In this document: one piece after another, positions 1-64,000 of the stretch
How the letters are laid out: each line of letters starts with the position of its first letter
How positions within the stretch are numbered: position 1 is the stretch's first letter
DNA from: an uncultured delta proteobacterium
GTDB taxonomy: Bacteria > Myxococcota > UBA727 > VGSZ01
Assembly (NCBI GenBank): GCA_963775425.1
Contig: CAVZJB010000009.1
Location: forward strand, 172,485-236,484
Length of the DNA: 64,000 nucleotides
Direction: 5' to 3'
Position numbers and translations under genes: made by a program
Notes under the pieces: model-generated
Told to the model about the DNA's origin: nothing
What the model saw: only the letters and a program-made list of their open reading frames with translations
Database searches by the model: none

Positions 1-62
1 GCTGTCGGAGGTCATCGGGTTCTCTATGGCATCCGAGACGCCGCGGCGCTACCTAGGGTTCC

Positions 63-581
63 ATGCGCACGCCCTTGATCTTCGCCGCCGCCCTCTCCCT
101 CCTCGCCCTCGCCGGCTGCCCCAAGTCCGAAGAGACCGGCGACTTCGGCCCCGCCAAGCCCGTGAAGAACAACGGCACCCTCGGCAACAAGCCCATCACC
201 GATGCCGCGCCGGCGGCGCCGGACTTCGAGCACTCCGTCGACGTCGCGCCCGCCTTCGACAAGGCGAGCAACACGCTCACGGTCACCCTCAAGCTCAAGC
301 CGGGCTTTCACGCCTACGCCCCGGGCGAAGAGGTCGGCAAGCCCGTGGAGCTCGCCGTGGACGCGCCCTGGACCGTCGACGGCGCCGTCAACATCCCCAA
401 GGGCACGCCCAAGGACATGGGCGAGCTCGGCAAGAGCGTCATCCTCGAGGGCGACGTCCCCTTGAGCGCCAAGCTCAAGGGCGGCAGCGGTGAGATCAAG
501 GGCGTCGTGACGGCCCAGGTGTGCACCGACAAGGCCTGCGACCGCCCGAAGAAGCACCCGTTCTCCGTGCCCGCGGCGTGA
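63..581 (+). CDS. Lipoprotein with DsbD N-terminal-like (thiol:disulfide interchange) domain
   Basis: ATG at 63. Signal peptide with lipobox [19 protein letters not shown] and [11 protein letters not shown] resemble the GWHxYW...QaCxDxxC pattern of DsbD N-terminal domains. Track ORF 63..581. Confidence 0.6.
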
Positions 582-588
582 GGTCCCC

Positions 589-2733
589 ATGGCGGCTCGT
601 GACGACGGCGGCGCTCAGGGCGCGGTGCCGCCGAAGAAGCTCTGGCCGCTCGAGAGGGCGGCGGCGGTGACGGAGCAGGCGGCGCGGGAGGACCCGGGCC
701 CTGGTTTGCGCACGCCCGCGCAGTTCAAGCTCGTCTCCGAGTACCAGCCCCAGGGCGATCAGCCCGCGGCCATCGATCAGCTCGTGGACGGCGTGAACCG
801 CGGCCACAAGCACCAGGTGCTCCTCGGCGTCACCGGGTCGGGCAAGACGTTCACGATGGCCAACGTCGTCGCCCGCACCAACCGGCCGACGCTCGTGCTC
901 GCGCACAACAAGACGCTCGCGGCGCAGCTCTATCAGGAGATCAAGGCGTTCTTCCCAGAAAACGCCGTCGAGTACTTCGTCAGCTACTACGACTACTACC
1001 AGCCCGAGGCCTACGTCCCGTCGACGGACACGTACATCGAGAAGGACTCGCTCATCAACGAGACCATCGATCGGATGCGGCACTCGGCCACCAAGAGCCT
1101 GCTCGAGAGAAACGACGTCATCATCGTCGCGTCGGTGAGCTGCATCTACGGCATCGGCTCGCGCGAGAGCTACAAGGAGATGACGGCGTATGTCGAGGTC
1201 GGCCGCCCGCTGAACCGCGACCAGTTCCTGCGCCAGCTCGTCGAGAGCCAATTCGAGAGGAACGACGTCTCGTTCGCCCGCGGCACCTTCCGCGTCCGGG
1301 GCGACACCGTCGAGGTGTTCCCCGCCGACGAAGAGGAGCACGCGCTGCGCATCTCCTTCTTCGGCGACGAGGTGGAGTCCATCGTCGAGACCGATCCGCT
1401 GCGCGGACGCACCTTGCGCGAGCTGCCGTTCGTCACCATCTGGCCCGCCTCGCACTACGCGATGAACAAGGACCGGATGAAGCGCACGCTCGACGCCATC
1501 CGCGACGAGCTGCGCGAGCGCCTCCAGGAGCTGCGCGCCCAGAACCTGCTGCTCGAGGCCCAGCGCCTGGAGCAGCGCACGCTGTACGACCTCGAGATGC
1601 TCGAGGCCACGGGCCAGTGCAAGGGCATCGAGAACTACTCGCGTCACCTCACCGGCCGGAGCCCCGGCGAGCCGCCGCCCACGCTGCTCGACTACTTCCC
1701 GCGCGACTTCCTGCTCGTCGTCGACGAGAGCCACCAGAGCGTCCCGCAGGTGCGCGGCATGTACTTCGGCGATCGCTCGCGCAAGGAGACGCTGGTGCGC
1801 TACGGCTTCCGGCTGCCGAGCGCGCTCGACAACCGCCCGCTCAAGTTCGAGGAGTTCGACGGCCACATCCACCAGGCGGTCTACGTCTCGGCCACCCCCG
1901 CCGAGTACGAGGTCGAGAAGGCCGAGGGCGTCCTCGTCGAGCAGCTCATCCGCCCCACCGGCCTGCTCGATCCGCTCGTGGAGATCCGCCCGGTGGCGTC
2001 GCAGGTGGACGACCTCATCGCGGAGGCCAAGAAGGTGGTGGCGTCCGGCGACCGCGTCCTCGTCACCACGCTCACCAAGCGCATGGCAGAGGACCTCACC
2101 GAGTACCTCGTCGAGGTCGGCGTCAAGGCGCGCTACCTCCACTCGGACATCGACACCCTCGAGCGCATCGAGATCCTCTCCGCGCTCCGCCGCGGGGAGT
2201 ACGACGTCCTCGTCGGCATCAACCTCCTGCGCGAGGGTCTCGACCTGCCCGAGGTCTCGCTCGTCGCCATTCTCGACGCCGACAAGGAGGGCTTCCTCCG
2301 CGCGGCCACGGGCCTCATCCAGACCATCGGGCGCGCGGCGCGCAACGATCACGGCCGCGTCATCCTCTACGCCGACACCATGACCGACTCCATCAACGCC
2401 GCCGTCTCGGAGACCGGGCGCCGTCGCGCGATCCAGGAGGAGTACAACAAGCGGCACGGCATCACGCCCACCACCATCCAGAAGGCCGTTCGCGCAAACC
2501 CCCAGATCGCCTACGCCGAGATGGACTACCTCGACGTCGACGCCGCGCGCGCCACCCCCGGCCGCAAGAAGGGCAGGAAGGCGCGCGCCGAGGAGGTGGA
2601 CCCGGCCGAGCTGCCGGCGCTCCTCGACAAGCTCAGGAAAGAGATGCGCGCCGCCGCCGCCGACATGGAATTCGAGCGCGCCGCGGAGTTGCGCGACCGC
2701 ATCCGCGGCCTCGAGTCACGCGCGCTCCTTTGA
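589..2733 (+). CDS. uvrB: Excinuclease ABC subunit B (UvrB)
   Basis: [18 protein letters not shown], Walker [24 protein letters not shown] and a C-terminal UvrB/UvrC-interaction motif. The roughly 45 aa N-terminal extension is unusual, so the true start may differ. Confidence 0.93.
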
Positions 2734-2779
2734 CGTCGAGGGCCGCTTTTCAGCACGGCGCGCCACGCGCGCGATGCCC

Positions 2780-3256
2780 TCATCGATCGAGCGCGTCGAC
2801 GGCCTGCGCCTGCGCCTGCGTGGCGCGGTCGGCGGCGGCGGCGGCGGCGCGCGCCTGGTGGACGGCGTCCGCCGGGAACGCGACGAGGCCGCCGTCGCCG
2901 AGGCCGGCGCTGCGCATCACCCAGCCGAAGTAGAGCGCGCCGAGGAGGGCGACGCCGGCGGCGAGCCCGGCGGCGCGCAGCAAGAGCCGGCGGCCGCGGC
3001 GGCGGCCGCGCGCGAGGCCGACGGCGGCGACGACGACGAGGGCGGCGCCGGCGCCGACGGCGGCCGAGGGCAGGTGCACGCCGCCCACGACGGCGGGCAC
3101 GTGCACGACCGGAGCGGGCCGCGCGCCGGGATCGAAGAGCGCGGCGTGCTCGCGGTACGCCGGCGGGATGGAGGCGTAGTCGTTGGTGACGACGTCGCGG
3201 CCCCGGTCGTCCTGGTAACGGAAGAAGAACGTCGCGTCGCCGGCGTCGTCGGCCAT
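2780..3256 (-). CDS. DUF4124-like membrane protein
   Basis: ATG (rc of cat 3254-3256). C-terminal FFFRYQDDRGRDVVTNDYASIP matches the DUF4124 F-Y-x-D-x-G motif. Hydrophobic central segment. Confidence 0.55.
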   Translation of the reverse strand: MADDAGDATFFFRYQDDRGRDVVTNDYASIPPAYREHAALFDPGARPAPVVHVPAVVGGVHLPSAAVGAGAALVVVAAVGLARGRRRGRRLLLRAAGLAAGVALLGALYFGWVMRSAGLGDGGLVAFPADAVHQARAAAAAADRATQAQAQAVDALDR

Positions 3257-3268
3257 CGAGGGCGTTCG

Positions 3269-4066
3269 TCAGCCCAACAGCTCGAACCCGCCGGCCGCCC
3301 GGAGCGTGAGGTTCTGCCACGGTGCGAAGTTGTTCTCGCGGAAGCGCAGCCCGAACTCGTCGGCGCCGGGATCGAGCAGCTTGAGCTCGACGAACATGTT
3401 GCCCTTCTTGGTGCCGCGCAGATCGATCTCGGCACCGTCGGGCGCGTGGAGCACCGCGTCCTCCGAAAGGGCGTAGCCCCGCTCCTTCAGCGCCTTCAGC
3501 GTGGTCCCCGTGGTGGTGAGCTGTGTCACCTGACCGTTCAGGAGCGGGTTCTTCACCCGCCACAGCTCCATGTCCCCGACGAGGGTCTTGTCCGCCGGCG
3601 GCACGACGGAGGCGCCGCCGTGCGCCTTGTCCGCCTCGAAGCGCGACGCTTCCGGGACGTGGCCGCCGACGTCGGCGAGGCTCACCGAGGTGATCTCGCC
3701 GATGCCGCGCTCGCCCGACTCGCGCGCGCGGATGTCGACGGTGAACGGCTTGTTCGGCGACACGTCGAGGCTGACCTCCTCGTTCGCCTTGGCGGTCCCG
3801 CGCAGGTCGATGTCGCCCGAAGGGGTGTGCACGACGCCGTCGTCACCGAGGGTCAAGCCGGCCTGGGCGAGCATGCGCTGCGCCGCCGGGCTGACGCTGA
3901 TGGCGGTGTCGCGCGCGCCGCGGAACCCGGGGTGGTCGTTCTTGGCCGCGAGGTGTTGCGCGACGAAGTTGCGCCCGGCGGGAAAGGCGAACGCGCGCTC
4001 GGCCCGGTTGTCGCGCAGCGGCAGACTGGTCTTTTGTTGTGCCTTGTCGAGCGCGCGGAGCTTCAT
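3269..4066 (-). CDS. Hypothetical protein with two internal about 100 aa repeats
   Basis: ATG at 4066 (rc). Two copies of a segment with G(D/A)IDLRGT(A/K)K(A/G)N ... LKxL. No signal peptide. Family not recognised. Confidence 0.55.
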   Translation of the reverse strand: MKLRALDKAQQKTSLPLRDNRAERAFAFPAGRNFVAQHLAAKNDHPGFRGARDTAISVSPAAQRMLAQAGLTLGDDGVVHTPSGDIDLRGTAKANEEVSLDVSPNKPFTVDIRARESGERGIGEITSVSLADVGGHVPEASRFEADKAHGGASVVPPADKTLVGDMELWRVKNPLLNGQVTQLTTTGTTLKALKERGYALSEDAVLHAPDGAEIDLRGTKKGNMFVELKLLDPGADEFGLRFRENNFAPWQNLTLRAAGGFELLG

Positions 4067-4155
4067 CGTCGTTCCCCTGCCGAGAGGCCGAGCCTAGCAG
4101 AGGCGCCCCGGCATGGGGGGAGCGTGTCGCGGGCTTGCCTGGTAGGATGCGCCCC

Positions 4156-5289
4156 ATGAAGTCCCGCATCGACTCGACTGCAGCGCGCCCGCTCCCTGCG
4201 GTCGCAATCGCGCTGCTCGCCGCCCTCGTGAGCGTCCCCGCGCTGGCCGGCCACGTGGACCGCGAGCGCAACAAGAAGGCCCCCGTCGTCGCCGTCTTCC
4301 CGTTCAAGGTGCTGAACAAGGAAGACAAATTCCAGTCCTACGGCGAGGGTGCGGCCGAGGCCATCATCAACAAGATCGTCAACGACAAGTCGTTGCGCAT
4401 CGTCGAGGAGAGCCAGCTCGACAAGGCCATCAACGCCCTCGCGCGCAACCAGACCGGCTTGTTCGAAGAGGAGAGCGCGCTCGCCGTGGGCCAGATGGTG
4501 GACGCCCGCTTCATCATCATCGGCAGCGTGCAGGTGGTGGCCGATCAGGTCGCCGTCACGTCGCGGCTGCTCGAGGTGGAGACGCGGCAACTGCTGGCCA
4601 GCTCGCGCAGCACGCAGCCCATGGCCAACATCTTCGGCGCCTATGACGAGGTGGCGGCGCAGATGCTCTCGCGCATGACCTTCCACCTCTCGCAGCGCAT
4701 CACCGCCGGCGAGAGCGCCGACGAGATCGCGGTGCGCCAGCTCATCGAGGACGCCAAGGCGTTCGACCCGCAGTTCCCGCCGGCCAAGAGCGCCAAGGGC
4801 GGCGACCTGCCCAAGGACCTGGCGCGCGCCCTCGCGCTCTACAACAAGGCGGTGCTGCGCGATCCCAGGAGCGCCGTCGCGCAGCTCGCCCTCGGCGACG
4901 CCGAGGGCCGCATGAGCGCCGCCATCGCCCGCGCCGACGCCACCCGCTCGCGGCAGCTCCTCGAGAGCGCGCGCGATCACCTCTCGACGTCCACCAACCT
5001 CGACAAGAACAACGTGTTCGCCTGGACCCAGCTCGGGCGTGCCGAGGGCCGGCTGCAGAACCACAGCGCCGCCGAGCTCGCCTTCCGCAACGCGCTCGCC
5101 GTCGACGCCAACTTCGTCGCCGCCCGCTACGGCCTCGCCGTGGCCCTGTTGAACGTGGGCAACCTCCAGGAGGCCCGCGAGAACGCCGCCCAGGCCAAGC
5201 AGGGCGGCGATCCCCGCGCCGCCGGCCTCCTCGGGCAGATCAACCAGCGCATCGCCGCCGAGCGCCAGAAGCCCAACCCACCGAAATAG
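4156..5289 (+). CDS. Secreted CsgG/LpoB-like-fold domain protein with C-terminal TPR repeats
   Basis: In-frame ATG at 4147 or 4156. Signal peptide AVAIALLAALVSVPALA. PVVAVFPFKVLN ... FIIIGSV matches the CsgG/FlgO/LpoB-type fold. TPR-like helices in the C-terminal half. Confidence 0.6.
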   Translation: MKSRIDSTAARPLPAVAIALLAALVSVPALAGHVDRERNKKAPVVAVFPFKVLNKEDKFQSYGEGAAEAIINKIVNDKSLRIVEESQLDKAINALARNQTGLFEEESALAVGQMVDARFIIIGSVQVVADQVAVTSRLLEVETRQLLASSRSTQPMANIFGAYDEVAAQMLSRMTFHLSQRITAGESADEIAVRQLIEDAKAFDPQFPPAKSAKGGDLPKDLARALALYNKAVLRDPRSAVAQLALGDAEGRMSAAIARADATRSRQLLESARDHLSTSTNLDKNNVFAWTQLGRAEGRLQNHSAAELAFRNALAVDANFVAARYGLAVALLNVGNLQEARENAAQAKQGGDPRAAGLLGQINQRIAAERQKPNPPK

Positions 5290-5336
5290 TCCCGGCCGGG
5301 CTTGCGACCCCGCGGGCGCTCAGGCATCGAACGCGT

Positions 5337-5810
5337 ATGGCCAAGAGCATCGCCGTCGGCGACCGCGTCGCTTCCTTCGAGCTGCCCGATCAACACGGAA
5401 AGGTCGTCAAGCTCGACGACCTCCTCGGCAAGGGTCCGCTCGTGTTCTTCTTCTATCCGAAGGACGAGACCCCCGTGTGCACGCGCGAGGCGTGCAGCTT
5501 CCGCGACGCCCACGACGAGCTGCAGCAGGCCGGCGCCGCCGTCTTCGGCGTGAGCGGAGACTCCGTCGAGTCGCACGCGAGCTTCGCCGAGCACCACAAG
5601 CTCACCTACCCGCTCCTCGCCGACCCCGGGGACAAGGTGCGGGACGGCGTGTTCGGCGTGCCGCGCGGGCTGCTCGGCCTCACCGCAGGCCGCTCCACCT
5701 ACGTGCTCGACAAGGACGGCGTCGTGCGGCACGTGCACAAGGCCCAGCTCGAAGCCCAGTCCCACGTCGACGAGGCGTTGGCCGTGGTGAAGAAGCTCGC
5801 GAACGGATAA
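5337..5810 (+). CDS. bcp: Peroxiredoxin, Bcp-type thiol peroxidase
   Basis: FFFYPKDETPVCTREAC peroxidatic Cys motif, about 157 aa, ATG at 5337. Confidence 0.9.
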   Translation: MAKSIAVGDRVASFELPDQHGKVVKLDDLLGKGPLVFFFYPKDETPVCTREACSFRDAHDELQQAGAAVFGVSGDSVESHASFAEHHKLTYPLLADPGDKVRDGVFGVPRGLLGLTAGRSTYVLDKDGVVRHVHKAQLEAQSHVDEALAVVKKLANG

Positions 5811-5818
5811 GGAACCTC

Positions 5819-6805
5819 ATGACCGCCCACAACGTCGTCATCATCGGCTCGGGGCCCGCGGGGTGGACCGCGGCGCTCTACACCGCCCGCGCCAACCTCT
5901 CGCCCATCGTGTTCGAGGGCTCCGTGCCCAACCTGCCCGGCGGCCAGCTCATGATCACGAGCGACGTCGAGAATTACCCGGGCTTCCCGGAGGGCATCAA
6001 AGGCCCCGAGATGATGGACCGCTTCAAGAAGCAGGCGGAGCGCTTCGGGACCACCGTGAAGAGCGAGAACATCGCCGCCGTGGACTTCTCCAAGCGGCCG
6101 TTCACGCTCACCACCGAGGAAGGCGAGACCCTCACGGCGCACGCCGTCATCATCGCCACCGGCGCCAACGCCAAGCTCCTCGGCATCGACAAGGAGAAGG
6201 ACCTGATGTCCTCCGGCGCCGGCGTCTCCGCCTGCGCCACCTGCGACGGCGCGCTCTACAAGGGCGAGGAGCTGGCGGTGGTGGGCGGCGGCGACACGGC
6301 CATGGAGGAGGCGCTGTTCCTCACGCGCTACGCGTCCAAGGTCACCCTCGTGCACCGCCGTGAGGAGTTCCGCGCCTCCAAGGTCATGCTCGAGCGCGCG
6401 CGCAGCAACCCGAAGATCGCGTGGGAGCTCAACGCCGTCGTCGACGAGATCCTCACCGAGAAGAAGAAGATGGGCATCTTCGAGCGCGACGCGCTCGTGG
6501 CCTTGCGCCTCAAGAACACCAAGGACGGCGGCACCAAGGACATCGCCGTGGGCGGCCTCTTCGTCGCCATCGGCCACGAGCCCAACGTCTCGCTGTTCAA
6601 GGAGCACCTGAAGCTCGACGACAAGGGGTACCTCGCCGTCACGCCGGGCACCACGCGCGCCACGGCCAGGTCCGGCCAGTGGCTCGACGGGGTGTTCGCC
6701 TGCGGCGACGTGCAGGACAGCTATTACCGCCAGGCCATCACCGCCGCCGGCACAGGCTGCATGGCCGCCATCGACTGCGAGCGCTGGCTCGCCGAGCACC
6801 ACTGA
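5819..6805 (+). CDS. trxB: Thioredoxin-disulfide reductase
   Basis: VIIGSGPAGWTAALY FAD site and redox-active CATCDG. ATG at 5819, 8 nt after the bcp stop. Track ORF 5477..6805 has a spurious N-terminal extension. Confidence 0.92.
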   Translation: MTAHNVVIIGSGPAGWTAALYTARANLSPIVFEGSVPNLPGGQLMITSDVENYPGFPEGIKGPEMMDRFKKQAERFGTTVKSENIAAVDFSKRPFTLTTEEGETLTAHAVIIATGANAKLLGIDKEKDLMSSGAGVSACATCDGALYKGEELAVVGGGDTAMEEALFLTRYASKVTLVHRREEFRASKVMLERARSNPKIAWELNAVVDEILTEKKKMGIFERDALVALRLKNTKDGGTKDIAVGGLFVAIGHEPNVSLFKEHLKLDDKGYLAVTPGTTRATARSGQWLDGVFACGDVQDSYYRQAITAAGTGCMAAIDCERWLAEHH

Positions 6806-7033
6806 AAGGCTGACGAAATAAGGCTCGTGGCAGCACTCGGCGAAGCCGCCCACAAGGTGGCTCGCCGCGCGGAGTACGTGGCGAGGCACGTCGGCGCGGA
6901 CTTGAGGCGGTGAGCTTCGCGAAGGCTAGTAGACAACGTCGCCACCGCCGGAGCTCCTTTCCGCTCCGCCGTGTGGCCGTAGCACCGTCCCCTTCCGGGG
7001 GGCTCGGATCAACGGTCCATCGGGCCAGCCGTC
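6797..7033 (-). mobile_element. MITE-like intergenic repeat, copy A (short variant, inverted orientation)
   Basis: Reverse complement matches both ends of the repeats at 15762..16105 and 28561..29050 (ggaccgttgatccgagcc ... gccgagtgctgc ... gccttatttcgtcagcctttcag). The internal imperfect palindrome of the other copies is missing here. The terminal ctgaa supplies the trxB TGA stop. Confidence 0.7.
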
Positions 7034-7122
7034 GTCGCCACTCCGGCGCTTGAGCGCGCCACCGCGAGGCGCGGGACGCGCCCGCGCCACCGCCTACGAG
7101 GCAGACGGGTCCCCGCCGGGGG

Positions 7123-8343
7123 TCACTCGAGGGGCTTGCCGTCGACGACGGCGTAGCTGCCCGGGGCGAGGTCGGCGGGGACCTTTCGCAGCACGCGGTC
7201 GGCGTTCACGTACAGCCGCACGCCGGCGGGGACGGCGCGGCCGGCCGCGATGACGACGTCGGCACCCACGAAGACCTTGGGTCCGAAGGCGACGCCGCAG
7301 GGGAGCTCGCCCACCTCGCGGAGCCCGCCGTCGTCCTCGACGCGCACCGCGCCGCCTACAGCCAGATCCAGCGGTCGCGCGAACGAGGTCAGCGCGCAGC
7401 CCTGAGCGATGACGCAGGCCTGCACGCCGTTGATGCACGCGTCCGTGTCGCCGAAGGTGACGCACGCCGACAGCGACGAATTCAACGACACGAACGTCCG
7501 CGGTCCGAGCGAGCACCCGCTCACGTGCGCGCGCTGCTCGATGACGCAGCCGTCGCCCAGGACGCTGTTGGTCACGTAGCTGTGCGCGCCCACCGTGACG
7601 TCGTCACCGAGCACGCTCGCCTCCACCGTCGCCGTCGGGTGCACGTACGTCCCCCGGCCGCGGTACGAGAACGCCCGACGCAGCGCGCGCATCCGCCCCG
7701 CCCGCGTCGGCCGCAGCGCCGACAGCCCGCGCAGCGCCGAGCGCACCGGCTGCGACGACGCCCGCTCGAGGAGCGCGACCTGCGGCATCAGGTGACCCGC
7801 GCGCAAGACGTGCAACCAGTGTCGCACGCGCATCACCACCGTCGACGTCACGGGGAACACCATCGTCGACGACTCCCTCCCGAGGATGTGCCGTGGCACC
7901 GGCACCTCGAGGTCGAGCTGCCGGTAGGGCGGCGCCCGCCAGCGCTCGGCACCGAGCGCAAAGACGTCCTTGATGCGCAGGCTCTGGCCCGCGGGGACGA
8001 AGCCGACGTCGTAGCCCGCCTTCCCCTCGTGCGTGTCGACGTCCTGCAGCGGCGAGAACAGCTCGAGCAGGCGGCTGGGCTCCAGGCACAAGCGCGACAG
8101 CTCTCCCGCGGCGGCGGACGCGAACCCCTCGAGCGCGCGCTTGCTCACGAAGACGTCGTCGCTCCACACGATGGCGGGCCCGGTGACGCCGTCGTCGACG
8201 CTCGCCTCCTCGACGGACACCTTCTCGTCGCGCAAGACGCGCTCGCGATACGACGCGAACGTCCCGGCGCCGAGGCCGCACGCGTCCACGTCGCAGCCGA
8301 AGGGCGCGATGGTCCGTCCGCGGCGCACGATGACGACCTTCAT
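7123..8343 (-). CDS. Nucleotidyltransferase-like plus left-handed beta-helix (hexapeptide-repeat) protein, GlmU-like sugar-nucleotide enzyme
   Basis: ATG at 8343 (rc), TGA at 7123. N-terminal MKVVIVRRGRT. C-terminal hexapeptide repeats (VGAHSYVTNSVLGDGCVIEQRAHVSGCSLG...). 41 bp downstream of glmU on the same strand. Track ORF 7123..9708 is a frame artefact upstream. Confidence 0.7.
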   Translation of the reverse strand: MKVVIVRRGRTIAPFGCDVDACGLGAGTFASYRERVLRDEKVSVEEASVDDGVTGPAIVWSDDVFVSKRALEGFASAAAGELSRLCLEPSRLLELFSPLQDVDTHEGKAGYDVGFVPAGQSLRIKDVFALGAERWRAPPYRQLDLEVPVPRHILGRESSTMVFPVTSTVVMRVRHWLHVLRAGHLMPQVALLERASSQPVRSALRGLSALRPTRAGRMRALRRAFSYRGRGTYVHPTATVEASVLGDDVTVGAHSYVTNSVLGDGCVIEQRAHVSGCSLGPRTFVSLNSSLSACVTFGDTDACINGVQACVIAQGCALTSFARPLDLAVGGAVRVEDDGGLREVGELPCGVAFGPKVFVGADVVIAAGRAVPAGVRLYVNADRVLRKVPADLAPGSYAVVDGKPLE

Positions 8344-8387
8344 CGACCGAGCCCCTCCGGGCGGCGAGCGCCCCCCACCGTCGCGCG

Positions 8388-9806
8388 CTACTTCTTGGCG
8401 CGCGCCGCGTTCCTGGCGCGCACCTTCGCCGCTTGGCCTTCCTTGTTCGTCTGCCGCGCGCGCCCGAAGGCCAGGGCGTCGGGCGGCACCTCGTCGGTGA
8501 TGACCGAGCCCGCGGCGACGTACGCGCCGCGCTGGATCTCCACGGGGGCCACCAGGGTCGCGTTGCTGCCGATGAAGACCTCGTCGGCGATGACGGTGGG
8601 GTGCTTGCCGATGCCGTCGTAGTTGCAGGTGATGGTGCCGGCGCCGATGTTGACGCCGCGGCCGATGTCGGCGTCGCCGAGGTACGCGAGGTGGTTGGCC
8701 TTGCTCCCTTTGCCGAGCCGCGTCTTCTTCAGCTCCACGAAGTTGCCGACGTGCGCGCCGTCCTCGAGCACCGCGCCCGGCCTCAGCCGCGCGAACGGCC
8801 CCACGATGCAGCGCGGACCGATGCGAGCGCCGTCGCAGACGCTGTAGGGGTGCACCACCAATCCCTCGTCGACCTGCGTGTCGTGCAGCACGCAGCCCGC
8901 GCCGATCTGCGCTCCCTCGCCGACGGTGGTGTTGCCGGACAACACCGCGTTGGGCCCCACGACGACGTCGTGGTGGAAACGCACGCTGGCGTCGACGTAC
9001 GCGCTCTTCGGGTCCACGAAGGTCACGCCGTCGAGCATGGCGCTGTTGATCACGCGCGCCCGCAAGACCTCGGCGGCCTCGGCGAGCTGGGCGCGGTCGT
9101 TGACGCCGAGGGTCTCGCCCACGGGCACCGCGTACGTCGGCACGCCGCGCCCCTCGGTGCGCGCGAGCGCGACGATGTCCGTGAGGTACAGCTCGCCCTG
9201 CGCGTTGTTCGGCTCGAGCTTGTCGAGCGCGGCGCGGAGGAACGCGGCGTCCACGGCGTAGACGCCCGGGTTGATCTCGTCGACGGCGCGCTCGGCCTCC
9301 GAGGCGTCCCTGTGCTCGACGATGCGTTCGAGGAGGCCGTCGGCGCCGCGCACGATGCGGCCGTAGCCGGTGGGGTCCGGCGCGCGGGCCGTCCACAGCG
9401 CCACCGGAGCGCCCGTTCGCGCGCGCAGGTCCACCAGCCCCGCCAGGTGCTGGCCGGTCAGGAGCGGGCAGTCGCCGTAGACGAGGAGCACCGTGCCGGT
9501 GAAGCCCTCGAGGAGCGGCAGCGCCATCCGCGCCGCGTGCCCGGTGCCCTTGAGCTCGGTCTGGTGCACCGTCTTCACCCGGTTGCCGAAGCGACCGGCC
9601 AGCTCCGCGTCCACGAGGTCGTGCCGGTGGCCGGTGACGACGACGACGGGCGACGCCCCCACGACGAGGACGGACTCCACGGGCCAGGAGACGAGGGGTT
9701 TTCCGCACGCCGGGTGCAGCACCTTGGGGATCGCGCTCTTCATGCGCGTGCCCTTGCCGGCGGCGAGGACGACGGCGGCGACGGGCCCGGACGGGTTGGT
9801 GGCCAT
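8388..9806 (-). CDS. glmU: Bifunctional UDP-N-acetylglucosamine pyrophosphorylase / glucosamine-1-phosphate N-acetyltransferase
   Basis: ATG at 9806 (MATNPSGPVAAVVLAAGKGTRM), LAAGxGTRM nucleotidyltransferase motif, C-terminal hexapeptide acetyltransferase domain, about 472 aa. Track ORF 8388..11018 is over-extended. Confidence 0.93.
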   Translation of the reverse strand: MATNPSGPVAAVVLAAGKGTRMKSAIPKVLHPACGKPLVSWPVESVLVVGASPVVVVTGHRHDLVDAELAGRFGNRVKTVHQTELKGTGHAARMALPLLEGFTGTVLLVYGDCPLLTGQHLAGLVDLRARTGAPVALWTARAPDPTGYGRIVRGADGLLERIVEHRDASEAERAVDEINPGVYAVDAAFLRAALDKLEPNNAQGELYLTDIVALARTEGRGVPTYAVPVGETLGVNDRAQLAEAAEVLRARVINSAMLDGVTFVDPKSAYVDASVRFHHDVVVGPNAVLSGNTTVGEGAQIGAGCVLHDTQVDEGLVVHPYSVCDGARIGPRCIVGPFARLRPGAVLEDGAHVGNFVELKKTRLGKGSKANHLAYLGDADIGRGVNIGAGTITCNYDGIGKHPTVIADEVFIGSNATLVAPVEIQRGAYVAAGSVITDEVPPDALAFGRARQTNKEGQAAKVRARNAARAKK

Positions 9807-9828
9807 GACGCGCAACATAGGCGGTGAT

Positions 9829-9857
9829 TTGACGCGGGGCCAGACACGCGGAATAAC
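9829..9857 (+). promoter_or_regulatory. Candidate sigma70-like promoter in the divergent glmU / DUF4388 intergenic region
   Basis: TTGACG (9829-9834), 17 nt spacer, AATAAC (9852-9857), 10 nt before the ATG at 9867. Weak -10. Sequence-only guess. Confidence 0.2.
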
Positions 9858-9866
9858 TCCGAGGCG

Positions 9867-11168
9867 ATGGCGTCGATAAGCGGCGACGTGTCCCTGATGC
9901 CCATTGGCGATCTGATCATCTGGATCGCCAACCGAGCGTTGAGCGGCACGTTCATGGTGAAGAAGCGTGGGGTCGAGTCGCGGTTCGTGATCCGCGACGG
10001 CAAGCTGTGGCAGGCGGCGTCGTTGGATCCGCGCGAGTACCTCGGCCAGCACCTCATCAACTTCGGCTACATCAGCGAAGAGCAGCTCCAGAAGGCGTTC
10101 GACACGCAGCAGGAGACGCACGTCCCCCTCGGCCGCGTCCTCGTCATGGTCGAGGCGGTGAACCAGGAGCAGCTCGACCGCGTGCTGTTGTTCAAGACGC
10201 GCGAGAGCATGCTCGAGACCATGAGCTGGACCGAGGGCGCCTTCAAGCTCGTCGACGAGGTCCCCGAGACCCGAGAGCTCGACACCACGGTCCCCGTCGA
10301 CCTCCACGAGGCGCACAGCGAGGCGCTCGCCCGGGCCTCGATGTGGAACGAGATCAGGAACGTGTTCCCGTCCGACGCCACGCGCGCCGAGGTGCTCGTC
10401 GACGCCGCGCGGCTCAGCGGCTTCGACAAGAAGCTCGTGATGCTCATGCTGTCCGGCCGCTCCATCGGCGAGGCCAGCCTCGAGCTGCGCTCGATGGACT
10501 TCCAGACCTACGCGCGCCTGTACGACCTCTACAACCGCGGCGCCGTGCGTCCACGGCTGGCGTCGAGCACCGTGCAGACGATGCCCGCGAGCATCCCTGC
10601 GCCGCGGGCGGCCACGCCGATGCCGTTCCGCTCCGACGTCCCGCGCACGAAGACGCCCGAAGGCCAGCGTCCGCCGGCGCAGCCGACGCAGCCGTCGTCG
10701 GCGCACGCCCAGGGCGCGGGGATCGGCGGCTACGTGCTGGTGCGGCCCGAGAAGCCCGAGGAGGCGCCCGGCGTGTTGGTGCCGCCGGAGGCGTCGGACC
10801 CGCAGGCGGCGCTGCGGGTGGCGCTCGCGGGCCGCAGTTGGTCGGATGCCCTGTTGTTGTCCCAGCGCATCCTCGAGCTCGACCCGTTGAACTCCGAGGC
10901 CATCGCGGCCTGGCGGGTCGCCGAGGCGCAGCTCAAGAAGGCGCCCGCCGGCGCCGCGGTGGACATGCGGCAGGTGCCGCGGCTGGCCATGCCGCGCGAG
11001 CAGGTCGCGCTCACCCACCTCACGTCCAAGGAGCGCTACGTCCTGTCGCGCGTGGACGGTCGTCGGTCCCTCCAGCAGATCGCCGCCGTCAGCCCCATCC
11101 AGAAAGACGAGCTCGTGCGCATCGTCAACGCATTCGTGAGCCGCGCCGTGCTCAAATTCGAATCATGA
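9867..11168 (+). CDS. DUF4388 domain-containing protein
   Basis: N-terminal SLMPIGDLIIWIANRALSGTFMVKKRGVESRFVIRDGKL is a classic DUF4388 motif. A second similar segment near the C-terminus (THLTSKERYVLSRVDGRRSLQQIA). ATG at 9867. Confidence 0.7.
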   Translation: MASISGDVSLMPIGDLIIWIANRALSGTFMVKKRGVESRFVIRDGKLWQAASLDPREYLGQHLINFGYISEEQLQKAFDTQQETHVPLGRVLVMVEAVNQEQLDRVLLFKTRESMLETMSWTEGAFKLVDEVPETRELDTTVPVDLHEAHSEALARASMWNEIRNVFPSDATRAEVLVDAARLSGFDKKLVMLMLSGRSIGEASLELRSMDFQTYARLYDLYNRGAVRPRLASSTVQTMPASIPAPRAATPMPFRSDVPRTKTPEGQRPPAQPTQPSSAHAQGAGIGGYVLVRPEKPEEAPGVLVPPEASDPQAALRVALAGRSWSDALLLSQRILELDPLNSEAIAAWRVAEAQLKKAPAGAAVDMRQVPRLAMPREQVALTHLTSKERYVLSRVDGRRSLQQIAAVSPIQKDELVRIVNAFVSRAVLKFES

Positions 11169-11737
11169 GCTCGCGCCTCGCCCTGTCCCTCGCCGTCCTC
11201 GGCTGCGCCGCCGCGGGCTGCGGGATCAACGTGCAGCCCATCGAGGCGTACGACGTCGTCCTCCAGCCCACGCAGGACTGCACGCTCACCGGCTCCACCT
11301 CGCGCGACTGCACCGATGACGCCGACCTCGCCGCGCAGCAGACCAAGGGGCGCTGGGTGTTCGAGGCCGGGCCGGCGGAGAGCTTCACGCTCACCACGGA
11401 GGAGGGCTTCACGCTCCCGGGCATCTACTTCCCCGACGACGCCACGGTGCTGAACGAGGCGCCTTGCATCGGCACCGACGGCTCGTCGCTCTGCTACTTC
11501 GCCCGGCGCAAATTCGAGTCCAGCGACGACCGCAACAACGGCTGCACGACGTTCGGCGAGCTCGTGGCCATCCTGCTGCGCACCGACGCCGAGACCTTCA
11601 GCGGCGTCGTCTCCGACACCGCCGGCACCGACCAGAACTGCGGCACCTCCACGGTGGTCCAACGCATCAACGCCGTGAGCGGCAAGCTGTCGGCGGAGCC
11701 GTCGCTGGCTCGGCAGGAAGCGGCGGCGGCACCATGA
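11165..11737 (+). CDS. Cys-rich lipoprotein, paralog 1 of 3
   Basis: ATG at 11165 overlaps the upstream stop (ATGA). Lipobox LGCAAAGC. 8 Cys. Found by reading the C-terminal part of track ORF 10007..11737. Confidence 0.6.
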   Translation: MSSRLALSLAVLGCAAAGCGINVQPIEAYDVVLQPTQDCTLTGSTSRDCTDDADLAAQQTKGRWVFEAGPAESFTLTTEEGFTLPGIYFPDDATVLNEAPCIGTDGSSLCYFARRKFESSDDRNNGCTTFGELVAILLRTDAETFSGVVSDTAGTDQNCGTSTVVQRINAVSGKLSAEPSLARQEAAAAP

Positions 11738-12243
11738 CGAGCACCGCCGTGGAACGCGCCGTCAAGACGGCCTGCGTCGTCGCGGGGCTCGGCTGCGCGC
11801 TGGGGGCCGCCGGCTGCCGCCTCGACCAGTTCAACTTCTACGACGTCACCCGCACGCCCACCGAGGAGTGCGACATCCTGCCCGAGGGCGAGTTCTGCGA
11901 TCCGGACGCGCTGTCGCCGCCGACGACGGAGACGTGGTCGGTGGAGCGCGTCGACAATGTCGTGCGCGTGTACGTCGACGAAGAGGTCTGGGTGGCGAGC
12001 CCGCCCGGCAACAAGGACGACCCGAACCTCGTGAAAGCCTCCAAGCTCGAGGTCGACACGCGCGATCCGGGGGGCTGCACCAACACCATCACGCGCGACT
12101 TCCAGGTGCTCGCCACCGACGCCGACATCACCGGCCAGCTCCACGAAAAGACGCGCCTCGTCGGCGGGCAGGAGTGCGGCGACACGCCGCGCGGCCTGCG
12201 CACCACCGCGCGCATCGACGGAACCATCGCGGGGGCCCCCTGA
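11734..12243 (+). CDS. Cys-rich lipoprotein, paralog 2 of 3
   Basis: ATG at 11734 (ATGA overlap). Lipobox ALGAAGC. Architecture similar to its neighbours. Confidence 0.6.
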   Translation: MTSTAVERAVKTACVVAGLGCALGAAGCRLDQFNFYDVTRTPTEECDILPEGEFCDPDALSPPTTETWSVERVDNVVRVYVDEEVWVASPPGNKDDPNLVKASKLEVDTRDPGGCTNTITRDFQVLATDADITGQLHEKTRLVGGQECGDTPRGLRTTARIDGTIAGAP

Positions 12244-12788
12244 TGCGTGCCCCCACGTGCGTGCCGGCGCTCGCTGCGCTCCTCGTCGGAGGTGGCCTGG
12301 CGGGGTGTGGGCCCGACAGGATCGACGCCACCTTCACGAGCCGCGTGGTGCAGCACGAGACCTGCAAGACCGTCGGCGACCACCCGCAGGTGTGCACGCG
12401 CGAGGAGTCCGTCACCGACGAGCGCGTCCGCCTCGTCGAGCGCGACGACCAGAACGTCTGGCTGTACGGCATCCCGCGCAACGGGGTCTCCGACCGCGCC
12501 ATCCTCGGCACGCGTGACAGCGCCGGCGGCTACCTCTTCGTGGACCAGGTGGTGCAGGAAAACAGCTCCAGCACCTGCACGCTCACCGACCGCCTCGAGA
12601 TCTCCATCAGCGTCGACCCGGACGCCTCCACCGACAAGATCGGCAGCGACCCGTGCATCTCCCTGCTCGGGCGCGAGAACGAGTCCACGGACAGCTCTCC
12701 CGGTTGCGACAACGTCGACGAGCCCCCGGTGAAGACCGTCCTCGTCGCCAACCGCCGCTGGGAAAAGCCCCTCGACTGCTCCCCGTAG
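12243..12788 (+). CDS. Cys-rich lipoprotein, paralog 3 of 3
   Basis: ATG at 12243 (TGATG overlap). Lipobox GGLAGC. Conserved Cys pattern. Confidence 0.6.
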   Translation: MRAPTCVPALAALLVGGGLAGCGPDRIDATFTSRVVQHETCKTVGDHPQVCTREESVTDERVRLVERDDQNVWLYGIPRNGVSDRAILGTRDSAGGYLFVDQVVQENSSSTCTLTDRLEISISVDPDASTDKIGSDPCISLLGRENESTDSSPGCDNVDEPPVKTVLVANRRWEKPLDCSP

Positions 12789-12822
12789 CAGTGTCCGGGC
12801 GCCCGTGCCGATCGCCCGCTGT

Positions 12823-15678
12823 TCAGTCGCCGGAGGCGTCGAGCACGCTCTGCAGGAACGCCTCGGGCGACGAGAAGATCACGTTCGCGCTGCAGGCGGC
12901 GTCGCCGCTGAAGGCGCCGGCGTCGCGCTCGACGGTGAGCACGCCGCCGTCGTAGGCGATGCGGGAGACGCCCGACTGCGCCGCGGCGCCGGCGTCGACG
13001 TCGAGCTCCAGGGCCCACGGGCCGCCTGCGTCCATCCCGGGGTGATCGAAGGCGTAGCCGGTGTGGATGACGCTCCGGCGCTGGCCGGCGGTGGCGCCGA
13101 GATCGGGCACGTCGTCGAGGAAGTCCACGACCGCGAACGACGTGAACGGCGCGTCGTCGTAGCCGAGGTCCGGCGGCAGGAGCGGATCGGTGAACGCCTC
13201 GGTGACCGTCACCCGCAACGCGCCGGCGTCGCAGGTGCGCTGCTCGACGCGGCGCGAGCGCGAGAGGATGTCCTTGGGGATGGGCATCGAGCGCACGAGG
13301 GCGGGCACGCGCACCGTGGACGGCTCGCTGGTGCGCGCCTGCTTGATCACCACGCGCGAGCCCCACACGTTGCCGTTCGCGAGCTCGGGCCATCCGTCGG
13401 CGACCTCGCGCAGCTCGAAGTTGATGGTGAGCTCCCGGCGCTGCTGCGCGAGCGGCAGCGCGGCGTTCTCGATGCCCTTCCAGTACTCCGCCACCTGCCG
13501 GGTCTCGTCGAAGACGCGCGCGAGCTGATCGTCGGTCAACACCCACGAGCCCTCGGGCAGGAGCGTGGAGCCGCGCACGCGGGTGAGGGCGGTGGTGCCG
13601 TCGTCGTGGAGCACGATGCGATCGACCTCGGGGAGGTTCGGATCGCCGGCCGGCGGGTTGGTGACGCTGAGCGCGCCCTCCTGGGCGTTCACCTCGAGGA
13701 CGGCGGCGCCGTCGGGGTGTCCGGGCGGCAGGATGGTGTAGAGCATCACGCCGTTTCCGATCTCCTTCGAGTCCTGGAAGTTGGCGTGGCACGCGCAGCC
13801 CATGGCGCCCGAGAGGTGGTCGACGTTGGCGAGCTTCCGCTCTTCGAAGCCCTCGACGTCCCAGTACGACGCCCACGTCTCCTTCACGGCGTGCTCGATG
13901 GTCTTTTCGTGCTTGCCGCCGCTCAAGCGGTCCGCGTGGAGGTAGCCGGTGTTGGAGGTGTAGAGCCCGGCGCCGTTGAAGCCCTCGGCGTCCTCGACGT
14001 TCGATGACGAGCGGAAGCGGATGCCCTGCCCGTCGGCGTAGCCGCCGAAGTGATCCTCGACCATGGCGGTGATGGCGGCGAGCGCAACCGGATCCATGGG
14101 CTTGTTGCGGATGAGCCCCATGATGCCGCCCTGCTCGATGACGGTGCGCAGCAGGTCGTCGGGCGCGCGTGAGTCGAGGAGCTGCTGCGGGAAGTCCGGG
14201 CGCTCGGGGTGGCGTGTGTTCCAGCCGTCGACGCCTTCGAGGCCGAGGACGCGCACGTTGGCGTCGGCGGCGAATTGCGGGTCGGCGAGCACGGCCTCGA
14301 TGGTGGGCTTGAGATCGGCGATGTGCTCGACGTAGCCGCGCACGGAGACGGCGAAGGGTCGGTCGGGCGTGTCGATGTCCTCCTGGTCGAGGAGCGCGAG
14401 GAAGCCGCTGGCCTTGCCGCCGAGGATCGGGCGCCAGTGCGCCTCGTCGGCGAAGTCGAGGTCGGTGAGGTCGTAGGCGTAGTCGATGGTGCTGACGTCG
14501 ACGGGCGGCGCGGAGCTCGGCGGCACCACGCTGAGCGCGCGGTATTGGGCGAACTGCGCCTCCGTCATGGCGACGAGCCGCAAGCGATCCGGCGCGAGCG
14601 CCTCGAGGACCACCGGGGCGCGCACGCGCGCGAGCTGGTCGAGCCCCGGGTCGTCGAGGATGCCGGCCTGGAAGGCGTTGGGGATGCCGCGGTTCTTGGC
14701 GAGCAGGTTGATGTGCGACAGCGCCGTCTGCGGGACGGCGGTGACGAGGCCCGTGCACTGCGGCAGGAAGTCGACGAGGTCTTCGCTGACGAGCACGTCG
14801 GTGGAGCGCGCGTCCTGGAAGTTCTCGCCGGCGTGGACCACGCGCAGCCGGCCGGCGACGAGGCCGTCGTTGTAGACCTCCGTCTGCCCGGGGACGGTGA
14901 CGTCGCTGTAGTGGATGAAGCGGGCCGCGAGCGGATCACCGTCGGCGACGAGCTGCTGCAGGAGCTCCTCGTGCTGCGGCGAGCGCACGAGCATCTTGAG
15001 GTTGTCGCCGACCTCGGGCGGGAGCGAGGGCTCGACCATCGCGAACATGTCGACGAGCTCGGCCTTGCTCAAGACGTGCTGGTACTCGAGCTCGATGGCC
15101 CAGGTCTCCGGGACCGTGTCGCGCGCGTCGAAGTGAAGCACGGTGCCGATGCCCATGGTCTTCGGCGTGTCGAACAACGAGAGGTTGTAGAAGTGCGGCG
15201 AGTAGAGCCGGTGGTCGCCGACGAACGCCAGGTCGAGCGGCAGGGGGCGCTGCGCGATGACCTCGCCGTCGGCCCACGACACGATGTCGGCGACGCTCGC
15301 GAAGGAGCGGCCGACGTTCACCGGCGCGATGTCGTCGACGCCGTCGACGACGTGGCCGTTCATGAGGCGAAACCAGTACCACTCGTCGTGCAGGCCGTAC
15401 GCGTCGGAGGCGAGCCAGCGCAGGTTCTCACCGGGCTGCATGAAGCGCGTGATGACGAACTTCACCGCGGTGCTCGACGCCGACGGCGCCGCCACGGCCT
15501 CGAAGTCGTCGAAGGTGGCGAGCGCGCGAACGGTGTGATCGTCGAAGCCGTCGCCCTCGCCTTCCCCCTCGCCCTCGCCCTCGCCTTCGCCCGGGTGCGT
15601 GCCCGGGCAGGCCATGAGACCTGCAGGCAGCAGCAGCAGCAGGGCCAAGCCCCCGATCTTCTTCACGACACCCATCAT
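12823..15678 (-). CDS. Large lipoprotein with PEP-utilising-enzyme mobile (His) domain and a pyruvate-phosphate-dikinase PEP/pyruvate-binding-like domain
   Basis: ATG ATG at 15678 (rc). Lipobox LMAC followed by GEGEGEGEGEGEGDG. TALSHINLLAKNRGIPNAFQAGI matches the PEP-utilisers phospho-His motif. GGKASGFLAL is PPDK_N-like. About 951 aa. Track ORF 12823..15969. Confidence 0.6.
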   Translation of the reverse strand: MMGVVKKIGGLALLLLLPAGLMACPGTHPGEGEGEGEGEGEGDGFDDHTVRALATFDDFEAVAAPSASSTAVKFVITRFMQPGENLRWLASDAYGLHDEWYWFRLMNGHVVDGVDDIAPVNVGRSFASVADIVSWADGEVIAQRPLPLDLAFVGDHRLYSPHFYNLSLFDTPKTMGIGTVLHFDARDTVPETWAIELEYQHVLSKAELVDMFAMVEPSLPPEVGDNLKMLVRSPQHEELLQQLVADGDPLAARFIHYSDVTVPGQTEVYNDGLVAGRLRVVHAGENFQDARSTDVLVSEDLVDFLPQCTGLVTAVPQTALSHINLLAKNRGIPNAFQAGILDDPGLDQLARVRAPVVLEALAPDRLRLVAMTEAQFAQYRALSVVPPSSAPPVDVSTIDYAYDLTDLDFADEAHWRPILGGKASGFLALLDQEDIDTPDRPFAVSVRGYVEHIADLKPTIEAVLADPQFAADANVRVLGLEGVDGWNTRHPERPDFPQQLLDSRAPDDLLRTVIEQGGIMGLIRNKPMDPVALAAITAMVEDHFGGYADGQGIRFRSSSNVEDAEGFNGAGLYTSNTGYLHADRLSGGKHEKTIEHAVKETWASYWDVEGFEERKLANVDHLSGAMGCACHANFQDSKEIGNGVMLYTILPPGHPDGAAVLEVNAQEGALSVTNPPAGDPNLPEVDRIVLHDDGTTALTRVRGSTLLPEGSWVLTDDQLARVFDETRQVAEYWKGIENAALPLAQQRRELTINFELREVADGWPELANGNVWGSRVVIKQARTSEPSTVRVPALVRSMPIPKDILSRSRRVEQRTCDAGALRVTVTEAFTDPLLPPDLGYDDAPFTSFAVVDFLDDVPDLGATAGQRRSVIHTGYAFDHPGMDAGGPWALELDVDAGAAAQSGVSRIAYDGGVLTVERDAGAFSGDAACSANVIFSSPEAFLQSVLDASGD

Positions 15679-15761
15679 GACCCCGCCGGTGTGCAGCCGC
15701 CATGCCCGAGCGATCGGACCGAGCCACGCCGCGTAACGTGATCCATCGGGATCCGCGTCAT

Positions 15762-16105
15762 CGAGTGGACCGTTGATCCGAGCCACCCGGAAGCGGACGG
15801 TGCTACGGCCACACGGCGGAGCGGAAAGGAGCTCCGAGCTCGGCGACGAAGACGCGCGCCGAGTTGAGCGCCGGGGCGCCGAGCTCTCCGCTCCTTTCCG
15901 CTCGCCTGAAGTCCGCGCCGACGTCGCATCGAGGCACGAACCCTGTACGTGCGCTGATAGCGGGATCACAACACCGCTCGGACCCGCCGTTTCCTCACAA
16001 CCTGCAGCGGTTCTTGCGCGCCGACGTGCCTCGCCACGTACTCCGCGCGGCGAGCCACCCTTCGCCGAGTGCTGCTGCGAGCCTTATTTTTCGTCAGCCT
16101 TCAGT
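15762..16105 (+). mobile_element. MITE-like intergenic repeat, copy B
   Basis: Shares a 5-prime block of about 120 bp (including the imperfect palindrome ggagcggaaaggagctccgagctcggcg ... cgccgagctctccgctcctttccgctc) and a 3-prime block of about 105 bp with copy C. The terminal tcag overlaps the TGA stop of the minus gene 16101..17144. Confidence 0.75.
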
Positions 16106-17144
16106 TCGCGGCGCCGGGCGTCGGCGGATCGCGCGGACCCGCGGTGCCGGCGGCGCCGTCGGGGGAGAGGCCGGCGGACACGTCGGCGCCGGCGCCGTCG
16201 AGCGGCAGGTCGTCGGTGACGCTGCCGCAGTCGTCGACGAGGACGACGTCGTCGTCGGCGGCGCTCAGGAGGAAGCTCGCGTGCAGCGCTCCCTCGCCGG
16301 GCTCCTCGTCGGCGAAGATGACCAGGAAGCCGCCGGGGTCGAGCGCCTGCGCGGGGAGCGGCCACGCGCCGAGGCCGGCGGCGTTGTCCGCGAGGCGCAT
16401 CCCGCCGAGCGAGACCGCGGCGGCGCCCGCGTTGAACAGCTCGATCCAGGGCGCGTGCTCGCCGCCCTCGTCGGTGATGCCGGCGACGTTGTCGACGAGG
16501 GCCTCGTTGACGACCACGCCGTCGGGCGTCGTCGGCACGCAGTCGCCCTCGCCTTCTCCCTCGCCTTCGCCTTCTCCTTCGCCTTCGCCCGCGCCGTCGT
16601 TGGGCGCGCCGGGCGTGGGATGTGCGAGCACGGCGAAGGCTCCGTCGACGTCGGGGATGCGCCCGAAGCTCACGTCCGCGCCGAGCGCCGGCAGCGCGAC
16701 GTCGTCGACGATCTCGCCGGCGCTCCTCAACGTGACGTGATCGCCCGAGGCCGACAGCTTGAACGCGAAGTGCGGCTCGGCGGCGCTGCCCTGGCCGGGC
16801 TCGTCGTCGCAGAACACCACGAGGAAGCCGTGGGCCGGCACCACCGCGCCGAGGCTGAAGGGCTGCGGCCCGGAGCCGCTGTCCTCGAGGCTGAACGTCC
16901 CGAGCGCGATGTCCGCGTCGGTGCCGTTGGCGAGCTCGAGCCAATCGTCGAAGTCACCCGCGGCGTCGGCGACGGTCACATCGTTCTTGGACATCAGCTC
17001 ATTGACGGAGAGCGTCGCCGCCGTTCCCCCGTCGACGGGGCCGGGTCCGCCGTCCCCGACCGCGCCCGCGTCGGGACCCGTCGACGTTCTACCGACACAA
17101 CTGACGGCAAGCGCCAGCACCGAAAATGTGATGACGGAGCGCAC
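16101..17144 (-). CDS. Secreted protein with two lamin-tail domains (LTD) joined by a (GE)n linker
   Basis: Two LTD signatures (SVNELMSKND...DWLELANG and VVNEALVDN...WIELFNAG...LGGMRL) separated by GEGEGEGEGEGEGEGD. Probable GTG start at 17144 (MRSVITFSVLALAVSC lipobox). Start is uncertain because there is no in-frame ATG. Confidence 0.6.
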   Translation of the reverse strand: MRSVITFSVLALAVSCVGRTSTGPDAGAVGDGGPGPVDGGTAATLSVNELMSKNDVTVADAAGDFDDWLELANGTDADIALGTFSLEDSGSGPQPFSLGAVVPAHGFLVVFCDDEPGQGSAAEPHFAFKLSASGDHVTLRSAGEIVDDVALPALGADVSFGRIPDVDGAFAVLAHPTPGAPNDGAGEGEGEGEGEGEGEGDCVPTTPDGVVVNEALVDNVAGITDEGGEHAPWIELFNAGAAAVSLGGMRLADNAAGLGAWPLPAQALDPGGFLVIFADEEPGEGALHASFLLSAADDDVVLVDDCGSVTDDLPLDGAGADVSAGLSPDGAAGTAGPRDPPTPGAAN

Positions 17145-17228
17145 ACCGAAGATTAGCCCGCCGAGGAGGATCCCGCTCGTCGGTTGAAATTCGGCGGGAT
17201 ACAAGCGCGCGTCCCCTCGAGGTGTTTC

Positions 17229-18044
17229 ATGGGTTGGGCCGAATCCACGCTGTTCGAAGAGCGGTTGCCGGATCGGTTCCCCAAGCTCGTGAACCTCTAC
17301 GAGAAGGCCAAGCGGGACTTCTGGAACGAGTCCACGGCCATCGACTGGGACCAGCCCCTCACGCTGTCCACCGACGAGCGGCGCGCGCTCGCGCGCATCC
17401 TGAGCATCACCTACTACGGGGAGCGCGCGGCCATGACCATCGCCGGGCAGCTCGTCGCCAGCGTGCCCGACGAGGAGGCCCGGCAGGTGCTCGCCTGCCA
17501 GGTGATCGAGGAGGCCAAGCACGTCGGGGCGTTCCAGAAGCTGCTCAAGCGCCTCGACAAGATCTCGCCGCCCTCGTTCTTTGCCAAGAAGCTGCTCGTC
17601 GACCTCATCGAGACCGACGAGCCCGCGGCCAAGATGGTCGGCATGCACATGTTCGTCGAGAACATCGCCAACCACAGCTTCCATGCGCTCCACGACGCCA
17701 TCGAGGACCCCCTCGTGCGGCAGGTGCTCGACTACGTGGCCCGCGACGAGAAGAAGCACACCGCCATCGGCGTCCTCTATCTCCCCGCGCTCCTCAAGGC
17801 GCTGCCACGCCACAAGCTCGTGTGGCTGGAGATGAAGCAGGTGAAGTGGCTCGGCCTCGGCCTCGGCATGGTGAAGGACGGCTACGAGGACGCCCGCGTC
17901 CTCCAGATCGACCTCGCCTCCGCCGGCCAACGGGCGCTGCGCCAGCACTACCGGCTGCGGGAGCAGCTCGCGACCACCCGGGGCCTCATCGACGTCCCCG
18001 GCTTCGATCGCGTGATCGACCTGATCGGGCGTTGGGCCTCATAG
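17229..18044 (+). CDS. Ferritin-like diiron-carboxylate protein
   Basis: Two ExxH motifs (VIEEAKHV, ARDEKKHT) in helical context. Alternative ATG at 17184. Confidence 0.55.
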   Translation: MGWAESTLFEERLPDRFPKLVNLYEKAKRDFWNESTAIDWDQPLTLSTDERRALARILSITYYGERAAMTIAGQLVASVPDEEARQVLACQVIEEAKHVGAFQKLLKRLDKISPPSFFAKKLLVDLIETDEPAAKMVGMHMFVENIANHSFHALHDAIEDPLVRQVLDYVARDEKKHTAIGVLYLPALLKALPRHKLVWLEMKQVKWLGLGLGMVKDGYEDARVLQIDLASAGQRALRQHYRLREQLATTRGLIDVPGFDRVIDLIGRWAS

Positions 18045-18285
18045 CCGCGTGGCTGGAGCCCTCGGATCTGTGGTGAACATGCCGCAACCGTGGCGTTCTT
18101 ACCGCGGACCGAATTGTCCCGAATCTGGCGCGTTCGGCGCAAACCGTCGGGGTAAATTGACCGCACCCCCGCCTCCGCGATCGCGTCAACATGCAGTCTC
18201 GGGGTTGGCATGGAGGATGCTGTTGGCTGGCTCCACAGACAGCCGGCTGCGTTGACTTCCCCCCAGGTCGATCGGTTGTCTGTGG

Positions 18286-18342
18286 AAGGCCATCTGAAGC
18301 GGCGTCCCCCCCGTGCCGCAAAGATGGCCTTCGTTTTTTTTC
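18286..18342 (+). terminator. Rho-independent terminator-like hairpin with T9 tract
   Basis: aaggccatc (18286-18294) pairs with gatggcctt (18323-18331), with an inner gcggc/gccgc stem, followed by cg + TTTTTTTTT (18334-18342). 44 bp upstream of rph. Confidence 0.5.
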
Positions 18343-18385
18343 CGCGCCGGCGGCGTCCTGCTGTATCCGCGCCCTCGAGGTGACC

Positions 18386-19129
18386 ATGGCTCGCAAGGAC
18401 GGGCGCGCGGCGACGGAGCTGCGGCCGGTGAAATTCGACGTCGGGTTCGTGAAGCACCACGCAGGGAGCGTCCTGGTGAGCTTCGGGGACACGCGGGTGC
18501 TCTGCGTCGCCACCGCCGAGGATCGGGTGCCGCCCTTCCGCCTGGCCTCGGGCGGCGGCTGGGTCACGGCCGAGTACTCCATGCTCCCCGCCTCCACGCA
18601 TGAGCGAAAGCATCGGGAGATCTCCCGCGGCAAGGCCGACGCCCGCTCCGTCGAGATCCAGCGGCTCGTGGCGCGCGCGCTCAGGAACATCGTCGACATC
18701 GACGCCATCGGGCAGCGCTCCATCACCGTCGACTGCGACGTCCTTCAGGCCGACGGCGGCACGCGCACCGCCTCCATCACCGGCGGCTTCGTCGCCCTCG
18801 CGCTGTGCTTGAACGACCTGCAAAAGCGCGGCGTGTCCATGAAGGGCAAGAAGCTCAAGGACGTCCTGCGCGCGCAGGTGGCGGCGGTGTCGCTCGGCAT
18901 CCTCGGCGACGAGATCTTCACGGACCTCAACTACGGCGAAGACTCCAAGGCGGAGACCGACCTCAACCTCGTCGCCCGCAACGACGGCACCATCGTCGAG
19001 ATCCAGGGCACCGCCGAGGGCCACCCGATGAAGCGCGAGCAGCTCTTCGCCGTGGTCGACCAGGGCCTCGCCGCCGTGCGCGAGCTGTGCGCCAAGCAGA
19101 ACGAGGCCCTCGGGGGGATCCTCGGGTGA
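18386..19129 (+). CDS. rph: Ribonuclease PH
   Basis: MARKDGRAATELRPVKFDVGF ... full-length RNase PH homology, ATG at 18386. Confidence 0.93.
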   Translation: MARKDGRAATELRPVKFDVGFVKHHAGSVLVSFGDTRVLCVATAEDRVPPFRLASGGGWVTAEYSMLPASTHERKHREISRGKADARSVEIQRLVARALRNIVDIDAIGQRSITVDCDVLQADGGTRTASITGGFVALALCLNDLQKRGVSMKGKKLKDVLRAQVAAVSLGILGDEIFTDLNYGEDSKAETDLNLVARNDGTIVEIQGTAEGHPMKREQLFAVVDQGLAAVRELCAKQNEALGGILG

Positions 19130-19899
19130 GCGCCGTCCTCGTCCTCGCCACGCAGAACGCGAAGAAGCGGCGCGAGCTCGAGGACCTCGTCGCGGGCGGG
19201 CCGTGGCTCGTGCGCACGCTCGACGACGTCGGCCTCGGCGGCCTCGCGATCGAAGAGACCGGCGCCACCTTCGCCGAAAACGCCCGCATCAAGGCCGACG
19301 CCGTGCTCGCGGCGCTGCCCGAGGGCGAGCGCCGCGAGACCTTCGCCGTCGTCGCCGACGACTCGGGCATCATCGTCGACGCGCTGTCTCCCCCCGCGCG
19401 GCGCGACGCCCCCGAGCTCCCCGGCGCGCCCGCCGGCAGCCGCCACGACGGCCCGGACGCAAAGCCCGGCGTGCGCTCGGCCCGCTTCGCTGCCGACCAC
19501 GGCGTCGAGATGCTCGGGCCCACCGTCGATGACGCCAACAACGCGCTGCTGCTCTTGTTGCTCGAGGCCGTTCCGGACGAGATGCGCGGGGCGCGCTTCG
19601 CCTCCGCCGTGTGCGCCGTCGTCGTCCAGACCGGCGAGCACCTCGAGGCCTTCGGCACCGTCGAGGGCCGCATCGCCCGTGACCTCGAAGGCGACGGCGG
19701 CTTCGGCTACGACCCGCTGTTTCTCCCCGACGAGGCCCCGGGCCGCCGCATGGCCGAGCTCACGCCCGACGGCAAGCACGCCATCTCCCACCGCGGCCGC
19801 GCCATGCGCGCGCTCCTGGCGCAGCTCACGGGCCGCGCGGAGGCCTCCCGCGGGCCCGCCGCGGAGGCGTTCGTCTTCAAGCGCGCGCGGCCCCGCTGA
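19126..19899 (+). CDS. rdgB: Non-canonical purine NTP pyrophosphatase (RdgB/HAM1 family)
   Basis: GTG at 19126 overlaps the rph stop (GTGA). LVLATQNAKKRRE...FGYDPLF...HAISHRGRA motifs. Carries an insertion of about 40 aa relative to typical roughly 200 aa RdgB. Confidence 0.85.
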   Translation: MSAVLVLATQNAKKRRELEDLVAGGPWLVRTLDDVGLGGLAIEETGATFAENARIKADAVLAALPEGERRETFAVVADDSGIIVDALSPPARRDAPELPGAPAGSRHDGPDAKPGVRSARFAADHGVEMLGPTVDDANNALLLLLLEAVPDEMRGARFASAVCAVVVQTGEHLEAFGTVEGRIARDLEGDGGFGYDPLFLPDEAPGRRMAELTPDGKHAISHRGRAMRALLAQLTGRAEASRGPAAEAFVFKRARPR

Positions 19900-19937
19900 C
19901 GCGGCGGCCGGACGGCTGCAAAAGCGCGGCGGCGCGG

Positions 19938-20657
19938 CTACGAGCGGCCGCGGGAGACGGCTTTGGGGTCCAGGCCCTCGCGGACGAGGAGGCCCTTGCC
20001 GCGCTGCTCGATGAAGCCGCGACGCTGGAACTCCGAGAGGGCGCGCGACACCGTCTCGCGCGAGGTGCCGATGCGCGAGGCGATGTGCTGCTGCGTGGGC
20101 ATCTTCTTGATGAGGTGCCCCTCGGGGACGGGGTCGCCCTCTTCTTCACAGCGCTCGAGGAGGAACCGGGCCACGCGACCGTAGACGTCGAGGAGCGCGA
20201 GGTTGCCGATGCTCTCGTCGGCGCGCCGCAGGCGGACGCAGACCTCGGTCATGACGTTGATGGCGATGGTGGGATAGCCGCGCAGCGCCTGGAGGAACTC
20301 GCGGCGCCCGAGGCGCAGCACCAGGGCGTCGGTGAGGCAGGCGACGTTGGCGGAGCGGGGCTCGCCGTCGACCAGCGACATCTCGCCGAAGAAGCTGCCC
20401 GGCCCGAGCGTGGACAGGATGATCTCGCGCCCGTTGTCGCTCCACAACGAGACCTTCACCTCGCCCTCGGCCACGATGTAGAGCGCGTCGCCCGGGTCCG
20501 TGGCGGACACGATCACCGTGTCTTTGGGGTAGTGCTTCTCGGTGATGATCAGCGACAGACGCGCGAGATCGTCGTGGTCGAGCCCCGCGAAGAGCGGGAC
20601 GTCCTTGAGGAGGTCCACGATCTGGCGCGCCCTCGTGTTGGTCGACGTCGATGTCAT
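19938..20657 (-). CDS. Crp/Fnr family transcriptional regulator
   Basis: ATG at 20657 (MTSTSTNTRARQ). cNMP-binding domain (FFGEMSLVDGEPRSANVACL) plus C-terminal HTH (QQHIASRIGTSRETVSRAL). Track ORF 19938..20831 is over-extended. Confidence 0.85.
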   Translation of the reverse strand: MTSTSTNTRARQIVDLLKDVPLFAGLDHDDLARLSLIITEKHYPKDTVIVSATDPGDALYIVAEGEVKVSLWSDNGREIILSTLGPGSFFGEMSLVDGEPRSANVACLTDALVLRLGRREFLQALRGYPTIAINVMTEVCVRLRRADESIGNLALLDVYGRVARFLLERCEEEGDPVPEGHLIKKMPTQQHIASRIGTSRETVSRALSEFQRRGFIEQRGKGLLVREGLDPKAVSRGRS

Positions 20658-20700
20658 GGAACCCTCCGTGCGCGACGCTAACCGTGCGCCGACGGCGCGG

Positions 20701-21039
20701 TCAAGAAGCAGGGCCGTTCCTGGCAAGGGCCTCCCGGACCAGCTCCTCGAGCGCGGCGCGCGCCTCGTCGTCGAACCCCACCAGCTCGATGCCGTACCCG
20801 CCGTCGGCGTTGCGCACCACGCGGCCCTCACCCTGCAAAAAGTGGCGTCCGTCCCTCGTCGTGAGCTGGACGAAGACCCGGGTCCCCACGGGCTTCGCCT
20901 CGGTGGTCGAGATGAACATCCCCGAAACCGACACGTTCAGCGCGTACTCGGTGCGCAGCTCCTCGAGGGCCCCGAAACGGTACTGCACGAGGAGGGGCAC
21001 GTCGACGCGCGGGTGCCGCCGGCGGTTTTGCTCGGTCAC
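20701..21039 (-). CDS. PilZ domain protein
   Basis: GTG at 21039 overlaps the EVE stop (GTGA). RRHPRVDV ... DxSxxGxF-type PilZ motifs. 112 aa. Confidence 0.7.
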   Translation of the reverse strand: MTEQNRRRHPRVDVPLLVQYRFGALEELRTEYALNVSVSGMFISTTEAKPVGTRVFVQLTTRDGRHFLQGEGRVVRNADGGYGIELVGFDDEARAALEELVREALARNGPAS

Positions 21040-21452
21040 CGGGCAAGCTCGAGGATGGCGGCCGCCTCCTCCGGCGTCACCGGGCACACCGAGAGCCGGG
21101 ACTGCTTGACCAGGGCCATGCCCTTCAGGAGCTCGTGCGCCTTGAGCGCGTCGAGGCCGACGGGCCTTTTCAGGGCCCGCTTGGGCACGAGGTCCACGAC
21201 GACCCAGGGCTGCTTCGGGTCGTCGTCGTTGGGGTCCGGGTAGGCCGCCTTCTTCACCTCCGCGATGCCCACGATCTCCCGCGGACCTACCGAGTGGTAG
21301 ATGAAGCAGCCGTCGCCGACCTTCATCGCGCGCAGGTTGTTGCGGGCGGTGTAGTTGCGGACGCCGTCCCAGGCGGTCCCGCCGTCCTTCACGAGGTCGT
21401 CCCAGGAGTACGTCCCCGGCTCGGTCTTCAAGATGAAGCGCGGCGCCGCCAC
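21036..21452 (-). CDS. EVE (PUA-like) domain protein
   Basis: MAAPRFILKTEPGTYSWDDLVKDGGTAWDGVRNYTARNNLRAMKVGDGCFIYHS is a typical EVE domain. 138 aa. Confidence 0.8.
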   Translation of the reverse strand: MAAPRFILKTEPGTYSWDDLVKDGGTAWDGVRNYTARNNLRAMKVGDGCFIYHSVGPREIVGIAEVKKAAYPDPNDDDPKQPWVVVDLVPKRALKRPVGLDALKAHELLKGMALVKQSRLSVCPVTPEEAAAILELAR

Positions 21453-21890
21453 TCAGGGCCTCCCCACCGGCGGCCCGTCGACGAGGAGCGCGCTCCGGGC
21501 CGCGACCACGCGAGCGCGCAGATCGCCGCCGTCCTCGAGGATCTCGACCTCGGTGCCGAAGGCGTCCTCGAGGTACGGCAGGCGCGTGGCGAGCTTGCCC
21601 CAGACCTTCGCGGGGGCCTTGTCGGCGAAGGCGCGCTTGAGGGCGGCGTAGGCGGCGCGATCGACCTCGACGAAGACGCCGTACACCGATCCCTTCGGGT
21701 GCCCGAGCGGCACGGTGAGGACGGCGCGGACGAAGCCGCGGGTGGCGCCGGGCTCGTGGAGCACCACCGTGTCGCTGCCGGCCCGCACGCGGCGCGCGCG
21801 CTCGTCGTCGGAGAGCGACAACACGGCCTCCGGCCAGCGCGCCGACAGCGCCGTCCGCTCACGCTCCTGCACCACGGGCAAGCGTTTCAT
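21453..21890 (-). CDS. Hypothetical protein
   Basis: ATG at 21890. Stop overlaps the EVE start (ATGA). No recognisable family. Confidence 0.5.
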   Translation of the reverse strand: MKRLPVVQERERTALSARWPEAVLSLSDDERARRVRAGSDTVVLHEPGATRGFVRAVLTVPLGHPKGSVYGVFVEVDRAAYAALKRAFADKAPAKVWGKLATRLPYLEDAFGTEVEILEDGGDLRARVVAARSALLVDGPPVGRP

Positions 21891-21937
21891 GCCGGGGACC
21901 CTACGGAGTTGCCACGCGAGGCGTTAGCCTCGTGTCG

Positions 21938-22729
21938 ATGAAGTTTACGCCGAAGCTGCCCCACACGGTGCCCGAGTCGTTGAAGATCGTGAAGCCGGAC
22001 CCGGGGCCGCTCGTCAAGGCGCGGACGCACGAGAAGAAGGCCGAGGTCCTGCGCAAGGACGAGGAGCAAAAGCCGCACCTCGAGTACCTGGAGCGCTGGA
22101 AAGCCCTGGAATTCACGGTGACGCCCATCGAGGGCCGCGCCCGGCACGAGTGGCGCAACAAGCTCGGGGCCGAGCCGCGCGAGCACCAGATCATCGGACA
22201 CCTGATCGCGAGCCTGCCCCGCCCGCGCATGGACGCGCTGTTCCGCCACGAGAACATCGGGAAGCTGAACGTGGCCTTCGGACATCGGGACCTCAGAAAG
22301 ATCGTCGATGACAACGAGCTCCTCCAGGATCTCGGCATCGATTGGCCGACCTTCCTCGACGCGAAGCGCGACTTCAAGTTTCAGCTCGGGATCCAGACCT
22401 ACAAGAGCGCGCAGGCGCTGGCGGTTTACTTGACCGTCGTGCGCGCCGCCTGTGATCCCAAGGTGCGAAAGACGAAGAACTTCGTCACCGACGTCGAGGT
22501 GCTGAAGCTCGCCGGCGACCTGCTGCGCGACGTCACCACGCACATCATCGAGGAGATGCAGGCGGCACACGACTCGTTCTTCGCCGTCGGCGACCGAAAG
22601 CAGGTCGGCGAGGCCTTCCGCGTCGACCGCGCCAGGAAGAGCGGCCGGCCCGTCCCCGCTGCCGACGCCCAAAAGGGCCGCCCGGCGCCCAAGGGCGACC
22701 TCCGCCCCAAAGGCGGCGTCAAGGCGTGA
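21938..22729 (+). CDS. Hypothetical protein
   Basis: ATG at 21938 (GTG at 21932 also in frame). Basic C-terminal tail. No recognisable family. Confidence 0.5.
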   Translation: MKFTPKLPHTVPESLKIVKPDPGPLVKARTHEKKAEVLRKDEEQKPHLEYLERWKALEFTVTPIEGRARHEWRNKLGAEPREHQIIGHLIASLPRPRMDALFRHENIGKLNVAFGHRDLRKIVDDNELLQDLGIDWPTFLDAKRDFKFQLGIQTYKSAQALAVYLTVVRAACDPKVRKTKNFVTDVEVLKLAGDLLRDVTTHIIEEMQAAHDSFFAVGDRKQVGEAFRVDRARKSGRPVPAADAQKGRPAPKGDLRPKGGVKA

Positions 22730-22787
22730 CCGCGGCGGCGGGCAAGCCGCGCCACACGTACGAGCTCCGGCCTGACGCGCGCGCCAC

Positions 22788-22828
22788 GAAAAAAGCGAAG
22801 CGCGCCCCCGAAAGGAGGCGCGCTTCGC
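22788..22828 (-). terminator. Rho-independent terminator for the minus-strand cytochrome c peroxidase gene
   Basis: 12 bp perfect stem gcgaagcgcgcc / ggcgcgcttcgc with an A6 run on the plus strand (T6 on minus) immediately 3-prime of the stop at 22850. Confidence 0.55.
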
Positions 22829-22849
22829 GTTCGGCTCGACGTCAGAGCG

Positions 22850-24859
22850 TCAGAGCGTCTTCAGGTAGGCCACGAGGTCGCTGGCCTCGTCGTCGGTGAG
22901 CTGGCTGCCATGGCCCATCTTGTCGGTGCGCACGACGTTGTTCACGAGGTCGCGCAGGGTGGGCTCCGAGCCGTCGTGGAGGTACGGCGCCGAGCGGTTG
23001 AGGCCGTGGAGCACCGGGGTCTGGAACAGGCGGATGTCGCTCGCCGAGGCCTGCGTGCCGACGTCGTGGCTGAGGTTGTCGGTGAAGTGACCGCCGCCGT
23101 GGCAGCTCGCGCACTGGGTCGCGTCGCTGTAGAAGAGCTGCTCGCCGCGCTGCTCCTGCTCGGTGAGGTCACGCTGGCTGGTGGCCGACGGCGCCGGACG
23201 AAGCTGGTCGATGTACGCGGCGATGTACTGGAAGCTGCCCGCGTCGAGGCCGGTGCCGCCCATGAAGGGGAGCACGGTCATGTCGTTGAGCGCCGGCACC
23301 GTGGGCACGTCGCCCGGCCAGTGGAAGGGCGCGGTGTCGAGGATGCCGCCGCCGAGCTGCGGGGTGTTGCGGGGGCCGAACACGAACTGCCAGGTGCGGC
23401 CGTCGTTGCGGCCGTCGGGGTGGCAGGTGGCGCAGCTCACCGCGGCGTTGGCCGAGATGCGCGAGTCGGTGGCGTCGTGGAAGAGCTTGCGGCCGATGGA
23501 GGCCTCGGGCGACAGCGCGTCCTCGATGCCGAGGTCGATGGTCTTGGCCGCGAGCTCCGGCACGAGCCCGAGCTCGGGCGCCGCCACGGGCTGGCCGTTT
23601 TGGTCGGGGACGAACTTGGACGCGGTGTCCACCTCGTCATCGACCTTGGGCAGCGCGATGACCGACACGGTGCGATCGAACTGGTTCCACACGTAGGCGG
23701 TGGTGCCGTCGTCGGAGACGGTCACGGACTGCGCGCCGTTGCCGAGGCTCACGGTGGCGATGACGTCCTTGGCCACGCCGTGCAGGTCACGGCGGAGGAG
23801 CAGCGCGTTCTTGGAGCCGAGGTTCACGACCATCATGCCGCGGCCGCCGTCGAAGAGCGCGAGCGCGGTGGGGTTTTGCACGTGGGTGCCGGCGAGGCGG
23901 CTCTCGTGCGGGTTGAGCACGTTCGGCGGGTTGGGCGTGACGCCGAAGAAGCCGCCGCCGCCGCAGTCGAAGCAGTCGTCGACGGGCGCGCCCTCGAAGG
24001 CGCCGTTGGTGGCTTGCTGCTGCTGCTGCGAGGTGGGGATGACCACGGTGTCGTCGGTGGGGTTCACCTCGGTGATGCTCGGCGTCACCGCGGGGAGCTC
24101 CTGCTGGCAGCCGCTGTAGCCGCAGTTGGCGCCCTGGTCCGGCGCTCCGGGATCGTCGATGGGGGCGCGGACGGTGTCCACGTTGGCCTGCGTGTTCACC
24201 GACAGCACCGTGGCGGTGTTGTCGTCGACGGTGAGGGTGCGCAGGTGCTCGGCCACGATGCGCGGGCCGAAGTCGTTGCGGGTGGTGACGTCGACGCGGG
24301 TGGCCACGCCGGTGTCGAGGCGCACGTGCGAGAACGAGCCGGTGGCCATGTGCGAGACGTACAGCGAGCCGTCGGGGAGCAGGGCCACGCCGCGCGGGTC
24401 GCGGTCGCCGAGCTGGACCTTCTGGCGGACGCTGCCGTCCTTCACGTCGACGACGGCGAGGGCCGCCTCGCCGGCGAGCGCCACGGCGATGTCGCCGTTT
24501 TGGAGCTCGACCATGCCGAACGGCTCGATGCCGACGTCGATGCTCTGGACCACGGCGCCGCGGTTCACGTCGACGATGACGACGCTGTTGCCGTAGCGGG
24601 TGCTGACGGCGGCGTTGCCGTTTCTGAGCTGGATGACGTGGGCGGGGGAGTCCCCGACGTCGACGCGGTGCTCGAGCTTCATCGTCGCGCGGTTGACGAT
24701 GAGGAGCTGGCCGTGGTCCTCGGCCGCGATGAGCAGCTTGTCGTGGGTGGCGGCGATGGCGCTCGACACGGGGCCGTGCCCGGGGTCGATGGTGCGCGCG
24801 GGCGGCTCGCAGGCGAGCGCTGCGGCGACCAGGCAAACAAGAGCGAGTACTTTCTTCAT
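22850..24859 (-). CDS. Lipoprotein: N-terminal beta-propeller fused to di-haem cytochrome c peroxidase (CCP/MauG family)
   Basis: ATG at 24859 (MKKVLALVCLVAAALAC lipobox). YVTN-like propeller repeats. Two CxxCH haem sites (CATCH, CASCH) in the C-terminal CCP domain. Confidence 0.8.
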   Translation of the reverse strand: MKKVLALVCLVAAALACEPPARTIDPGHGPVSSAIAATHDKLLIAAEDHGQLLIVNRATMKLEHRVDVGDSPAHVIQLRNGNAAVSTRYGNSVVIVDVNRGAVVQSIDVGIEPFGMVELQNGDIAVALAGEAALAVVDVKDGSVRQKVQLGDRDPRGVALLPDGSLYVSHMATGSFSHVRLDTGVATRVDVTTRNDFGPRIVAEHLRTLTVDDNTATVLSVNTQANVDTVRAPIDDPGAPDQGANCGYSGCQQELPAVTPSITEVNPTDDTVVIPTSQQQQQATNGAFEGAPVDDCFDCGGGGFFGVTPNPPNVLNPHESRLAGTHVQNPTALALFDGGRGMMVVNLGSKNALLLRRDLHGVAKDVIATVSLGNGAQSVTVSDDGTTAYVWNQFDRTVSVIALPKVDDEVDTASKFVPDQNGQPVAAPELGLVPELAAKTIDLGIEDALSPEASIGRKLFHDATDSRISANAAVSCATCHPDGRNDGRTWQFVFGPRNTPQLGGGILDTAPFHWPGDVPTVPALNDMTVLPFMGGTGLDAGSFQYIAAYIDQLRPAPSATSQRDLTEQEQRGEQLFYSDATQCASCHGGGHFTDNLSHDVGTQASASDIRLFQTPVLHGLNRSAPYLHDGSEPTLRDLVNNVVRTDKMGHGSQLTDDEASDLVAYLKTL

Positions 24860-25010
24860 CTGGGCTCCCCTGGGGCTCCTGTGTGGAGCGATCGAAACCG
24901 CCGGCCAGGCTGCGCGATCCATGCCAGCCTAGCAGACCCTCCCGCGCCCTATGGCACGGCATCCAGCTGCGGTCGGTGACGGCGGCACACCGGAGCGCTT
25001 GGCGGCGGCC

Positions 25011-26393
25011 TCAGTTTTTCGTGTGGGATCTGCGGGTGTCAGGCAGCGGGGCGCGGCCTGACGGCGCCGGCAGGGCCCGCGCCTCGGGCCCCGCGATCAG
25101 CCGGGCGCCGCGGTTGCGGGTCACGTACGAGTAGGCCCATTGCACCGCGACCAGCACGCGGTTTTCGAAGTCCACGAGGTACAGGATGTGGACGAAGAGC
25201 CAGGCGAGCCACGCCAGCACCCCCGTCAGGCGGAGGTCGAGGCCGAACCCCACGCGAGCGACCGCCCGGTTTCTGCCGATCACCGCCATCGTGCCCTTGT
25301 CGAAGAAGCGGAAGGCGCCCGGGTCTCGCCCCGCGAGCCGCGCGCGGATGGCGCGGGCGACCCAGGCGCCCATCTGCATCGCCACCGGCGCCACCCCCGG
25401 CAGCGGCGCGGGCTTGTCCGCCGTCTCCGCCGCCCCCGGCGGCGACGCGGGGTGGGCGAAGTGGGCGAGGTCGCCGGCGACGAAGATGTCGGGGCGACCG
25501 CTCAGCGTGCAGTCGGGCTCGACGACGACGCGGCCCGCGCGATCGAGGGTGGCGCCGACCCGATCGTGCAGGATGCGGCCGAGAGGCGAGCCGGCGACGC
25601 CCGCGGCCCACAGCACGGTGCGTGCGGCGACGCGCTCGCGGCCCGTCTTGACCTCGACGTCGACGCCGCCGTCGTCGACGCCGACCACGCGCGCCTCGAG
25701 CTCGACGCGGACGCCGAGGCGCTCGAGCGCGCGCAGCGCGTAGCTGGCCTGCCGCTCGCTGTACATCGAGAGGATGCGGTCCAAGCCCTCGACGAGGATG
25801 ATGCGCGCCGACGCTGGATCGATGCGGCGAAACTCTCCGCGCAGGGTCTGTCGCGCGAGCTCGCCCAGGGCGCCGGCAAGCTCGACGCCGGTGGGCCCGC
25901 CGCCGACGATGACGAAGGTGAGCCACGCCCGCCGCGCCTGCTCGTCGTCCTCGAGCTCGGCGTTTTCGAACGCGGCGAGCACGCGGCCGCGGATCTCGGT
26001 GGCGTCCTCGACGGTCTTGAGCCCCGGCGCGGGCGCCGCCCACTCGTCGTGGCCGAAGTAGCTGTGGGTGGCGCCGGTGGCGACGACGAGGCTGTCCCAG
26101 GGGACGCGCTCTCCCGAGGACAGGAGCACCGCGCGCGCGTCGGTGTCGAGGTCCTCGACGTCGCCGAGGATCACGCGCGCGTTCTTGACGCGCTTGAGCA
26201 CGGAGCGCAGCGGCGCGGCGATGTCCCCGGGCGACAGGCCGCCGGTGGCGACCTGATACAGGAGGGGCTGGAACAGGTGGAAGTTGCGCCGGTCGATGAC
26301 GGTGACGTCGACGGCGGCCTTTCTCAGCTCCTGGCAGCAGCGCACGCCGGCGAACCCGCCCCCGATGACAACGACCCGGTGCGCCGCGCTCAT
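25011..26393 (-). CDS. ndh: Type II NADH:quinone oxidoreductase (NDH-2)
   Basis: VVVIGGGFAG and second dinucleotide fold IVGGGPTGVELAG. C-terminal amphipathic/membrane segment. Confidence 0.88.
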   Translation of the reverse strand: MSAAHRVVVIGGGFAGVRCCQELRKAAVDVTVIDRRNFHLFQPLLYQVATGGLSPGDIAAPLRSVLKRVKNARVILGDVEDLDTDARAVLLSSGERVPWDSLVVATGATHSYFGHDEWAAPAPGLKTVEDATEIRGRVLAAFENAELEDDEQARRAWLTFVIVGGGPTGVELAGALGELARQTLRGEFRRIDPASARIILVEGLDRILSMYSERQASYALRALERLGVRVELEARVVGVDDGGVDVEVKTGRERVAARTVLWAAGVAGSPLGRILHDRVGATLDRAGRVVVEPDCTLSGRPDIFVAGDLAHFAHPASPPGAAETADKPAPLPGVAPVAMQMGAWVARAIRARLAGRDPGAFRFFDKGTMAVIGRNRAVARVGFGLDLRLTGVLAWLAWLFVHILYLVDFENRVLVAVQWAYSYVTRNRGARLIAGPEARALPAPSGRAPLPDTRRSHTKN

Positions 26394-26435
26394 GTGCGGA
26401 GCGATACCACGGCGCCTTCCCTTGTCACCGGCGGC

Positions 26436-26768
26436 TCACTCGTCGTCGGGCTTTGGGACGAGCGGCTTGGGCTCGGGCGGAGGCGCGTCGTCGAGCAGCT
26501 CGTGAAAGACCGTCTCGCCGGTCACGAGCATGCGCCGCACGTACGGGTTGCACAGCCGGCACGAGATGCCGAACTCGACGTGCTCCTGCAGCTCCTCGAG
26601 CGTGGTCGCCCCCGTGCGCTCGGCCGCGGCCTTCAGCTCGGTGAACGTCTTGTGGAAGCACTCGCAGCGCACGATGCGGACCGTCACCGCCTCGAGCTTA
26701 TCCGCGCGCGCGCCGCGCGCGCGCCGCCGGTGCGCTTTGCCCCGGCTGCGTGAGCCAGGAGGCCGCAT
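26436..26768 (-). CDS. BFD-like [2Fe-2S]-binding domain protein
   Basis: ATG at 26768. VRCECFHKTFTELKAAAE...ISCRLCNPYV Cys pattern typical of bacterioferritin-associated ferredoxin-like domains. 42 bp upstream of ndh on the same strand. Confidence 0.6.
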   Translation of the reverse strand: MRPPGSRSRGKAHRRRARGARADKLEAVTVRIVRCECFHKTFTELKAAAERTGATTLEELQEHVEFGISCRLCNPYVRRMLVTGETVFHELLDDAPPPEPKPLVPKPDDE

Positions 26769-26894
26769 CGCGACGCTCAGGAAACGAACGACCGCGTCCG
26801 AACGCGACGGGCGTGTTGGATCGCTGCTTGCGTCCTCTTGGCGGACCGGCGGCAACGCCGCCGCCGGTGGCCACCGCGGAACGCAGGAGGTCCC

Positions 26895-27998
26895 ATGCTC
26901 CGCATCATCCCCATCGCCATCTTCGCCGCGGGCCTGGCCGCCTGCGGCGCTTCACCGCCGCTACAACCCATCACGCCTTCGACGAGCTGCAACGCCACCG
27001 CGCTGCAGGTCGCGCCCGGCGACGGGGCCGGCCCGCTGCACCGCATGACGCCGATCGCCGCGACCTGGACAGGCACCGCGACCAACGTCTTCTTCGACGT
27101 GCACGCCGGCGCCAAGGCCGTCGCCGGGGAGACCTTCGTCGACGACAACCGCGCCGTCTTCCTGCCCACGGAGCCGCTGCCCGCGTCGAGCACGATCACC
27201 GCCCGCGTCAGCGTCTGCGGCTTCGTCGACACGAGCACGTTCACCACCGGCGCCATCCTGCACCCGCTACAGGAGCTCGACACCTGCGTGGGCCAGCCCT
27301 ACGGCATGGACCTGCGCACGGCGCACTGGGCGGCGCCGAAGCCCGCGAGCGCCATCGCCGAGGTCATGCTCAAGTGGCGCCTCGCGCCGACCCTGCTCGT
27401 GATGCTCGAGGCCGTCGACGGCAACACAGGCACCTTCGCGCTCATCCCCGGGAAGCTCGACAAGGACGGCAACACCGTGCCCGATCCGTCGCGGAGCGCG
27501 CAGTTCCTGACGGCGGACCTCTCCGGCAACCCGTACGTGTCGCTCACGCCGGACAACTTCCCCGTCGCCGTGGGTGACGGCGCCGTCTCCCTGCGCAGCG
27601 TCGATCTCGTGCTCGGCCTCGGCGAAAACGGGCTCGAGGACGGACGCCTGTCCGCCGAGGTCGATGTCCACGGCATGCGCGGCGTCGACAATCCGTGCGC
27701 GGTGCTCCACGACCTCACCGGCCAGGGCTGCTATCCGTGCGACGAGACCGACTCCCTCGGCAGTTGCTTCCTGCTCGAGATGAACGACGTGACGGCGCTC
27801 CCCACCGACGTCGCGCTCGGCGTCATCGGCACGCCGCCGTTCCTCGGCGGAGACCCGCTGGCCCCGCGGCCCGCGAGCACGGCGCCGGCCGTCGACCTGC
27901 CGCAGATCCCCGACCTGCGCATCGGCTGCCCCGACGGCTTCTGCCCGCCGTACCCGGTGGCGGCGCCCCCGCCGTCTCCGTGGCCCCCCGTTGACTGA
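26895..27998 (+). CDS. Hypothetical lipoprotein
   Basis: ATG at 26895. MLRIIPIAIFAAGLAACG lipobox. Cys-rich. No recognisable family. Confidence 0.6.
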   Translation: MLRIIPIAIFAAGLAACGASPPLQPITPSTSCNATALQVAPGDGAGPLHRMTPIAATWTGTATNVFFDVHAGAKAVAGETFVDDNRAVFLPTEPLPASSTITARVSVCGFVDTSTFTTGAILHPLQELDTCVGQPYGMDLRTAHWAAPKPASAIAEVMLKWRLAPTLLVMLEAVDGNTGTFALIPGKLDKDGNTVPDPSRSAQFLTADLSGNPYVSLTPDNFPVAVGDGAVSLRSVDLVLGLGENGLEDGRLSAEVDVHGMRGVDNPCAVLHDLTGQGCYPCDETDSLGSCFLLEMNDVTALPTDVALGVIGTPPFLGGDPLAPRPASTAPAVDLPQIPDLRIGCPDGFCPPYPVAAPPPSPWPPVD

Positions 27999-28004
27999 CG
28001 GCCG

Positions 28005-28472
<468 letters not shown>

Positions 28473-28560
28473 CGACCCGTTCTGTCACGCCCTGGAGAGT
28501 CCCGCCAATTCACGATGCCGTGAGACGGGCGCCGGCACGAGCGCGAGGCTGACGCATCAC

Positions 28561-29050
28561 GTGTTGATCCGAGCCACCCGGAAGGGGCCGGTGCTACGGC
28601 CACACGGCGGAGCGGAGAGGAGCTCCGAGCTCGGCGACGAAGACGCGCGCCGAGTTGAGCGCCGGGGCGCCGAGCTCTCCGCTGCTTTCCGCTCCGGCGG
28701 TGGCGACGTTGTCTAGCCTCCGCTGATTCCGAGCGCCCAAGCACTCGCAACTCACCGAGATTTGCGCGCCAAGATGCGGCTCGAGCGATCCACCTTGCAC
28801 GGTGAAGGGCTGACGACGAACGACGACGCCTGCCGTTTTATCGTCGGCGATCTGCGCCCGAGTCACGACGTCATCGCCAGGTTCCGCGTCGATCACGGCG
28901 CCGCGTTCGACAAGCTCCTCACCCGCCGTTTCCTCACAACCTGCAGCGGTTCTTGCGCGCCGACGTGCCTCGCCACGTACTCCGCGCGGCGAGCCACCGT
29001 GTGGCGGCTTCGCCGAGTGCTGCTACGAGCCTTGTTTTTCGTCAGCCTTC
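28561..29050 (+). mobile_element. MITE-like intergenic repeat, copy C (longest; contains a transposase-fragment insertion)
   Basis: Same 5-prime and 3-prime blocks as copy B, plus an extra internal segment of about 245 bp. The terminal tcag supplies the TGA stop of the minus gene 29049..30260. Confidence 0.75.
28831..28935 (+). pseudogene. Remnant of an IS5/IS1182-type transposase N-terminus (DUF772 / InsH_N-like)
   Basis: Translation CRFIVGDLRPSHDVIARFRVDHGAAFDKLL matches the conserved LRPDHxTIxRFR motif. Only about 35 codons remain. Confidence 0.5.
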
Positions 29051-30260
29051 AGCCCTGCGGCGGGATCTCGGCGCCCCCGCCGCTCCCGTCGCCGGCCGGG
29101 GGGTCGGCGCCGGTGGCGGGGGTGCAGGCGCCGGGGTCGCCGGCGACGAGCCCGCCCGCGAAGCCGATGTCGATGACGCCGGCGGCGGCGAGGTCGCGCG
29201 CGACGACGGCGCCGGCGACGCGCAGGTCGCCCGCCGACGCGAGCGTGCCGTGGGGGAGGTAGAGGGCGCCGGAGACGACCTCGTCGCCCGCGAGCGCGAC
29301 GCCGCGGCTGCCGTCGACGTAGAGCCGCACGGCGTCCGGCGTCGCGCCGTCGCCGAGGTGGAGCACGCCGGCGGCGGCGAGGTCTCCGCCGATGAAGAGG
29401 TCGAGCGTGGCGCCGTCGTCGAGGTCGACGTCGACGTCGCCTGCGGAGGCCACGTCGCCGGCGACGAAGAGCTCCACGGCGCCGCTCGCGTGGATCTCGA
29501 TGACGCCCGCGTGCGCGATGTCCTCGACGAAGTAGCGGCCGGCCGGCAGGTCGAGCGCCACCGCGCCCGCGCTCTCGAAGCCGGCGGGGTCGATGCCGGC
29601 GGCCGCGTCGTCGTTTTCGCTGCGCGCCTGCGCGATGAAGCCCTGCACGTCGACGTGCGTGGACGCGTCGCCGCCGCAGTCGCACGGGGGCGGGACGTCG
29701 ACGTCGCCGCGCACGACGCCGCCGGCCTGGATGCCGAGGACCCGCGCGCCCTCGGGCACGGTGAGCGTCCCGTCGATGCCGACGACGCCCGCGCCCACGG
29801 CGTCGCCGCCGATGCGCGCGTCGCCGCCGACGTCGACGACGCCGGCCTGGGCGAAGCCGGCGCCGACGTCGAGGTCCCCCTCGATGTCGTCGTCGCCGGC
29901 GCCGCTCATCCGCGCGCCGACGACGAGATCGCCCTCGATGACGGAGACCCCGGCGCGGCTCCAGTCGCCGTTGGCGGCTGCCGACGCCGGCGTCTGCGCG
30001 TCGAGGCCGTGCACGCTCAGGTCGCCGGCGAAGGCGGCGTCGCCGCACAGGCACAGGCCGAAGCCGAACGCGTCGGCGGCGAGGCCGTCGCTGCACACGG
30101 GAGCGCCGTTCGAGAGCGCGCCGACGAAGCGGTTGCCGTTCGGGGCCGCGGTGGCGCGGCCGGGGGCGCCACCGCCGGGGGGGCGCGCGCCGGGGGCGAG
30201 GTCGGCGCCGGCACAGCCGGCGAGCGGGGCGAGGACGAGGGCGACGAGGAGCAAGCGCAT
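29049..30260 (-). CDS. Lipoprotein with Gly/Asp/Ala-rich beta-helix-like repeats
   Basis: ATG at 30260 (MRLLLVALVLAPLAGC). Repeated GDL/GDV-x-V-x-G units. Cys cluster near the N-terminus. Track ORF 29049..30359 starts at a GTG further upstream. Confidence 0.6.
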   Translation of the reverse strand: MRLLLVALVLAPLAGCAGADLAPGARPPGGGAPGRATAAPNGNRFVGALSNGAPVCSDGLAADAFGFGLCLCGDAAFAGDLSVHGLDAQTPASAAANGDWSRAGVSVIEGDLVVGARMSGAGDDDIEGDLDVGAGFAQAGVVDVGGDARIGGDAVGAGVVGIDGTLTVPEGARVLGIQAGGVVRGDVDVPPPCDCGGDASTHVDVQGFIAQARSENDDAAAGIDPAGFESAGAVALDLPAGRYFVEDIAHAGVIEIHASGAVELFVAGDVASAGDVDVDLDDGATLDLFIGGDLAAAGVLHLGDGATPDAVRLYVDGSRGVALAGDEVVSGALYLPHGTLASAGDLRVAGAVVARDLAAAGVIDIGFAGGLVAGDPGACTPATGADPPAGDGSGGGAEIPPQG

Positions 30261-30448
30261 GGAGCCTCCGTGCGCCTGGCGTCGCAAGGGCGGTGCCACG
30301 TGCCCGGCGGCGCGCGGACGCCACGGGTGGAGCCGCGATTGTCCTGTATTGGTGGACACTTGTGACCAGGATGGGACAGATGGGTCGGAAGGCGGGTGGG
30401 GCCGATGACGGGCGGCACGCGGCGCCGCGGATCGAGGAAGATGTGGCG

Positions 30449-32140
30449 ATGGCGGAGCGGCAGGTCGGGCGATACCGGCTCCTCGAGCGCGTCGGCGCGG
30501 GCGGGATGGGGGAGGTGTATCTCGCCGAGCTCGTCGGCGTCGCGGGCTTTCGCCGCCGCTGCGCCGTGAAGCTCGTCCTGCCCCACCGCGTCGCTCGCGA
30601 CGACGTCGTGGCGATGTTCGAGCGCGAAGCCGTGCTGGCCGCGCGCATCGCGCACGAAAACGTCGTGCAGGTGTTCGACTTCGGCCGCGACGGCGACGCC
30701 CTCTATCTGGTCATGGAGTACGTCGACGGGCTCACCCTGCGCGCCCTCGCCGAGCGGCGCTGGAAGAAGCAGCCGCTGTCGGTCCCCGAGGTCTGCTCGT
30801 TCATCGCCGACGCAGCGCGCGGCCTCCAGGCCATCCACGCGCTCAAGGAGCGGGTGGTCCATCGAGACGTCACGCCCGACAACATCCTGGTCACGCGCGA
30901 GGGCGTCGCCAAGATCGGCGACTTCGGGATCGCGATGGCCGCGGACATGGCGCGGTTGACGACGACGGGAGAGCTCAAGGGCAAGATCCCCTACATGGCG
31001 CCGGAGCAGCTCGACGGCGGCGACATCACGAGCGCCGCCGACGTCTTCTCCCTCGGCGTGACGCTCCACACCCTGCTGAGCGGCAAGCGTCCCTTCGACC
31101 GTGGCACCGAGCTCGGCACCATGAACGCGATCGTCAACGAGGCGCCGCCGCGGTTGCGCGACCTGCGCGGCGACGTCCCTGCGGCGGTGGAGGACCTGTC
31201 GCGCCGCATGCTGGCCAAGGTGAGCTTCGAGCGCCCGACGGCCGCCGAGGTCGCCGACGTCCTCGCCTTCGCGGGGGATCGGCCGAAGGACCTCGTGACG
31301 CTCGTCCTCGGTCCGCCGACGCGCGCGCTGGCGCCGCCGCTCGAGACGCAGGTGGTGGAGGTGCTCCACAGCACCACCGCGGAGAACGAGCCGGCGACCG
31401 AGCTGGTCACGGCGGAGACGAGCGCGGGCTTCAACCGCCGCCGCCGCCGCCGCGCGCCCCCGGCCGCCGTCGTCGCCGCGGCCTCGCTCGTCCTCGTGCT
31501 CGTGGCGGCGGCGGGCGCCTGGGTGTGGGCCGCGCGCGGGGGGCCGGAGCCCCCCGTGGCGCTGGGGGCCGTCGCGCAGGGCGCCGTCGGGGAGGGCGCC
31601 GTCGGGGAGGGTGCCGTCGGGGAGGGTGCTGGGGCCGCACGCGACGCCGGCGTCCTCGTCGTCGTCGAAGATGCCGCCGCGGCGACGGTCGCCGACGCGC
31701 CGGACGAGCCCGAGGCGCGGCCGGGGCGACGCCACGTCGTGGTGCCGGAGGTGTCGCTCGTGGGACCGCCGTCGGTGTCGTGGTCGACGCTCGACGGAAA
31801 AAAGCTCGGCGTCGGCGAGCTCCACGTGCGCCTGCGTTCCCACGCGGTGGCCGCGTTCGACGGCGCGACCGGCGCGCGCTGCATGGTGCCGATCGCCTCC
31901 GGCGTCGCGCGCTTCGACGCGCTGCCCACCGGCGCCGTCGACGTGCGCGCCAACCCCTACGCGGCGGTCTCCGTGGGCGGGCGCGCGCTCGGCACCACGC
32001 CCATCAGCCCGCCGCCCGAGCTCAAGGCGTGCAGCTACCGCATGCGCTTCGTCTACGAAAAAAAGACGCGCACCGAGACGGTGCGCGTCGTCGCAGGCAA
32101 GACCACGCCGGTGCGCGTGGACATGGACGGGTCGCGTTAG
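30449..32140 (+). CDS. Ser/Thr protein kinase with TM segment and C-terminal PEGA-like domain
   Basis: GAGGMGEVY, AVK, HRDVTPDN, DFG, APE motifs. GAGGAAG Shine-Dalgarno 9 nt before the ATG at 30449 (alternatives 30371 and 30380). AVGEGAVGEGAVGEG repeat after the TM segment. Confidence 0.85.
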   Translation: MAERQVGRYRLLERVGAGGMGEVYLAELVGVAGFRRRCAVKLVLPHRVARDDVVAMFEREAVLAARIAHENVVQVFDFGRDGDALYLVMEYVDGLTLRALAERRWKKQPLSVPEVCSFIADAARGLQAIHALKERVVHRDVTPDNILVTREGVAKIGDFGIAMAADMARLTTTGELKGKIPYMAPEQLDGGDITSAADVFSLGVTLHTLLSGKRPFDRGTELGTMNAIVNEAPPRLRDLRGDVPAAVEDLSRRMLAKVSFERPTAAEVADVLAFAGDRPKDLVTLVLGPPTRALAPPLETQVVEVLHSTTAENEPATELVTAETSAGFNRRRRRRAPPAAVVAAASLVLVLVAAAGAWVWAARGGPEPPVALGAVAQGAVGEGAVGEGAVGEGAGAARDAGVLVVVEDAAAATVADAPDEPEARPGRRHVVVPEVSLVGPPSVSWSTLDGKKLGVGELHVRLRSHAVAAFDGATGARCMVPIASGVARFDALPTGAVDVRANPYAAVSVGGRALGTTPISPPPELKACSYRMRFVYEKKTRTETVRVVAGKTTPVRVDMDGSR

Positions 32141-32158
32141 AGAGCCGTAACGAGCTCG

Positions 32159-33223
32159 CTAGGCGCCGAGGCCGCACGCCGCTTCGGCGGTCGCGAGCGC
32201 GGCGTCGACAGCGTCGTTGTAGCTGTGGGTGGCGGCGTCGCAGGTGCCCGGATCTGCGAGGCACGCGTCCTGAAGCTGCGCGCTCAGGTCGGCGATGGTC
32301 GCCTGCGCGTCGGCGTATGCCTGCGTGCACGCGTCGGCGGAGTCGCCCGCGCCGGCGAAGGGGTTGTCGCAGCCGTCGCCTGCGCCGTCGGCCGGATCGG
32401 CCGGATCGCCGGCGGGATCACCGGCATCGTCGTCACCCGTGCCGGCGTCGGCGGGGTCGCCTGCGCCGTCGGCGGGCTCGCCTGCGTCGTCGGCGGGGTC
32501 GCCTGCGTCGTCGGCGGGGGCGCCTGCGTCGTCGGCGGGGTCGCCTGCGGCGCCGGCGAGGGCGTCGTCGCAGGCGGCCTGCGCGGCCGCGTAGACGGCG
32601 TCGAGGCTGGCGCTGAAGGTGTCGGGGTCGCAGGTGTCGGGGCCGGCGGCGCAGCCGTCTTCGAAGCTCGCGCGCAGCGCGTCCGCCTGGGCGTCGGCGT
32701 CGTCGAACGCGGCCTGGCAGGCGGCGAAGGCGGCGTCGTAGGCGTCGGCGCTGTCCTGAAGGCGGGCGAGCTGATCGGCGAGGTCGCCGATGGCGTGGGC
32801 GACCTCCTCGCACGCGCCGGCCTGGGCGTCGGCGGCCGCGGCGAGGGCGTCGGCGTCGGCGGCGCTGCACCCGTCGAGGATCGGCTGCAGGTCGGCGTCG
32901 CCCGCGTCGACCGCGCTCTGCAGCGCGTCGACGTCGCAGGTGCACGCGCCCTCGCTCGCGGCCTGCTCGAGGGCGGCCCGCGCCTGATCGAGCGCCGCGC
33001 CGGCGGCGCCGAGCGCGTCGTCGGCGGCGCCGGCGCCGTCGGCGAGCGCGGAAGCGGCGTCGTCGAGCGCCCCCGCGCAATCGCTCGCGTCGTCGCCGGC
33101 GTTGTCGAGTGCCTGCTGTCCCCCGGCGGCGCGGCTCCCGGGAGCGGCGCGATCGACGATGGTGTTCGAGCAGGCGGTCGCGGCCAGGAGCACCGTGGAA
33201 ATCAGGATGGGCAAAGACCTCAT
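32159..33223 (-). CDS. Ala/Asp-rich lipoprotein with DDAGDPA repeats
   Basis: ATG at 33223 (MRSLPILISTVLLAATAC). Many paired Cys. 21 bp DNA tandem repeats encode (P)ADDAGDPA units. Confidence 0.6.
   Translation of the reverse strand: MRSLPILISTVLLAATACSNTIVDRAAPGSRAAGGQQALDNAGDDASDCAGALDDAASALADGAGAADDALGAAGAALDQARAALEQAASEGACTCDVDALQSAVDAGDADLQPILDGCSAADADALAAAADAQAGACEEVAHAIGDLADQLARLQDSADAYDAAFAACQAAFDDADAQADALRASFEDGCAAGPDTCDPDTFSASLDAVYAAAQAACDDALAGAAGDPADDAGAPADDAGDPADDAGEPADGAGDPADAGTGDDDAGDPAGDPADPADGAGDGCDNPFAGAGDSADACTQAYADAQATIADLSAQLQDACLADPGTCDAATHSYNDAVDAALATAEAACGLGA
32390..32580. repeat. 21 bp tandem repeat array inside the lipoprotein CDS
   Basis: About 7 units of gtcgcctgcgtcgtcggcggg visible on the plus strand. 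Confidence 0.7.
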
Positions 33224-33423
33224 GAGCACCTCCGGCGTGGGACCTTTCAAGACCGATGCCGGCGCCCTTCCCCCGCGGCGCGCCGCGGCCGCGCCGGTGT
33301 GCTCACTATTGGTAGACAGGTATGTACACTTATGATGGACATGCGACTGTCCTCGCGGAAGGACATGCGCTCGTGGCTGGCCCGCCAGGTGGAGCGGCCG
33401 GTGCGCGGATCCCGAGCGCCCGA

Positions 33424-34272
33424 TCAGTTCCCAAACACCAGGATCGGGCCGAGGCGCCCGACCTCGGACTCGCGCAGCAGATAGGAGCCGTCGCTCCGCC
33501 GGCAGCCGATGTACCTGTGCGCGCCGGCGAGCTCACCGCCGCCGATGGCGTTCAGCGTGTCGTTCGTGGCGCCGTCGACGACGACGCCGGTGCAGACGCA
33601 GGCGTCGCCCTCGCTGCCGCAGGTCCCGCTGCCCCCTGAGTCGAGGCAGATGCCGCCGGGCACGCATTGATCGGGCACGGTCACGTCGTATGTGACCTCG
33701 CCGGTGAGCGAGAGGGACGCGCCGCCGCCCGCGGAGTCGAGCGTCCCGGCGAGCGTCGAGGACGCGATCGTCGCCGTGTCCGGCGGCCCCACGCACGTCC
33801 CTCCGCCGGCGCCGAGCTCCTCGACGAGGTCGACGGGGAAGGTGTCTCCGTCGTCGCAGACGCGCGCGAGCGCCGCGTGCAGCGGGAGGTCGCCGCTGCA
33901 GCTTGTGGTGAACGAGTCGGGGCAGCCGGCGACGCCCGCGTCTTGCGGGTCGCCGTTGCCCGCGTCCTGCGCCGCGCCGGCGTCGCGCGCGCCCCCGTCC
34001 GCGGGGCCGTCGTCGGCGGGGCCGGCGTCGGGCCCGGGGCGCACGCAGACGTCGTCGACGCAGACGAAGCCGTCGAGGCACGGGCACGGCCTGCCCTCGA
34101 GGTCGACGCTCAGGCACGCCGCCCACACCGAGAGGCCGGCGAGCGCGGCGAGGGGCAGGGCGACGGTCGAGGCGCGCACGAGACCTGCGCCGCATTCAAG
34201 TCGCGCGCCATCGGCGCCGCAGGCCCGCCGTGCGCCGGGTTCGTTGTGAGCTTCGACGCCTCTCGCGCGCAT
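33424..34272 (-). CDS. Cys-rich secreted hypothetical protein
   Basis: ATG at 34272. Hydrophobic signal-like segment ALPLAALAGLSVWAAC. More than 20 Cys. Confidence 0.5.
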   Translation of the reverse strand: MRARGVEAHNEPGARRACGADGARLECGAGLVRASTVALPLAALAGLSVWAACLSVDLEGRPCPCLDGFVCVDDVCVRPGPDAGPADDGPADGGARDAGAAQDAGNGDPQDAGVAGCPDSFTTSCSGDLPLHAALARVCDDGDTFPVDLVEELGAGGGTCVGPPDTATIASSTLAGTLDSAGGGASLSLTGEVTYDVTVPDQCVPGGICLDSGGSGTCGSEGDACVCTGVVVDGATNDTLNAIGGGELAGAHRYIGCRRSDGSYLLRESEVGRLGPILVFGN

Positions 34273-34292
34273 GGAGGGTCTAGAGTGCCGGA

Positions 34293-35051
34293 ATGCCGTG
34301 GCTGTTGTCACTGCTGCTCGCCGCGTCGCTCGCCGAGGACCCGCGCTTCGCCGACGCCGCGGAGCGCATGCGCAAGCTCGACTACGAAGGCGCCGTCACC
34401 GCGTTCGACGCCTTGCTCGAGGAGGCCCGTCCCGACGGCGAGCGCGTGACGCTGTTGCTCTACTCCGGCGCCGCCCGCGCCCTCCTCGGCGACGACGGCG
34501 CCGCGCGCCTCGCGTTCGAGAGCGCCCTGCGGATCGATCCGGACACGTCGTTCGACCTCAACACCTCGCCCAAGGTCGTCGCCCTCTTCGACGACGTGAA
34601 GCACACCGTCTCCGCGCGCGCGGGCCCACCGCCCCCCGCCGACGGACGCGCGGGCCCCGCGCTCGTGCCGTCGAGCGCGGCCGCTCCCCCCAGCCCCCGA
34701 AGCTCGACCGCCGCCGCGCCGCGCGCGCACGCGCCGGCCGCCGAGGAGCAAGCCAGTCCCGACCTCGCCGCCGTCGCCGGCATCGGCGCCGCCGTCGTCG
34801 GCGCCGCCGCGGGGATGGCGAGCGTGGCCTTCGGCCTCGACGTCGCCGGCAAGATGCAGACCGCGAGCGACAAGGGCACCTCGCAGCAGGACGCCCAGGC
34901 CCTCGTCGACGACGCCAACGCATCGCTCCTGTGGGCGTCCGTGCTCGGCGGCGCCTGCGTCGCCGGCGCCGGCACGGCGGTCGCAATGTTCGTCTTCGGC
35001 GACGCGCCGGAGCCTGCGGCGGCCGCGGCCGCGAAACCGACGGGGGAGTGA
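34293..35051 (+). CDS. TPR-like secreted protein with C-terminal TM
   Basis: ATG at 34293. Signal peptide. TPR-like helices. Ala/Pro linker. C-terminal hydrophobic segment. Confidence 0.55.
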   Translation: MPWLLSLLLAASLAEDPRFADAAERMRKLDYEGAVTAFDALLEEARPDGERVTLLLYSGAARALLGDDGAARLAFESALRIDPDTSFDLNTSPKVVALFDDVKHTVSARAGPPPPADGRAGPALVPSSAAAPPSPRSSTAAAPRAHAPAAEEQASPDLAAVAGIGAAVVGAAAGMASVAFGLDVAGKMQTASDKGTSQQDAQALVDDANASLLWASVLGGACVAGAGTAVAMFVFGDAPEPAAAAAAKPTGE

Positions 35052-35109
35052 GATCGCGCGCGCCGCCCACACCCTGATCACCGACCTCGCCACGGGCGAG
35101 ACGCTCGCG

Positions 35110-36489
35110 ATGACGCTGTGGCTGCGCGTCATCGCCGGGCCCGACCGCGGCAAGCGCATCCCGCTGCGCGCCGGCGCCATCGTCCTCGGCGCCGGCGACG
35201 TCGACGTCCCCCTCAGGGACCCGCGCGTGTCCCGCAGCCACGCGAGCTTCGAGCTCGTCGCCGACGGCGTGCGCGTGCGCGATCTGCGCTCGAAGAACGG
35301 TACGCGGGTGAACGGCGCCCCCACCGCCGAGGCCGTGGTCCGGCCGGGCGCCGTCGTCGAGATCGGCGACACCGCGCTCGTCGTCGACGGCGACGGCGAC
35401 GTCGTCGACGTCCCCCGCACTTCGGGCGCGCGCGGTGCCGGCGCGCCGGCGTTCGGCGCGTCGATGCGGCGCATCGTCGCCGTGCTCGATCGCGCGGCCA
35501 GGAGCGACGTGACGGTGCTCCTGCAAGGAGAGAGCGGCACCGGCAAGGACGTCATGGCGCGCGCGCTTCACGGCAAGAGCTCGCGCGCCAAGGCGCCGTT
35601 CGTCGTCGTCGATTGCGGCGCCATCGCGCCTGGCCTCGTGGCGAGTGAGCTGTTCGGGCACAAGCGGGGCGCCTTCACGTCGGCGCACGAAGACCGCGTC
35701 GGCGCGTTCGAGGCCGCGCGCGGCGGGACGCTCTTCCTCGACGAGATCGGCGAGCTGCCGCTCGAGCTCCAGCCCGCGCTCTTGCGCGTGCTCGAGATGC
35801 GGCAGGTGACACGCGTCGGCGAGAGCCACGCGCGCCACGTCGACGTGCGCGTGGTGGCGGCCACCAACCGCAAGCTGAAGAGCGAGGTGGACGGGGGCCG
35901 CTTCCGCGCCGACTTGTTCTTCCGGTTGGCGGTGGTGAGCGTGGCGTTGCCGCCGTTGCGCGAGCGCAAGGACGAGATCCTCGCGTTCGCCGGTGAGTTC
36001 CTGCGTGAGCAGGGCCGCAGCCTCGACGACGTCGCCGCCGCGGACCGCCGCCGGCTCCTCGAATATCCGTGGCCCGGCAACGTGCGCGAGCTGAAGAACG
36101 TGGTGCTGCGCGCTTGTGCGCTCACGGGCCTCGACGAACCCGTGCGGCTCACCTTCGACGACGACGCCGTCCGCGGCCGCGCGAGCGTCGCCGCCCCGGG
36201 CGCCGCCGGCGAAAGCGCCCGTGTCGAGCGCGGCGCCGCCGCCGTCGACGCGCGCCTCGCGCCGCTCGCAGACGGCGCTTTGCTCGAGCGCACGCTCCCC
36301 GAGGCGCGCCGCGCGATGCTCGACGACCTCGACGCGCGCTACCTCGCGGCGGTGCTCGAGGCGTGCGGCGGCAACGTCAGCGCCGCCGCGCGCAAGGCCG
36401 GCGTGGCCCGCAGCTACTTCCACCGCCTGTTGCAGCGGCACCGCCCGTCCGGCGGGCGCGGGGCGGGCCGCCGCGGGCCGGCGAGGTGA
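35110..36489 (+). CDS. Sigma-54-dependent transcriptional activator with N-terminal FHA domain
   Basis: FHA (GRxxxxDVxLxDPRVSRSHA). AAA+ sigma54-interaction domain with GESGTGKD, GAFTSA-like and ESELFGH motifs. C-terminal HTH. Confidence 0.9.
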   Translation: MTLWLRVIAGPDRGKRIPLRAGAIVLGAGDVDVPLRDPRVSRSHASFELVADGVRVRDLRSKNGTRVNGAPTAEAVVRPGAVVEIGDTALVVDGDGDVVDVPRTSGARGAGAPAFGASMRRIVAVLDRAARSDVTVLLQGESGTGKDVMARALHGKSSRAKAPFVVVDCGAIAPGLVASELFGHKRGAFTSAHEDRVGAFEAARGGTLFLDEIGELPLELQPALLRVLEMRQVTRVGESHARHVDVRVVAATNRKLKSEVDGGRFRADLFFRLAVVSVALPPLRERKDEILAFAGEFLREQGRSLDDVAAADRRRLLEYPWPGNVRELKNVVLRACALTGLDEPVRLTFDDDAVRGRASVAAPGAAGESARVERGAAAVDARLAPLADGALLERTLPEARRAMLDDLDARYLAAVLEACGGNVSAAARKAGVARSYFHRLLQRHRPSGGRGAGRRGPAR

Positions 36490-37388
36490 CGCGCGGCGGC
36501 CACGCCGTCGACGTCGATGCGCTCGTGCTCGTGCGCGGGCTCGGGCGCGGGACGCTGTGCGAGGTGCTCCTCGTCGAGGACGCCGCCGGGCGGCGCTACG
36601 CCATGAAGCGCGCGCTCGCCGAGCACCGCGCGAACGCCGGCGTGCTCCGCCTGCTGCGCGACGAGGCGCGCGTGGCGGGGCAGCTCGCGCACTCGGCCAT
36701 CCCGCGTTTGTGCGCGGTGGCGGAGAGCGACGTCGACGGCGTCGTGATGGTCTTCGAGCTGCTCGACGGCGCCACGCTCGACGAGGTGCTGCCGAAGAAG
36801 GCGACGTTGTCGTCGAACGCGGCGCTGTTCGTCGTGGACACGCTGCTCGACGCGCTCGGCTACGTCCACGGCCTCGCGGTCGTGCACAGAGACGTCGGCC
36901 CGCACAACGTCGTCGTCACGCGCAGCGGTGACGTCGCTCTCATCGACTTCGGCATCGCCGTCGACGACGACCGCGAGCGCTGGACCGCGGCGGGCGCGCT
37001 CCGCGGGACGCTCGGGTACCTCGCGCCCGAGGCCGTGCGCGGCGAGCCCGTCGACGCGCGCGCCGATCTCTTCGCCGCCGGCGCCCTGCTCTATCGCCTC
37101 GCCGCCGGCCAGGGCGCGTTTCGCGGCAAGGGGCCGCGCCGGGTGCTCGACGCCGTCGCCCGCGGCGCGTTCGCCCCCGCCGCCGAGCTCGACGCCGCGC
37201 TCGCCCCCCTCGACGCGGTGTTTTCGCGCGCGCTCACGGCAGATCCGGAGCGACGCTTCGCCGACGCCCGTGAGATGCGCCGCGCCCTCCCGCGCTTCGA
37301 TCCGGCGTCCGCCCGGCGCGAGCTCGCGGAGAAGGTCGCGCCGCTGCTGGCGCCGCCGTCGTCCCTGCGCGGCCCCACGCTCAGCTGA
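36486..37388 (+). CDS. Ser/Thr protein kinase (divergent catalytic loop HRDVGPHN)
   Basis: GTG at 36486 overlaps the activator stop (GTGA). GLGRGTLCEV, AMK, HRD, DFG, APE. 300 aa. Track ORF 36069..37388 is over-extended. Confidence 0.8.
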   Translation: MTRGGHAVDVDALVLVRGLGRGTLCEVLLVEDAAGRRYAMKRALAEHRANAGVLRLLRDEARVAGQLAHSAIPRLCAVAESDVDGVVMVFELLDGATLDEVLPKKATLSSNAALFVVDTLLDALGYVHGLAVVHRDVGPHNVVVTRSGDVALIDFGIAVDDDRERWTAAGALRGTLGYLAPEAVRGEPVDARADLFAAGALLYRLAAGQGAFRGKGPRRVLDAVARGAFAPAAELDAALAPLDAVFSRALTADPERRFADAREMRRALPRFDPASARRELAEKVAPLLAPPSSLRGPTLS

Positions 37389-37446
37389 AGGCGTCGCGAG
37401 CTTAGCGGCGTTCGCTGACGATGACGTCGTGCCCCGCCGCGAATGT

Positions 37447-38100
37447 CTACGCCGCGCGCCTTCGACGCCTTTGTCGCATCGGGGCGACGGCCGGCACCGT
37501 CGTCGCCGCACGCGTCGACACGGCACGTCCGCGCCCTCTCCGTGGGGAACGCGGCTCAACGCGGGCCCGGGCGCGAACGCGCCGCATCGACGGCGCGGCT
37601 CCTCCCGGCGCCGCCCGCCGCCCCACACGTCGACACGACACGCACGGCATCGAGACGTAGGGCGCCCCCTCGTGCGGCGCGTCGGCGACACCGGCAACGT
37701 CCGCGTGCCCGTGCCAGCACGCGTAGCCGACGGCGTTGTCGAGCGGGGTGCCGATCGAGCCGGGGAGGGCTTCGATGTCGGCGCCGCCGTCGATAAGCGC
37801 CGCGGCGACGTCGACGTCGTCGCTGCTGGCCGCCCAGGGCAGCGGCGTCTCGTCGCGGGGGCCGCGGCTCATCGGATCGGCCCCGGCGGCCAGGAGGAGC
37901 CGCGCGATCTCGGGCCCGTTCGGGAAGTAGCCCGGCCAATCGGCGACGACGTGCAGCGGGGTGCGGCGCCCGAACGGGCCCTCGAGGGGCCCGGCGACGA
38001 TCTCCGGCGCGTCGGCGACGATGCGCCGGACGGCAGCGACGTCACCGGAGCGGATGGCGGCGACCAACGCGGCCGCGCTGTCAGGGCTCGGAGCGACCAC
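37447..38100 (-). CDS. Ankyrin-repeat protein
   Basis: TPLHVVADW...ARLLLAAGADP and ETPLPWAAS...AALIDGGADIEA repeats. GTG start at 38100. C-terminal 60 aa are low-complexity, so the true end is uncertain. Confidence 0.6.
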   Translation of the reverse strand: MVAPSPDSAAALVAAIRSGDVAAVRRIVADAPEIVAGPLEGPFGRRTPLHVVADWPGYFPNGPEIARLLLAAGADPMSRGPRDETPLPWAASSDDVDVAAALIDGGADIEALPGSIGTPLDNAVGYACWHGHADVAGVADAPHEGAPYVSMPCVSCRRVGRRAAPGGAAPSMRRVRARARVEPRSPRRGRGRAVSTRAATTVPAVAPMRQRRRRRAA

Positions 38101-38139
38101 GGCGCTTCCTGTGGGTTGGCCTCCGCGCGCCGGACCGGC

Positions 38140-38841
38140 TCACGGCGAGCCCCCGACGGGGTCGAAGCGGTACCCCGTGCCGCGCACCGTGATGAGGTGC
38201 CGTGGGCTCTCGGGGTCGACCTCGAGCTTCTTGCGCAGCGACACCACGAAGTTGTCGATCGTTCGCTCGGTGCCTTCGTAGTCGAGGCCCCAGGCGCCCT
38301 CGAGGAGCGCGTTCCTCGTCAGGGCGCGGCCGGGGTGATCGAGGAAGAACATCAGCAGCGCCATCTCCCGCGGCGACAGCACCACGGCCGCGCCTGCGCG
38401 GCTCACCGTGCGCGCGCGGCGGTCGACGGTGACCTCGCCGAAGATGGTCATCGACGGCGCGTGCGCCTCCCGACGACGCAGCACCGCGTGGATGCGCGCG
38501 ATGAGCTCGTGCAGACCGAAGGGCTTTTGCACGTAGTCGTCGGCGCCGAGGTCGAGCCCGAGCACCTTGTCCTCCTCGAGGCCCTTGGCGGTGAGCATGA
38601 TGACGCCGCTCTGGCTGCCGCGGCGGCGCAGCTCGCGGAGCACCTCGAAGCCGTTCATCACGGGCAGCATGACGTCGAGGAGGATGAGGTCGTACGGGTT
38701 GTCCATGGCCTCGCGCAGCCCGCTCTCGCCCTCCGAGCGCGTGACCACGTCGAAGCCCTCGTGGCGCAGGTTGAGGCGGAGCCCCGCCGTGATGGAGGCG
38801 TCGTCTTCGATGATCAGGATGCGGGGCTTGGTCTGGGCCAT
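38140..38841 (-). CDS. OmpR/PhoB-family response regulator
   Basis: Receiver domain (ILIIEDD...DLILLDVMLP...MLTAK) plus winged-helix (LITVRGTGYRF). Confidence 0.9.
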   Translation of the reverse strand: MAQTKPRILIIEDDASITAGLRLNLRHEGFDVVTRSEGESGLREAMDNPYDLILLDVMLPVMNGFEVLRELRRRGSQSGVIMLTAKGLEEDKVLGLDLGADDYVQKPFGLHELIARIHAVLRRREAHAPSMTIFGEVTVDRRARTVSRAGAAVVLSPREMALLMFFLDHPGRALTRNALLEGAWGLDYEGTERTIDNFVVSLRKKLEVDPESPRHLITVRGTGYRFDPVGGSP

Positions 38842-38844
38842 GCT

Positions 38845-39966
38845 CTACTCGAAGAGCTGGAAGTGCACGGCGTCGGCGGCGGCCACGACGGGCAACGGTT
38901 GGGGAAGCGGGGTGGTCCACAGCGCGTCGACGTCGACGGAGCACGCGCCGTGCACCTGGATCGCGGCGAACATGGGCGCGTCGGAGAACGGCGGGCGCAG
39001 GTCGCTCTCCTGGTACGCCACCGTGTCGTCGGACCCGACGAACACGCCGCCGCCGTCGACGGCGACGGTGACGCGGGCGAAGCTGTTGGTGGCGACGAAG
39101 CTGTCGCCCAAGGGGGTCGGCGTGGAATTCTCGTCGGGTGCGACCTGCGCCGCCGCCGCGAGCTGGTCGCTCACGAAGACGCCCGCCGACGGGCCCACGT
39201 TGAAGAGCGACTGATCGTCGCCGATGAGCCCCACGAACACCTGCCCGCAGTCGCGCCCGTTGATGCGGACGAGGGCCGTCATCAACACGGGCGGCGTGAG
39301 CTGGCGGCGCAAGACGACGGCCTGCTCGTCGCCGACGTTGACGATGCCGCCGTCGACGTTGGGCGTGCCGGTCACGCGCCAGCGGGTGTCGTCGAGGCCG
39401 TCGTCGAAGCCGTCGAAGTCCGCGAAGGTGGTGCTCGGGTCCTCGACGACGGTGGGCACCTTGTCGAAGGTGTCGGCCTCGATGTACGCGAGCACCCCGG
39501 TGCGCCCCTGCGCAATCTCGCGCTGCGTGGGGATCCACGCGGTGAAGCGGTCGGCCAGGCGATCGAGGAACACCGGCACCACGTGCCACGCGCCCGTCTG
39601 CTCGTCGAAGTCCACGATGCGGAAGTCGGGCCCGACCTCGTCGAGCGGCAGGTCGGCGCCGTCGCCCCCCACCGACACGGGCACCGCCGTCCCCTTGGGC
39701 AGGGGCTTGTCGTCGCCGTTGTTCACCGTGAGCAAGCGCCGCGAGCCGAACTGCTCGTCGTCCCACGGCGGCGGCGCGCACACGTGCTCCTCGCACGAGC
39801 GCCCCGGGTCGCAGTCCTTGTCGGCGGCGCAGGAGACGTAGCCGTCGGGCGCGATGTTGGGCGCCCAGATGCATCCGCCGACGCTCGCGACGACGAGCAC
39901 GGCGCCGGCGGGGCACAAGCCCGCGCGCCACTGCGGCCGTCGTCCGACGTGGGGCGCGCGGGTCAT
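38845..39966 (-). CDS. Secreted lipoprotein, hypothetical
   Basis: ATG at 39966 overlaps the upstream stop (ATGA). Lipobox ASVGGC. Cys pairs near the N-terminus. 3 nt spacer to the response regulator start. Confidence 0.6.
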   Translation of the reverse strand: MTRAPHVGRRPQWRAGLCPAGAVLVVASVGGCIWAPNIAPDGYVSCAADKDCDPGRSCEEHVCAPPPWDDEQFGSRRLLTVNNGDDKPLPKGTAVPVSVGGDGADLPLDEVGPDFRIVDFDEQTGAWHVVPVFLDRLADRFTAWIPTQREIAQGRTGVLAYIEADTFDKVPTVVEDPSTTFADFDGFDDGLDDTRWRVTGTPNVDGGIVNVGDEQAVVLRRQLTPPVLMTALVRINGRDCGQVFVGLIGDDQSLFNVGPSAGVFVSDQLAAAAQVAPDENSTPTPLGDSFVATNSFARVTVAVDGGGVFVGSDDTVAYQESDLRPPFSDAPMFAAIQVHGACSVDVDALWTTPLPQPLPVVAAADAVHFQLFE

Positions 39967-40925
39967 GGCGCGGCCTCGGCGTCGTCGTCGCCGGACAAGA
40001 ACCACAGCGCGGCGGCTGCGCCGGCGGCGACGAGGCCGGCGGCGTAGAGGCCGTCGGCGGTGTACGCGTAGACCTGGCCGCGCAGGGTGAGGTCGCTGTC
40101 CTGGGGGAACGCGAGGAGCTGGGCCTTGGCGCGATTTTCGACGTCGAGCGAGTCCTTCAAGGAGAGCGCGCCGGCGACGCCGCCGAGAACGAACAGGCCC
40201 GCGCCGATGGAGCCGAGGACGATGGCCTCGGTGTGGTCGGCGCCGCCGCCCTCCCCGGAAGCAGCCGGCGCCGCGGGCCCGTCGACGCCGGCGAGCAGCA
40301 CCGCCTTCACCTCGGTGGTGGTGCCGTGCAAGACGCTCACGCGTCGCCGCAGCGCGCGGTAGCCGTCCTTGGCGACGACGAGGATGTGGTCCCCCTCGGG
40401 CACGCCCTCGATCGGATCGAGCGGAAGCGCGCCGAGCGGTCTGCCGTCGAGAGACGCCGCCGCGCCTTCGTCGCCGGTGATGACGATCGTGCCCTTGAGC
40501 GAGCTCGGGTCGAGGGCCACGCGGACGAGGCAATCGATGCGGCCGTCGTCGCCGTCCTTGCCCTGCAGCGTGGCCTCGGCGTGCCGGAAGACGGCGGCGG
40601 CGCCGGCCTTCACGACGACGAGCGAGATGCGCAGGCCGTCGGGCGCGACGGTGACGGCGCCCGCGACCATGAGATCGGCGCCGCGCACCGACGCGAGCGC
40701 GCCGAGGCACTTGGGCTCGCGTTGGCAACGCTGCGCGTCGCCGTTGTCGCCCTTGGTCTCGGAGAGGAGCTTGGCGACATGCCCGTCGTCGATGGCCTTG
40801 CGGACCAGGGCCGTGACGCCGTGCGCCTGCTTCTCGCTGACACCCTCGCCGGCGAGGAGCGGCAGGATGGAGGCCGCGTCGGCCTGCGCACCGCCGAGGG
40901 AGAGAGCGACGACGAGCGCGAGCAT
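39963..40925 (-). CDS. PEGA domain protein with C-terminal TM
   Basis: Signal peptide MLALVVALSLGGAQA. PEGA motif GRPLGALPLDPIEGVPEGDHILVVAKDGY. C-terminal hydrophobic segment. Confidence 0.7.
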   Translation of the reverse strand: MLALVVALSLGGAQADAASILPLLAGEGVSEKQAHGVTALVRKAIDDGHVAKLLSETKGDNGDAQRCQREPKCLGALASVRGADLMVAGAVTVAPDGLRISLVVVKAGAAAVFRHAEATLQGKDGDDGRIDCLVRVALDPSSLKGTIVITGDEGAAASLDGRPLGALPLDPIEGVPEGDHILVVAKDGYRALRRRVSVLHGTTTEVKAVLLAGVDGPAAPAASGEGGGADHTEAIVLGSIGAGLFVLGGVAGALSLKDSLDVENRAKAQLLAFPQDSDLTLRGQVYAYTADGLYAAGLVAAGAAAALWFLSGDDDAEAAP

Positions 40926-41340
40926 CAGTCGCTCCCGGCGAACAGCGGCTTCAGCCGGAACCCACCGGTGGAAGGGTCGAACAGCGCGAGCGCGGCGGCG
41001 CTGGCGCCGACCAGACCCGACCACACGAGCAGGCCCGCGCCGCCAATCTGCGCCACGGACTGCACGTGATCGTCGACGTCGTTGCGCGGCGTATTTGCGT
41101 ACGACGCCGCGAGCACGCCGGCGCCGCCGAGGGCGAGGCCGACGCTCAAAAACGCGAGCTCGCCGGGGAGGATGCTCGGGCTCACGGCGGGCCTGTCCTC
41201 GGCAGGCTTCTTGTCGGCGGCGACGGGCGGCGCGGCGTCGGCGGGCGCCGCGCACGCCGGCGTGCGGTCGACGACGCCGGCGCAAGGCGCGGGACCGGCG
41301 CCGAGGGCGAGGGCGAGGGCGACGGGGACGGCGGCGATCA
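40925..41340 (-). CDS. Small secreted/membrane hypothetical protein
   Basis: ATG at 41340 overlaps the lgt stop. 138 aa. Ala-rich hydrophobic segments. Confidence 0.45.
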
Positions 41341-42195
41341 TGCAGGGTCCGTGGCGGGCAGGGGCTCGCGCGGGTCGCGGAGCTTCCCGGCGCGGGCGAG
41401 GCGGAGGTTTCGCCGCCACACATAGATCGTGACGGGGAGGGATGCGAGGGCGACGAGCTGCGACGTCGAGACGAGCCCGTGAAACCACAGCCCGCGGTCG
41501 GTGTCGGCGCGGACCGTCTCGGTGCAAAAGCGCCACACGGCGTAGCAGACGATGTAGGCGCAGAGGGCTTCGCCGGCGAAGCGCCGCTTCTTGTACAGGA
41601 GCGCGAGCGCGACGAGGCCGACGAGACCGAACGCGGAGTCGTACAGCTCGACGGGGTGCACCGGCACCGAGCCCGACGGGTGCCCGGGCGGGAACGTCAC
41701 CGCCCAGGGCAAGGACGTGGGCACGCCGTAGCAGCAGCCGCCGAGGAAACACCCGATGCGGCCGACAAACGTCCCGAACAAGAGCCCGGGGACGCCGTAG
41801 TCGCCGAGGCCGCCCGGCTCGGGGATGCCGCGGCGGACGGTGAAGAGCCACCCCATGGCGACGGCGCCGACGACGCCGCCGTAGAAGACGTAGCCGGCTT
41901 CGAACAGCCGCGCCCAGTGCCAGGGGTCGTCCTTGAGGAGGTCGATGATGCCGCGCGCGGTGCTGCCGTCGCTGAGCACGTGGCCGCGCGCCTCGAACAG
42001 CGTGTGGAAGAGCTTGGACCCGAGGAGCGCGGAGATGACGACGACGATGGCGAGGTCAATCATGTCCCGCAGGGGCCGTCCGTCCTTGAGCCCGAGCCAG
42101 ACGCCGCAGCCGACGCCGGCGAGGTAGCCGAGCACCGTCGCCGCCACGTAGGAATGCACGGTCTGGCCGAAGGCCGAAAACAGCACCGGGTGCAC
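41338..42195 (-). CDS. lgt: Prolipoprotein diacylglyceryl transferase
   Basis: Lgt signature GRIGCFLGGCCYG and conserved HP..LY...G. Start taken as GTG at 42195 (VHPVLFSAFG). The track ORF extends further upstream into repeat sequence. Confidence 0.8.
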   Translation of the reverse strand: MHPVLFSAFGQTVHSYVAATVLGYLAGVGCGVWLGLKDGRPLRDMIDLAIVVVISALLGSKLFHTLFEARGHVLSDGSTARGIIDLLKDDPWHWARLFEAGYVFYGGVVGAVAMGWLFTVRRGIPEPGGLGDYGVPGLLFGTFVGRIGCFLGGCCYGVPTSLPWAVTFPPGHPSGSVPVHPVELYDSAFGLVGLVALALLYKKRRFAGEALCAYIVCYAVWRFCTETVRADTDRGLWFHGLVSTSQLVALASLPVTIYVWRRNLRLARAGKLRDPREPLPATDPA

Positions 42196-42210
42196 CCCGT
42201 GTCTGTAGCA

Positions 42211-42453
42211 GTTTCTTGGCGCGCTGCGCGCGCCGCGCGCTTCGCGCGGGGCCCTCCGGGCCCCCCACGCGCTTCGCGCGCGGGCCCCCCCCTTCTTCAG
42301 CTTGCGCATCGATGGGCCCGCTCGCGGAGCTCGCGCTTCCGCGAGACATGCAGCGCGCTCCTCAAAGACGCGGGACCAAGCTCGCGGCGGAGCCGCCCTC
42401 GCAGCGGACTGCGGCGGCCGGCTCCGCCGCGCTCCTTTTCGACGGCTTGACCT
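42211..42453. repeat. Inverted repeat, left arm (about 240 bp), upstream of lgt
   Basis: About 88% identical to the reverse complement of 44259..44490. Examples: cgggaccaagctcgcggcggagccgccctcgcagcggactgcggcggccggctccgccgcgctcc versus cgggacgaagctcgcggcggagccggcctcgcagcggactgcggcggccggctccgccgcgctcc. Confidence 0.8.
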
Positions 42454-42516
42454 CGTCACCCCCCCGAACGGCTCCGCCGCTACGACTGGGACGTGCCCTC
42501 GGCGTCCTCATCGGGC

Positions 42517-42658
42517 CGCGCGCCTCCTTGGCGCGCCTCCTTGGCGCGCCTCCTTGGCGCGCCTCCTTGGCGCGCCTCCTTGGCGCGCCTCCTCGGCGCG
42601 CCTCCTCGGCGCGCCTCCTTGGCGCGCCTCCTTGGTGCGCCTCCTCGGCGCGCCTCCA
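42517..42658. repeat. 13 bp tandem repeat, about 11 copies (ggcgcgcctcctt)
   Basis: Near-perfect head-to-tail copies directly downstream of the stop (42661) of the minus-strand FG-GAP gene. Confidence 0.85.
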
Positions 42659-42660
42659 CG

Positions 42661-44025
42661 TCAGCGACGCGGCGCTCTGCCTCGGTGCGGCGATCGCGCC
42701 GTGGTGATGATGGCCACGGCGGTCTTGCCCTGGTGCGGCTCGCCGACCAGGACGACGCCGGGGAGCGCCGGCATCGCCACCACATGCACAAACGCAGGGA
42801 CCTCCCACGTCGCCGTCGCATCCAGGGCGAAGCCGGCCGCAGTGCCCTTGTGGAGCGCCGCTCTCCCAGGCTCGCCCAGGTCCAGCAGGTCCGGCACGCC
42901 GTCGCCGTCGAAGTCGACGCTCACCACCGGCAGCGCGCCGTCCATGTGCCCGCCGCGCACGTCGGCCTTCGCCTGCATCGCCAGCGGTTCGCCCCCCTGG
43001 AGCCCCACCTTCACCGGGATCCGCCCGGTGACGACGACGGCCGACAGCGAGACCAGCGACGTGTCCACCTCCGCCACCACCAGCGCGCGGCCGCGTTCAC
43101 CGATGGGCGCCACGAGCCCGTCCCGCCGCCACAGCAAGCGCGGCGACGAAAACGGCCGCGCCGACGTCGACGACACCAGCCACGCCTCCGAGCGCTCGGG
43201 CACCGCGCCGCGCGTCACGCCGATCACGGCGTCGGCGCGGCCGTCCGCGTCGGCGTCGACGATGCGCACACGCAGGTCGGCGTCGCCCGCGCCGACGGTG
43301 CGCCCGAGGTCGCCGGACAGCCACGGACTCGCCTCGAGATCGCCGGCGGTGCGGCGCCACACGACCACCTCCCCCTCGTGCACGGCGATCAGGTCCGTGT
43401 CGCCGTCGGCGTCCACGTCGGCGTCGATGAGGCGCGGCCCATACAGCGACAGCGCCTCCGCGTAGCCCCGATCGGGCCGCAGCCCGCGATGCGCCCGTCC
43501 CGAGTACGCGCGCGCCTCGTGGCGCATGTGCACCAAGCGCGGCGCCTTCGCCGCCTCCCCGCCGCGCGGCGGACGCGGCACGACAAGGAGGCCGTCCACC
43601 ACAGGCAAGCGGAGCTCGCCGTCGCCGTCGCCGCGCTGGCCGCAAAGGTCCGCCACCAGCAGCGCGTCCGCGTCCGGCACCGTGAACAGCGCGTGCCCCT
43701 CGACGAGCACCTTGCCGTCGACGTCCTCGAGGCCCCGCGGTCCCGCGAACACGACGCGGCCGTCAGGGCACGCGTCCACGAAGATCGCGTCGGCCGGGAC
43801 CCGGCTGTCCGCGGCCGCCCGCCGGCCCTCCGCGTCGACGCGGACCAGGCGACGACCCCGCGCGTCCGCGCTCGTGAGCACGATGGTCCGCGGCTTCGCG
43901 AAGAAGGCATCGGAGACCGCGCCGTCGATCGCCACCACCGGCGCAGCAGCGGCGACCACGGCAGCGACGACGGCAATGACGGCGGACAGCACGCCGTCCT
44001 CTATCGCCCCGGCGCGCCCATGCAT
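42661..44025 (-). CDS. Secreted FG-GAP/VCBS-repeat protein
   Basis: ATG at 44025 (MHGRAGAIEDGVLSAVIAVVAAVVAAAAP signal-like). Repeated DxDGDGxxDL motifs (DADVDADGDTDLIAV, DADADGRADAVIGV, DFDGDGVPDLLDLG). Track ORF 42661..44346 is over-extended into non-coding repeats. Confidence 0.65.
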   Translation of the reverse strand: MHGRAGAIEDGVLSAVIAVVAAVVAAAAPVVAIDGAVSDAFFAKPRTIVLTSADARGRRLVRVDAEGRRAAADSRVPADAIFVDACPDGRVVFAGPRGLEDVDGKVLVEGHALFTVPDADALLVADLCGQRGDGDGELRLPVVDGLLVVPRPPRGGEAAKAPRLVHMRHEARAYSGRAHRGLRPDRGYAEALSLYGPRLIDADVDADGDTDLIAVHEGEVVVWRRTAGDLEASPWLSGDLGRTVGAGDADLRVRIVDADADGRADAVIGVTRGAVPERSEAWLVSSTSARPFSSPRLLWRRDGLVAPIGERGRALVVAEVDTSLVSLSAVVVTGRIPVKVGLQGGEPLAMQAKADVRGGHMDGALPVVSVDFDGDGVPDLLDLGEPGRAALHKGTAAGFALDATATWEVPAFVHVVAMPALPGVVLVGEPHQGKTAVAIITTARSPHRGRAPRR

Positions 44026-44040
44026 ACCCACGGACCAAGG

Positions 44041-44230
44041 CAAGAAAGCAGAAGGGGGAAGGGGAGAAGGCAGAAGGCAAGAAGGCAAGAAAGGCAAGAA
44101 GGCAAGAAGGCAAGAAGGCAAGAAGGCAAGAAGGCAAGAAGGCAAGAAGGCAAGAAGGCAAGAAGGCAAGAAGGCAAGAAGGCAAGAAGGCAAGAAGGCA
44201 AGAAGGCAAGAAGGCAAGAAGGCAAGAAGG
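44041..44230. repeat. 8 bp tandem repeat, about 19 perfect copies (ggcaagaa) plus about 4 degenerate copies
   Basis: Perfect octamer array at 44081-44230, starting 16 nt upstream of the FG-GAP start codon. Reads ttcttgcc on the coding strand. Confidence 0.9.
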
Positions 44231-44258
44231 TGGAGGAGCGCTGACGACGAGGCGGGGC

Positions 44259-44490
44259 GGTCAAGCCCCCCAACAGGAGCGCGGCGGAGCCGGCCGCCGC
44301 AGTCCGCTGCGAGGCCGGCTCCGCCGCGAGCTTCGTCCCGCGTCATTGAGGAGGGCGCTGCGCCTCTCGCGAAAGCGCGAGCTCCGCGAGCGGGCCGTTC
44401 GAAGGCACACCCTCAAGCGGGGGGGACCCGCGCGGAGCGCGGGGGGGCCCGGAGGGCCCGGCTGTTCGCGCGCGAAGCGCGCAAAAAAGC
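44259..44490. repeat. Inverted repeat, right arm (about 230 bp)
   Basis: Reverse complement aligns with 42211..42453 along the whole length. Confidence 0.8.
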
Positions 44491-44515
44491 AGCCCGTCGT
44501 GGGGACGACGGGCTG
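44484..44515 (-). terminator. Rho-independent terminator for the minus-strand membrane-protein gene
   Basis: Perfect 11 bp stem cagcccgtcgt / acgacgggctg with a gggg loop. Preceded by A6 on the plus strand (T6 on minus). 40 nt 3-prime of the stop at 44557. Confidence 0.6.
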
Positions 44516-44556
44516 CCACGGTCGATCGGCTGCGGGGTCGATCGGCTGCGGGGGTC

Positions 44557-45465
44557 TTAGTCGCGCGGCGGCTGGGCCAGGCCCGCGGAGGCGCCGAGGA
44601 CGGCGCCGATGCCGATGCCGAGGGGCAGGGCGTAGCTCGCGGTCTCGCTGATGAACCAGCGGGCGGCGGCGACGAGGTTGGTGTCGACCATCCACGAGGT
44701 CTCGACGGCCGAGGCCGCGCCCGCCGCCGCGAGGACCACGAGGGCGCCGACCGCGCCCATGGCGCTGCCGAGCATCGTGGAGAGCGGAACGACGCGGAAG
44801 CGCGCCGCCACGGGGTGCCCGCCGCCCAGGGCGTGGCTGGCCTCGAGGAGGCGGATGGCCATGCGCTCGGCCACGATGCGGCTGGTCAGGCCGATGACGA
44901 GGACGTCGAGGCCGAAGACAAAGGGAGCCGTCCAGTCGTCGCCCCAGGTGTAGGTCTCGGGGTGAAGGAGCGGGAGCGCGTTGCCGGCGACGAGGGCGAG
45001 CACCGTGCCGAGCACCGCCAGGCGCCGGACGTGGTGCAGGCGCAGCGGATCCGACGCCACGATGCCGGCGAGGCGGCCGCCACCCATGGCGAAGTCATGG
45101 GAGGAGTACGCGTTCTCGACGCGGATGCGCTGGCGCTGGAGCACCGAACGCGCGTCCGCGCCGCGGCCGACCAGGGTGCACAGCACCGCCAGGCCGGACG
45201 CCTCGAGCCCGCGCAAGAGCAGGCCGATCTCCCGGAACAAGCCCAGGCGGGACGGCGCCGCCACCGCGAAGGTCATCACGGGGATGCCCACGACGACGAA
45301 CATCGTCACCATCGGCACTCTCGCGGCCGGGGAGGCCATGAGGCCGAACAGCGCCCCCAACATCATCACCGACGTGAACAAACACCGTTCGCGCCCGCAG
45401 GCGAATCCGGTGGAGCACGGGGTGTCTTGTGGCGTGAAGCCCGAGTAGCGCATCGCTGACCTCAT
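44557..45465 (-). CDS. Polytopic membrane protein, hypothetical
   Basis: Multiple hydrophobic helices. ATG at 45465 or 45453. No recognisable family. Confidence 0.5.
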   Translation of the reverse strand: MRSAMRYSGFTPQDTPCSTGFACGRERCLFTSVMMLGALFGLMASPAARVPMVTMFVVVGIPVMTFAVAAPSRLGLFREIGLLLRGLEASGLAVLCTLVGRGADARSVLQRQRIRVENAYSSHDFAMGGGRLAGIVASDPLRLHHVRRLAVLGTVLALVAGNALPLLHPETYTWGDDWTAPFVFGLDVLVIGLTSRIVAERMAIRLLEASHALGGGHPVAARFRVVPLSTMLGSAMGAVGALVVLAAAGAASAVETSWMVDTNLVAAARWFISETASYALPLGIGIGAVLGASAGLAQPPRD

Positions 45466-45642
45466 CGTGGTGAACCTGATCTCATCGACCGACAACAAGT
45501 GTATCGGCCCGGTTCATCCCCGGCAAAAGCGGGCCGGAGTGTCTCACGCCGGCAGCGTGAGCCCGGTCAACGCCCTCGGTCGACGGGAGGAGGGGGCCGG
45601 AGGCTCGACTTTTCGAGGCCGGATGGCCGAGACTCCCGCTCC

Positions 45643-46521
45643 ATGCGCGCCCCCCTCGTCGCCGTTGCCCTCCTCGCCGCCGCCGCCTGCGGGGGCAGCG
45701 CAGAAGTGGTCCACGGGCTCAGCGAGCTCGAGGCCAACGAGATCATGGTCGTGCTCGAGGCCAAGGGGATCGACTCCGAGAAGCAGGCGGAGCCCGGCCG
45801 CGTGACGACGTGGAAGATCGTCGTGTCCGGCGTGGACGCCAAAGACGCGCGCCGCTACCTGGTGGCCAACCACCTGCCCCGGGCACACAGCCAGGGCCTC
45901 CCCGAGGTCTATCCCGCCGGCGGCGGCGGCCTCATCCCCACCAAGTCCGAGGAGAAGGCCAAGTTCATGATGGCCCTCCAGGGAGAGATCGAAAAGAAGC
46001 TCAAGACCCTCCCCGGCATCGTGTCGGCGCAGGTGACCGTGGTGCAGCCGGAGAAGGACATCGTGCGCGACCTGGACGCGCCGCCGCCCCTGTCCACGGC
46101 GTCGGTGGCCATCGTCTACAACGCCGTCGATCCCCGCGGCAGCGCCGCCGTCAGCCGGGACGAGGTGAAGGACCTGGTGGCGTCGTCGGTGGAGGATCTG
46201 AAGCCGGGCAACGTCACCGTGGTCATGAAGCCCAACGAGCCGGCGGTGATCGTCAGCGAATACGCCGACTCCGGCACCATCGAGGCCCCCATCACTGCGT
46301 CGAGCTGGCTCGGGCTCAAGTTCGCCGACAAGGCCTCGCGCAACAAGCTCGTCGGCTACTTCGCCGTCGGCGGCATCATCGGTGTCCTCTGCCTCGGCGT
46401 CGGCGTCGGCGGCATCGTGCGCTCCATGAGCCTGCGCCGGGCCAAGGCGCGGGCGGAGGCCGAGCTGACCTCGATGCGCAAGGCCGGTCGCGCCACCCAG
46501 ACGGGCCTGCAGCAGGGCTGA
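45643..46521 (+). CDS. YscJ/PrgK/FliF-family inner-membrane ring lipoprotein (SctJ-like)
   Basis: ATG at 45643. Lipobox LLAAAACGG. LSELEANEIMVVLEAKGIDSEK and VSAQVTVVQPEKD match the YscJ family. Single C-terminal TM (LVGYFAVGGIIGVLCLGVGV). 292 aa. Confidence 0.7.
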   Translation: MRAPLVAVALLAAAACGGSAEVVHGLSELEANEIMVVLEAKGIDSEKQAEPGRVTTWKIVVSGVDAKDARRYLVANHLPRAHSQGLPEVYPAGGGGLIPTKSEEKAKFMMALQGEIEKKLKTLPGIVSAQVTVVQPEKDIVRDLDAPPPLSTASVAIVYNAVDPRGSAAVSRDEVKDLVASSVEDLKPGNVTVVMKPNEPAVIVSEYADSGTIEAPITASSWLGLKFADKASRNKLVGYFAVGGIIGVLCLGVGVGGIVRSMSLRRAKARAEAELTSMRKAGRATQTGLQQG

Positions 46522-46544
46522 GGCCGAGGCGCCGCGGAGGGTAG

Positions 46545-47558
46545 GTGCTCGGACGTCTGCTCCATCCGCTGGATCGGCGTCAGCAGACGCTGCTGTTGAC
46601 CATGCTGAGCTTCGGCGGCTCGCAGGGCAAGGAGCTGCTGTCGCTGCTGCCCGACGACGAAGCCGGGATGATGGCCGAGAAGGCGCGGAAGCTCGACGAG
46701 ATCCCGCGCGATCGCCGCATCCCGCTCATGGTGCGCGAGCTCAAGCAGATGATGACGTTTCGCGCCATCAAGGGGCTCGAGGGCGTCGAGCCGTCCTGGT
46801 TGTCGGCGGGGTTCAAGGGCGAGAGCCCGCGGGTCATCGCCATCGCGCTCATGCACATGCCGTCGTCGATCGCGCGGCAGATCGTGGCGCGGCTGCCGGA
46901 TCCCGTGCGCGACGCGCTGCCGCCGCGGGAGGAGCTGCGGCAGGTGCCGCTGTCGGTGGTCAAGCTCGTGCGCGCGCGCTTCGACGCCAAGTTCGCCTCG
47001 ATGCCGCTCGAGCGCGACCTGGCCGAGCTGCAGTTCCGCGACCTCGTGCTGCTCACCGCCAAGGAGCTCGTCACGGTGGTGCGCCACGTCGGCGCCGACG
47101 AGATCGCCTGTGCGTTCCTCGCCGTCGGCAAGCGCGCCCTCGCCGAGTTCCTCTCCAAGCTCAGCCCCGAGGACGCCGAGGAGCTCATCGCCGCCGTCAA
47201 GCGAACCGACATCAAGGACCAGATGGAGCAGAAGGCGGCGCGCGGCTTCCTCGGCAAGGTGCTCCAGGGCTTCAACAACACCGACGAGCTGTTCCAGAAG
47301 GCGGGCCTCTATCGCCTCGCCCGCGCCATCTCCATCGAAGACCCCACCTACGTGCGTCAGATTTCGCAGCGCTTCCCGCGCCCGCACGGCCGGCTGCTCG
47401 GCGAATACCTCGCGCGCGTGCGCGACGAGGAGCTCGACGACGGCCAGGTGCGGCGGCTGCGCGATCAGGTGCTCGACGTCCTCGTCAACCTCTCGCGGCG
47501 CGGAAAGATCGAGGCGCGCTACGGGCAGCGGCCCGTGAAGTACGAGGGGCGCTCGTGA
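46545..47558 (+). CDS. FliG-like protein (rotor/switch-protein fold)
   Basis: GTG at 46545 with GGAGGG 4 nt upstream. N-terminal LDRRQQTLLLTMLSFGGSQGKELLSLL resembles FliG-N. VIAIALMHMPSSIARQIVARLPDPVRDAL and FRDLVLLTAKELVTVVRHVGADEIACAFLAVGKRALAEFLSKLSPEDAEEL resemble FliG middle and C-terminal motifs. Confidence 0.6.
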   Translation: MLGRLLHPLDRRQQTLLLTMLSFGGSQGKELLSLLPDDEAGMMAEKARKLDEIPRDRRIPLMVRELKQMMTFRAIKGLEGVEPSWLSAGFKGESPRVIAIALMHMPSSIARQIVARLPDPVRDALPPREELRQVPLSVVKLVRARFDAKFASMPLERDLAELQFRDLVLLTAKELVTVVRHVGADEIACAFLAVGKRALAEFLSKLSPEDAEELIAAVKRTDIKDQMEQKAARGFLGKVLQGFNNTDELFQKAGLYRLARAISIEDPTYVRQISQRFPRPHGRLLGEYLARVRDEELDDGQVRRLRDQVLDVLVNLSRRGKIEARYGQRPVKYEGRS

Positions 47559-48574
47559 AGATCGACCTGCGCGTCGATCCCACGGCTCGCCGCATCGCCT
47601 TTGCCGCCGCGACGCCGTTCGTGCTCGTCGCCATCGGCAGCGAGGGCTACCACGTCATCGAGGGTTGGAGCTGGCTCGACGCCCTCTACATGACGGTGAC
47701 CACGCTCTCCACGGTGGGCTTCGGCGAGGTGCATCCCCTCTCGGCCGCGGGGCGCATGTTCACCGTCGGTCTCGTGCTCGGCGGCGTCTTCACCATGGCC
47801 GCCGCGGTGACGTCGGTGATCAGCTCTCTGGTTTCAGGCGAGGTGCAAAAGCTCCTCGGGAGGCAGCGCATGGAGCGCAGCTTGGCGTCGATGAAGGACC
47901 ACGTGATCGTCTGCGGCTACGGGCGCATGGGACACATCGTTTGTGACGAGCTGGCGGTCATCAACCAGCCGTTCGTCGCCATCGACCGCGACCACAACCT
48001 CATCGAGCACTTCCCCGGCCACATCGGGGTCGCGCTCGAGGGGGACGCCACGGCCGACGAGGTGCTGCGCAAGGCCGGCATCGACCGCGCCCGCGCCGTC
48101 GTCAGCGCGCTGCCGCACGACGCCGACAACCTCTTCGTCACCATGAGCGCCAAGCTCTTGAACGAGAAGGTCTTCGTCGTCGCGCGCGCCGAAGACCCCG
48201 CCAGCGAGGCCAAGCTCACGCGCGCCGGCGCCAACCGCGTCGTCGCCCCCTACGTCCTCGGCGGCGGCCGCGTGGTGCAGGCGGTGCTCAGGCCGACGGT
48301 GCTCGACTTCATCGACCTCGCCACCAAGACGCACCACATCGAGCTGCAGATGGAGGAGACGTTGGTGCACCACAGCTCCGGCCTCATCGGCAAGAAGCTG
48401 AGCGAGTCCATGAACCGCGAGCACCGCATCATCATCGTGGCCATCAAGCGCAAGAACGGGAAGATGGAATTCAACCCGGGCGGCGAGACCAAGCTCGACG
48501 AGGGCGACACGCTGATCTCCCTCGGGCACCGCCATGACCTCGATCGCCTCGAGCGGCTCGCGGCCGGATCGTAG
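47555..48574 (+). CDS. 2-TM K+ channel with RCK (TrkA-N/TrkA-C) gating domains, MthK/Kch-like
   Basis: GTG at 47555 overlaps the FliG-like stop (GTGA). Pore TLSTVGFGEV. Rossmann VIVCGYGRMG. C-terminal RCK_C. Confidence 0.85.
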   Translation: MKIDLRVDPTARRIAFAAATPFVLVAIGSEGYHVIEGWSWLDALYMTVTTLSTVGFGEVHPLSAAGRMFTVGLVLGGVFTMAAAVTSVISSLVSGEVQKLLGRQRMERSLASMKDHVIVCGYGRMGHIVCDELAVINQPFVAIDRDHNLIEHFPGHIGVALEGDATADEVLRKAGIDRARAVVSALPHDADNLFVTMSAKLLNEKVFVVARAEDPASEAKLTRAGANRVVAPYVLGGGRVVQAVLRPTVLDFIDLATKTHHIELQMEETLVHHSSGLIGKKLSESMNREHRIIIVAIKRKNGKMEFNPGGETKLDEGDTLISLGHRHDLDRLERLAAGS

Positions 48575-49486
48575 TCACCGCTCGACGAGGGGCAGCCGGC
48601 GCTGGCGGCGCTCATCGTCGATGCGCTTGTGCGCGATGGTGCAGTAGTCGCCGTCGCGCTCAACCCCCACCCAGTGACGGTCGAGGCGGTCGGAGGCGAG
48701 CAAGGTCGAACCGGACCCGGCGAAGCAGTCGAGGATGCGGTCCCCCCGGTTCGTCCCCGCGAGGACGATCCGCTCCATCACGCGCAGCGGCTTCTGCGAC
48801 GGGTGCTTGCCGTGCACCCTCTCGCGCGCCGGCGTCACCGGGATCTCCCAGAAGTTGCGCATCTGCTTGCCGCCGTTGAGCGCCTTCATCGAGTCGTAGT
48901 TGAAGGTCCAGTTCTTCGCCTTCTTGTTGGTGTTGTTGCACAGCCACAGGATCTGCTCCGTGCTCTCGGTGAGCATGCGACAGGTGATGTTGGGCTGGGC
49001 GTTCGGCTTCGCCCAGATGATGCTGTTCACGATGCGCAGATCCAGGCGAGCGGCAATGGCACCAATCGTATAGATATTGTGATAGCTCCCGAAGATGAAG
49101 ATGTTGCCGTTCTCCTTGGTGGTGCGGCACACCTCCTTGAGCCATGCGGCGGTGAACTCCTCGTACTCGTCGTGGGTAAACCGATCCCACTCGCTGTCGA
49201 TGGTCACGTGCGAGGAGAACGCCCACGACAGACCCTTTCTGTCGCGAGCAATATTGTATGGTGGATCGGTGATACATGCATGGAAATACCGGTTGCTCCA
49301 TTGCGACAAGGTCTCCAGGCAATTGCCATGGTAGAGCTGGTTGGGCAGCGGACTGACCTTGTCGCTCCCTCGCTTCGGCAGCGTCGAGATCGATCCCGTC
49401 GAAAGCGGACGGGCCACGGGCTCGTACGGCCGCTCGAGATCGAGCGGCTCCACTTCGCCGGCCTGGAACTTCGCCATCGCCACCAT
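48575..49486 (-). CDS. Site-specific DNA methyltransferase, beta-class (motif IV DPPY before motif I FAGSGS), probably N6-adenine
   Basis: ITDPPYNI and LDCFAGSGSTLLA. ATG at 49486. GC content visibly lower than flanks. Stop directly abuts the K+ channel stop, so there is zero intergenic space. Confidence 0.85.
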   Translation of the reverse strand: MVAMAKFQAGEVEPLDLERPYEPVARPLSTGSISTLPKRGSDKVSPLPNQLYHGNCLETLSQWSNRYFHACITDPPYNIARDRKGLSWAFSSHVTIDSEWDRFTHDEYEEFTAAWLKEVCRTTKENGNIFIFGSYHNIYTIGAIAARLDLRIVNSIIWAKPNAQPNITCRMLTESTEQILWLCNNTNKKAKNWTFNYDSMKALNGGKQMRNFWEIPVTPARERVHGKHPSQKPLRVMERIVLAGTNRGDRILDCFAGSGSTLLASDRLDRHWVGVERDGDYCTIAHKRIDDERRQRRLPLVER

Positions 49487-49648
49487 CCTTCACCCTCCGA
49501 TCGCACGCACACATCCGCCGCGAGCGCAAGCTCGCGAGGATCCTTGGGTTCACGTCGTCGTCACGAAGGCGACCTCGTCGCCTCTTGTCCTCTGCTGCCG
49601 ACTATGGAGCCAACGTGCGACCGCTCCAAGTTTTCCGCCGAACGAATT

Positions 49649-51088
49649 TCAGCGGGCCCCGAACACGCCGAGCTCTTCGCGCGTCCAGACGTGCCCGCTG
49701 CCGAGCGGAGCGACGTGGTAGCGCCAGAGCGTGGCGCGCACGTCGAGGGGGCGCGCGCCGTGGAAGGGGTCGCCGGCGAGGAGCGCGAGCACCGACGGCT
49801 CGGCGTCGCGGAGCCGCTCGAGGAACCGGAAGAACCACGGGCTCCGGCGCGGCGAGCCGAGCGCGGCGAACCACATCTGCCAGTCGAGCCGTGGCTGGTG
49901 CGGCGCGACGAAGCCGGGGAGCGCGTCGACGTCGCCGGGCTTGTCCTTGAACGCGTACGGCAGCCAGGTCTCTCCGTCGAGCGTGCCCTCGACGACGATC
50001 TCGTCGCGCTCGGTGGTCATGCTGGCGAACAGCCCATAGCCGCCGGCGACGAGGAACGGCTCCACGCGCATCATGACGTCGTCGAACGGCAGCGGCGCGC
50101 GCACCAGCCGCTCGGTCTCGGCGAGCAGGCCGAGGACGATGAGCACGCACGAGAGGACGGCGACGGCGGCGCGTCCGGCCCCCGCGCGCGCCACGGGGGC
50201 CCGCGCGGCCGCGGCCGGCGGCGACGACGATCCGCTCGAAGCCGAGGCCGGCAGGAGGGCGCGGGCGAGAGAGCGCCAGGCGTCGTCGTCGACGGCGGCG
50301 AGGGCGAGGACGGTGGTGAGCGCGTTGAAGAACGCGAAGTTGCCGGTGAGCGCGATGACCGCTTGCAGGAGCGTCATCCCCGCGACGGCGGCGTGGCGCA
50401 CCTTGCGCAGCGGCACGAAGAGGAGAGGGGGGAGGCCGAGCTGGATGACGAACATCAGGAGGCACGACAGATCGAGCAGCGGCGCCGGCAGGTGGTGCGC
50501 GAGCCAGCCCACGGGCGTCGGCAGCGGCTGCGTCTCGAAGTGGAAGTGGAGCGCGGTGAGGGAGCGCCAGCTCTCGTCGCCCGAGAGGAGCTTCGACAGG
50601 CCCGAGCCCATCTCGAGCCGCGCCGCCAGCGCCCACACGAGGACCAACGAAAACGGCGAGGGCCGCCGCGGCGACATCAGCGCCGCGACGATGAGCGACT
50701 CGCACAGGAGCATGTCCCACTGGTAGCCGAGGAAGATCTGCCCGGCGCCGCACAGCGACAGGTAGAGCGCGTACGCGACCAAAAGCGCGGGGCCGGCGAA
50801 GACGTCGGCGACGGCGAGGGCCGACGCGATCATGCCGGCGGCGCAGAAGGCGAGCAGCCAGCCGTCGCTCGCGCCGGTGAGCCAGAACAGCGAAGGCAGC
50901 CGCGTCACGCGCTCGACGAGGTCGAGGCGGTCGGCGACGCGCTCGAAGAACGCTTGCGCGGGGAGGATGCCGTGCGCCCCCACGAGCCCGCGGAGCTGCG
51001 CGGCGAGCGAGGCGAACGCGACGAGCGCGCAGCCGCCGACGCCGCGAACGACGACGGCGCGGGCGACGCGGAAGCGCTCAGCCCACAT
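49649..51088 (-). CDS. Lipase maturation factor (LMF)-family membrane protein
   Basis: Polytopic. Conserved LMF-like C-terminal segment (DxxWxxYxF..., WQMWFAAL). 479 aa. Confidence 0.65.
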   Translation of the reverse strand: MWAERFRVARAVVVRGVGGCALVAFASLAAQLRGLVGAHGILPAQAFFERVADRLDLVERVTRLPSLFWLTGASDGWLLAFCAAGMIASALAVADVFAGPALLVAYALYLSLCGAGQIFLGYQWDMLLCESLIVAALMSPRRPSPFSLVLVWALAARLEMGSGLSKLLSGDESWRSLTALHFHFETQPLPTPVGWLAHHLPAPLLDLSCLLMFVIQLGLPPLLFVPLRKVRHAAVAGMTLLQAVIALTGNFAFFNALTTVLALAAVDDDAWRSLARALLPASASSGSSSPPAAAARAPVARAGAGRAAVAVLSCVLIVLGLLAETERLVRAPLPFDDVMMRVEPFLVAGGYGLFASMTTERDEIVVEGTLDGETWLPYAFKDKPGDVDALPGFVAPHQPRLDWQMWFAALGSPRRSPWFFRFLERLRDAEPSVLALLAGDPFHGARPLDVRATLWRYHVAPLGSGHVWTREELGVFGAR

Positions 51089-51869
51089 GGCCTTCGGCGA
51101 CGCGCGCCGCGAGCTCCGGCAGGACCTCCTCGGCCGGGCCGATGAGGTTTTCGAAGCCGAACGCTTTGTCGACGTTGACGTTCACGAGCATGGAGCGCGC
51201 GTAGCGCCCTGCGCGGACCGCGTAGTCGGTGATGCCGACGGAGAAGGACGTGCCGACGAAGACGATGACGCCGGCGTCGTTCAACGCGCGACGCGCCTCG
51301 CGCATCTTGTAGGCCGGGTGCGACTCGTACATCTCGTCGAAGAGCAGGACCAAGGGCCGCAGCGGCGCGCCGCAGAGATCGCAGCGGGGGAGGTCGGCGG
51401 CGTCGTCGTCGGCGAGGGCAGAGAGGAAAACATGAAAGACGGGCTCGAGCACGCGGCGGCAGCCGTCGCGGGTGCACACGAAGCGGTCGTGCCGGCCGTG
51501 GATCTCGACGAGCTGGTCCTCGGGGACGCCGGCCTTTCTGTGGAGCCCGTCGATGTTCTGCGTGACCACGAGCGCGCCGGGCTTGTGCGCGAGCATCTCC
51601 GTAATGGCGAGGTGCCCCGCGTTCGGCGACGGCGGCGTCCCCGTCACGAGCGACGCGTGGGCCTTGAGCCAGAACTCGCGCCACCACGCGCGCGGGTCCT
51701 CGTGGAACTTCGCGATGGTCCCCCAGTCCGTGACGAAGCTCTCCCAGACCGCGTCCTTGCTCTTTCGGTAGGGCGCGATGCCGCTCGCCACGGACAAGCC
51801 GGCGCCGGTGAGGAACACGACCTCGTCGCTGTTCCTGATCGCGCGCGCGACGTCGTCGACGGCGCTCAC
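51078..51869 (-). CDS. cobB: NAD-dependent protein deacylase (Sir2/CobB family)
   Basis: GAGLSVASGIAPYR, QNIDGLH and the Zn ribbon CxxC...CxxC. GTG at 51869 overlaps the fmt stop (GTGA). Overlaps the LMF start by 11 nt. Confidence 0.8.
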   Translation of the reverse strand: MSAVDDVARAIRNSDEVVFLTGAGLSVASGIAPYRKSKDAVWESFVTDWGTIAKFHEDPRAWWREFWLKAHASLVTGTPPSPNAGHLAITEMLAHKPGALVVTQNIDGLHRKAGVPEDQLVEIHGRHDRFVCTRDGCRRVLEPVFHVFLSALADDDAADLPRCDLCGAPLRPLVLLFDEMYESHPAYKMREARRALNDAGVIVFVGTSFSVGITDYAVRAGRYARSMLVNVNVDKAFGFENLIGPAEEVLPELAARVAEGHVG

Positions 51870-52807
51870 CCGAGCACCGTGCCGGCAGCGATGGGGCGCC
51901 CGCGCACGAGGTCGGCGACGGGCATGCGCCTCTTGTTCGGCAACTGCGCCTCGAGGAAGGCGACCGCGCCGTCGCCGGTGCCGACGACGAGGCTGCCGTC
52001 GCCGGTGCCGACGACGACGCCGGCGGCGGCCGCGCCGACGGCGTCGCGTGGCGAGAACAGCTTGAGCGTCTCGCCGTCGAGCGTGGTGAACGCGCCCGGC
52101 CACGGGTGCATCGCGCGCGCGTGGTTCTTCACGGCGGCTGCGCCGCGCGTCCAGTCGATGCGGCCGTCTTCCTTGGTGAGCTGTGACGCGTAGGTGACGC
52201 CCTCGCTCGGCTGCGGTGTGCGCGTGAGCGCTCCGTCGACGAGCGCGTCGATGTGCTCGGAGAGGAGGCCCGCGCCGAGGTCGGCGATCTTCCGGGTCAG
52301 GGTCTCGCCGTCGTCGTCGGGCGCGACGAGGATCTCGGCGGAGGCGTAGACGTCGCCGGCGTCGAGCTCGGGGACCATGTGCATGAGGCACACGCCGGTC
52401 TCTTCGTCGCCGGCCTCGATGCAGCGCTGGATGGGCGCGGCGCCGCGCCAGCGCGGCAGGAGGGAGGCGTGCACGTTGACGAAGCCGCGCGCGGGGACGT
52501 CGAGGACGCGCCGGGGGATGATGCGTCCGTACGCGGCGACGACGGCGAGCTCGGGGGCGAGCGCCCTGAAGCGCTCGAAGAAGGCGTCGCCCGAGGGCGT
52601 GCCCTTCTTGAGCGTCTCGGGTTGCGCGACCTCGACGTGGTGCTCGAGGGCGAGCGCCTTGGTGGGCGGCGGCTCGAGCTTGTGGCCGCGGCCGCGCGGC
52701 TTGTCCGGCTGCGCGACGACGAGGGCGACCTGGTGCTTGCTCGCGAGGAGCGCCCGCAGTTGCGCGGCGGCGAGCTCGGGCGTGCCGAAGAATGCGAGGC
52801 GGGCCAT
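51866..52807 (-). CDS. fmt: Methionyl-tRNA formyltransferase
   Basis: MARLAFFGTPELAA...VVAQPDKPRGRG...NVHASLLPRWRGAAPI. GGAGG Shine-Dalgarno 5 nt upstream. Confidence 0.9.
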   Translation of the reverse strand: MARLAFFGTPELAAAQLRALLASKHQVALVVAQPDKPRGRGHKLEPPPTKALALEHHVEVAQPETLKKGTPSGDAFFERFRALAPELAVVAAYGRIIPRRVLDVPARGFVNVHASLLPRWRGAAPIQRCIEAGDEETGVCLMHMVPELDAGDVYASAEILVAPDDDGETLTRKIADLGAGLLSEHIDALVDGALTRTPQPSEGVTYASQLTKEDGRIDWTRGAAAVKNHARAMHPWPGAFTTLDGETLKLFSPRDAVGAAAAGVVVGTGDGSLVVGTGDGAVAFLEAQLPNKRRMPVADLVRGRPIAAGTVLG

Positions 52808-53760
52808 CAGCTCCCTCCTCGCGCGCGGGCGACAGGCAGCGCGACGGCGATGAGCGCGCCGCTGTCGTCGAGGATGACGCGGGGAGGGCCGACACCGTCC
52901 TTGGTGGAGCGAACGAGCGCGGCGGCGTCGTCGACGAGGTTGGCGGTGATGCGCTTGATGCGCCAGCGGGCGGCGGGCTCGTGCATGTGGAGCAGCGGGG
53001 CCTTCATGGTGTCGGGGTCGCTCGCGATGGTGCGGCAGAGGTGCGGCGGCGGATCGGTGACGGAGCGCGCCGGGTCGCGCTCGAGGACGACGAAGGAGAA
53101 GCTGCTCGCGGTGACGCCGAGCTTCCTGGCGGTCTCGTCGAAGCGGGCGCGCGCCCTCTGGGGCGTGGTGAGCGCGTCGGGGGCCGCCATGCACGCGAGG
53201 TCGAGCGCGGGGACGTCGACGAGCTCGCCGTCGTCGACGCTCATCCCTTCGACGAGGATGGTGCCGTCCGCGTCGACCGGCGCGGTGGCGATCGGCTCCG
53301 GCGCGGCTGCCGGCTTCGGGGGGGGCACGCTCGCGGCGCCCTTGTCGTCGTTGCCGCCGTTGCCGTCGCGCGCGGCCGTGGGGGCCGGCGCCGGCGCCGC
53401 GGGCGTCGTCGTCGGGGACGCGGGCGTTGGCGTCGCGGGCGCCGTCGTCGCCGTCGTCGCGGGCGCCGTCGTCGCCGTCGTCGCTGTCGTCGTCGCCGCC
53501 GTCGTCGCCGCCGCCGTCATCGGGGCCGTCGTCGCCGTCGTCGTCGCCGCCGTCGTCGCCGCCGCCGTCGCCGTCGTCGTCGTCGGCGCCGGCGGCGCGG
53601 GTGCAGCCGTCGGCGGCGCGTCCCCCCTCGAAGCCGGCGCAGCGTTCGAGGCCTGTCCGGGAGGGTCGATGTCCTCCCAGCGGACGAGGCCGTAGCGGGC
53701 GGTGCAGGCGCACAGCGTCGTCAACGCGAGGGTGGCGCCGGCGAGGCGCGCGGCGCTCAC
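52807..53760 (-). CDS. Lipoprotein with Thr/Ala/Pro-rich linker, hypothetical
   Basis: GTG at 53760 (VSAARLAGATLALTTLCAC lipobox) overlaps the aminotransferase stop. TTTATAAATTAATTTATTAP low-complexity run. Stop overlaps the fmt start (TGATG). Confidence 0.55.
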   Translation of the reverse strand: MSAARLAGATLALTTLCACTARYGLVRWEDIDPPGQASNAAPASRGDAPPTAAPAPPAPTTTTATAAATTAATTTATTAPMTAAATTAATTTATTATTAPATTATTAPATPTPASPTTTPAAPAPAPTAARDGNGGNDDKGAASVPPPKPAAAPEPIATAPVDADGTILVEGMSVDDGELVDVPALDLACMAAPDALTTPQRARARFDETARKLGVTASSFSFVVLERDPARSVTDPPPHLCRTIASDPDTMKAPLLHMHEPAARWRIKRITANLVDDAAALVRSTKDGVGPPRVILDDSGALIAVALPVARARGGS

Positions 53761-55007
53761 GCGGCGCCCTTCACGACGTCGGCGATGCGGTCCACCGCGG
53801 TGCGCAGCGTCTCCATCGAGGGGCCGAAGGAGAAGCGCAGGTGCCGCTCGAAGCGGGTGCTGCTGCGGCGGCGGCCCGGGTTGATGTCGAAGAACGCCCC
53901 GGGGACCGTGATCACCTGCTGCTCGAGCATCTTCTTGAAGAACGACATGCCGTCGTCGAGGCCGGGCGGCAGGTTCTCCACCGAGCCCCACACGTAGAAC
54001 CCGCCCTCCGGCGGCAGGTCCACGCGCACGCCGAGCGCCTGCAACCGATCGACGAGGAAGTCGCGCTTGGGCAGGAACGCGCGGCGAATGGCGCCGGTCT
54101 CCTTGTCGATGACGTCGTCCTCGAGCAGCGCCACCGCCGCCTGCTGCGCCGGCCGTGAGCCGCCGCCGTCGAGGAACGAGCCCGCCGACGCCACCGCGTC
54201 GATGACCTTCTTCGGTCCCACGGTCCACGAGATGCGAAAGCCCGGGTAGCGCCAGTTCTTCGTCAGCCCGTCGAACACCACCACCGGATCCTTGTCGACG
54301 TCCTCGACGTATTCACACGCGCTCACCACGGGCTTGTGCACGCCGTCGGCCGTCTTCCAGATGTAGTGCGAGTAGAACTCGTCGACGAGGAGCGCGCAGT
54401 CGAGCGAGCGGCACGTGGCCACCCACGCCGCCAGCTCCGCCCCGAGGAGCGTCTTGCCCGTCGGGTTGCACGGGTTCGACAGCAGCAGCGCGCTCAAGCC
54501 GCGCCCGAGGATCTCCTTCCTCAGCTCGTCGACGCCGAAGTGGTAGCGGCGCTCCGCCTCCAGCAGGATCGGGATGGCCGAAAACAGGCGGAACACGCTC
54601 AGCAGCTCTTCGTACGCCGTGTAGTCCGGCAGGAAGTGGCCGAGGTTCACCTCGCCGAGCGCCGTCGCCGCCCGGGCGAGCGCGAGGCGGCCGCCGCCGC
54701 AGATGGCGACGTTCTCCGCGCTGTACTGCGAGGCGAGCCCGCGGCGGAACCTGCGGTTGTACGCGTCGGCCACCGCCGCGCGCAGGTCGCCGAGCCCGGC
54801 GACGGGCGCGTACTCGTACGCGTCGTCGGACACCGCCAGCGACGGCAGCCGCGGCGGCGCGCCCGGGAGCGCGCCCGTCTCGGGTTGTCCCTGGCCGAGG
54901 TTGCACCACGCGGGATCTCCGGGCGCGTAACCGCGGCGCTCCGCCTCCGTGGTCACGAAGATCACACCGGTCTTGGGCACGGGACGAAAAGCGGCGACGT
55001 CGGACAT
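53757..55007 (-). CDS. PLP-dependent aminotransferase (class I/II fold)
   Basis: LSNPCNPTGK and a TKNW(R) PLP-lysine region. 416 aa. Confidence 0.8.
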   Translation of the reverse strand: MSDVAAFRPVPKTGVIFVTTEAERRGYAPGDPAWCNLGQGQPETGALPGAPPRLPSLAVSDDAYEYAPVAGLGDLRAAVADAYNRRFRRGLASQYSAENVAICGGGRLALARAATALGEVNLGHFLPDYTAYEELLSVFRLFSAIPILLEAERRYHFGVDELRKEILGRGLSALLLSNPCNPTGKTLLGAELAAWVATCRSLDCALLVDEFYSHYIWKTADGVHKPVVSACEYVEDVDKDPVVVFDGLTKNWRYPGFRISWTVGPKKVIDAVASAGSFLDGGGSRPAQQAAVALLEDDVIDKETGAIRRAFLPKRDFLVDRLQALGVRVDLPPEGGFYVWGSVENLPPGLDDGMSFFKKMLEQQVITVPGAFFDINPGRRRSSTRFERHLRFSFGPSMETLRTAVDRIADVVKGAA

Positions 55008-55140
55008 GGCGGGAGAACTTCACGGATGGGAGGCGCCGGCGCAAGAGGCCGGTGGGACTTCGTCCTACATGCGGCGCGGAAGCCTTGCAGGGACGCTGGG
55101 ACTCGATGAGAGTGCGGGCGTGTTCCCCTCCAGCACGCCC

Positions 55141-57345
55141 ATGAGAGTCATGCCCCTCCTCCTCGCGGCCGTCCTCGCGCTGTCCTGCGCCACCACCACC
55201 GCCGCCGCCTCCACCCGCACCGTCACGGTGGGCGGCCAACAGGTCCTCGCCGAGGACGTGGCCAAGGGCCTCCTCGACGACGGCAACGCGGCCGCCCGCG
55301 GCGGCGACGCCGGCAAGGCGCGCGCCTCGTTCGAGCGCGTGACCAACGAGTTCTCGGACACCTCGTCGTTCGGCCCCGCCACGGTCGGCCTCGCGCACAT
55401 CCTGCTCGACCAGGGCGACGCCAAGGGCGCGCAGGCCGCGCTCGAGAAGCTCCTCATGCAGGACCCGACCACGCCGGTGTCCGACGACGCGCGCTACCTG
55501 CTCGCGCTCGCGCAGCTCCAACAGGGCGACAGCAGGAGCGCGGCCCCCACGCTCAAGACCATCGTCGACAAGCTCCCCGCGGACCAGAAGGCCGACGCCC
55601 TCGCTCAGCTCGGCCGCCAGCTCCTCGCGCAGGGGCAGGGGACCGAGGGAGCGCGCTACGTCGCCCGCGCCCTCGCCGCCGGCGCCGCCGACAAGAGCGG
55701 GCTCGAAAAGGAGCTGTTCACGGCCGTCGACGGCGGCATCCCCTTCTCCGACCTGCGCGTGCTCCTCGAGACCGAGGCCAAGCCCAACACGCTCTTCGAC
55801 GAGCTTTTGACCATGAAGCTCGCGCGCGTGCACCTGCACCTGCGCGACTACGCCTCCGCCAACGACATGGTGCAGCGCTACCTGTCGCGCTACCCGAGCG
55901 GCCGCTTCGCGCAGCAGGCGAGCGCGCTGCGCGATCAGCTCGCGGCGCGCGTCGTCGTCGATCCCAAGGTGGTCGGCGTCATCCTGCCGCTCACGGGCGA
56001 CTACTCGCCCTACGGCAAGCGCTCCCTCGCCGCCATCAAGCTCGCCTTCGGCATCCCGGTGAAGCCGCACGTGACGCGCGCGCCCGAGCCCGTGCTCGAT
56101 CCAAAGACCGGCGAGCCCGTCGAGCCGCCCGCCGACGCAGCGCCGGCGCCGCGCGCGCGGGGCGACAAGGAGAGCCTCGAAGGCACGCTGACCGCGCCGA
56201 GCGGCCTGCGCATCGTCGTGAAGGACAGCGGCGGCGACGCCGACAAGGCGGTGGCGGCGGTGCACGCGCTCGTCGAGCAGGACCACGTCATCGCCATCCT
56301 CGGCGACATCCTCCTCGACACCTCGCTGCCGGCGGCGCTCGCCGCGGAGGACGCGGGCGTGCCCATCCTGTCCCTGTCGCGCCGCGAGGACGTCCCCAAG
56401 GCGGGGCCGTGGACGTTCCGGCTCGGGCTCACCGCCGAGAAGCAGGCGGAGGCGCTGGTGTCGCTCGCCGTCGACGGCATCGGGCTCAAGCGCTTCGCCA
56501 TCATGTACCCCAAGCACCAGTTCGGCGTGGAGCTGATGAACGCCATCTGGGACGAGCTGGAGAAGCGCAAGGCCGAGGTCACCGCCGTCGAGAGCTACGC
56601 GCATGACCAGACCACGTTCACGTCGGAGGCCAAGTCTCTCGTCGGGCGCGGCATGCAGGCCAACAAGGAGATGATCGAGTGCCGTCGCGAGGCGCGCGAA
56701 ATCACCAACTCCTATCGCCGCAAGAAGAAGTACGAGTCTTGCAACGATCTCGCCAAGCCCATCGTCGACTTCGAGGCGCTGTTCATCCCCGACAGCTACA
56801 AGACGGTCAGCTACGTGATCCCCGCGCTCGTCGCCGAGGACATGCTCCTCACCAACGACCGGCGCATCGTCGAGAACTACAAAAAGACGTTGCCGAACAA
56901 CAAGAACGTCAGGCCGGTGCAGCTCTTCGGCGTCAACATGTGGAACGACCCGGAGCTCACGCGTCGGCTCGGCCGGCAGATCGACGGCGCCATCTTCGTC
57001 GACGGCTTCGACGCCCGCTCGGGAGAGCCGCGCGTCCAGAAGTTCGTCAAGGCGTTCGCGGACGCGCACTACGGCAAGCCGCAGCTCGTCGAGGCGCAGG
57101 CGTACGACGGCGCCGCGTTGCTCTCGGCGCTGCTCAACGGATCGGGCGGTGCGTCGCCCAGGACCCGCGCGCAGATGCGCGGCGCGCTCGCCGGCGTGAA
57201 GGACTTCCCCGGCGTCACCGGCCTCATCCGGTTCGACGACGACGGGGACAGCGCCACGCCGCCGCGCTACTTCCAGGTCGACGGTGATAGGCTCGAAGCG
57301 CGGGATCCCGCCGCGCTCGCCAAGAGCGGCGAAAGCGGGGAGTGA
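55141..57345 (+). CDS. LpoA-like lipoprotein: TPR N-domain plus type I periplasmic-binding-protein C-domain
   Basis: ATG at 55141 (MRVMPLLLAAVLALSCA). TPR-like N half. C half VVGVILPLTGDYSPYGK...IVVKDSGGDADKAV resembles a Leu/Ile/Val-binding fold, as in PBP activator LpoA. Confidence 0.65.
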   Translation: MRVMPLLLAAVLALSCATTTAAASTRTVTVGGQQVLAEDVAKGLLDDGNAAARGGDAGKARASFERVTNEFSDTSSFGPATVGLAHILLDQGDAKGAQAALEKLLMQDPTTPVSDDARYLLALAQLQQGDSRSAAPTLKTIVDKLPADQKADALAQLGRQLLAQGQGTEGARYVARALAAGAADKSGLEKELFTAVDGGIPFSDLRVLLETEAKPNTLFDELLTMKLARVHLHLRDYASANDMVQRYLSRYPSGRFAQQASALRDQLAARVVVDPKVVGVILPLTGDYSPYGKRSLAAIKLAFGIPVKPHVTRAPEPVLDPKTGEPVEPPADAAPAPRARGDKESLEGTLTAPSGLRIVVKDSGGDADKAVAAVHALVEQDHVIAILGDILLDTSLPAALAAEDAGVPILSLSRREDVPKAGPWTFRLGLTAEKQAEALVSLAVDGIGLKRFAIMYPKHQFGVELMNAIWDELEKRKAEVTAVESYAHDQTTFTSEAKSLVGRGMQANKEMIECRREAREITNSYRRKKKYESCNDLAKPIVDFEALFIPDSYKTVSYVIPALVAEDMLLTNDRRIVENYKKTLPNNKNVRPVQLFGVNMWNDPELTRRLGRQIDGAIFVDGFDARSGEPRVQKFVKAFADAHYGKPQLVEAQAYDGAALLSALLNGSGGASPRTRAQMRGALAGVKDFPGVTGLIRFDDDGDSATPPRYFQVDGDRLEARDPAALAKSGESGE

Positions 57346-57399
57346 GCGCCCCACCCTGCACGACGACGGCGACGAACGAGGGCGCACCGGAGGCACGGA

Positions 57400-58092
57400 G
57401 TGAACGGCGTCATCTTCCAGTGCGCGGCATGCCGCGCGCTCGCCGTCGCGGACTCCATCCGCGTCGACGGTGACCGCGCCGGCCTCGCGTGCACGGCGTG
57501 CGGCGCCATCACCATGCTCCCCGTCGCCCACCGCGGCGGCGCCCGCGTCGTCGTCGACGCGGAGTCGCCTCGCCCCGCGCCCCCGCCCAAGGAGCTGCCC
57601 GCGCCGTCGTCGCTCGCGCCCGCCGGCCAGGTCGCGGTGCGTGACGGTGGGCTCGACGGGGCCGCGCGCGAGCGCGTCGCCGCCCGCGTCGCCAGGCTGC
57701 CGCCGGTCGCCGAGCAACAGGAGACGCTGGCGGCCGGCTTCGACAAGCTCCTCGCGCGTTGGGACGACGCCGCCGAGCACAAGCGCCTGTTGAAGAGCGC
57801 GGCCATCGCGGGCGAGCTCGCGTTCATGGGGCAGCGCTACCGGGCGGTGCTCGAAGAGGTCCCCGGCGACGCCGCGGCCAAGACCGCGCAAAACGAGATC
57901 ATGACGCTCGCCATGGCGTCGCTGACGGCCCGCAAGGACCTCGGCGCACCGGAGAAGAGCGCGGGCCAGAGGACACAGTGGATCGCCGCCGCGGTCCTCG
58001 CCGTCGTCTTCGCGGCGGTCACGCTCTGGCTTTTGCCCAAGCTTTTGCCTCCGGACCAGGACGGGGCGACAATCGAGAGAACCCACCGATGA
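57400..58092 (+). CDS. Zinc-ribbon protein with C-terminal TM, hypothetical
   Basis: GTG at 57400. CAAC...CTAC ribbon. C-terminal hydrophobic segment. Stop overlaps the next start (ATGA). Confidence 0.5.
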   Translation: MNGVIFQCAACRALAVADSIRVDGDRAGLACTACGAITMLPVAHRGGARVVVDAESPRPAPPPKELPAPSSLAPAGQVAVRDGGLDGAARERVAARVARLPPVAEQQETLAAGFDKLLARWDDAAEHKRLLKSAAIAGELAFMGQRYRAVLEEVPGDAAAKTAQNEIMTLAMASLTARKDLGAPEKSAGQRTQWIAAAVLAVVFAAVTLWLLPKLLPPDQDGATIERTHR

Positions 58093-58646
58093 CCGACGCT
58101 GACGCCCTGATCGAGGAAGCCGAGCGCAACGCGCAGTCGCTCGTCGAAGAGGCGCGCGCGCAGGTGAAGGAGATGATCGCGGCGGCCGCCGAAGAGGGCG
58201 AGCGCGAGGGGGCGGCGCAGGCTGAGCACATGCGCGACGAGATCCAGCATCTGCTCGAGCGCATGCTCAAGGAGGTCGACGGGGAGGTGGTGCGCACCGC
58301 GATGCGGGTCGCGCGCGCGCTGCTCGCCGCGGAGACGCAGATGCGCGAGGACGCCGTCGTCGACGTCGCCGCCACCGCGCTGCAGGCGGCCAAGACCGCG
58401 CGCGACATCAACCTGCGCGCGAGCCCCCGCGACGCGCCTGTGCTGCGGCGCGACAAGGCGCGCCTCGTCAGCGTGCTCACCCGCGCCAAGGACCTGGAGA
58501 TCCGCGAGGACCGGCGCGTGAACCCCGGCGGAGTCCTCATCGAGACGGAGTCCGGCGTCGTCGACGCGCAACTCGACACCCAGCTCGAGGAGCTCGAGCA
58601 GGTGCTCGAGCGCAAGGGCGCGCGTGGTGCGCAGGAGCAGGCGTAG
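58089..58646 (+). CDS. FliH/SctL-like protein (type III export stator-family fold)
   Basis: Coiled-coil N half. C-terminal RVNPGGVLIETESGVVDAQLDTQLEEL matches the FliH/YscL C-terminal consensus. 185 aa. Confidence 0.5.
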   Translation: MTDADALIEEAERNAQSLVEEARAQVKEMIAAAAEEGEREGAAQAEHMRDEIQHLLERMLKEVDGEVVRTAMRVARALLAAETQMREDAVVDVAATALQAAKTARDINLRASPRDAPVLRRDKARLVSVLTRAKDLEIREDRRVNPGGVLIETESGVVDAQLDTQLEELEQVLERKGARGAQEQA

Positions 58647-59794
58647 TGGCGCGCGTCATCAAAGCGGGCCAAGGAGGACAGAAGCCCGCGCGCCCCGCGA
58701 CGCGCATGATCGTCGACGCCGGCGACAAGAAGATCATCGATCGCGCGCTCTATCAGGCGAAGCAGGACGCCGAGCACATCCTGATGCGCGCCGAGCACGA
58801 GCGGCAAGCCATCATCGCGGACGGCAAGAAGCAGTCGGCGCGCACCCGCGAGGAGGCCATGGTGCGCGGAGCGTCCGAGGCGTTCGCGGCGGCGGCGGCG
58901 GAGGCGCTGGCGGCGTTTCGCGCGCGCGCCGATCGCTACGGCGAGGCCGCCGACGACATCCGCGCCCTCGCGCTGGAGGTGGTGAGGAAGGTGCTCGGCA
59001 ACGAGCCCGATCTCGGACCCAAGGACGTCGAGCGCATCCTGCAGCGCGGCATGACGCAGTTGCGGGCGCGCCGCCGGCTGCGGCTGCAGGTGGCCAACGG
59101 GCGGCTCGGCCAGCTTCACACCGAGCGGCCCAACCTGATGAAGGCGCTGCAAAACGAGCCCGACCTCGTCATCGAGGACGTCGACGACGTCAGCGAGGGG
59201 TTCGCGCGCGTCGTCACGGAGATCGGCGGCGCCTTGTGCGCCGAAGAGACCGCCCTCGACGCGCTCAGCGTGAGCGTCAACGTGCACGAGCAGCCACGCT
59301 CGCAGCGGGCGAGCACCGGCGAGACCAACGTCAACACCGCGCCCAAGGGCTTGCAGGCGCTGCAGCGGCCATCCACCGACGAGAGCCTCCCCGACGCGGC
59401 CGTCGTCGAGGACGAGATCCCCGACGACGGCGACGACACCATGAACATGGCGGCCTCGAGCGAGCGTACCCGCCCGCGGCGCGCGTACACCCGCGGCGAC
59501 GACGTCGAGGAGATCGAGGCCGAGGAGGACAGCATCGGCGACGAGCCCACCTCCACGCGGCGCGCGGGGCGCGGCGCGGGCGAGCGCGTGCAGATCTCGC
59601 CCGGAACACGCGCGGCGACGCGCGTCGTCCCCATCGACGCCCGCAAGGACGCGCGCGCGCTCCCCGCGGGCGACAGCGACGAGACGTTGCGCCACGCGCC
59701 GATGATCGTCGACGAGGACGCGAGCAGTGAAGAGGACGAAGACCTCGACCTGTTCACCGACGACGCCGTGAAGACCCCGAGGAAGAAGCGCTGA
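58646..59794 (+). CDS. Second FliH/SctL-like protein with long acidic C-terminal tail
   Basis: GTG at 58646 overlaps the previous stop (TAGTG). Coiled-coil, ALALEVVRKVL, IEDVDDVSEGFARVVTEIGGALCAEETALDAL. C-terminal 120 aa are acidic and disordered. Confidence 0.45.
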   Translation: MARVIKAGQGGQKPARPATRMIVDAGDKKIIDRALYQAKQDAEHILMRAEHERQAIIADGKKQSARTREEAMVRGASEAFAAAAAEALAAFRARADRYGEAADDIRALALEVVRKVLGNEPDLGPKDVERILQRGMTQLRARRRLRLQVANGRLGQLHTERPNLMKALQNEPDLVIEDVDDVSEGFARVVTEIGGALCAEETALDALSVSVNVHEQPRSQRASTGETNVNTAPKGLQALQRPSTDESLPDAAVVEDEIPDDGDDTMNMAASSERTRPRRAYTRGDDVEEIEAEEDSIGDEPTSTRRAGRGAGERVQISPGTRAATRVVPIDARKDARALPAGDSDETLRHAPMIVDEDASSEEDEDLDLFTDDAVKTPRKKR

Positions 59795-60519
59795 TGGCCG
59801 TTCCCCGCCACGTCGCCATCATCATGGACGGCAACGGCCGCTGGGCCGAAGACCGCGGCCTGCCTCGCATCGAGGGGCACCGCGCGGGGGCCAAGACCGT
59901 ACGTGAGGTGACCACGCATTGCCGCGAACGCGGCGTTCGCTACCTCACCCTCTACGCGTTCTCGTCGGAGAACTGGGGGCGCCCCGAGACGGAGGTCGGC
60001 GGCCTGATGCAGCTCCTCCACGAGTACCTGGTGGAGGAGCGCGCCACGCTTTTGAAGAACCAGATCGAGCTGCGCACCATCGGCGCCACCGACAAGCTGC
60101 CGCTGTTCGTCCGCACCGTGCTGAAGGCGGCGAAGGAGGCGAGCCGCGGCCTCGGCGGGATGCGCCTGACGTTGGCGTTGTCGTACGGCTCCCGCGACGA
60201 GATCGTGCGCGCCGCGCGCGCCCTCGCCGGCGACGTTCGGCGCGGCACGCTCAAGCCCGACGAGATCGACGAAAAGGCCGTCAGCGCGCGGCTCGACACC
60301 GCGGACATGCCGGACCCGGACCTCCTCATCCGCACGAGCGGAGAGATGCGCCTGTCGAACTTCCTCCTGTGGCAGCTCGCCTACACCGAGCTGTACGTCA
60401 CCGACGTCACTTGGCCGGAATTTTCACGCGCGCACGTCGACGAGGCCTTCGCTTCCTTCGGCTCCCGCCAGCGCCGCTTCGGTCTGACCGGCGCGCAGGC
60501 GCGGAAGGGCTCTTCGTGA
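59794..60519 (+). CDS. uppS: Isoprenyl transferase (undecaprenyl diphosphate synthase)
   Basis: HVAIIMDGNGRWA and TSGEMRLSNFLLWQ. ATG overlaps the upstream stop (TGATG). Confidence 0.93.
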   Translation: MAVPRHVAIIMDGNGRWAEDRGLPRIEGHRAGAKTVREVTTHCRERGVRYLTLYAFSSENWGRPETEVGGLMQLLHEYLVEERATLLKNQIELRTIGATDKLPLFVRTVLKAAKEASRGLGGMRLTLALSYGSRDEIVRAARALAGDVRRGTLKPDEIDEKAVSARLDTADMPDPDLLIRTSGEMRLSNFLLWQLAYTELYVTDVTWPEFSRAHVDEAFASFGSRQRRFGLTGAQARKGSS

Positions 60520-61364
60520 ACAACCTCCTGCTCCGCGTCCTCTCGGCGGCCGTGCTGTTGCCGCCCGTGATCGCCGCGTTCATCGCCGGCGGCTGGTGGC
60601 TGCGCGGCCTCGTCCTTACGGCCACGGCCATCGGCCTGTTCGAGTACGGCCGCATCGTCGCCCGCGACTCGCTGCGCGACCGCATCGCGTTGCTGATCGT
60701 CGGCAGCGGCGCCACCGCGCTCGGCCTCGTCCTCGACAACGCCATCGCCGCGTTGCTCGTGCTTCAGGTGGCCACCATGGCGATCGCCTCCATGGTGGTG
60801 CTGGCGCCGGGCGACCTGATCACGGCGTGGAAGCGCCTGTGCGTCCTGGCGTTCGGCGTGTGGTACGTCGGCCTGAGCCTGCTCGCGGTGGCGCGGCTGC
60901 GCGACCTCGGCGACGCGTACACCGGCGCCGCCCGCGGCGGGCACATCCTGGTCGCGTTCACCGCCACCTGGGCCAACGACACCTGCGCCTACTTCGCCGG
61001 CCGCGCCTTCGGGAAGCACAAGATGTCGGCGAAGGTCTCGCCCAAGAAGACCTGGGAGGGCTTCGCCGGCGGCGCCGTCGGAACGCTCGCGTTCCTCCTC
61101 GCGGGGCGGGCGCTGTTCCCGTCGGTGTTCCTCGACATCACGTACCTCGACATGGTCATCGTGGGGCTGCCCGTGAGCTTCCTCGGCCCCATGGGCGACC
61201 TCGCCGAGTCCATGCTCAAGCGTGCCTACGACGTCAAAGACTCCGGCAACATCATCCCCGGCCACGGCGGCATCCTCGACCGCGTCGACGCCGTCTTCTT
61301 CGTGGCGCCGTGGACCCTCGCGTACTTCATGGCCGTGAAGCCGCTCGTCGACAAGCTCGTCTGA
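60516..61364 (+). CDS. cdsA: Phosphatidate cytidylyltransferase
   Basis: GTG overlaps the uppS stop (GTGA). KKTWEGFAGG and GHGGILDRVD CTP-transferase motifs. Confidence 0.9.
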   Translation: MNNLLLRVLSAAVLLPPVIAAFIAGGWWLRGLVLTATAIGLFEYGRIVARDSLRDRIALLIVGSGATALGLVLDNAIAALLVLQVATMAIASMVVLAPGDLITAWKRLCVLAFGVWYVGLSLLAVARLRDLGDAYTGAARGGHILVAFTATWANDTCAYFAGRAFGKHKMSAKVSPKKTWEGFAGGAVGTLAFLLAGRALFPSVFLDITYLDMVIVGLPVSFLGPMGDLAESMLKRAYDVKDSGNIIPGHGGILDRVDAVFFVAPWTLAYFMAVKPLVDKLV

Positions 61365-61397
61365 CTCGAGCGGCGCCACGCCGCGCCGTGTGAGCCG

Positions 61398-63074
61398 TCA
61401 CCGGCGGAAGAGGCGGCGCAGCAGGCTCTGCTTGGCCGCTGTCCCCTGGGGGCCGGTGGGACGAGCGGGTGAGTGGCTCGGGGCGATGGCCATCTGGCTC
61501 GCGGTGGCGTCGGTGAGGTCGGCGGGGTCCATGCTGAGCGTGGGCGTGCCGGCGATGAGCGTGAGCTTCCTGGTGGCGCCGGCGTAGCTGCCCTTGACGT
61601 CGACGATGCCTTCGGGGTCGATGTGGATGGCGAGCGAGAGGTGCGCCTTGCCCGCAGGCGCGGGCGCGAGGCCGTCGAAGCGCACGGTACCCAGGTAGTC
61701 GGCGTTGTTGATCTCGCGCGATTGCCCCTGGAAGAGGTCCACCTCGATGGACGTCTGCCCGTCGTGGAGCGTGGCCACGTCCGTGCGCGCCTCCACCGGC
61801 AGCGTGGCGTTGCGCGGCACCACGGGCTCGAAGTGCACCGTGGTCTGCGTGCGGCGGCCGACGCCGATGGGCAACGAGATGACGTCGAGCAGGCGCAGGT
61901 CGCCCCCGCTCTGCAGCGAGCGGCCGAGCAGCGCCGCTCCCTGCGCGACCACCTCGTCGGGGTTCACGCCCTTCTTGGGCGGCCGGCCGAATTGCTTCTC
62001 GAGCCGCGCCTGGATGGCGGGCATGCGCGTCTGGCCGCCCGCGAGCAGCACCTCGTTGATCTCGTCGTGCTGGAGCCCGGCGTGCGCGAGCACCTCGTCG
62101 ACGGTGTGGGCGCAGCGCTCGATGAGGTCGTCGGTGAGCTGGTTCAACATCTGTCGGCTGACGTGCAGCACCATGTCCACGGGCTTTCCGCGCCGCGCGG
62201 CCACGAACGGCAGCCGCACCTCCGCGTGCTGCAACAGGGACAGGTCGATCTTGGCGAGCTCCGCCGCGTTGAGCACGCGTTGGACGACGACGGCGTCGTC
62301 GCGGATGTCGATGCCCTCTTCGGTCTCGAAGCGATCGATGAGGTAGTCGGTGAGGCGGATGTCGAAGTCGACGCCGCCGAGGAAGCCGTCCCCGCCGGTG
62401 GCGAGGACCTGGAACGTTCCGCCGCCGATCTCGAGGATGGAGACGTCGAACGTGCCGCCGCCGAGGTCGAACACCAGGATGCGCTGGTCGACGTTGCGGT
62501 TCATGCCGTACGCGAGCGCCGCCGCGGTGGGCTCGTTCACCAGGCGCCACACGTCGAGGCCCGCCTCCTTGCCCGCTTTGCGCACGGCCTCGCGCTGCGA
62601 CAGCGGGTAGTACGCCGGGACCGAGATGACGACGCCGTCGAGCGGACCGCCGCCGCCGAGCTGCGACAGGTGCGCCGCCGAGTAGCGCGCGATCTGCGAC
62701 AGCAGGATGGAGGAGATTTCGGTGAGCTCGTGGACGCGGCCGCCGGCGTGCACGGCGCAAAAGCCGTCCTTCCCCTCGGTGATCTCGTACGCGAAGCGCT
62801 TCTGCAGCGCCTGCACCTGGCGCGAGTGGTAGGGGCGGCCCACGAGGCGCTTGCTGCCGTAGATGGTGTCGGACGGGTTGATGAGGAGCTGCTCTTTCGC
62901 CGGCTGCCCGATCAACACGCGCTCACCCGCGAACGCCACCACCGACGGCAACAAGGTGTAGCCGCGCTCCGTGGGGATCACCCGCGGCACGCGCCCGTCG
63001 GTCCAGGCGGCGAGCGTGTTGGTGGTCCCGAGGTCGATCCCGACGACCCGAGGCGTTTTCCCGGCGGAGACCAT
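61398..63074 (-). CDS. Hsp70-family protein, non-canonical (HscC-like)
   Basis: [20 protein letters not shown] and NEPTAAA actin-like ATPase motifs. Divergent short substrate-binding domain. 558 aa. Confidence 0.85.
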
Positions 63075-63135
63075 GTACGGCGGACACTACCAGAGCTTGA
63101 CGTCGACGTTGGGAAAGAACGATCGTCGACACAAC

Positions 63136-64000
63136 GGTGACTGACCCACCCCCTCCCCCGTCGTCGAGCCCGCCCGCGCCGGCGCCATCGTCGTCGCCCG
63201 CGCCGAACGCAACCGAGCGCAAGTCGACGGCGCGGCGGATGCGCGACGTGTTCGTCTCGGCGATGCAGGCGGTGGGCGAGCCGGCGGTGAAATTCCTCGA
63301 GGAGACGGGAAAGCTCGGCGCGTTCTGTTTGCAGGTGGCCTTCTGGCTCCCGCGCCGCCCGTTCCGCTGGTCGCAACTGTTCCGGCACATGCGCGACATC
63401 GGCTTCGGCTCGCTGTTCATCGTGGTGCTCACCGGGTTCTTCACCGGGCTGGTCTTCGGTTTTCAAACGTTGCAGGGCTTCCGCCGCTTCGGCGCCGAAG
63501 CGCTGGTCGGACCCGCAACGCTCCTCACGCTTGCGCGCGAGCTGGGCGCGGTGCTCACGGGCTTGATGGTCGCCGGCCGCTCGGGCTCGGGCATGGCCAC
63601 CGAGCTCGGCACCATGCGCGTGACGGAGCAGATCGACGCGCTGTCGACGCTGGCGGTGGAGCCGGTTCAATACCTGGTCGTGCCGCGCACCATCGCGGCC
63701 ACCATGATGATGCCCCTGCTCACGGCGATCTTCGCCGCCACGGGCTTTTTGGGCTGCTACCTGATCGGCGTCGTGCGCGAGGGCGTGGATCCCGGCGTGT
63801 TCTTCCACGAGACGTGGCAGTCGCTCGACCCCGACGACTTCTACGAAGGCTGGATCAAGGCCGCCTTCTTCGGTCTGCAGATAGCGCTCATCTCCTGTTA
63901 CCAGGGGTTCCACGCCGCCGGCGGCGCCCGCGGCGTCGGCGAGGCGGCGACGCGCGCCGTGGTGTTGTCGTCGGTGAGCATCCTCGTCGGCACCTACCTG
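63136..64000 (+). CDS. mlaE: MlaE/YrbE-family ABC transporter permease (3-prime partial, runs off window)
   Basis: Conserved MlaE motifs (GFQTLQGF, VGPATLLTLARELGAVLTGLMVAGR, MRVTEQIDAL). Start is GTG at 63136 or ATG at 63238. No stop within the window. Confidence 0.7.

What the first reader, a model, noticed from the sequence alone, without database searches (positions are those of the whole stretch)
48575..49486. Low-GC island containing a solitary beta-class (DPPY) DNA methyltransferase wedged against the K+ channel stop
GC content drops visibly across about 48.6-49.5 kb, against a roughly 70% GC background. The DPPY...FAGSGS order indicates a beta-class, probably N6-adenine, methyltransferase. 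Its stop codon is the base immediately after the convergent channel gene's stop. The 160 bp upstream is non-coding. No restriction endonuclease, controller protein or Vsr is nearby. The gene is therefore either an orphan (regulatory, CcrM-like) methyltransferase or the surviving half of an acquired restriction-modification system.
Basis: partly seen in the sequence, partly recalled or inferred. Interest (0 to 1): 0.6.

Follow-up and report, generated by a model that had tools for sequence, protein, structure and literature searches.

The report
Conserved orphan adenine methyltransferase of Myxococcota
The low-GC gene is a solitary DNA adenine methyltransferase, but it is not a recent foreign insertion: an uncultured branch of Myxococcota has inherited it vertically at the same chromosomal spot and kept it more conserved than a housekeeping neighbour, so it is probably a lineage-wide epigenetic enzyme of unknown target.

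Summary
ORF 48575-49486 (-) encodes a 303-aa beta-class N6_N4 methyltransferase (DPPY before FAGSGS). It is the lowest-GC stretch of the window (62.4% against 71.6%). Its stop abuts the stop of the convergent K+ channel gene, and 162 bp lie upstream.

The "island" reading does not hold. About two thirds of the GC dip follows from the amino-acid composition. Orthologues in other high-GC Myxococcota show the same dip, and orthologues in 32-50% GC relatives do not.

The gene sits in a conserved fmt-(sir2)-MTase ... FliG-like-YscJ neighbourhood in 12 related loci. Its divergence tracks that of fmt (r = 0.93), and it is always the more conserved of the two (72% against 54% mean identity). Its DNA-recognition loops are invariant across the clade, and a 34-bp promoter-like element precedes it in 14 relative loci, L027 and L028 being one contig.

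I found no nuclease partner, mobile-element mark, or close phage or plasmid relative.

It is not a CcrM orthologue:
- 37% identity over the catalytic domain
- no C-terminal DNA-binding domain
- Arg44 and Arg129 equivalents absent
- no GANTC avoidance

Verdict: an anciently fixed orphan methyltransferase with unknown target. It is a new member of a known kind and of moderate interest.

The parts
48575..49486 (-). CDS of the 303-aa solitary beta-class DNA (adenine-N6) methyltransferase
   Evidence: ORF. Pfam PF01555 E = 1.8e-47. CcrM structure 6pbd E = 1.6e-49. AlphaFold2 model pLDDT 82, pTM 0.85, best fold match the CcrM MTase domain. The start is supported by the conserved MVAMAK N-terminus in orthologues.
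49256..49267 (-). Motif IV, D74-P-P-Y77 (catalytic pocket that binds the flipped adenine)
   Evidence: Read from the sequence. Invariant in 50 aligned clade members. Aligns to CcrM D31-Y34.
48707..48724 (-). Motif I, F255-A-G-S-G-S260 (S-adenosylmethionine binding)
   Evidence: Read from the sequence. F255, G257 and G259 are invariant.
48953..49009 (-). Codons 160-178, KPNAQPNITCRMLTESTEQ. This is the equivalent of CcrM Loop-45 and the presumed target-recognition loop.
   Evidence: Invariant across the clade except residue 172. Aligns to CcrM 118-136. Low pLDDT at 164-174, as expected for a DNA-binding loop modelled without DNA.
49397..49456 (-). Clade-specific N-terminal extension motif (residues about 11-30, GEVEPLDLERPYEPVARPLS)
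   Evidence: Conserved in the large-genome subclade, as GEVxPxDLxxxYEPVAxP. Predicted with pLDDT 87-93. Absent from CcrM.
49601..49634 (-). Conserved promoter-like element, AAAACTT-N20-CCATAGT: an A-tract with a weak -35 (TTGGAG), a 17-nt spacer and a -10-like CATAGT
   Evidence: Occurs once in the window; none in 100 shuffles. Found once, at the same place upstream of the MTase, in 12 orthologous loci by pattern search, and also in L033 and L035. Aligned. Variants with a better -35 occur in L021 and L010. A strict sigma-70 scan does not call it.
49487..49648 (-). 162-bp non-coding spacer. It holds the promoter-like element, a leader of about 108 nt, and the ribosome-binding site GGAGG (49494-49498).
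   Evidence: No Rfam family. Leader fold z = +0.40, so not unusually structured.
47555..48574 (+). Convergent neighbour: a K+ channel (Ion_trans_2 + TrkA_N + TrkA_C). It is the last gene of the YscJ-like/FliG-like operon, and its stop abuts the MTase stop.
   Evidence: Present at this position only in some relatives (L001, L005); in others the FliG-like gene abuts the MTase (L029 5-bp gap, L031 1-bp gap).
49649..51088 (-). Upstream neighbour: an LMF1-family membrane protein, a lineage-specific insertion between sir2 and the MTase promoter
   Evidence: Pfam LMF1 and LMF1_C. No LMF match in any related locus. Host-like GC3 of 0.96.
51078..52810 (-). Syntenic anchors: fmt (51866-52810) and sir2 (51078-51869)
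   Evidence: Pfam Formyl_trans_N/C and SIR2. fmt or fmt-sir2 lies immediately upstream of the MTase orthologue in L001, L005, L008, L009, L016, L021, L029, L031, L032, L033, L034 and L035.

Best explanation
The gene encodes a solitary beta-class, S-adenosylmethionine-dependent DNA methyltransferase.

**Activity (inferred).** It most likely makes N6-methyladenine at one fixed but still unknown sequence. By analogy with every structurally characterised beta-class enzyme, it probably acts as a homodimer: one subunit flips the target adenine into the DPPY pocket and the other helps hold the DNA.

**Origin (shown by comparison).** It is not a recently acquired island. It is a core gene of an uncultured, phylogenetically deep Myxococcota lineage. 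In that lineage it is inherited vertically, usually just downstream of fmt, and is transcribed from its own conserved promoter. It is under stronger purifying selection than fmt. Its low GC is mainly the imprint of a constrained amino-acid sequence rich in Asn, Ile, Tyr, Lys and Phe, sitting in a genome of about 72% GC.

**Role (inferred).** It has no nuclease partner, and its DNA-recognition loops are invariant across the clade. Its most likely role is therefore genome-wide self-methylation used for housekeeping or regulation, as with Dam or CcrM, rather than restriction protection.
For: **Family and fold**
- PF01555 E = 1.8e-47.
- Best solved relative is CcrM: E = 1.6e-49, 37% identity over 248 residues.
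- AlphaFold2 model with pTM 0.85; the top Foldseek hit is 6pbd at E = 1.7e-23.
- The catalytic network is kept: DPPY, Y93/H94, K118, E135, R179 and K193.

**Vertical inheritance**
- More than 120 homologues at 61-86% identity; every one that a source names comes from a Myxococcota or 'Deltaproteobacteria' MAG.
- fmt-(sir2)-MTase followed by FliG-like/YscJ in 12 loci.
- Pairwise MTase identity tracks fmt identity over 45 genome pairs (Pearson 0.93, Spearman 0.89). The MTase is more conserved in every pair, 72% against 54% on average.

**Composition**
- Expected GC from the protein under host codon usage is 65.5%, against 62.6% observed over the same codons and 71.6% for the window.
- Orthologues are 3-12 points below their flanks in all high-GC relatives, and level with or above them at 32-52% GC.

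**Conserved specificity and regulation**
- The recognition loops are invariant in 50 sequences.
- A 34-bp upstream element is unique in the window and present upstream of the orthologue in 14 relative loci, of which L027 and L028 are the same contig.

**Orphan status**
- Pfam and PADLOC find no nuclease in the neighbours here or in relatives.
- The downstream gene differs between genomes.

**No mobility marks**
- No tRNA and no flanking repeats.
- The best phage and plasmid matches are at most 38% identical.
Against: - GC3 (0.874) is really lower than in well-called neighbours (0.91-0.96). Two AT3-rich codon patches remain unexplained.
- About nine orthologous loci lie in other chromosomal contexts, for example after a Peptidase_S49 gene, so synteny is not universal.
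- Restriction endonucleases are too divergent for a negative profile search to be conclusive, and an unlinked partner elsewhere in the genome cannot be excluded from a 64-kb window.
- No methylation data exist, so activity, base and target are inferred.
- No palindromic 4-6-mer is consistently avoided, which gives no support for any target.
- The regulatory role rests on conservation alone.
- The genome pairs in the co-divergence test are not independent.
Confidence: 0.75

Rival explanations
1. The gene is a recently acquired genomic island: either the surviving methyltransferase half of a horizontally acquired restriction-modification system, or a prophage or mobile-element methyltransferase.
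For: It is the lowest-GC stretch of the window. GC3 is mildly deviant, with two AT3-rich patches. More distant homologues (39-55% identity) in other phyla sit next to nucleases: MutH/MvaI_BcnI-like in L017, PvuII-like in L019, and a weak REase_II match in L026. PADLOC's best model is a Type II MTase.
Against: The gene has conserved synteny and co-diverges with fmt across genomes of 32-72% GC. The same GC dip appears in all high-GC orthologues and is explained mostly by amino-acid composition. There is no tRNA, integrase or flanking repeat. No phage or plasmid relative exceeds 38% identity. The patches show no raised synonymous identity to any sampled allele.
Confidence: 0.05
2. The protein is a true functional CcrM/HinfI-type enzyme that methylates GANTC. 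It would be a cell-cycle regulator equivalent to CcrM of Alphaproteobacteria.
For: CcrM is the closest characterised relative by sequence, profile and fold. The gene is orphan and conserved across its clade, like CcrM. Loop-2B has the same length as in CcrM, and N120, P123 and N124 of Loop-45 are kept.
Against: The NCBIfam CcrM equivalog scores 219 bits against a cut-off of 830 and covers only model positions 4-253 of 350. There is no C-terminal domain, and its deletion inactivates CcrM (PMC6787082). At the aligned positions, Arg44 (reads G1) is Ser, the Pro45 wedge is Trp, Arg129 (reads T4) is Met, and the dimer pair His134/Asp113 is Thr/Ser. GANTC log2 O/E is -0.27, -0.19 and +0.04 in the window and in two sets of relatives. 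Methylating Alphaproteobacteria show about -1.1 to -1.8 (PMC8919816; the expectation models may differ).
Confidence: 0.12
3. The gene is the methyltransferase of a working restriction-modification or other defence system whose nuclease is unrecognised or encoded elsewhere in the genome.
For: Restriction endonucleases often escape profile searches. Only 64 kb of the genome is visible. CAGCTG is about 10-fold depleted in this window (2 observed, 21 expected), which suggests some restriction pressure in this genome.
Against: No conserved unknown ORF accompanies the gene across relatives. Its downstream neighbour is variously a channel, a FliG-like gene, lectin-like or beta-helix proteins, SLT or TetR. 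PADLOC gives no hits in the neighbours. CAGCTG is not depleted in relatives that carry the same invariant recognition loops. Conservation exceeding that of fmt over such a depth is atypical for defence genes.
Confidence: 0.06
4. The enzyme acts on a substrate other than duplex genomic DNA, such as single-stranded DNA or RNA, in a function linked to its conserved neighbour fmt (translation).
For: The persistent adjacency to fmt echoes the def-fmt-rsmB arrangement of other bacteria (my own knowledge). Some beta-class enzymes act on single-stranded DNA or RNA: CcrM, M.EcoGII and MettL3-MettL14 (PMC7544214).
Against: The gene has its own promoter and a 100-200-bp spacer after fmt or sir2, so it is not co-transcribed by design. 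All close characterised relatives are DNA methyltransferases, and the DNA-phosphate contacts R179 and K193 are conserved. In about nine loci the gene is not next to fmt.
Confidence: 0.03

Closest known systems
CcrM (M.CcrMI) of Caulobacter crescentus and its Alphaproteobacteria orthologues; PDB 6PBD
   Same: Both are beta-class enzymes with DPPY...FxGxG. CcrM is the closest characterised relative by sequence (37% identity over the catalytic domain, E = 1.6e-49) and by fold (Foldseek E = 1.7e-23). Both are orphan and conserved across a whole bacterial lineage. The catalytic network (Y34, K118, E135) and the contacts Y93/H94, R179 and K193 are kept.
   Different: This protein has no linker or C-terminal SAND/PWWP-like DNA-binding domain (CcrM 261-358). 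It has instead a 47-residue N-terminal extension with a clade-specific motif. Arg44, Pro45, Arg129, His134 and Asp113 are not conserved. The host phylum differs. There is no GANTC under-representation. It scores far below the CcrM equivalog cut-off.
Short stand-alone beta-class N6-adenine methyltransferases: M.BceJIV (8URK), M1.MboII/MboIIA (1G60), M1.HpyAVI (5HEK/5HFJ), M.RsrI (1EG2)
   Same: All are single-domain proteins of about 230-320 aa that work without an added DNA-binding domain. They are homodimeric in crystals. They are the next-best fold matches (Foldseek E = 1e-14 to 4e-19). PADLOC's best model for this protein is a 260-aa Type II MTase profile.
   Different: They share only 24-28% identity with this protein. 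Most belong to restriction-modification systems, and their recognition loops are unrelated.
Lineage-conserved orphan methyltransferases as a class: Dam (Gammaproteobacteria), CamA (Clostridioides difficile)
   Same: These are solitary enzymes, present throughout a lineage, under strong conservation and with a fixed specificity.
   Different: Dam is alpha-class and CamA is a different family. Their targets and phenotypes are known experimentally, whereas nothing has been measured for this protein.

Membership tests
Beta-class amino-methyltransferases (Pfam PF01555, N6_N4_Mtase) | Score above the Pfam gathering threshold over the whole domain | tested here: met
   162.6 bits against a cut-off of 26.7; residues 69-286 cover profile positions 2-220 of 221.
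Beta-class amino-methyltransferases (Pfam PF01555, N6_N4_Mtase) | Motif IV (D/S-P-P-Y/F) lies N-terminal to motif I (FxGxG) | tested here: met
   D74PPY77 precedes F255AGSGS260.
Beta-class amino-methyltransferases (Pfam PF01555, N6_N4_Mtase) | N6-adenine rather than N4-cytosine activity | not testable with these tools
   DPPY (rather than SPPY/F) and the closest relatives being m6A enzymes favour adenine. The base modified has not been measured.
CcrM family (NCBIfam NF050803, equivalog) | Score at or above the curated equivalog cut-off | tested here: not met
   218.9 bits against a cut-off of 830.
CcrM family (NCBIfam NF050803, equivalog) | C-terminal non-specific DNA-binding domain (CcrM 271-358), required for activity | tested here: not met
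   The match covers model positions 4-253 of 350. The protein ends 14 residues after the MTase domain. The requirement is from PMC6787082.
CcrM family (NCBIfam NF050803, equivalog) | Base-reading residues Arg44 (G1) and Arg129 (T4), and the Pro45 wedge | tested here: not met
   The aligned residues are Ser, Met and Trp (alignment read). An Arg lies one position before the Arg129 equivalent, so a shifted contact is not excluded.
CcrM family (NCBIfam NF050803, equivalog) | GANTC specificity, with genomic under-representation of GANTC | tested here: inconclusive
   log2 O/E is -0.27 (window), -0.19 (192 kb of high-GC relatives) and +0.04 (99 kb of mid/low-GC relatives). CcrM hosts show about -1.1 to -1.8. 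The samples are small and this is an indirect proxy, so specificity itself is untested.
CcrM family (NCBIfam NF050803, equivalog) | Orphan and conserved throughout a lineage | tested here: met
   the lineage is Myxococcota, not Alphaproteobacteria.
Type II restriction-modification system | A cognate restriction endonuclease encoded adjacent to the gene, or overlapping it on another frame | tested here: not met
   The neighbours are a K+ channel and an LMF1 protein. There are no Pfam or PADLOC nuclease hits from 38 to 60 kb or in overlapping frames, and none in relatives. An unlinked or unrecognisable nuclease is not excluded.
Horizontally acquired genomic island | Composition and codon usage deviant beyond what the protein sequence dictates | tested here: inconclusive
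   About 6 of the 9 GC points are explained by amino-acid composition. A residual GC3 deficit (0.874 against 0.956) is confined to two short patches.
Horizontally acquired genomic island | Mobility marks (tRNA, integrase, flanking repeats) and patchy presence among relatives | tested here: not met
   No tRNA, only chance repeats and no integrase. The gene is present and syntenic in relatives.

The most novel reading that the evidence does not exclude
This would be the founding example of a third great lineage-wide bacterial DNA-adenine methylation system, a Myxococcota counterpart of Dam and CcrM. It would have a new recognition sequence read by loops that have stayed invariant from 32% to 72% GC genomes. 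The enzyme would be a minimal CcrM-like catalytic domain that replaces CcrM's C-terminal DNA clamp with a clade-specific N-terminal motif. Its methylation mark would be used for replication-linked or developmental gene control.
Probability: 0.3. Interest if true: 0.65.

Novelty: new member of a known kind. Interest (0 to 1): 0.4.

Why it matters
Lineage-wide orphan methyltransferases such as Dam and CcrM are the main known route to epigenetic control of replication, repair and the cell cycle in bacteria. Only a handful have been characterised.

Here a methyltransferase is more conserved than fmt. It has invariant recognition loops and its own conserved promoter across a deep, uncultured Myxococcota lineage. 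That makes it a concrete candidate for another such system, in a phylum known for multicellular development.

The case is also a caution for scans: a sharp GC dip in a high-GC genome can be the signature of a highly constrained AT-codon-rich protein and need not indicate foreign DNA.

I found no paper describing this family in the searchable library.

Tried and rejected
1. **Motif avoidance as a route to the target.** GANTC, GATC and all 4-6-mer palindromes were scored with a maximal-order Markov expectation. Nothing was consistently depleted in the window, in high-GC relatives and in mid/low-GC relatives. CAGCTG is depleted only in the window; AGGCCT and TGNCA are probably codon effects.
2. 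**Recombination tract as the cause of the two AT3-rich patches.** Synonymous third-position identity to 13 orthologues is not raised in the patches, so this is not supported by any sampled allele.
3. **Riboswitch or structured leader.** Rfam gave no match at E <= 1, and the leader folds no better than shuffles, z = +0.40.
4. **Strict sigma-70 and terminator scan of 48400-49800.** It returned none. The conserved element has a weak -35 and fails the tool's threshold.
5. **Mobile-element marks.** No tRNA in the 64 kb; only chance GC-rich repeats.
6. **Phage and plasmid collections.** Nothing exceeded 38% identity.
7. **Exact-protein look-up.** The protein is not on record, so the source organism stays unidentified beyond 'Myxococcota-like'.
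8. **Overlapping-frame ORFs as a hidden nuclease.** No family hits.
9. **sir2 as a defence gene.** No PADLOC hit.
10. **Literature.** Searches for a Myxococcota orphan methyltransferase or methylome found nothing relevant.
11. **Search of 50%-identity representatives.** It showed only a continuum of relatives at 35-61% identity and no annotation.
Full report
**1. What is there**

The ORF at 48575-49486 on the minus strand encodes 303 residues.
- It matches Pfam N6_N4_Mtase over the whole domain, E = 1.8e-47.
- D74-P-P-Y77 (window 49256-49267) precedes F255-A-G-S-G-S260 (window 48707-48724), which is the beta-class motif order.
- A GGAGG ribosome-binding site lies 7 nt before the ATG.
- The MVAMAK N-terminus recurs in orthologues, which supports the start codon.
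- The K+ channel gene (47555-48574, +; Ion_trans_2, TrkA_N, TrkA_C) ends with TAG at 48572-48574, and the methyltransferase TGA occupies 48575-48577. The two stops therefore abut.
- Upstream lie 162 non-coding bases (49487-49648), and then an LMF1-family gene (49649-51088, -).

**2. The GC dip**

The dip is real.
- The gene is 62.4% GC against 71.6% for the window, z = -3.1. The lowest 912-bp window of the 64 kb starts at 48751.
- In 300-bp windows GC reaches 0.58.

Its cause is mostly not foreign origin.
- I encoded the protein with the codon usage of the window's other genes. That predicts 65.5% GC, among the lowest expectations of the 39 crude gene calls; only 28005-28472 is lower, at 64.4%. 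Amino-acid composition (GC1 0.55, GC2 0.45) therefore accounts for about six of the nine points.
- The rest comes from GC3 of 0.874 against 0.956 expected.
- That deficit sits in two short patches, codons about 60-85 (around DPPY) and about 133-150 (SYHNIYTIG). Codons 151-290 are almost 100% GC3.
- The orthologous gene is 3-12 points below its flanks in every high-GC relative. It is level with or above them in relatives of 50-52% GC and level in one of 32% GC, with GC1 and GC2 nearly constant among the relatives at about 50% GC and above.
- The patches are not explained by exchange with any sampled allele. They remain a small unexplained feature.

**3. Relatives and inheritance**

*Homologues.* A search of 5.8 billion proteins found 1282 homologues at E <= 1e-10. 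The best 120 are 61-86% identical. Every one that a source names comes from a Myxococcota, Myxococcales or 'Deltaproteobacteria' metagenome-assembled genome, and no cultured organism appears. The exact protein is not on record.

*Synteny.* Twenty-six loci from species-representative genomes were fetched, plus metagenomic contigs. In 12 loci the orthologue lies immediately downstream of fmt or of fmt-sir2, with a 100-200-bp spacer. These are L001, L005, L008, L009, L016, L021, L029, L031, L032, L033, L034 and L035.
- In most of them the YscJ/FliF-like and FliG-like genes that flank it in the window lie just beyond.
- In L029 and L031 the convergent neighbour ends 5 and 1 bp from the methyltransferase stop. 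A tight convergent junction is therefore also typical.
- The wider order matches the window: Peripla_BP_6/TPR protein, aminotransferase, fmt, sir2.

*What varies.* The window's LMF1 gene is absent from all relatives' loci. The channel gene is present in only some. The space downstream of the methyltransferase holds different genes in different genomes. LMF1 and the channel are therefore the variable elements, and the methyltransferase is the fixed one.

*Other contexts.* About nine orthologous loci lie elsewhere, for example after a Peptidase_S49 gene in L002 and L003. These contexts contain ordinary chromosomal genes.

*Co-divergence.* Across ten genomes carrying both genes (45 pairs), methyltransferase identity tracks fmt identity, with Pearson 0.93 and Spearman 0.89. 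The methyltransferase is the more conserved in every pair, 72% against 54% on average. The extreme case is 65% against 39% for a 32%-GC relative. The pairs are not independent, so the correlation is descriptive, but the pattern is that of vertical descent under strong constraint.

*No mobility marks.*
- No tRNA in the window.
- Only chance GC-rich repeats around the locus.
- No integrase among the neighbours.
- No phage or plasmid relative above 38% identity. The best plasmid and chromid hits are alphaproteobacterial genes, probably CcrM orthologues, which I did not check.

**4. Orphan status**

- Pfam and PADLOC scans of the neighbours found no nuclease, controller protein or Vsr.
- ORFs on other frames across the locus have no family match.
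- Neighbours of orthologues likewise have no nuclease model hits. The one exception is a common AAA-ATPase/PDDEXK_9 protein in L012.
- No unknown ORF travels with the gene.
- By contrast, homologues at 39-55% identity in other phyla sit in restriction-modification-like settings:
  - a MutH/MvaI_BcnI-like nuclease in L017 (Poribacteria);
  - a PvuII-like nuclease in L019 (Melainabacteria);
  - an M-ORF-M arrangement in Nitrosopumilus (L022);
  - a weakly REase_II-like middle ORF in L026.

The family at large is thus restriction-modification-associated with varied partners. The Myxococcota clade looks like an ancient domestication, which is an inference.

**5. Comparison with CcrM**

CcrM is the nearest characterised enzyme.
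- phmmer against 6pbd gives E = 1.6e-49, and BLASTP gives 37% identity over 248 residues.
- The NCBIfam CcrM model is the best hit.
- An AlphaFold2 model (pLDDT 82.4, pTM 0.85) has 6pbd as its best Foldseek match, E = 1.7e-23 and TM 0.65-0.68. M.BceJIV, MboIIA, the bdelloid N4CMT, M1.HpyAVI and M.RsrI follow.

The protein fails the defining features of CcrM.
- It scores 219 bits against the 830-bit equivalog cut-off, and the match stops at model position 253 of 350.
- CcrM's linker and C-terminal domain (261-358) hold the non-target strand, and their deletion abolishes activity (PMC6787082). This protein has no counterpart to them.
- Reading the alignment against the published contacts, these residues are kept: DPPY, Y93/H94, K118, E135, N120, P123, N124, R179 and K193.
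- These residues differ:

| CcrM residue | Role in CcrM | Residue here |
|---|---|---|
| Arg44 | reads G1 | Ser |
| Pro45 | wedge | Trp |
| Arg129 | reads T4 | Met (an Arg lies one position earlier) |
| His134 / Asp113 | dimer pair | Thr / Ser |

- GANTC is not avoided. log2 O/E is -0.27 in the window, -0.19 in 192 kb of high-GC relatives and +0.04 in 99 kb of mid/low-GC relatives. Alphaproteobacteria that methylate GANTC show about -1.1 to -1.8 (PMC8919816), although the expectation models may differ.

I therefore do not file it as a CcrM orthologue. Its target cannot be inferred.

**6. Clade-specific features**

In an alignment of 50 clade members, the equivalents of CcrM's recognition loops are essentially invariant.
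- Loop-2B: DPPYNIA-R-x-RKGLSWAFSSHVT.
- Loop-45: KPNAQPNITCRM-TESTEQ.
- The KQMRN-W segment.

This argues for one fixed specificity across the lineage.

Other features:
- The large-genome subclade adds an N-terminal motif (GEVxPxDLxxxYEPVAxP) and a basic C-terminal tail (ERRQRRL). The small-genome subclade lacks both.
- The N-terminal motif is modelled with pLDDT 87-93, so it probably packs on the domain.
- Loops 85-97 and 164-174 have low confidence, as expected for DNA-binding loops modelled without DNA.

**7. Conserved upstream element**

- Aligning the upstream regions revealed AAAAYTT-N20-CCATRRT. In the window it is AAAACTTGGAGCGGTCGCACGTTGGCTCCATAGT at 49601-49634 (-).
- It occurs once in the window and in none of 100 shuffles.
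- It occurs once, at the equivalent place, in 12 orthologous loci by pattern search, L027 and L028 being the same contig. It is also present in L033 and L035.
- It reads as an A-tract plus a weak -35 (TTGGAG), a 17-nt spacer and a -10-like CATAGT. More distant loci keep AAAAATTTGAC-type variants.
- The strict sigma-70 scan does not call it, so the promoter assignment is an inference.
- The leader of about 108 nt has no Rfam match and no unusual stability.

**8. How it most likely works**

*Shown.* This is a complete, conserved beta-class methyltransferase with intact SAM-binding and adenine-pocket motifs. It is solitary, has its own conserved upstream element, and is inherited vertically.

*Inferred.*
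- It methylates adenine N6 at one fixed sequence on the host chromosome. The support is the DPPY motif, m6A relatives, and conserved DNA-phosphate contacts.
- It acts as a homodimer in which one subunit catalyses and the other contributes to DNA binding, as in all solved beta-class enzymes (PMC7544214).
- Its conservation beyond that of fmt, without a nuclease, points to a housekeeping or regulatory epigenetic role rather than defence.
- The target sequence, timing and readers are unknown.

**9. Novelty and verdict**

- Lineage-conserved orphan methyltransferases are a known kind.
- I found no description of this Myxococcota family in the searchable literature.
- It is a new member of that kind, with a distinctive architecture: a CcrM-like core, no C-terminal domain, and an N-terminal motif.
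Its "acquired island" reading is not supported, and its "orphan" alternative is.
- Interest is moderate, 0.4.

Noticed in passing
window 44037-44230: An 8-bp microsatellite, (AAGGCAAG) x 24.5 copies at 93% matches. It lies in the intergenic stretch between the 3' end of gene 44557-45498 (-) and the 5' end of the FG-GAP-repeat gene, which ends its ORF near 44020 (-). The unit length is not a multiple of 3 and the repeat lies upstream of a gene, which is the layout of a possible phase-variable promoter spacer.
   Followed up: no
window 53387-53612: GC-rich tandem repeats of period 9, 12 and 24 (GC about 0.83, strong AT skew). They sit in the roughly 950 bp between fmt and the aminotransferase gene. 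On the minus strand they would encode an Asp/Gly-rich low-complexity stretch. Relatives have a 227-aa unknown gene at this position.
   Followed up: no
whole window (1-64000): CAGCTG occurs 2 times against about 21 expected under a maximal-order Markov model (log2 O/E -3.3). It is not depleted in related high-GC loci. This suggests lineage-specific avoidance, possibly from a PvuII-type restriction system elsewhere in this genome.
   Followed up: partly
window 49649-51088 (-): A bacterial LMF1 (lipase maturation factor) family membrane protein. Its start overlaps the sir2 stop by 11 bp, giving an fmt-sir2-LMF operon. It is absent from this position in all 12 syntenic relatives and has host-like GC3 of 0.96.
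   Followed up: partly
window 45499-48574 (+), and L027, L029, L031-L035: YscJ/FliF-like, FliG-like and (here) K+ channel genes form one operon, with a 4-bp overlap at 47555-47558. YscJ-like, FliG-like and FliH-like genes are conserved neighbours across the clade. This looks like a reduced type III secretion or flagellar-basal-body-like module in a lineage not known for flagella.
   Followed up: no
window 49230-49310 and 49040-49090 (-), inside the methyltransferase gene: Two short patches of A/T-ending codons (codons about 60-85 and 133-150) fall on the most conserved protein motifs, while the rest of the gene is almost 100% GC3. Some orthologues (L002, L006, L027) dip at the same places. Synonymous identity to sampled alleles is not raised, so the cause is unknown.
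   Followed up: yes
L022 6138-8783, L023, L026 6248-8918, L020 256-1818: Distant homologues in Nitrosopumilus, Daviesbacteria and an unclassified MAG occur as two beta-class methyltransferase genes. These flank, or are followed by, an ORF of about 330 aa on the opposite strand. That ORF is weakly REase_II-like in L026. These are probably Type II or IIS restriction-modification systems of unknown specificity.
   Followed up: partly
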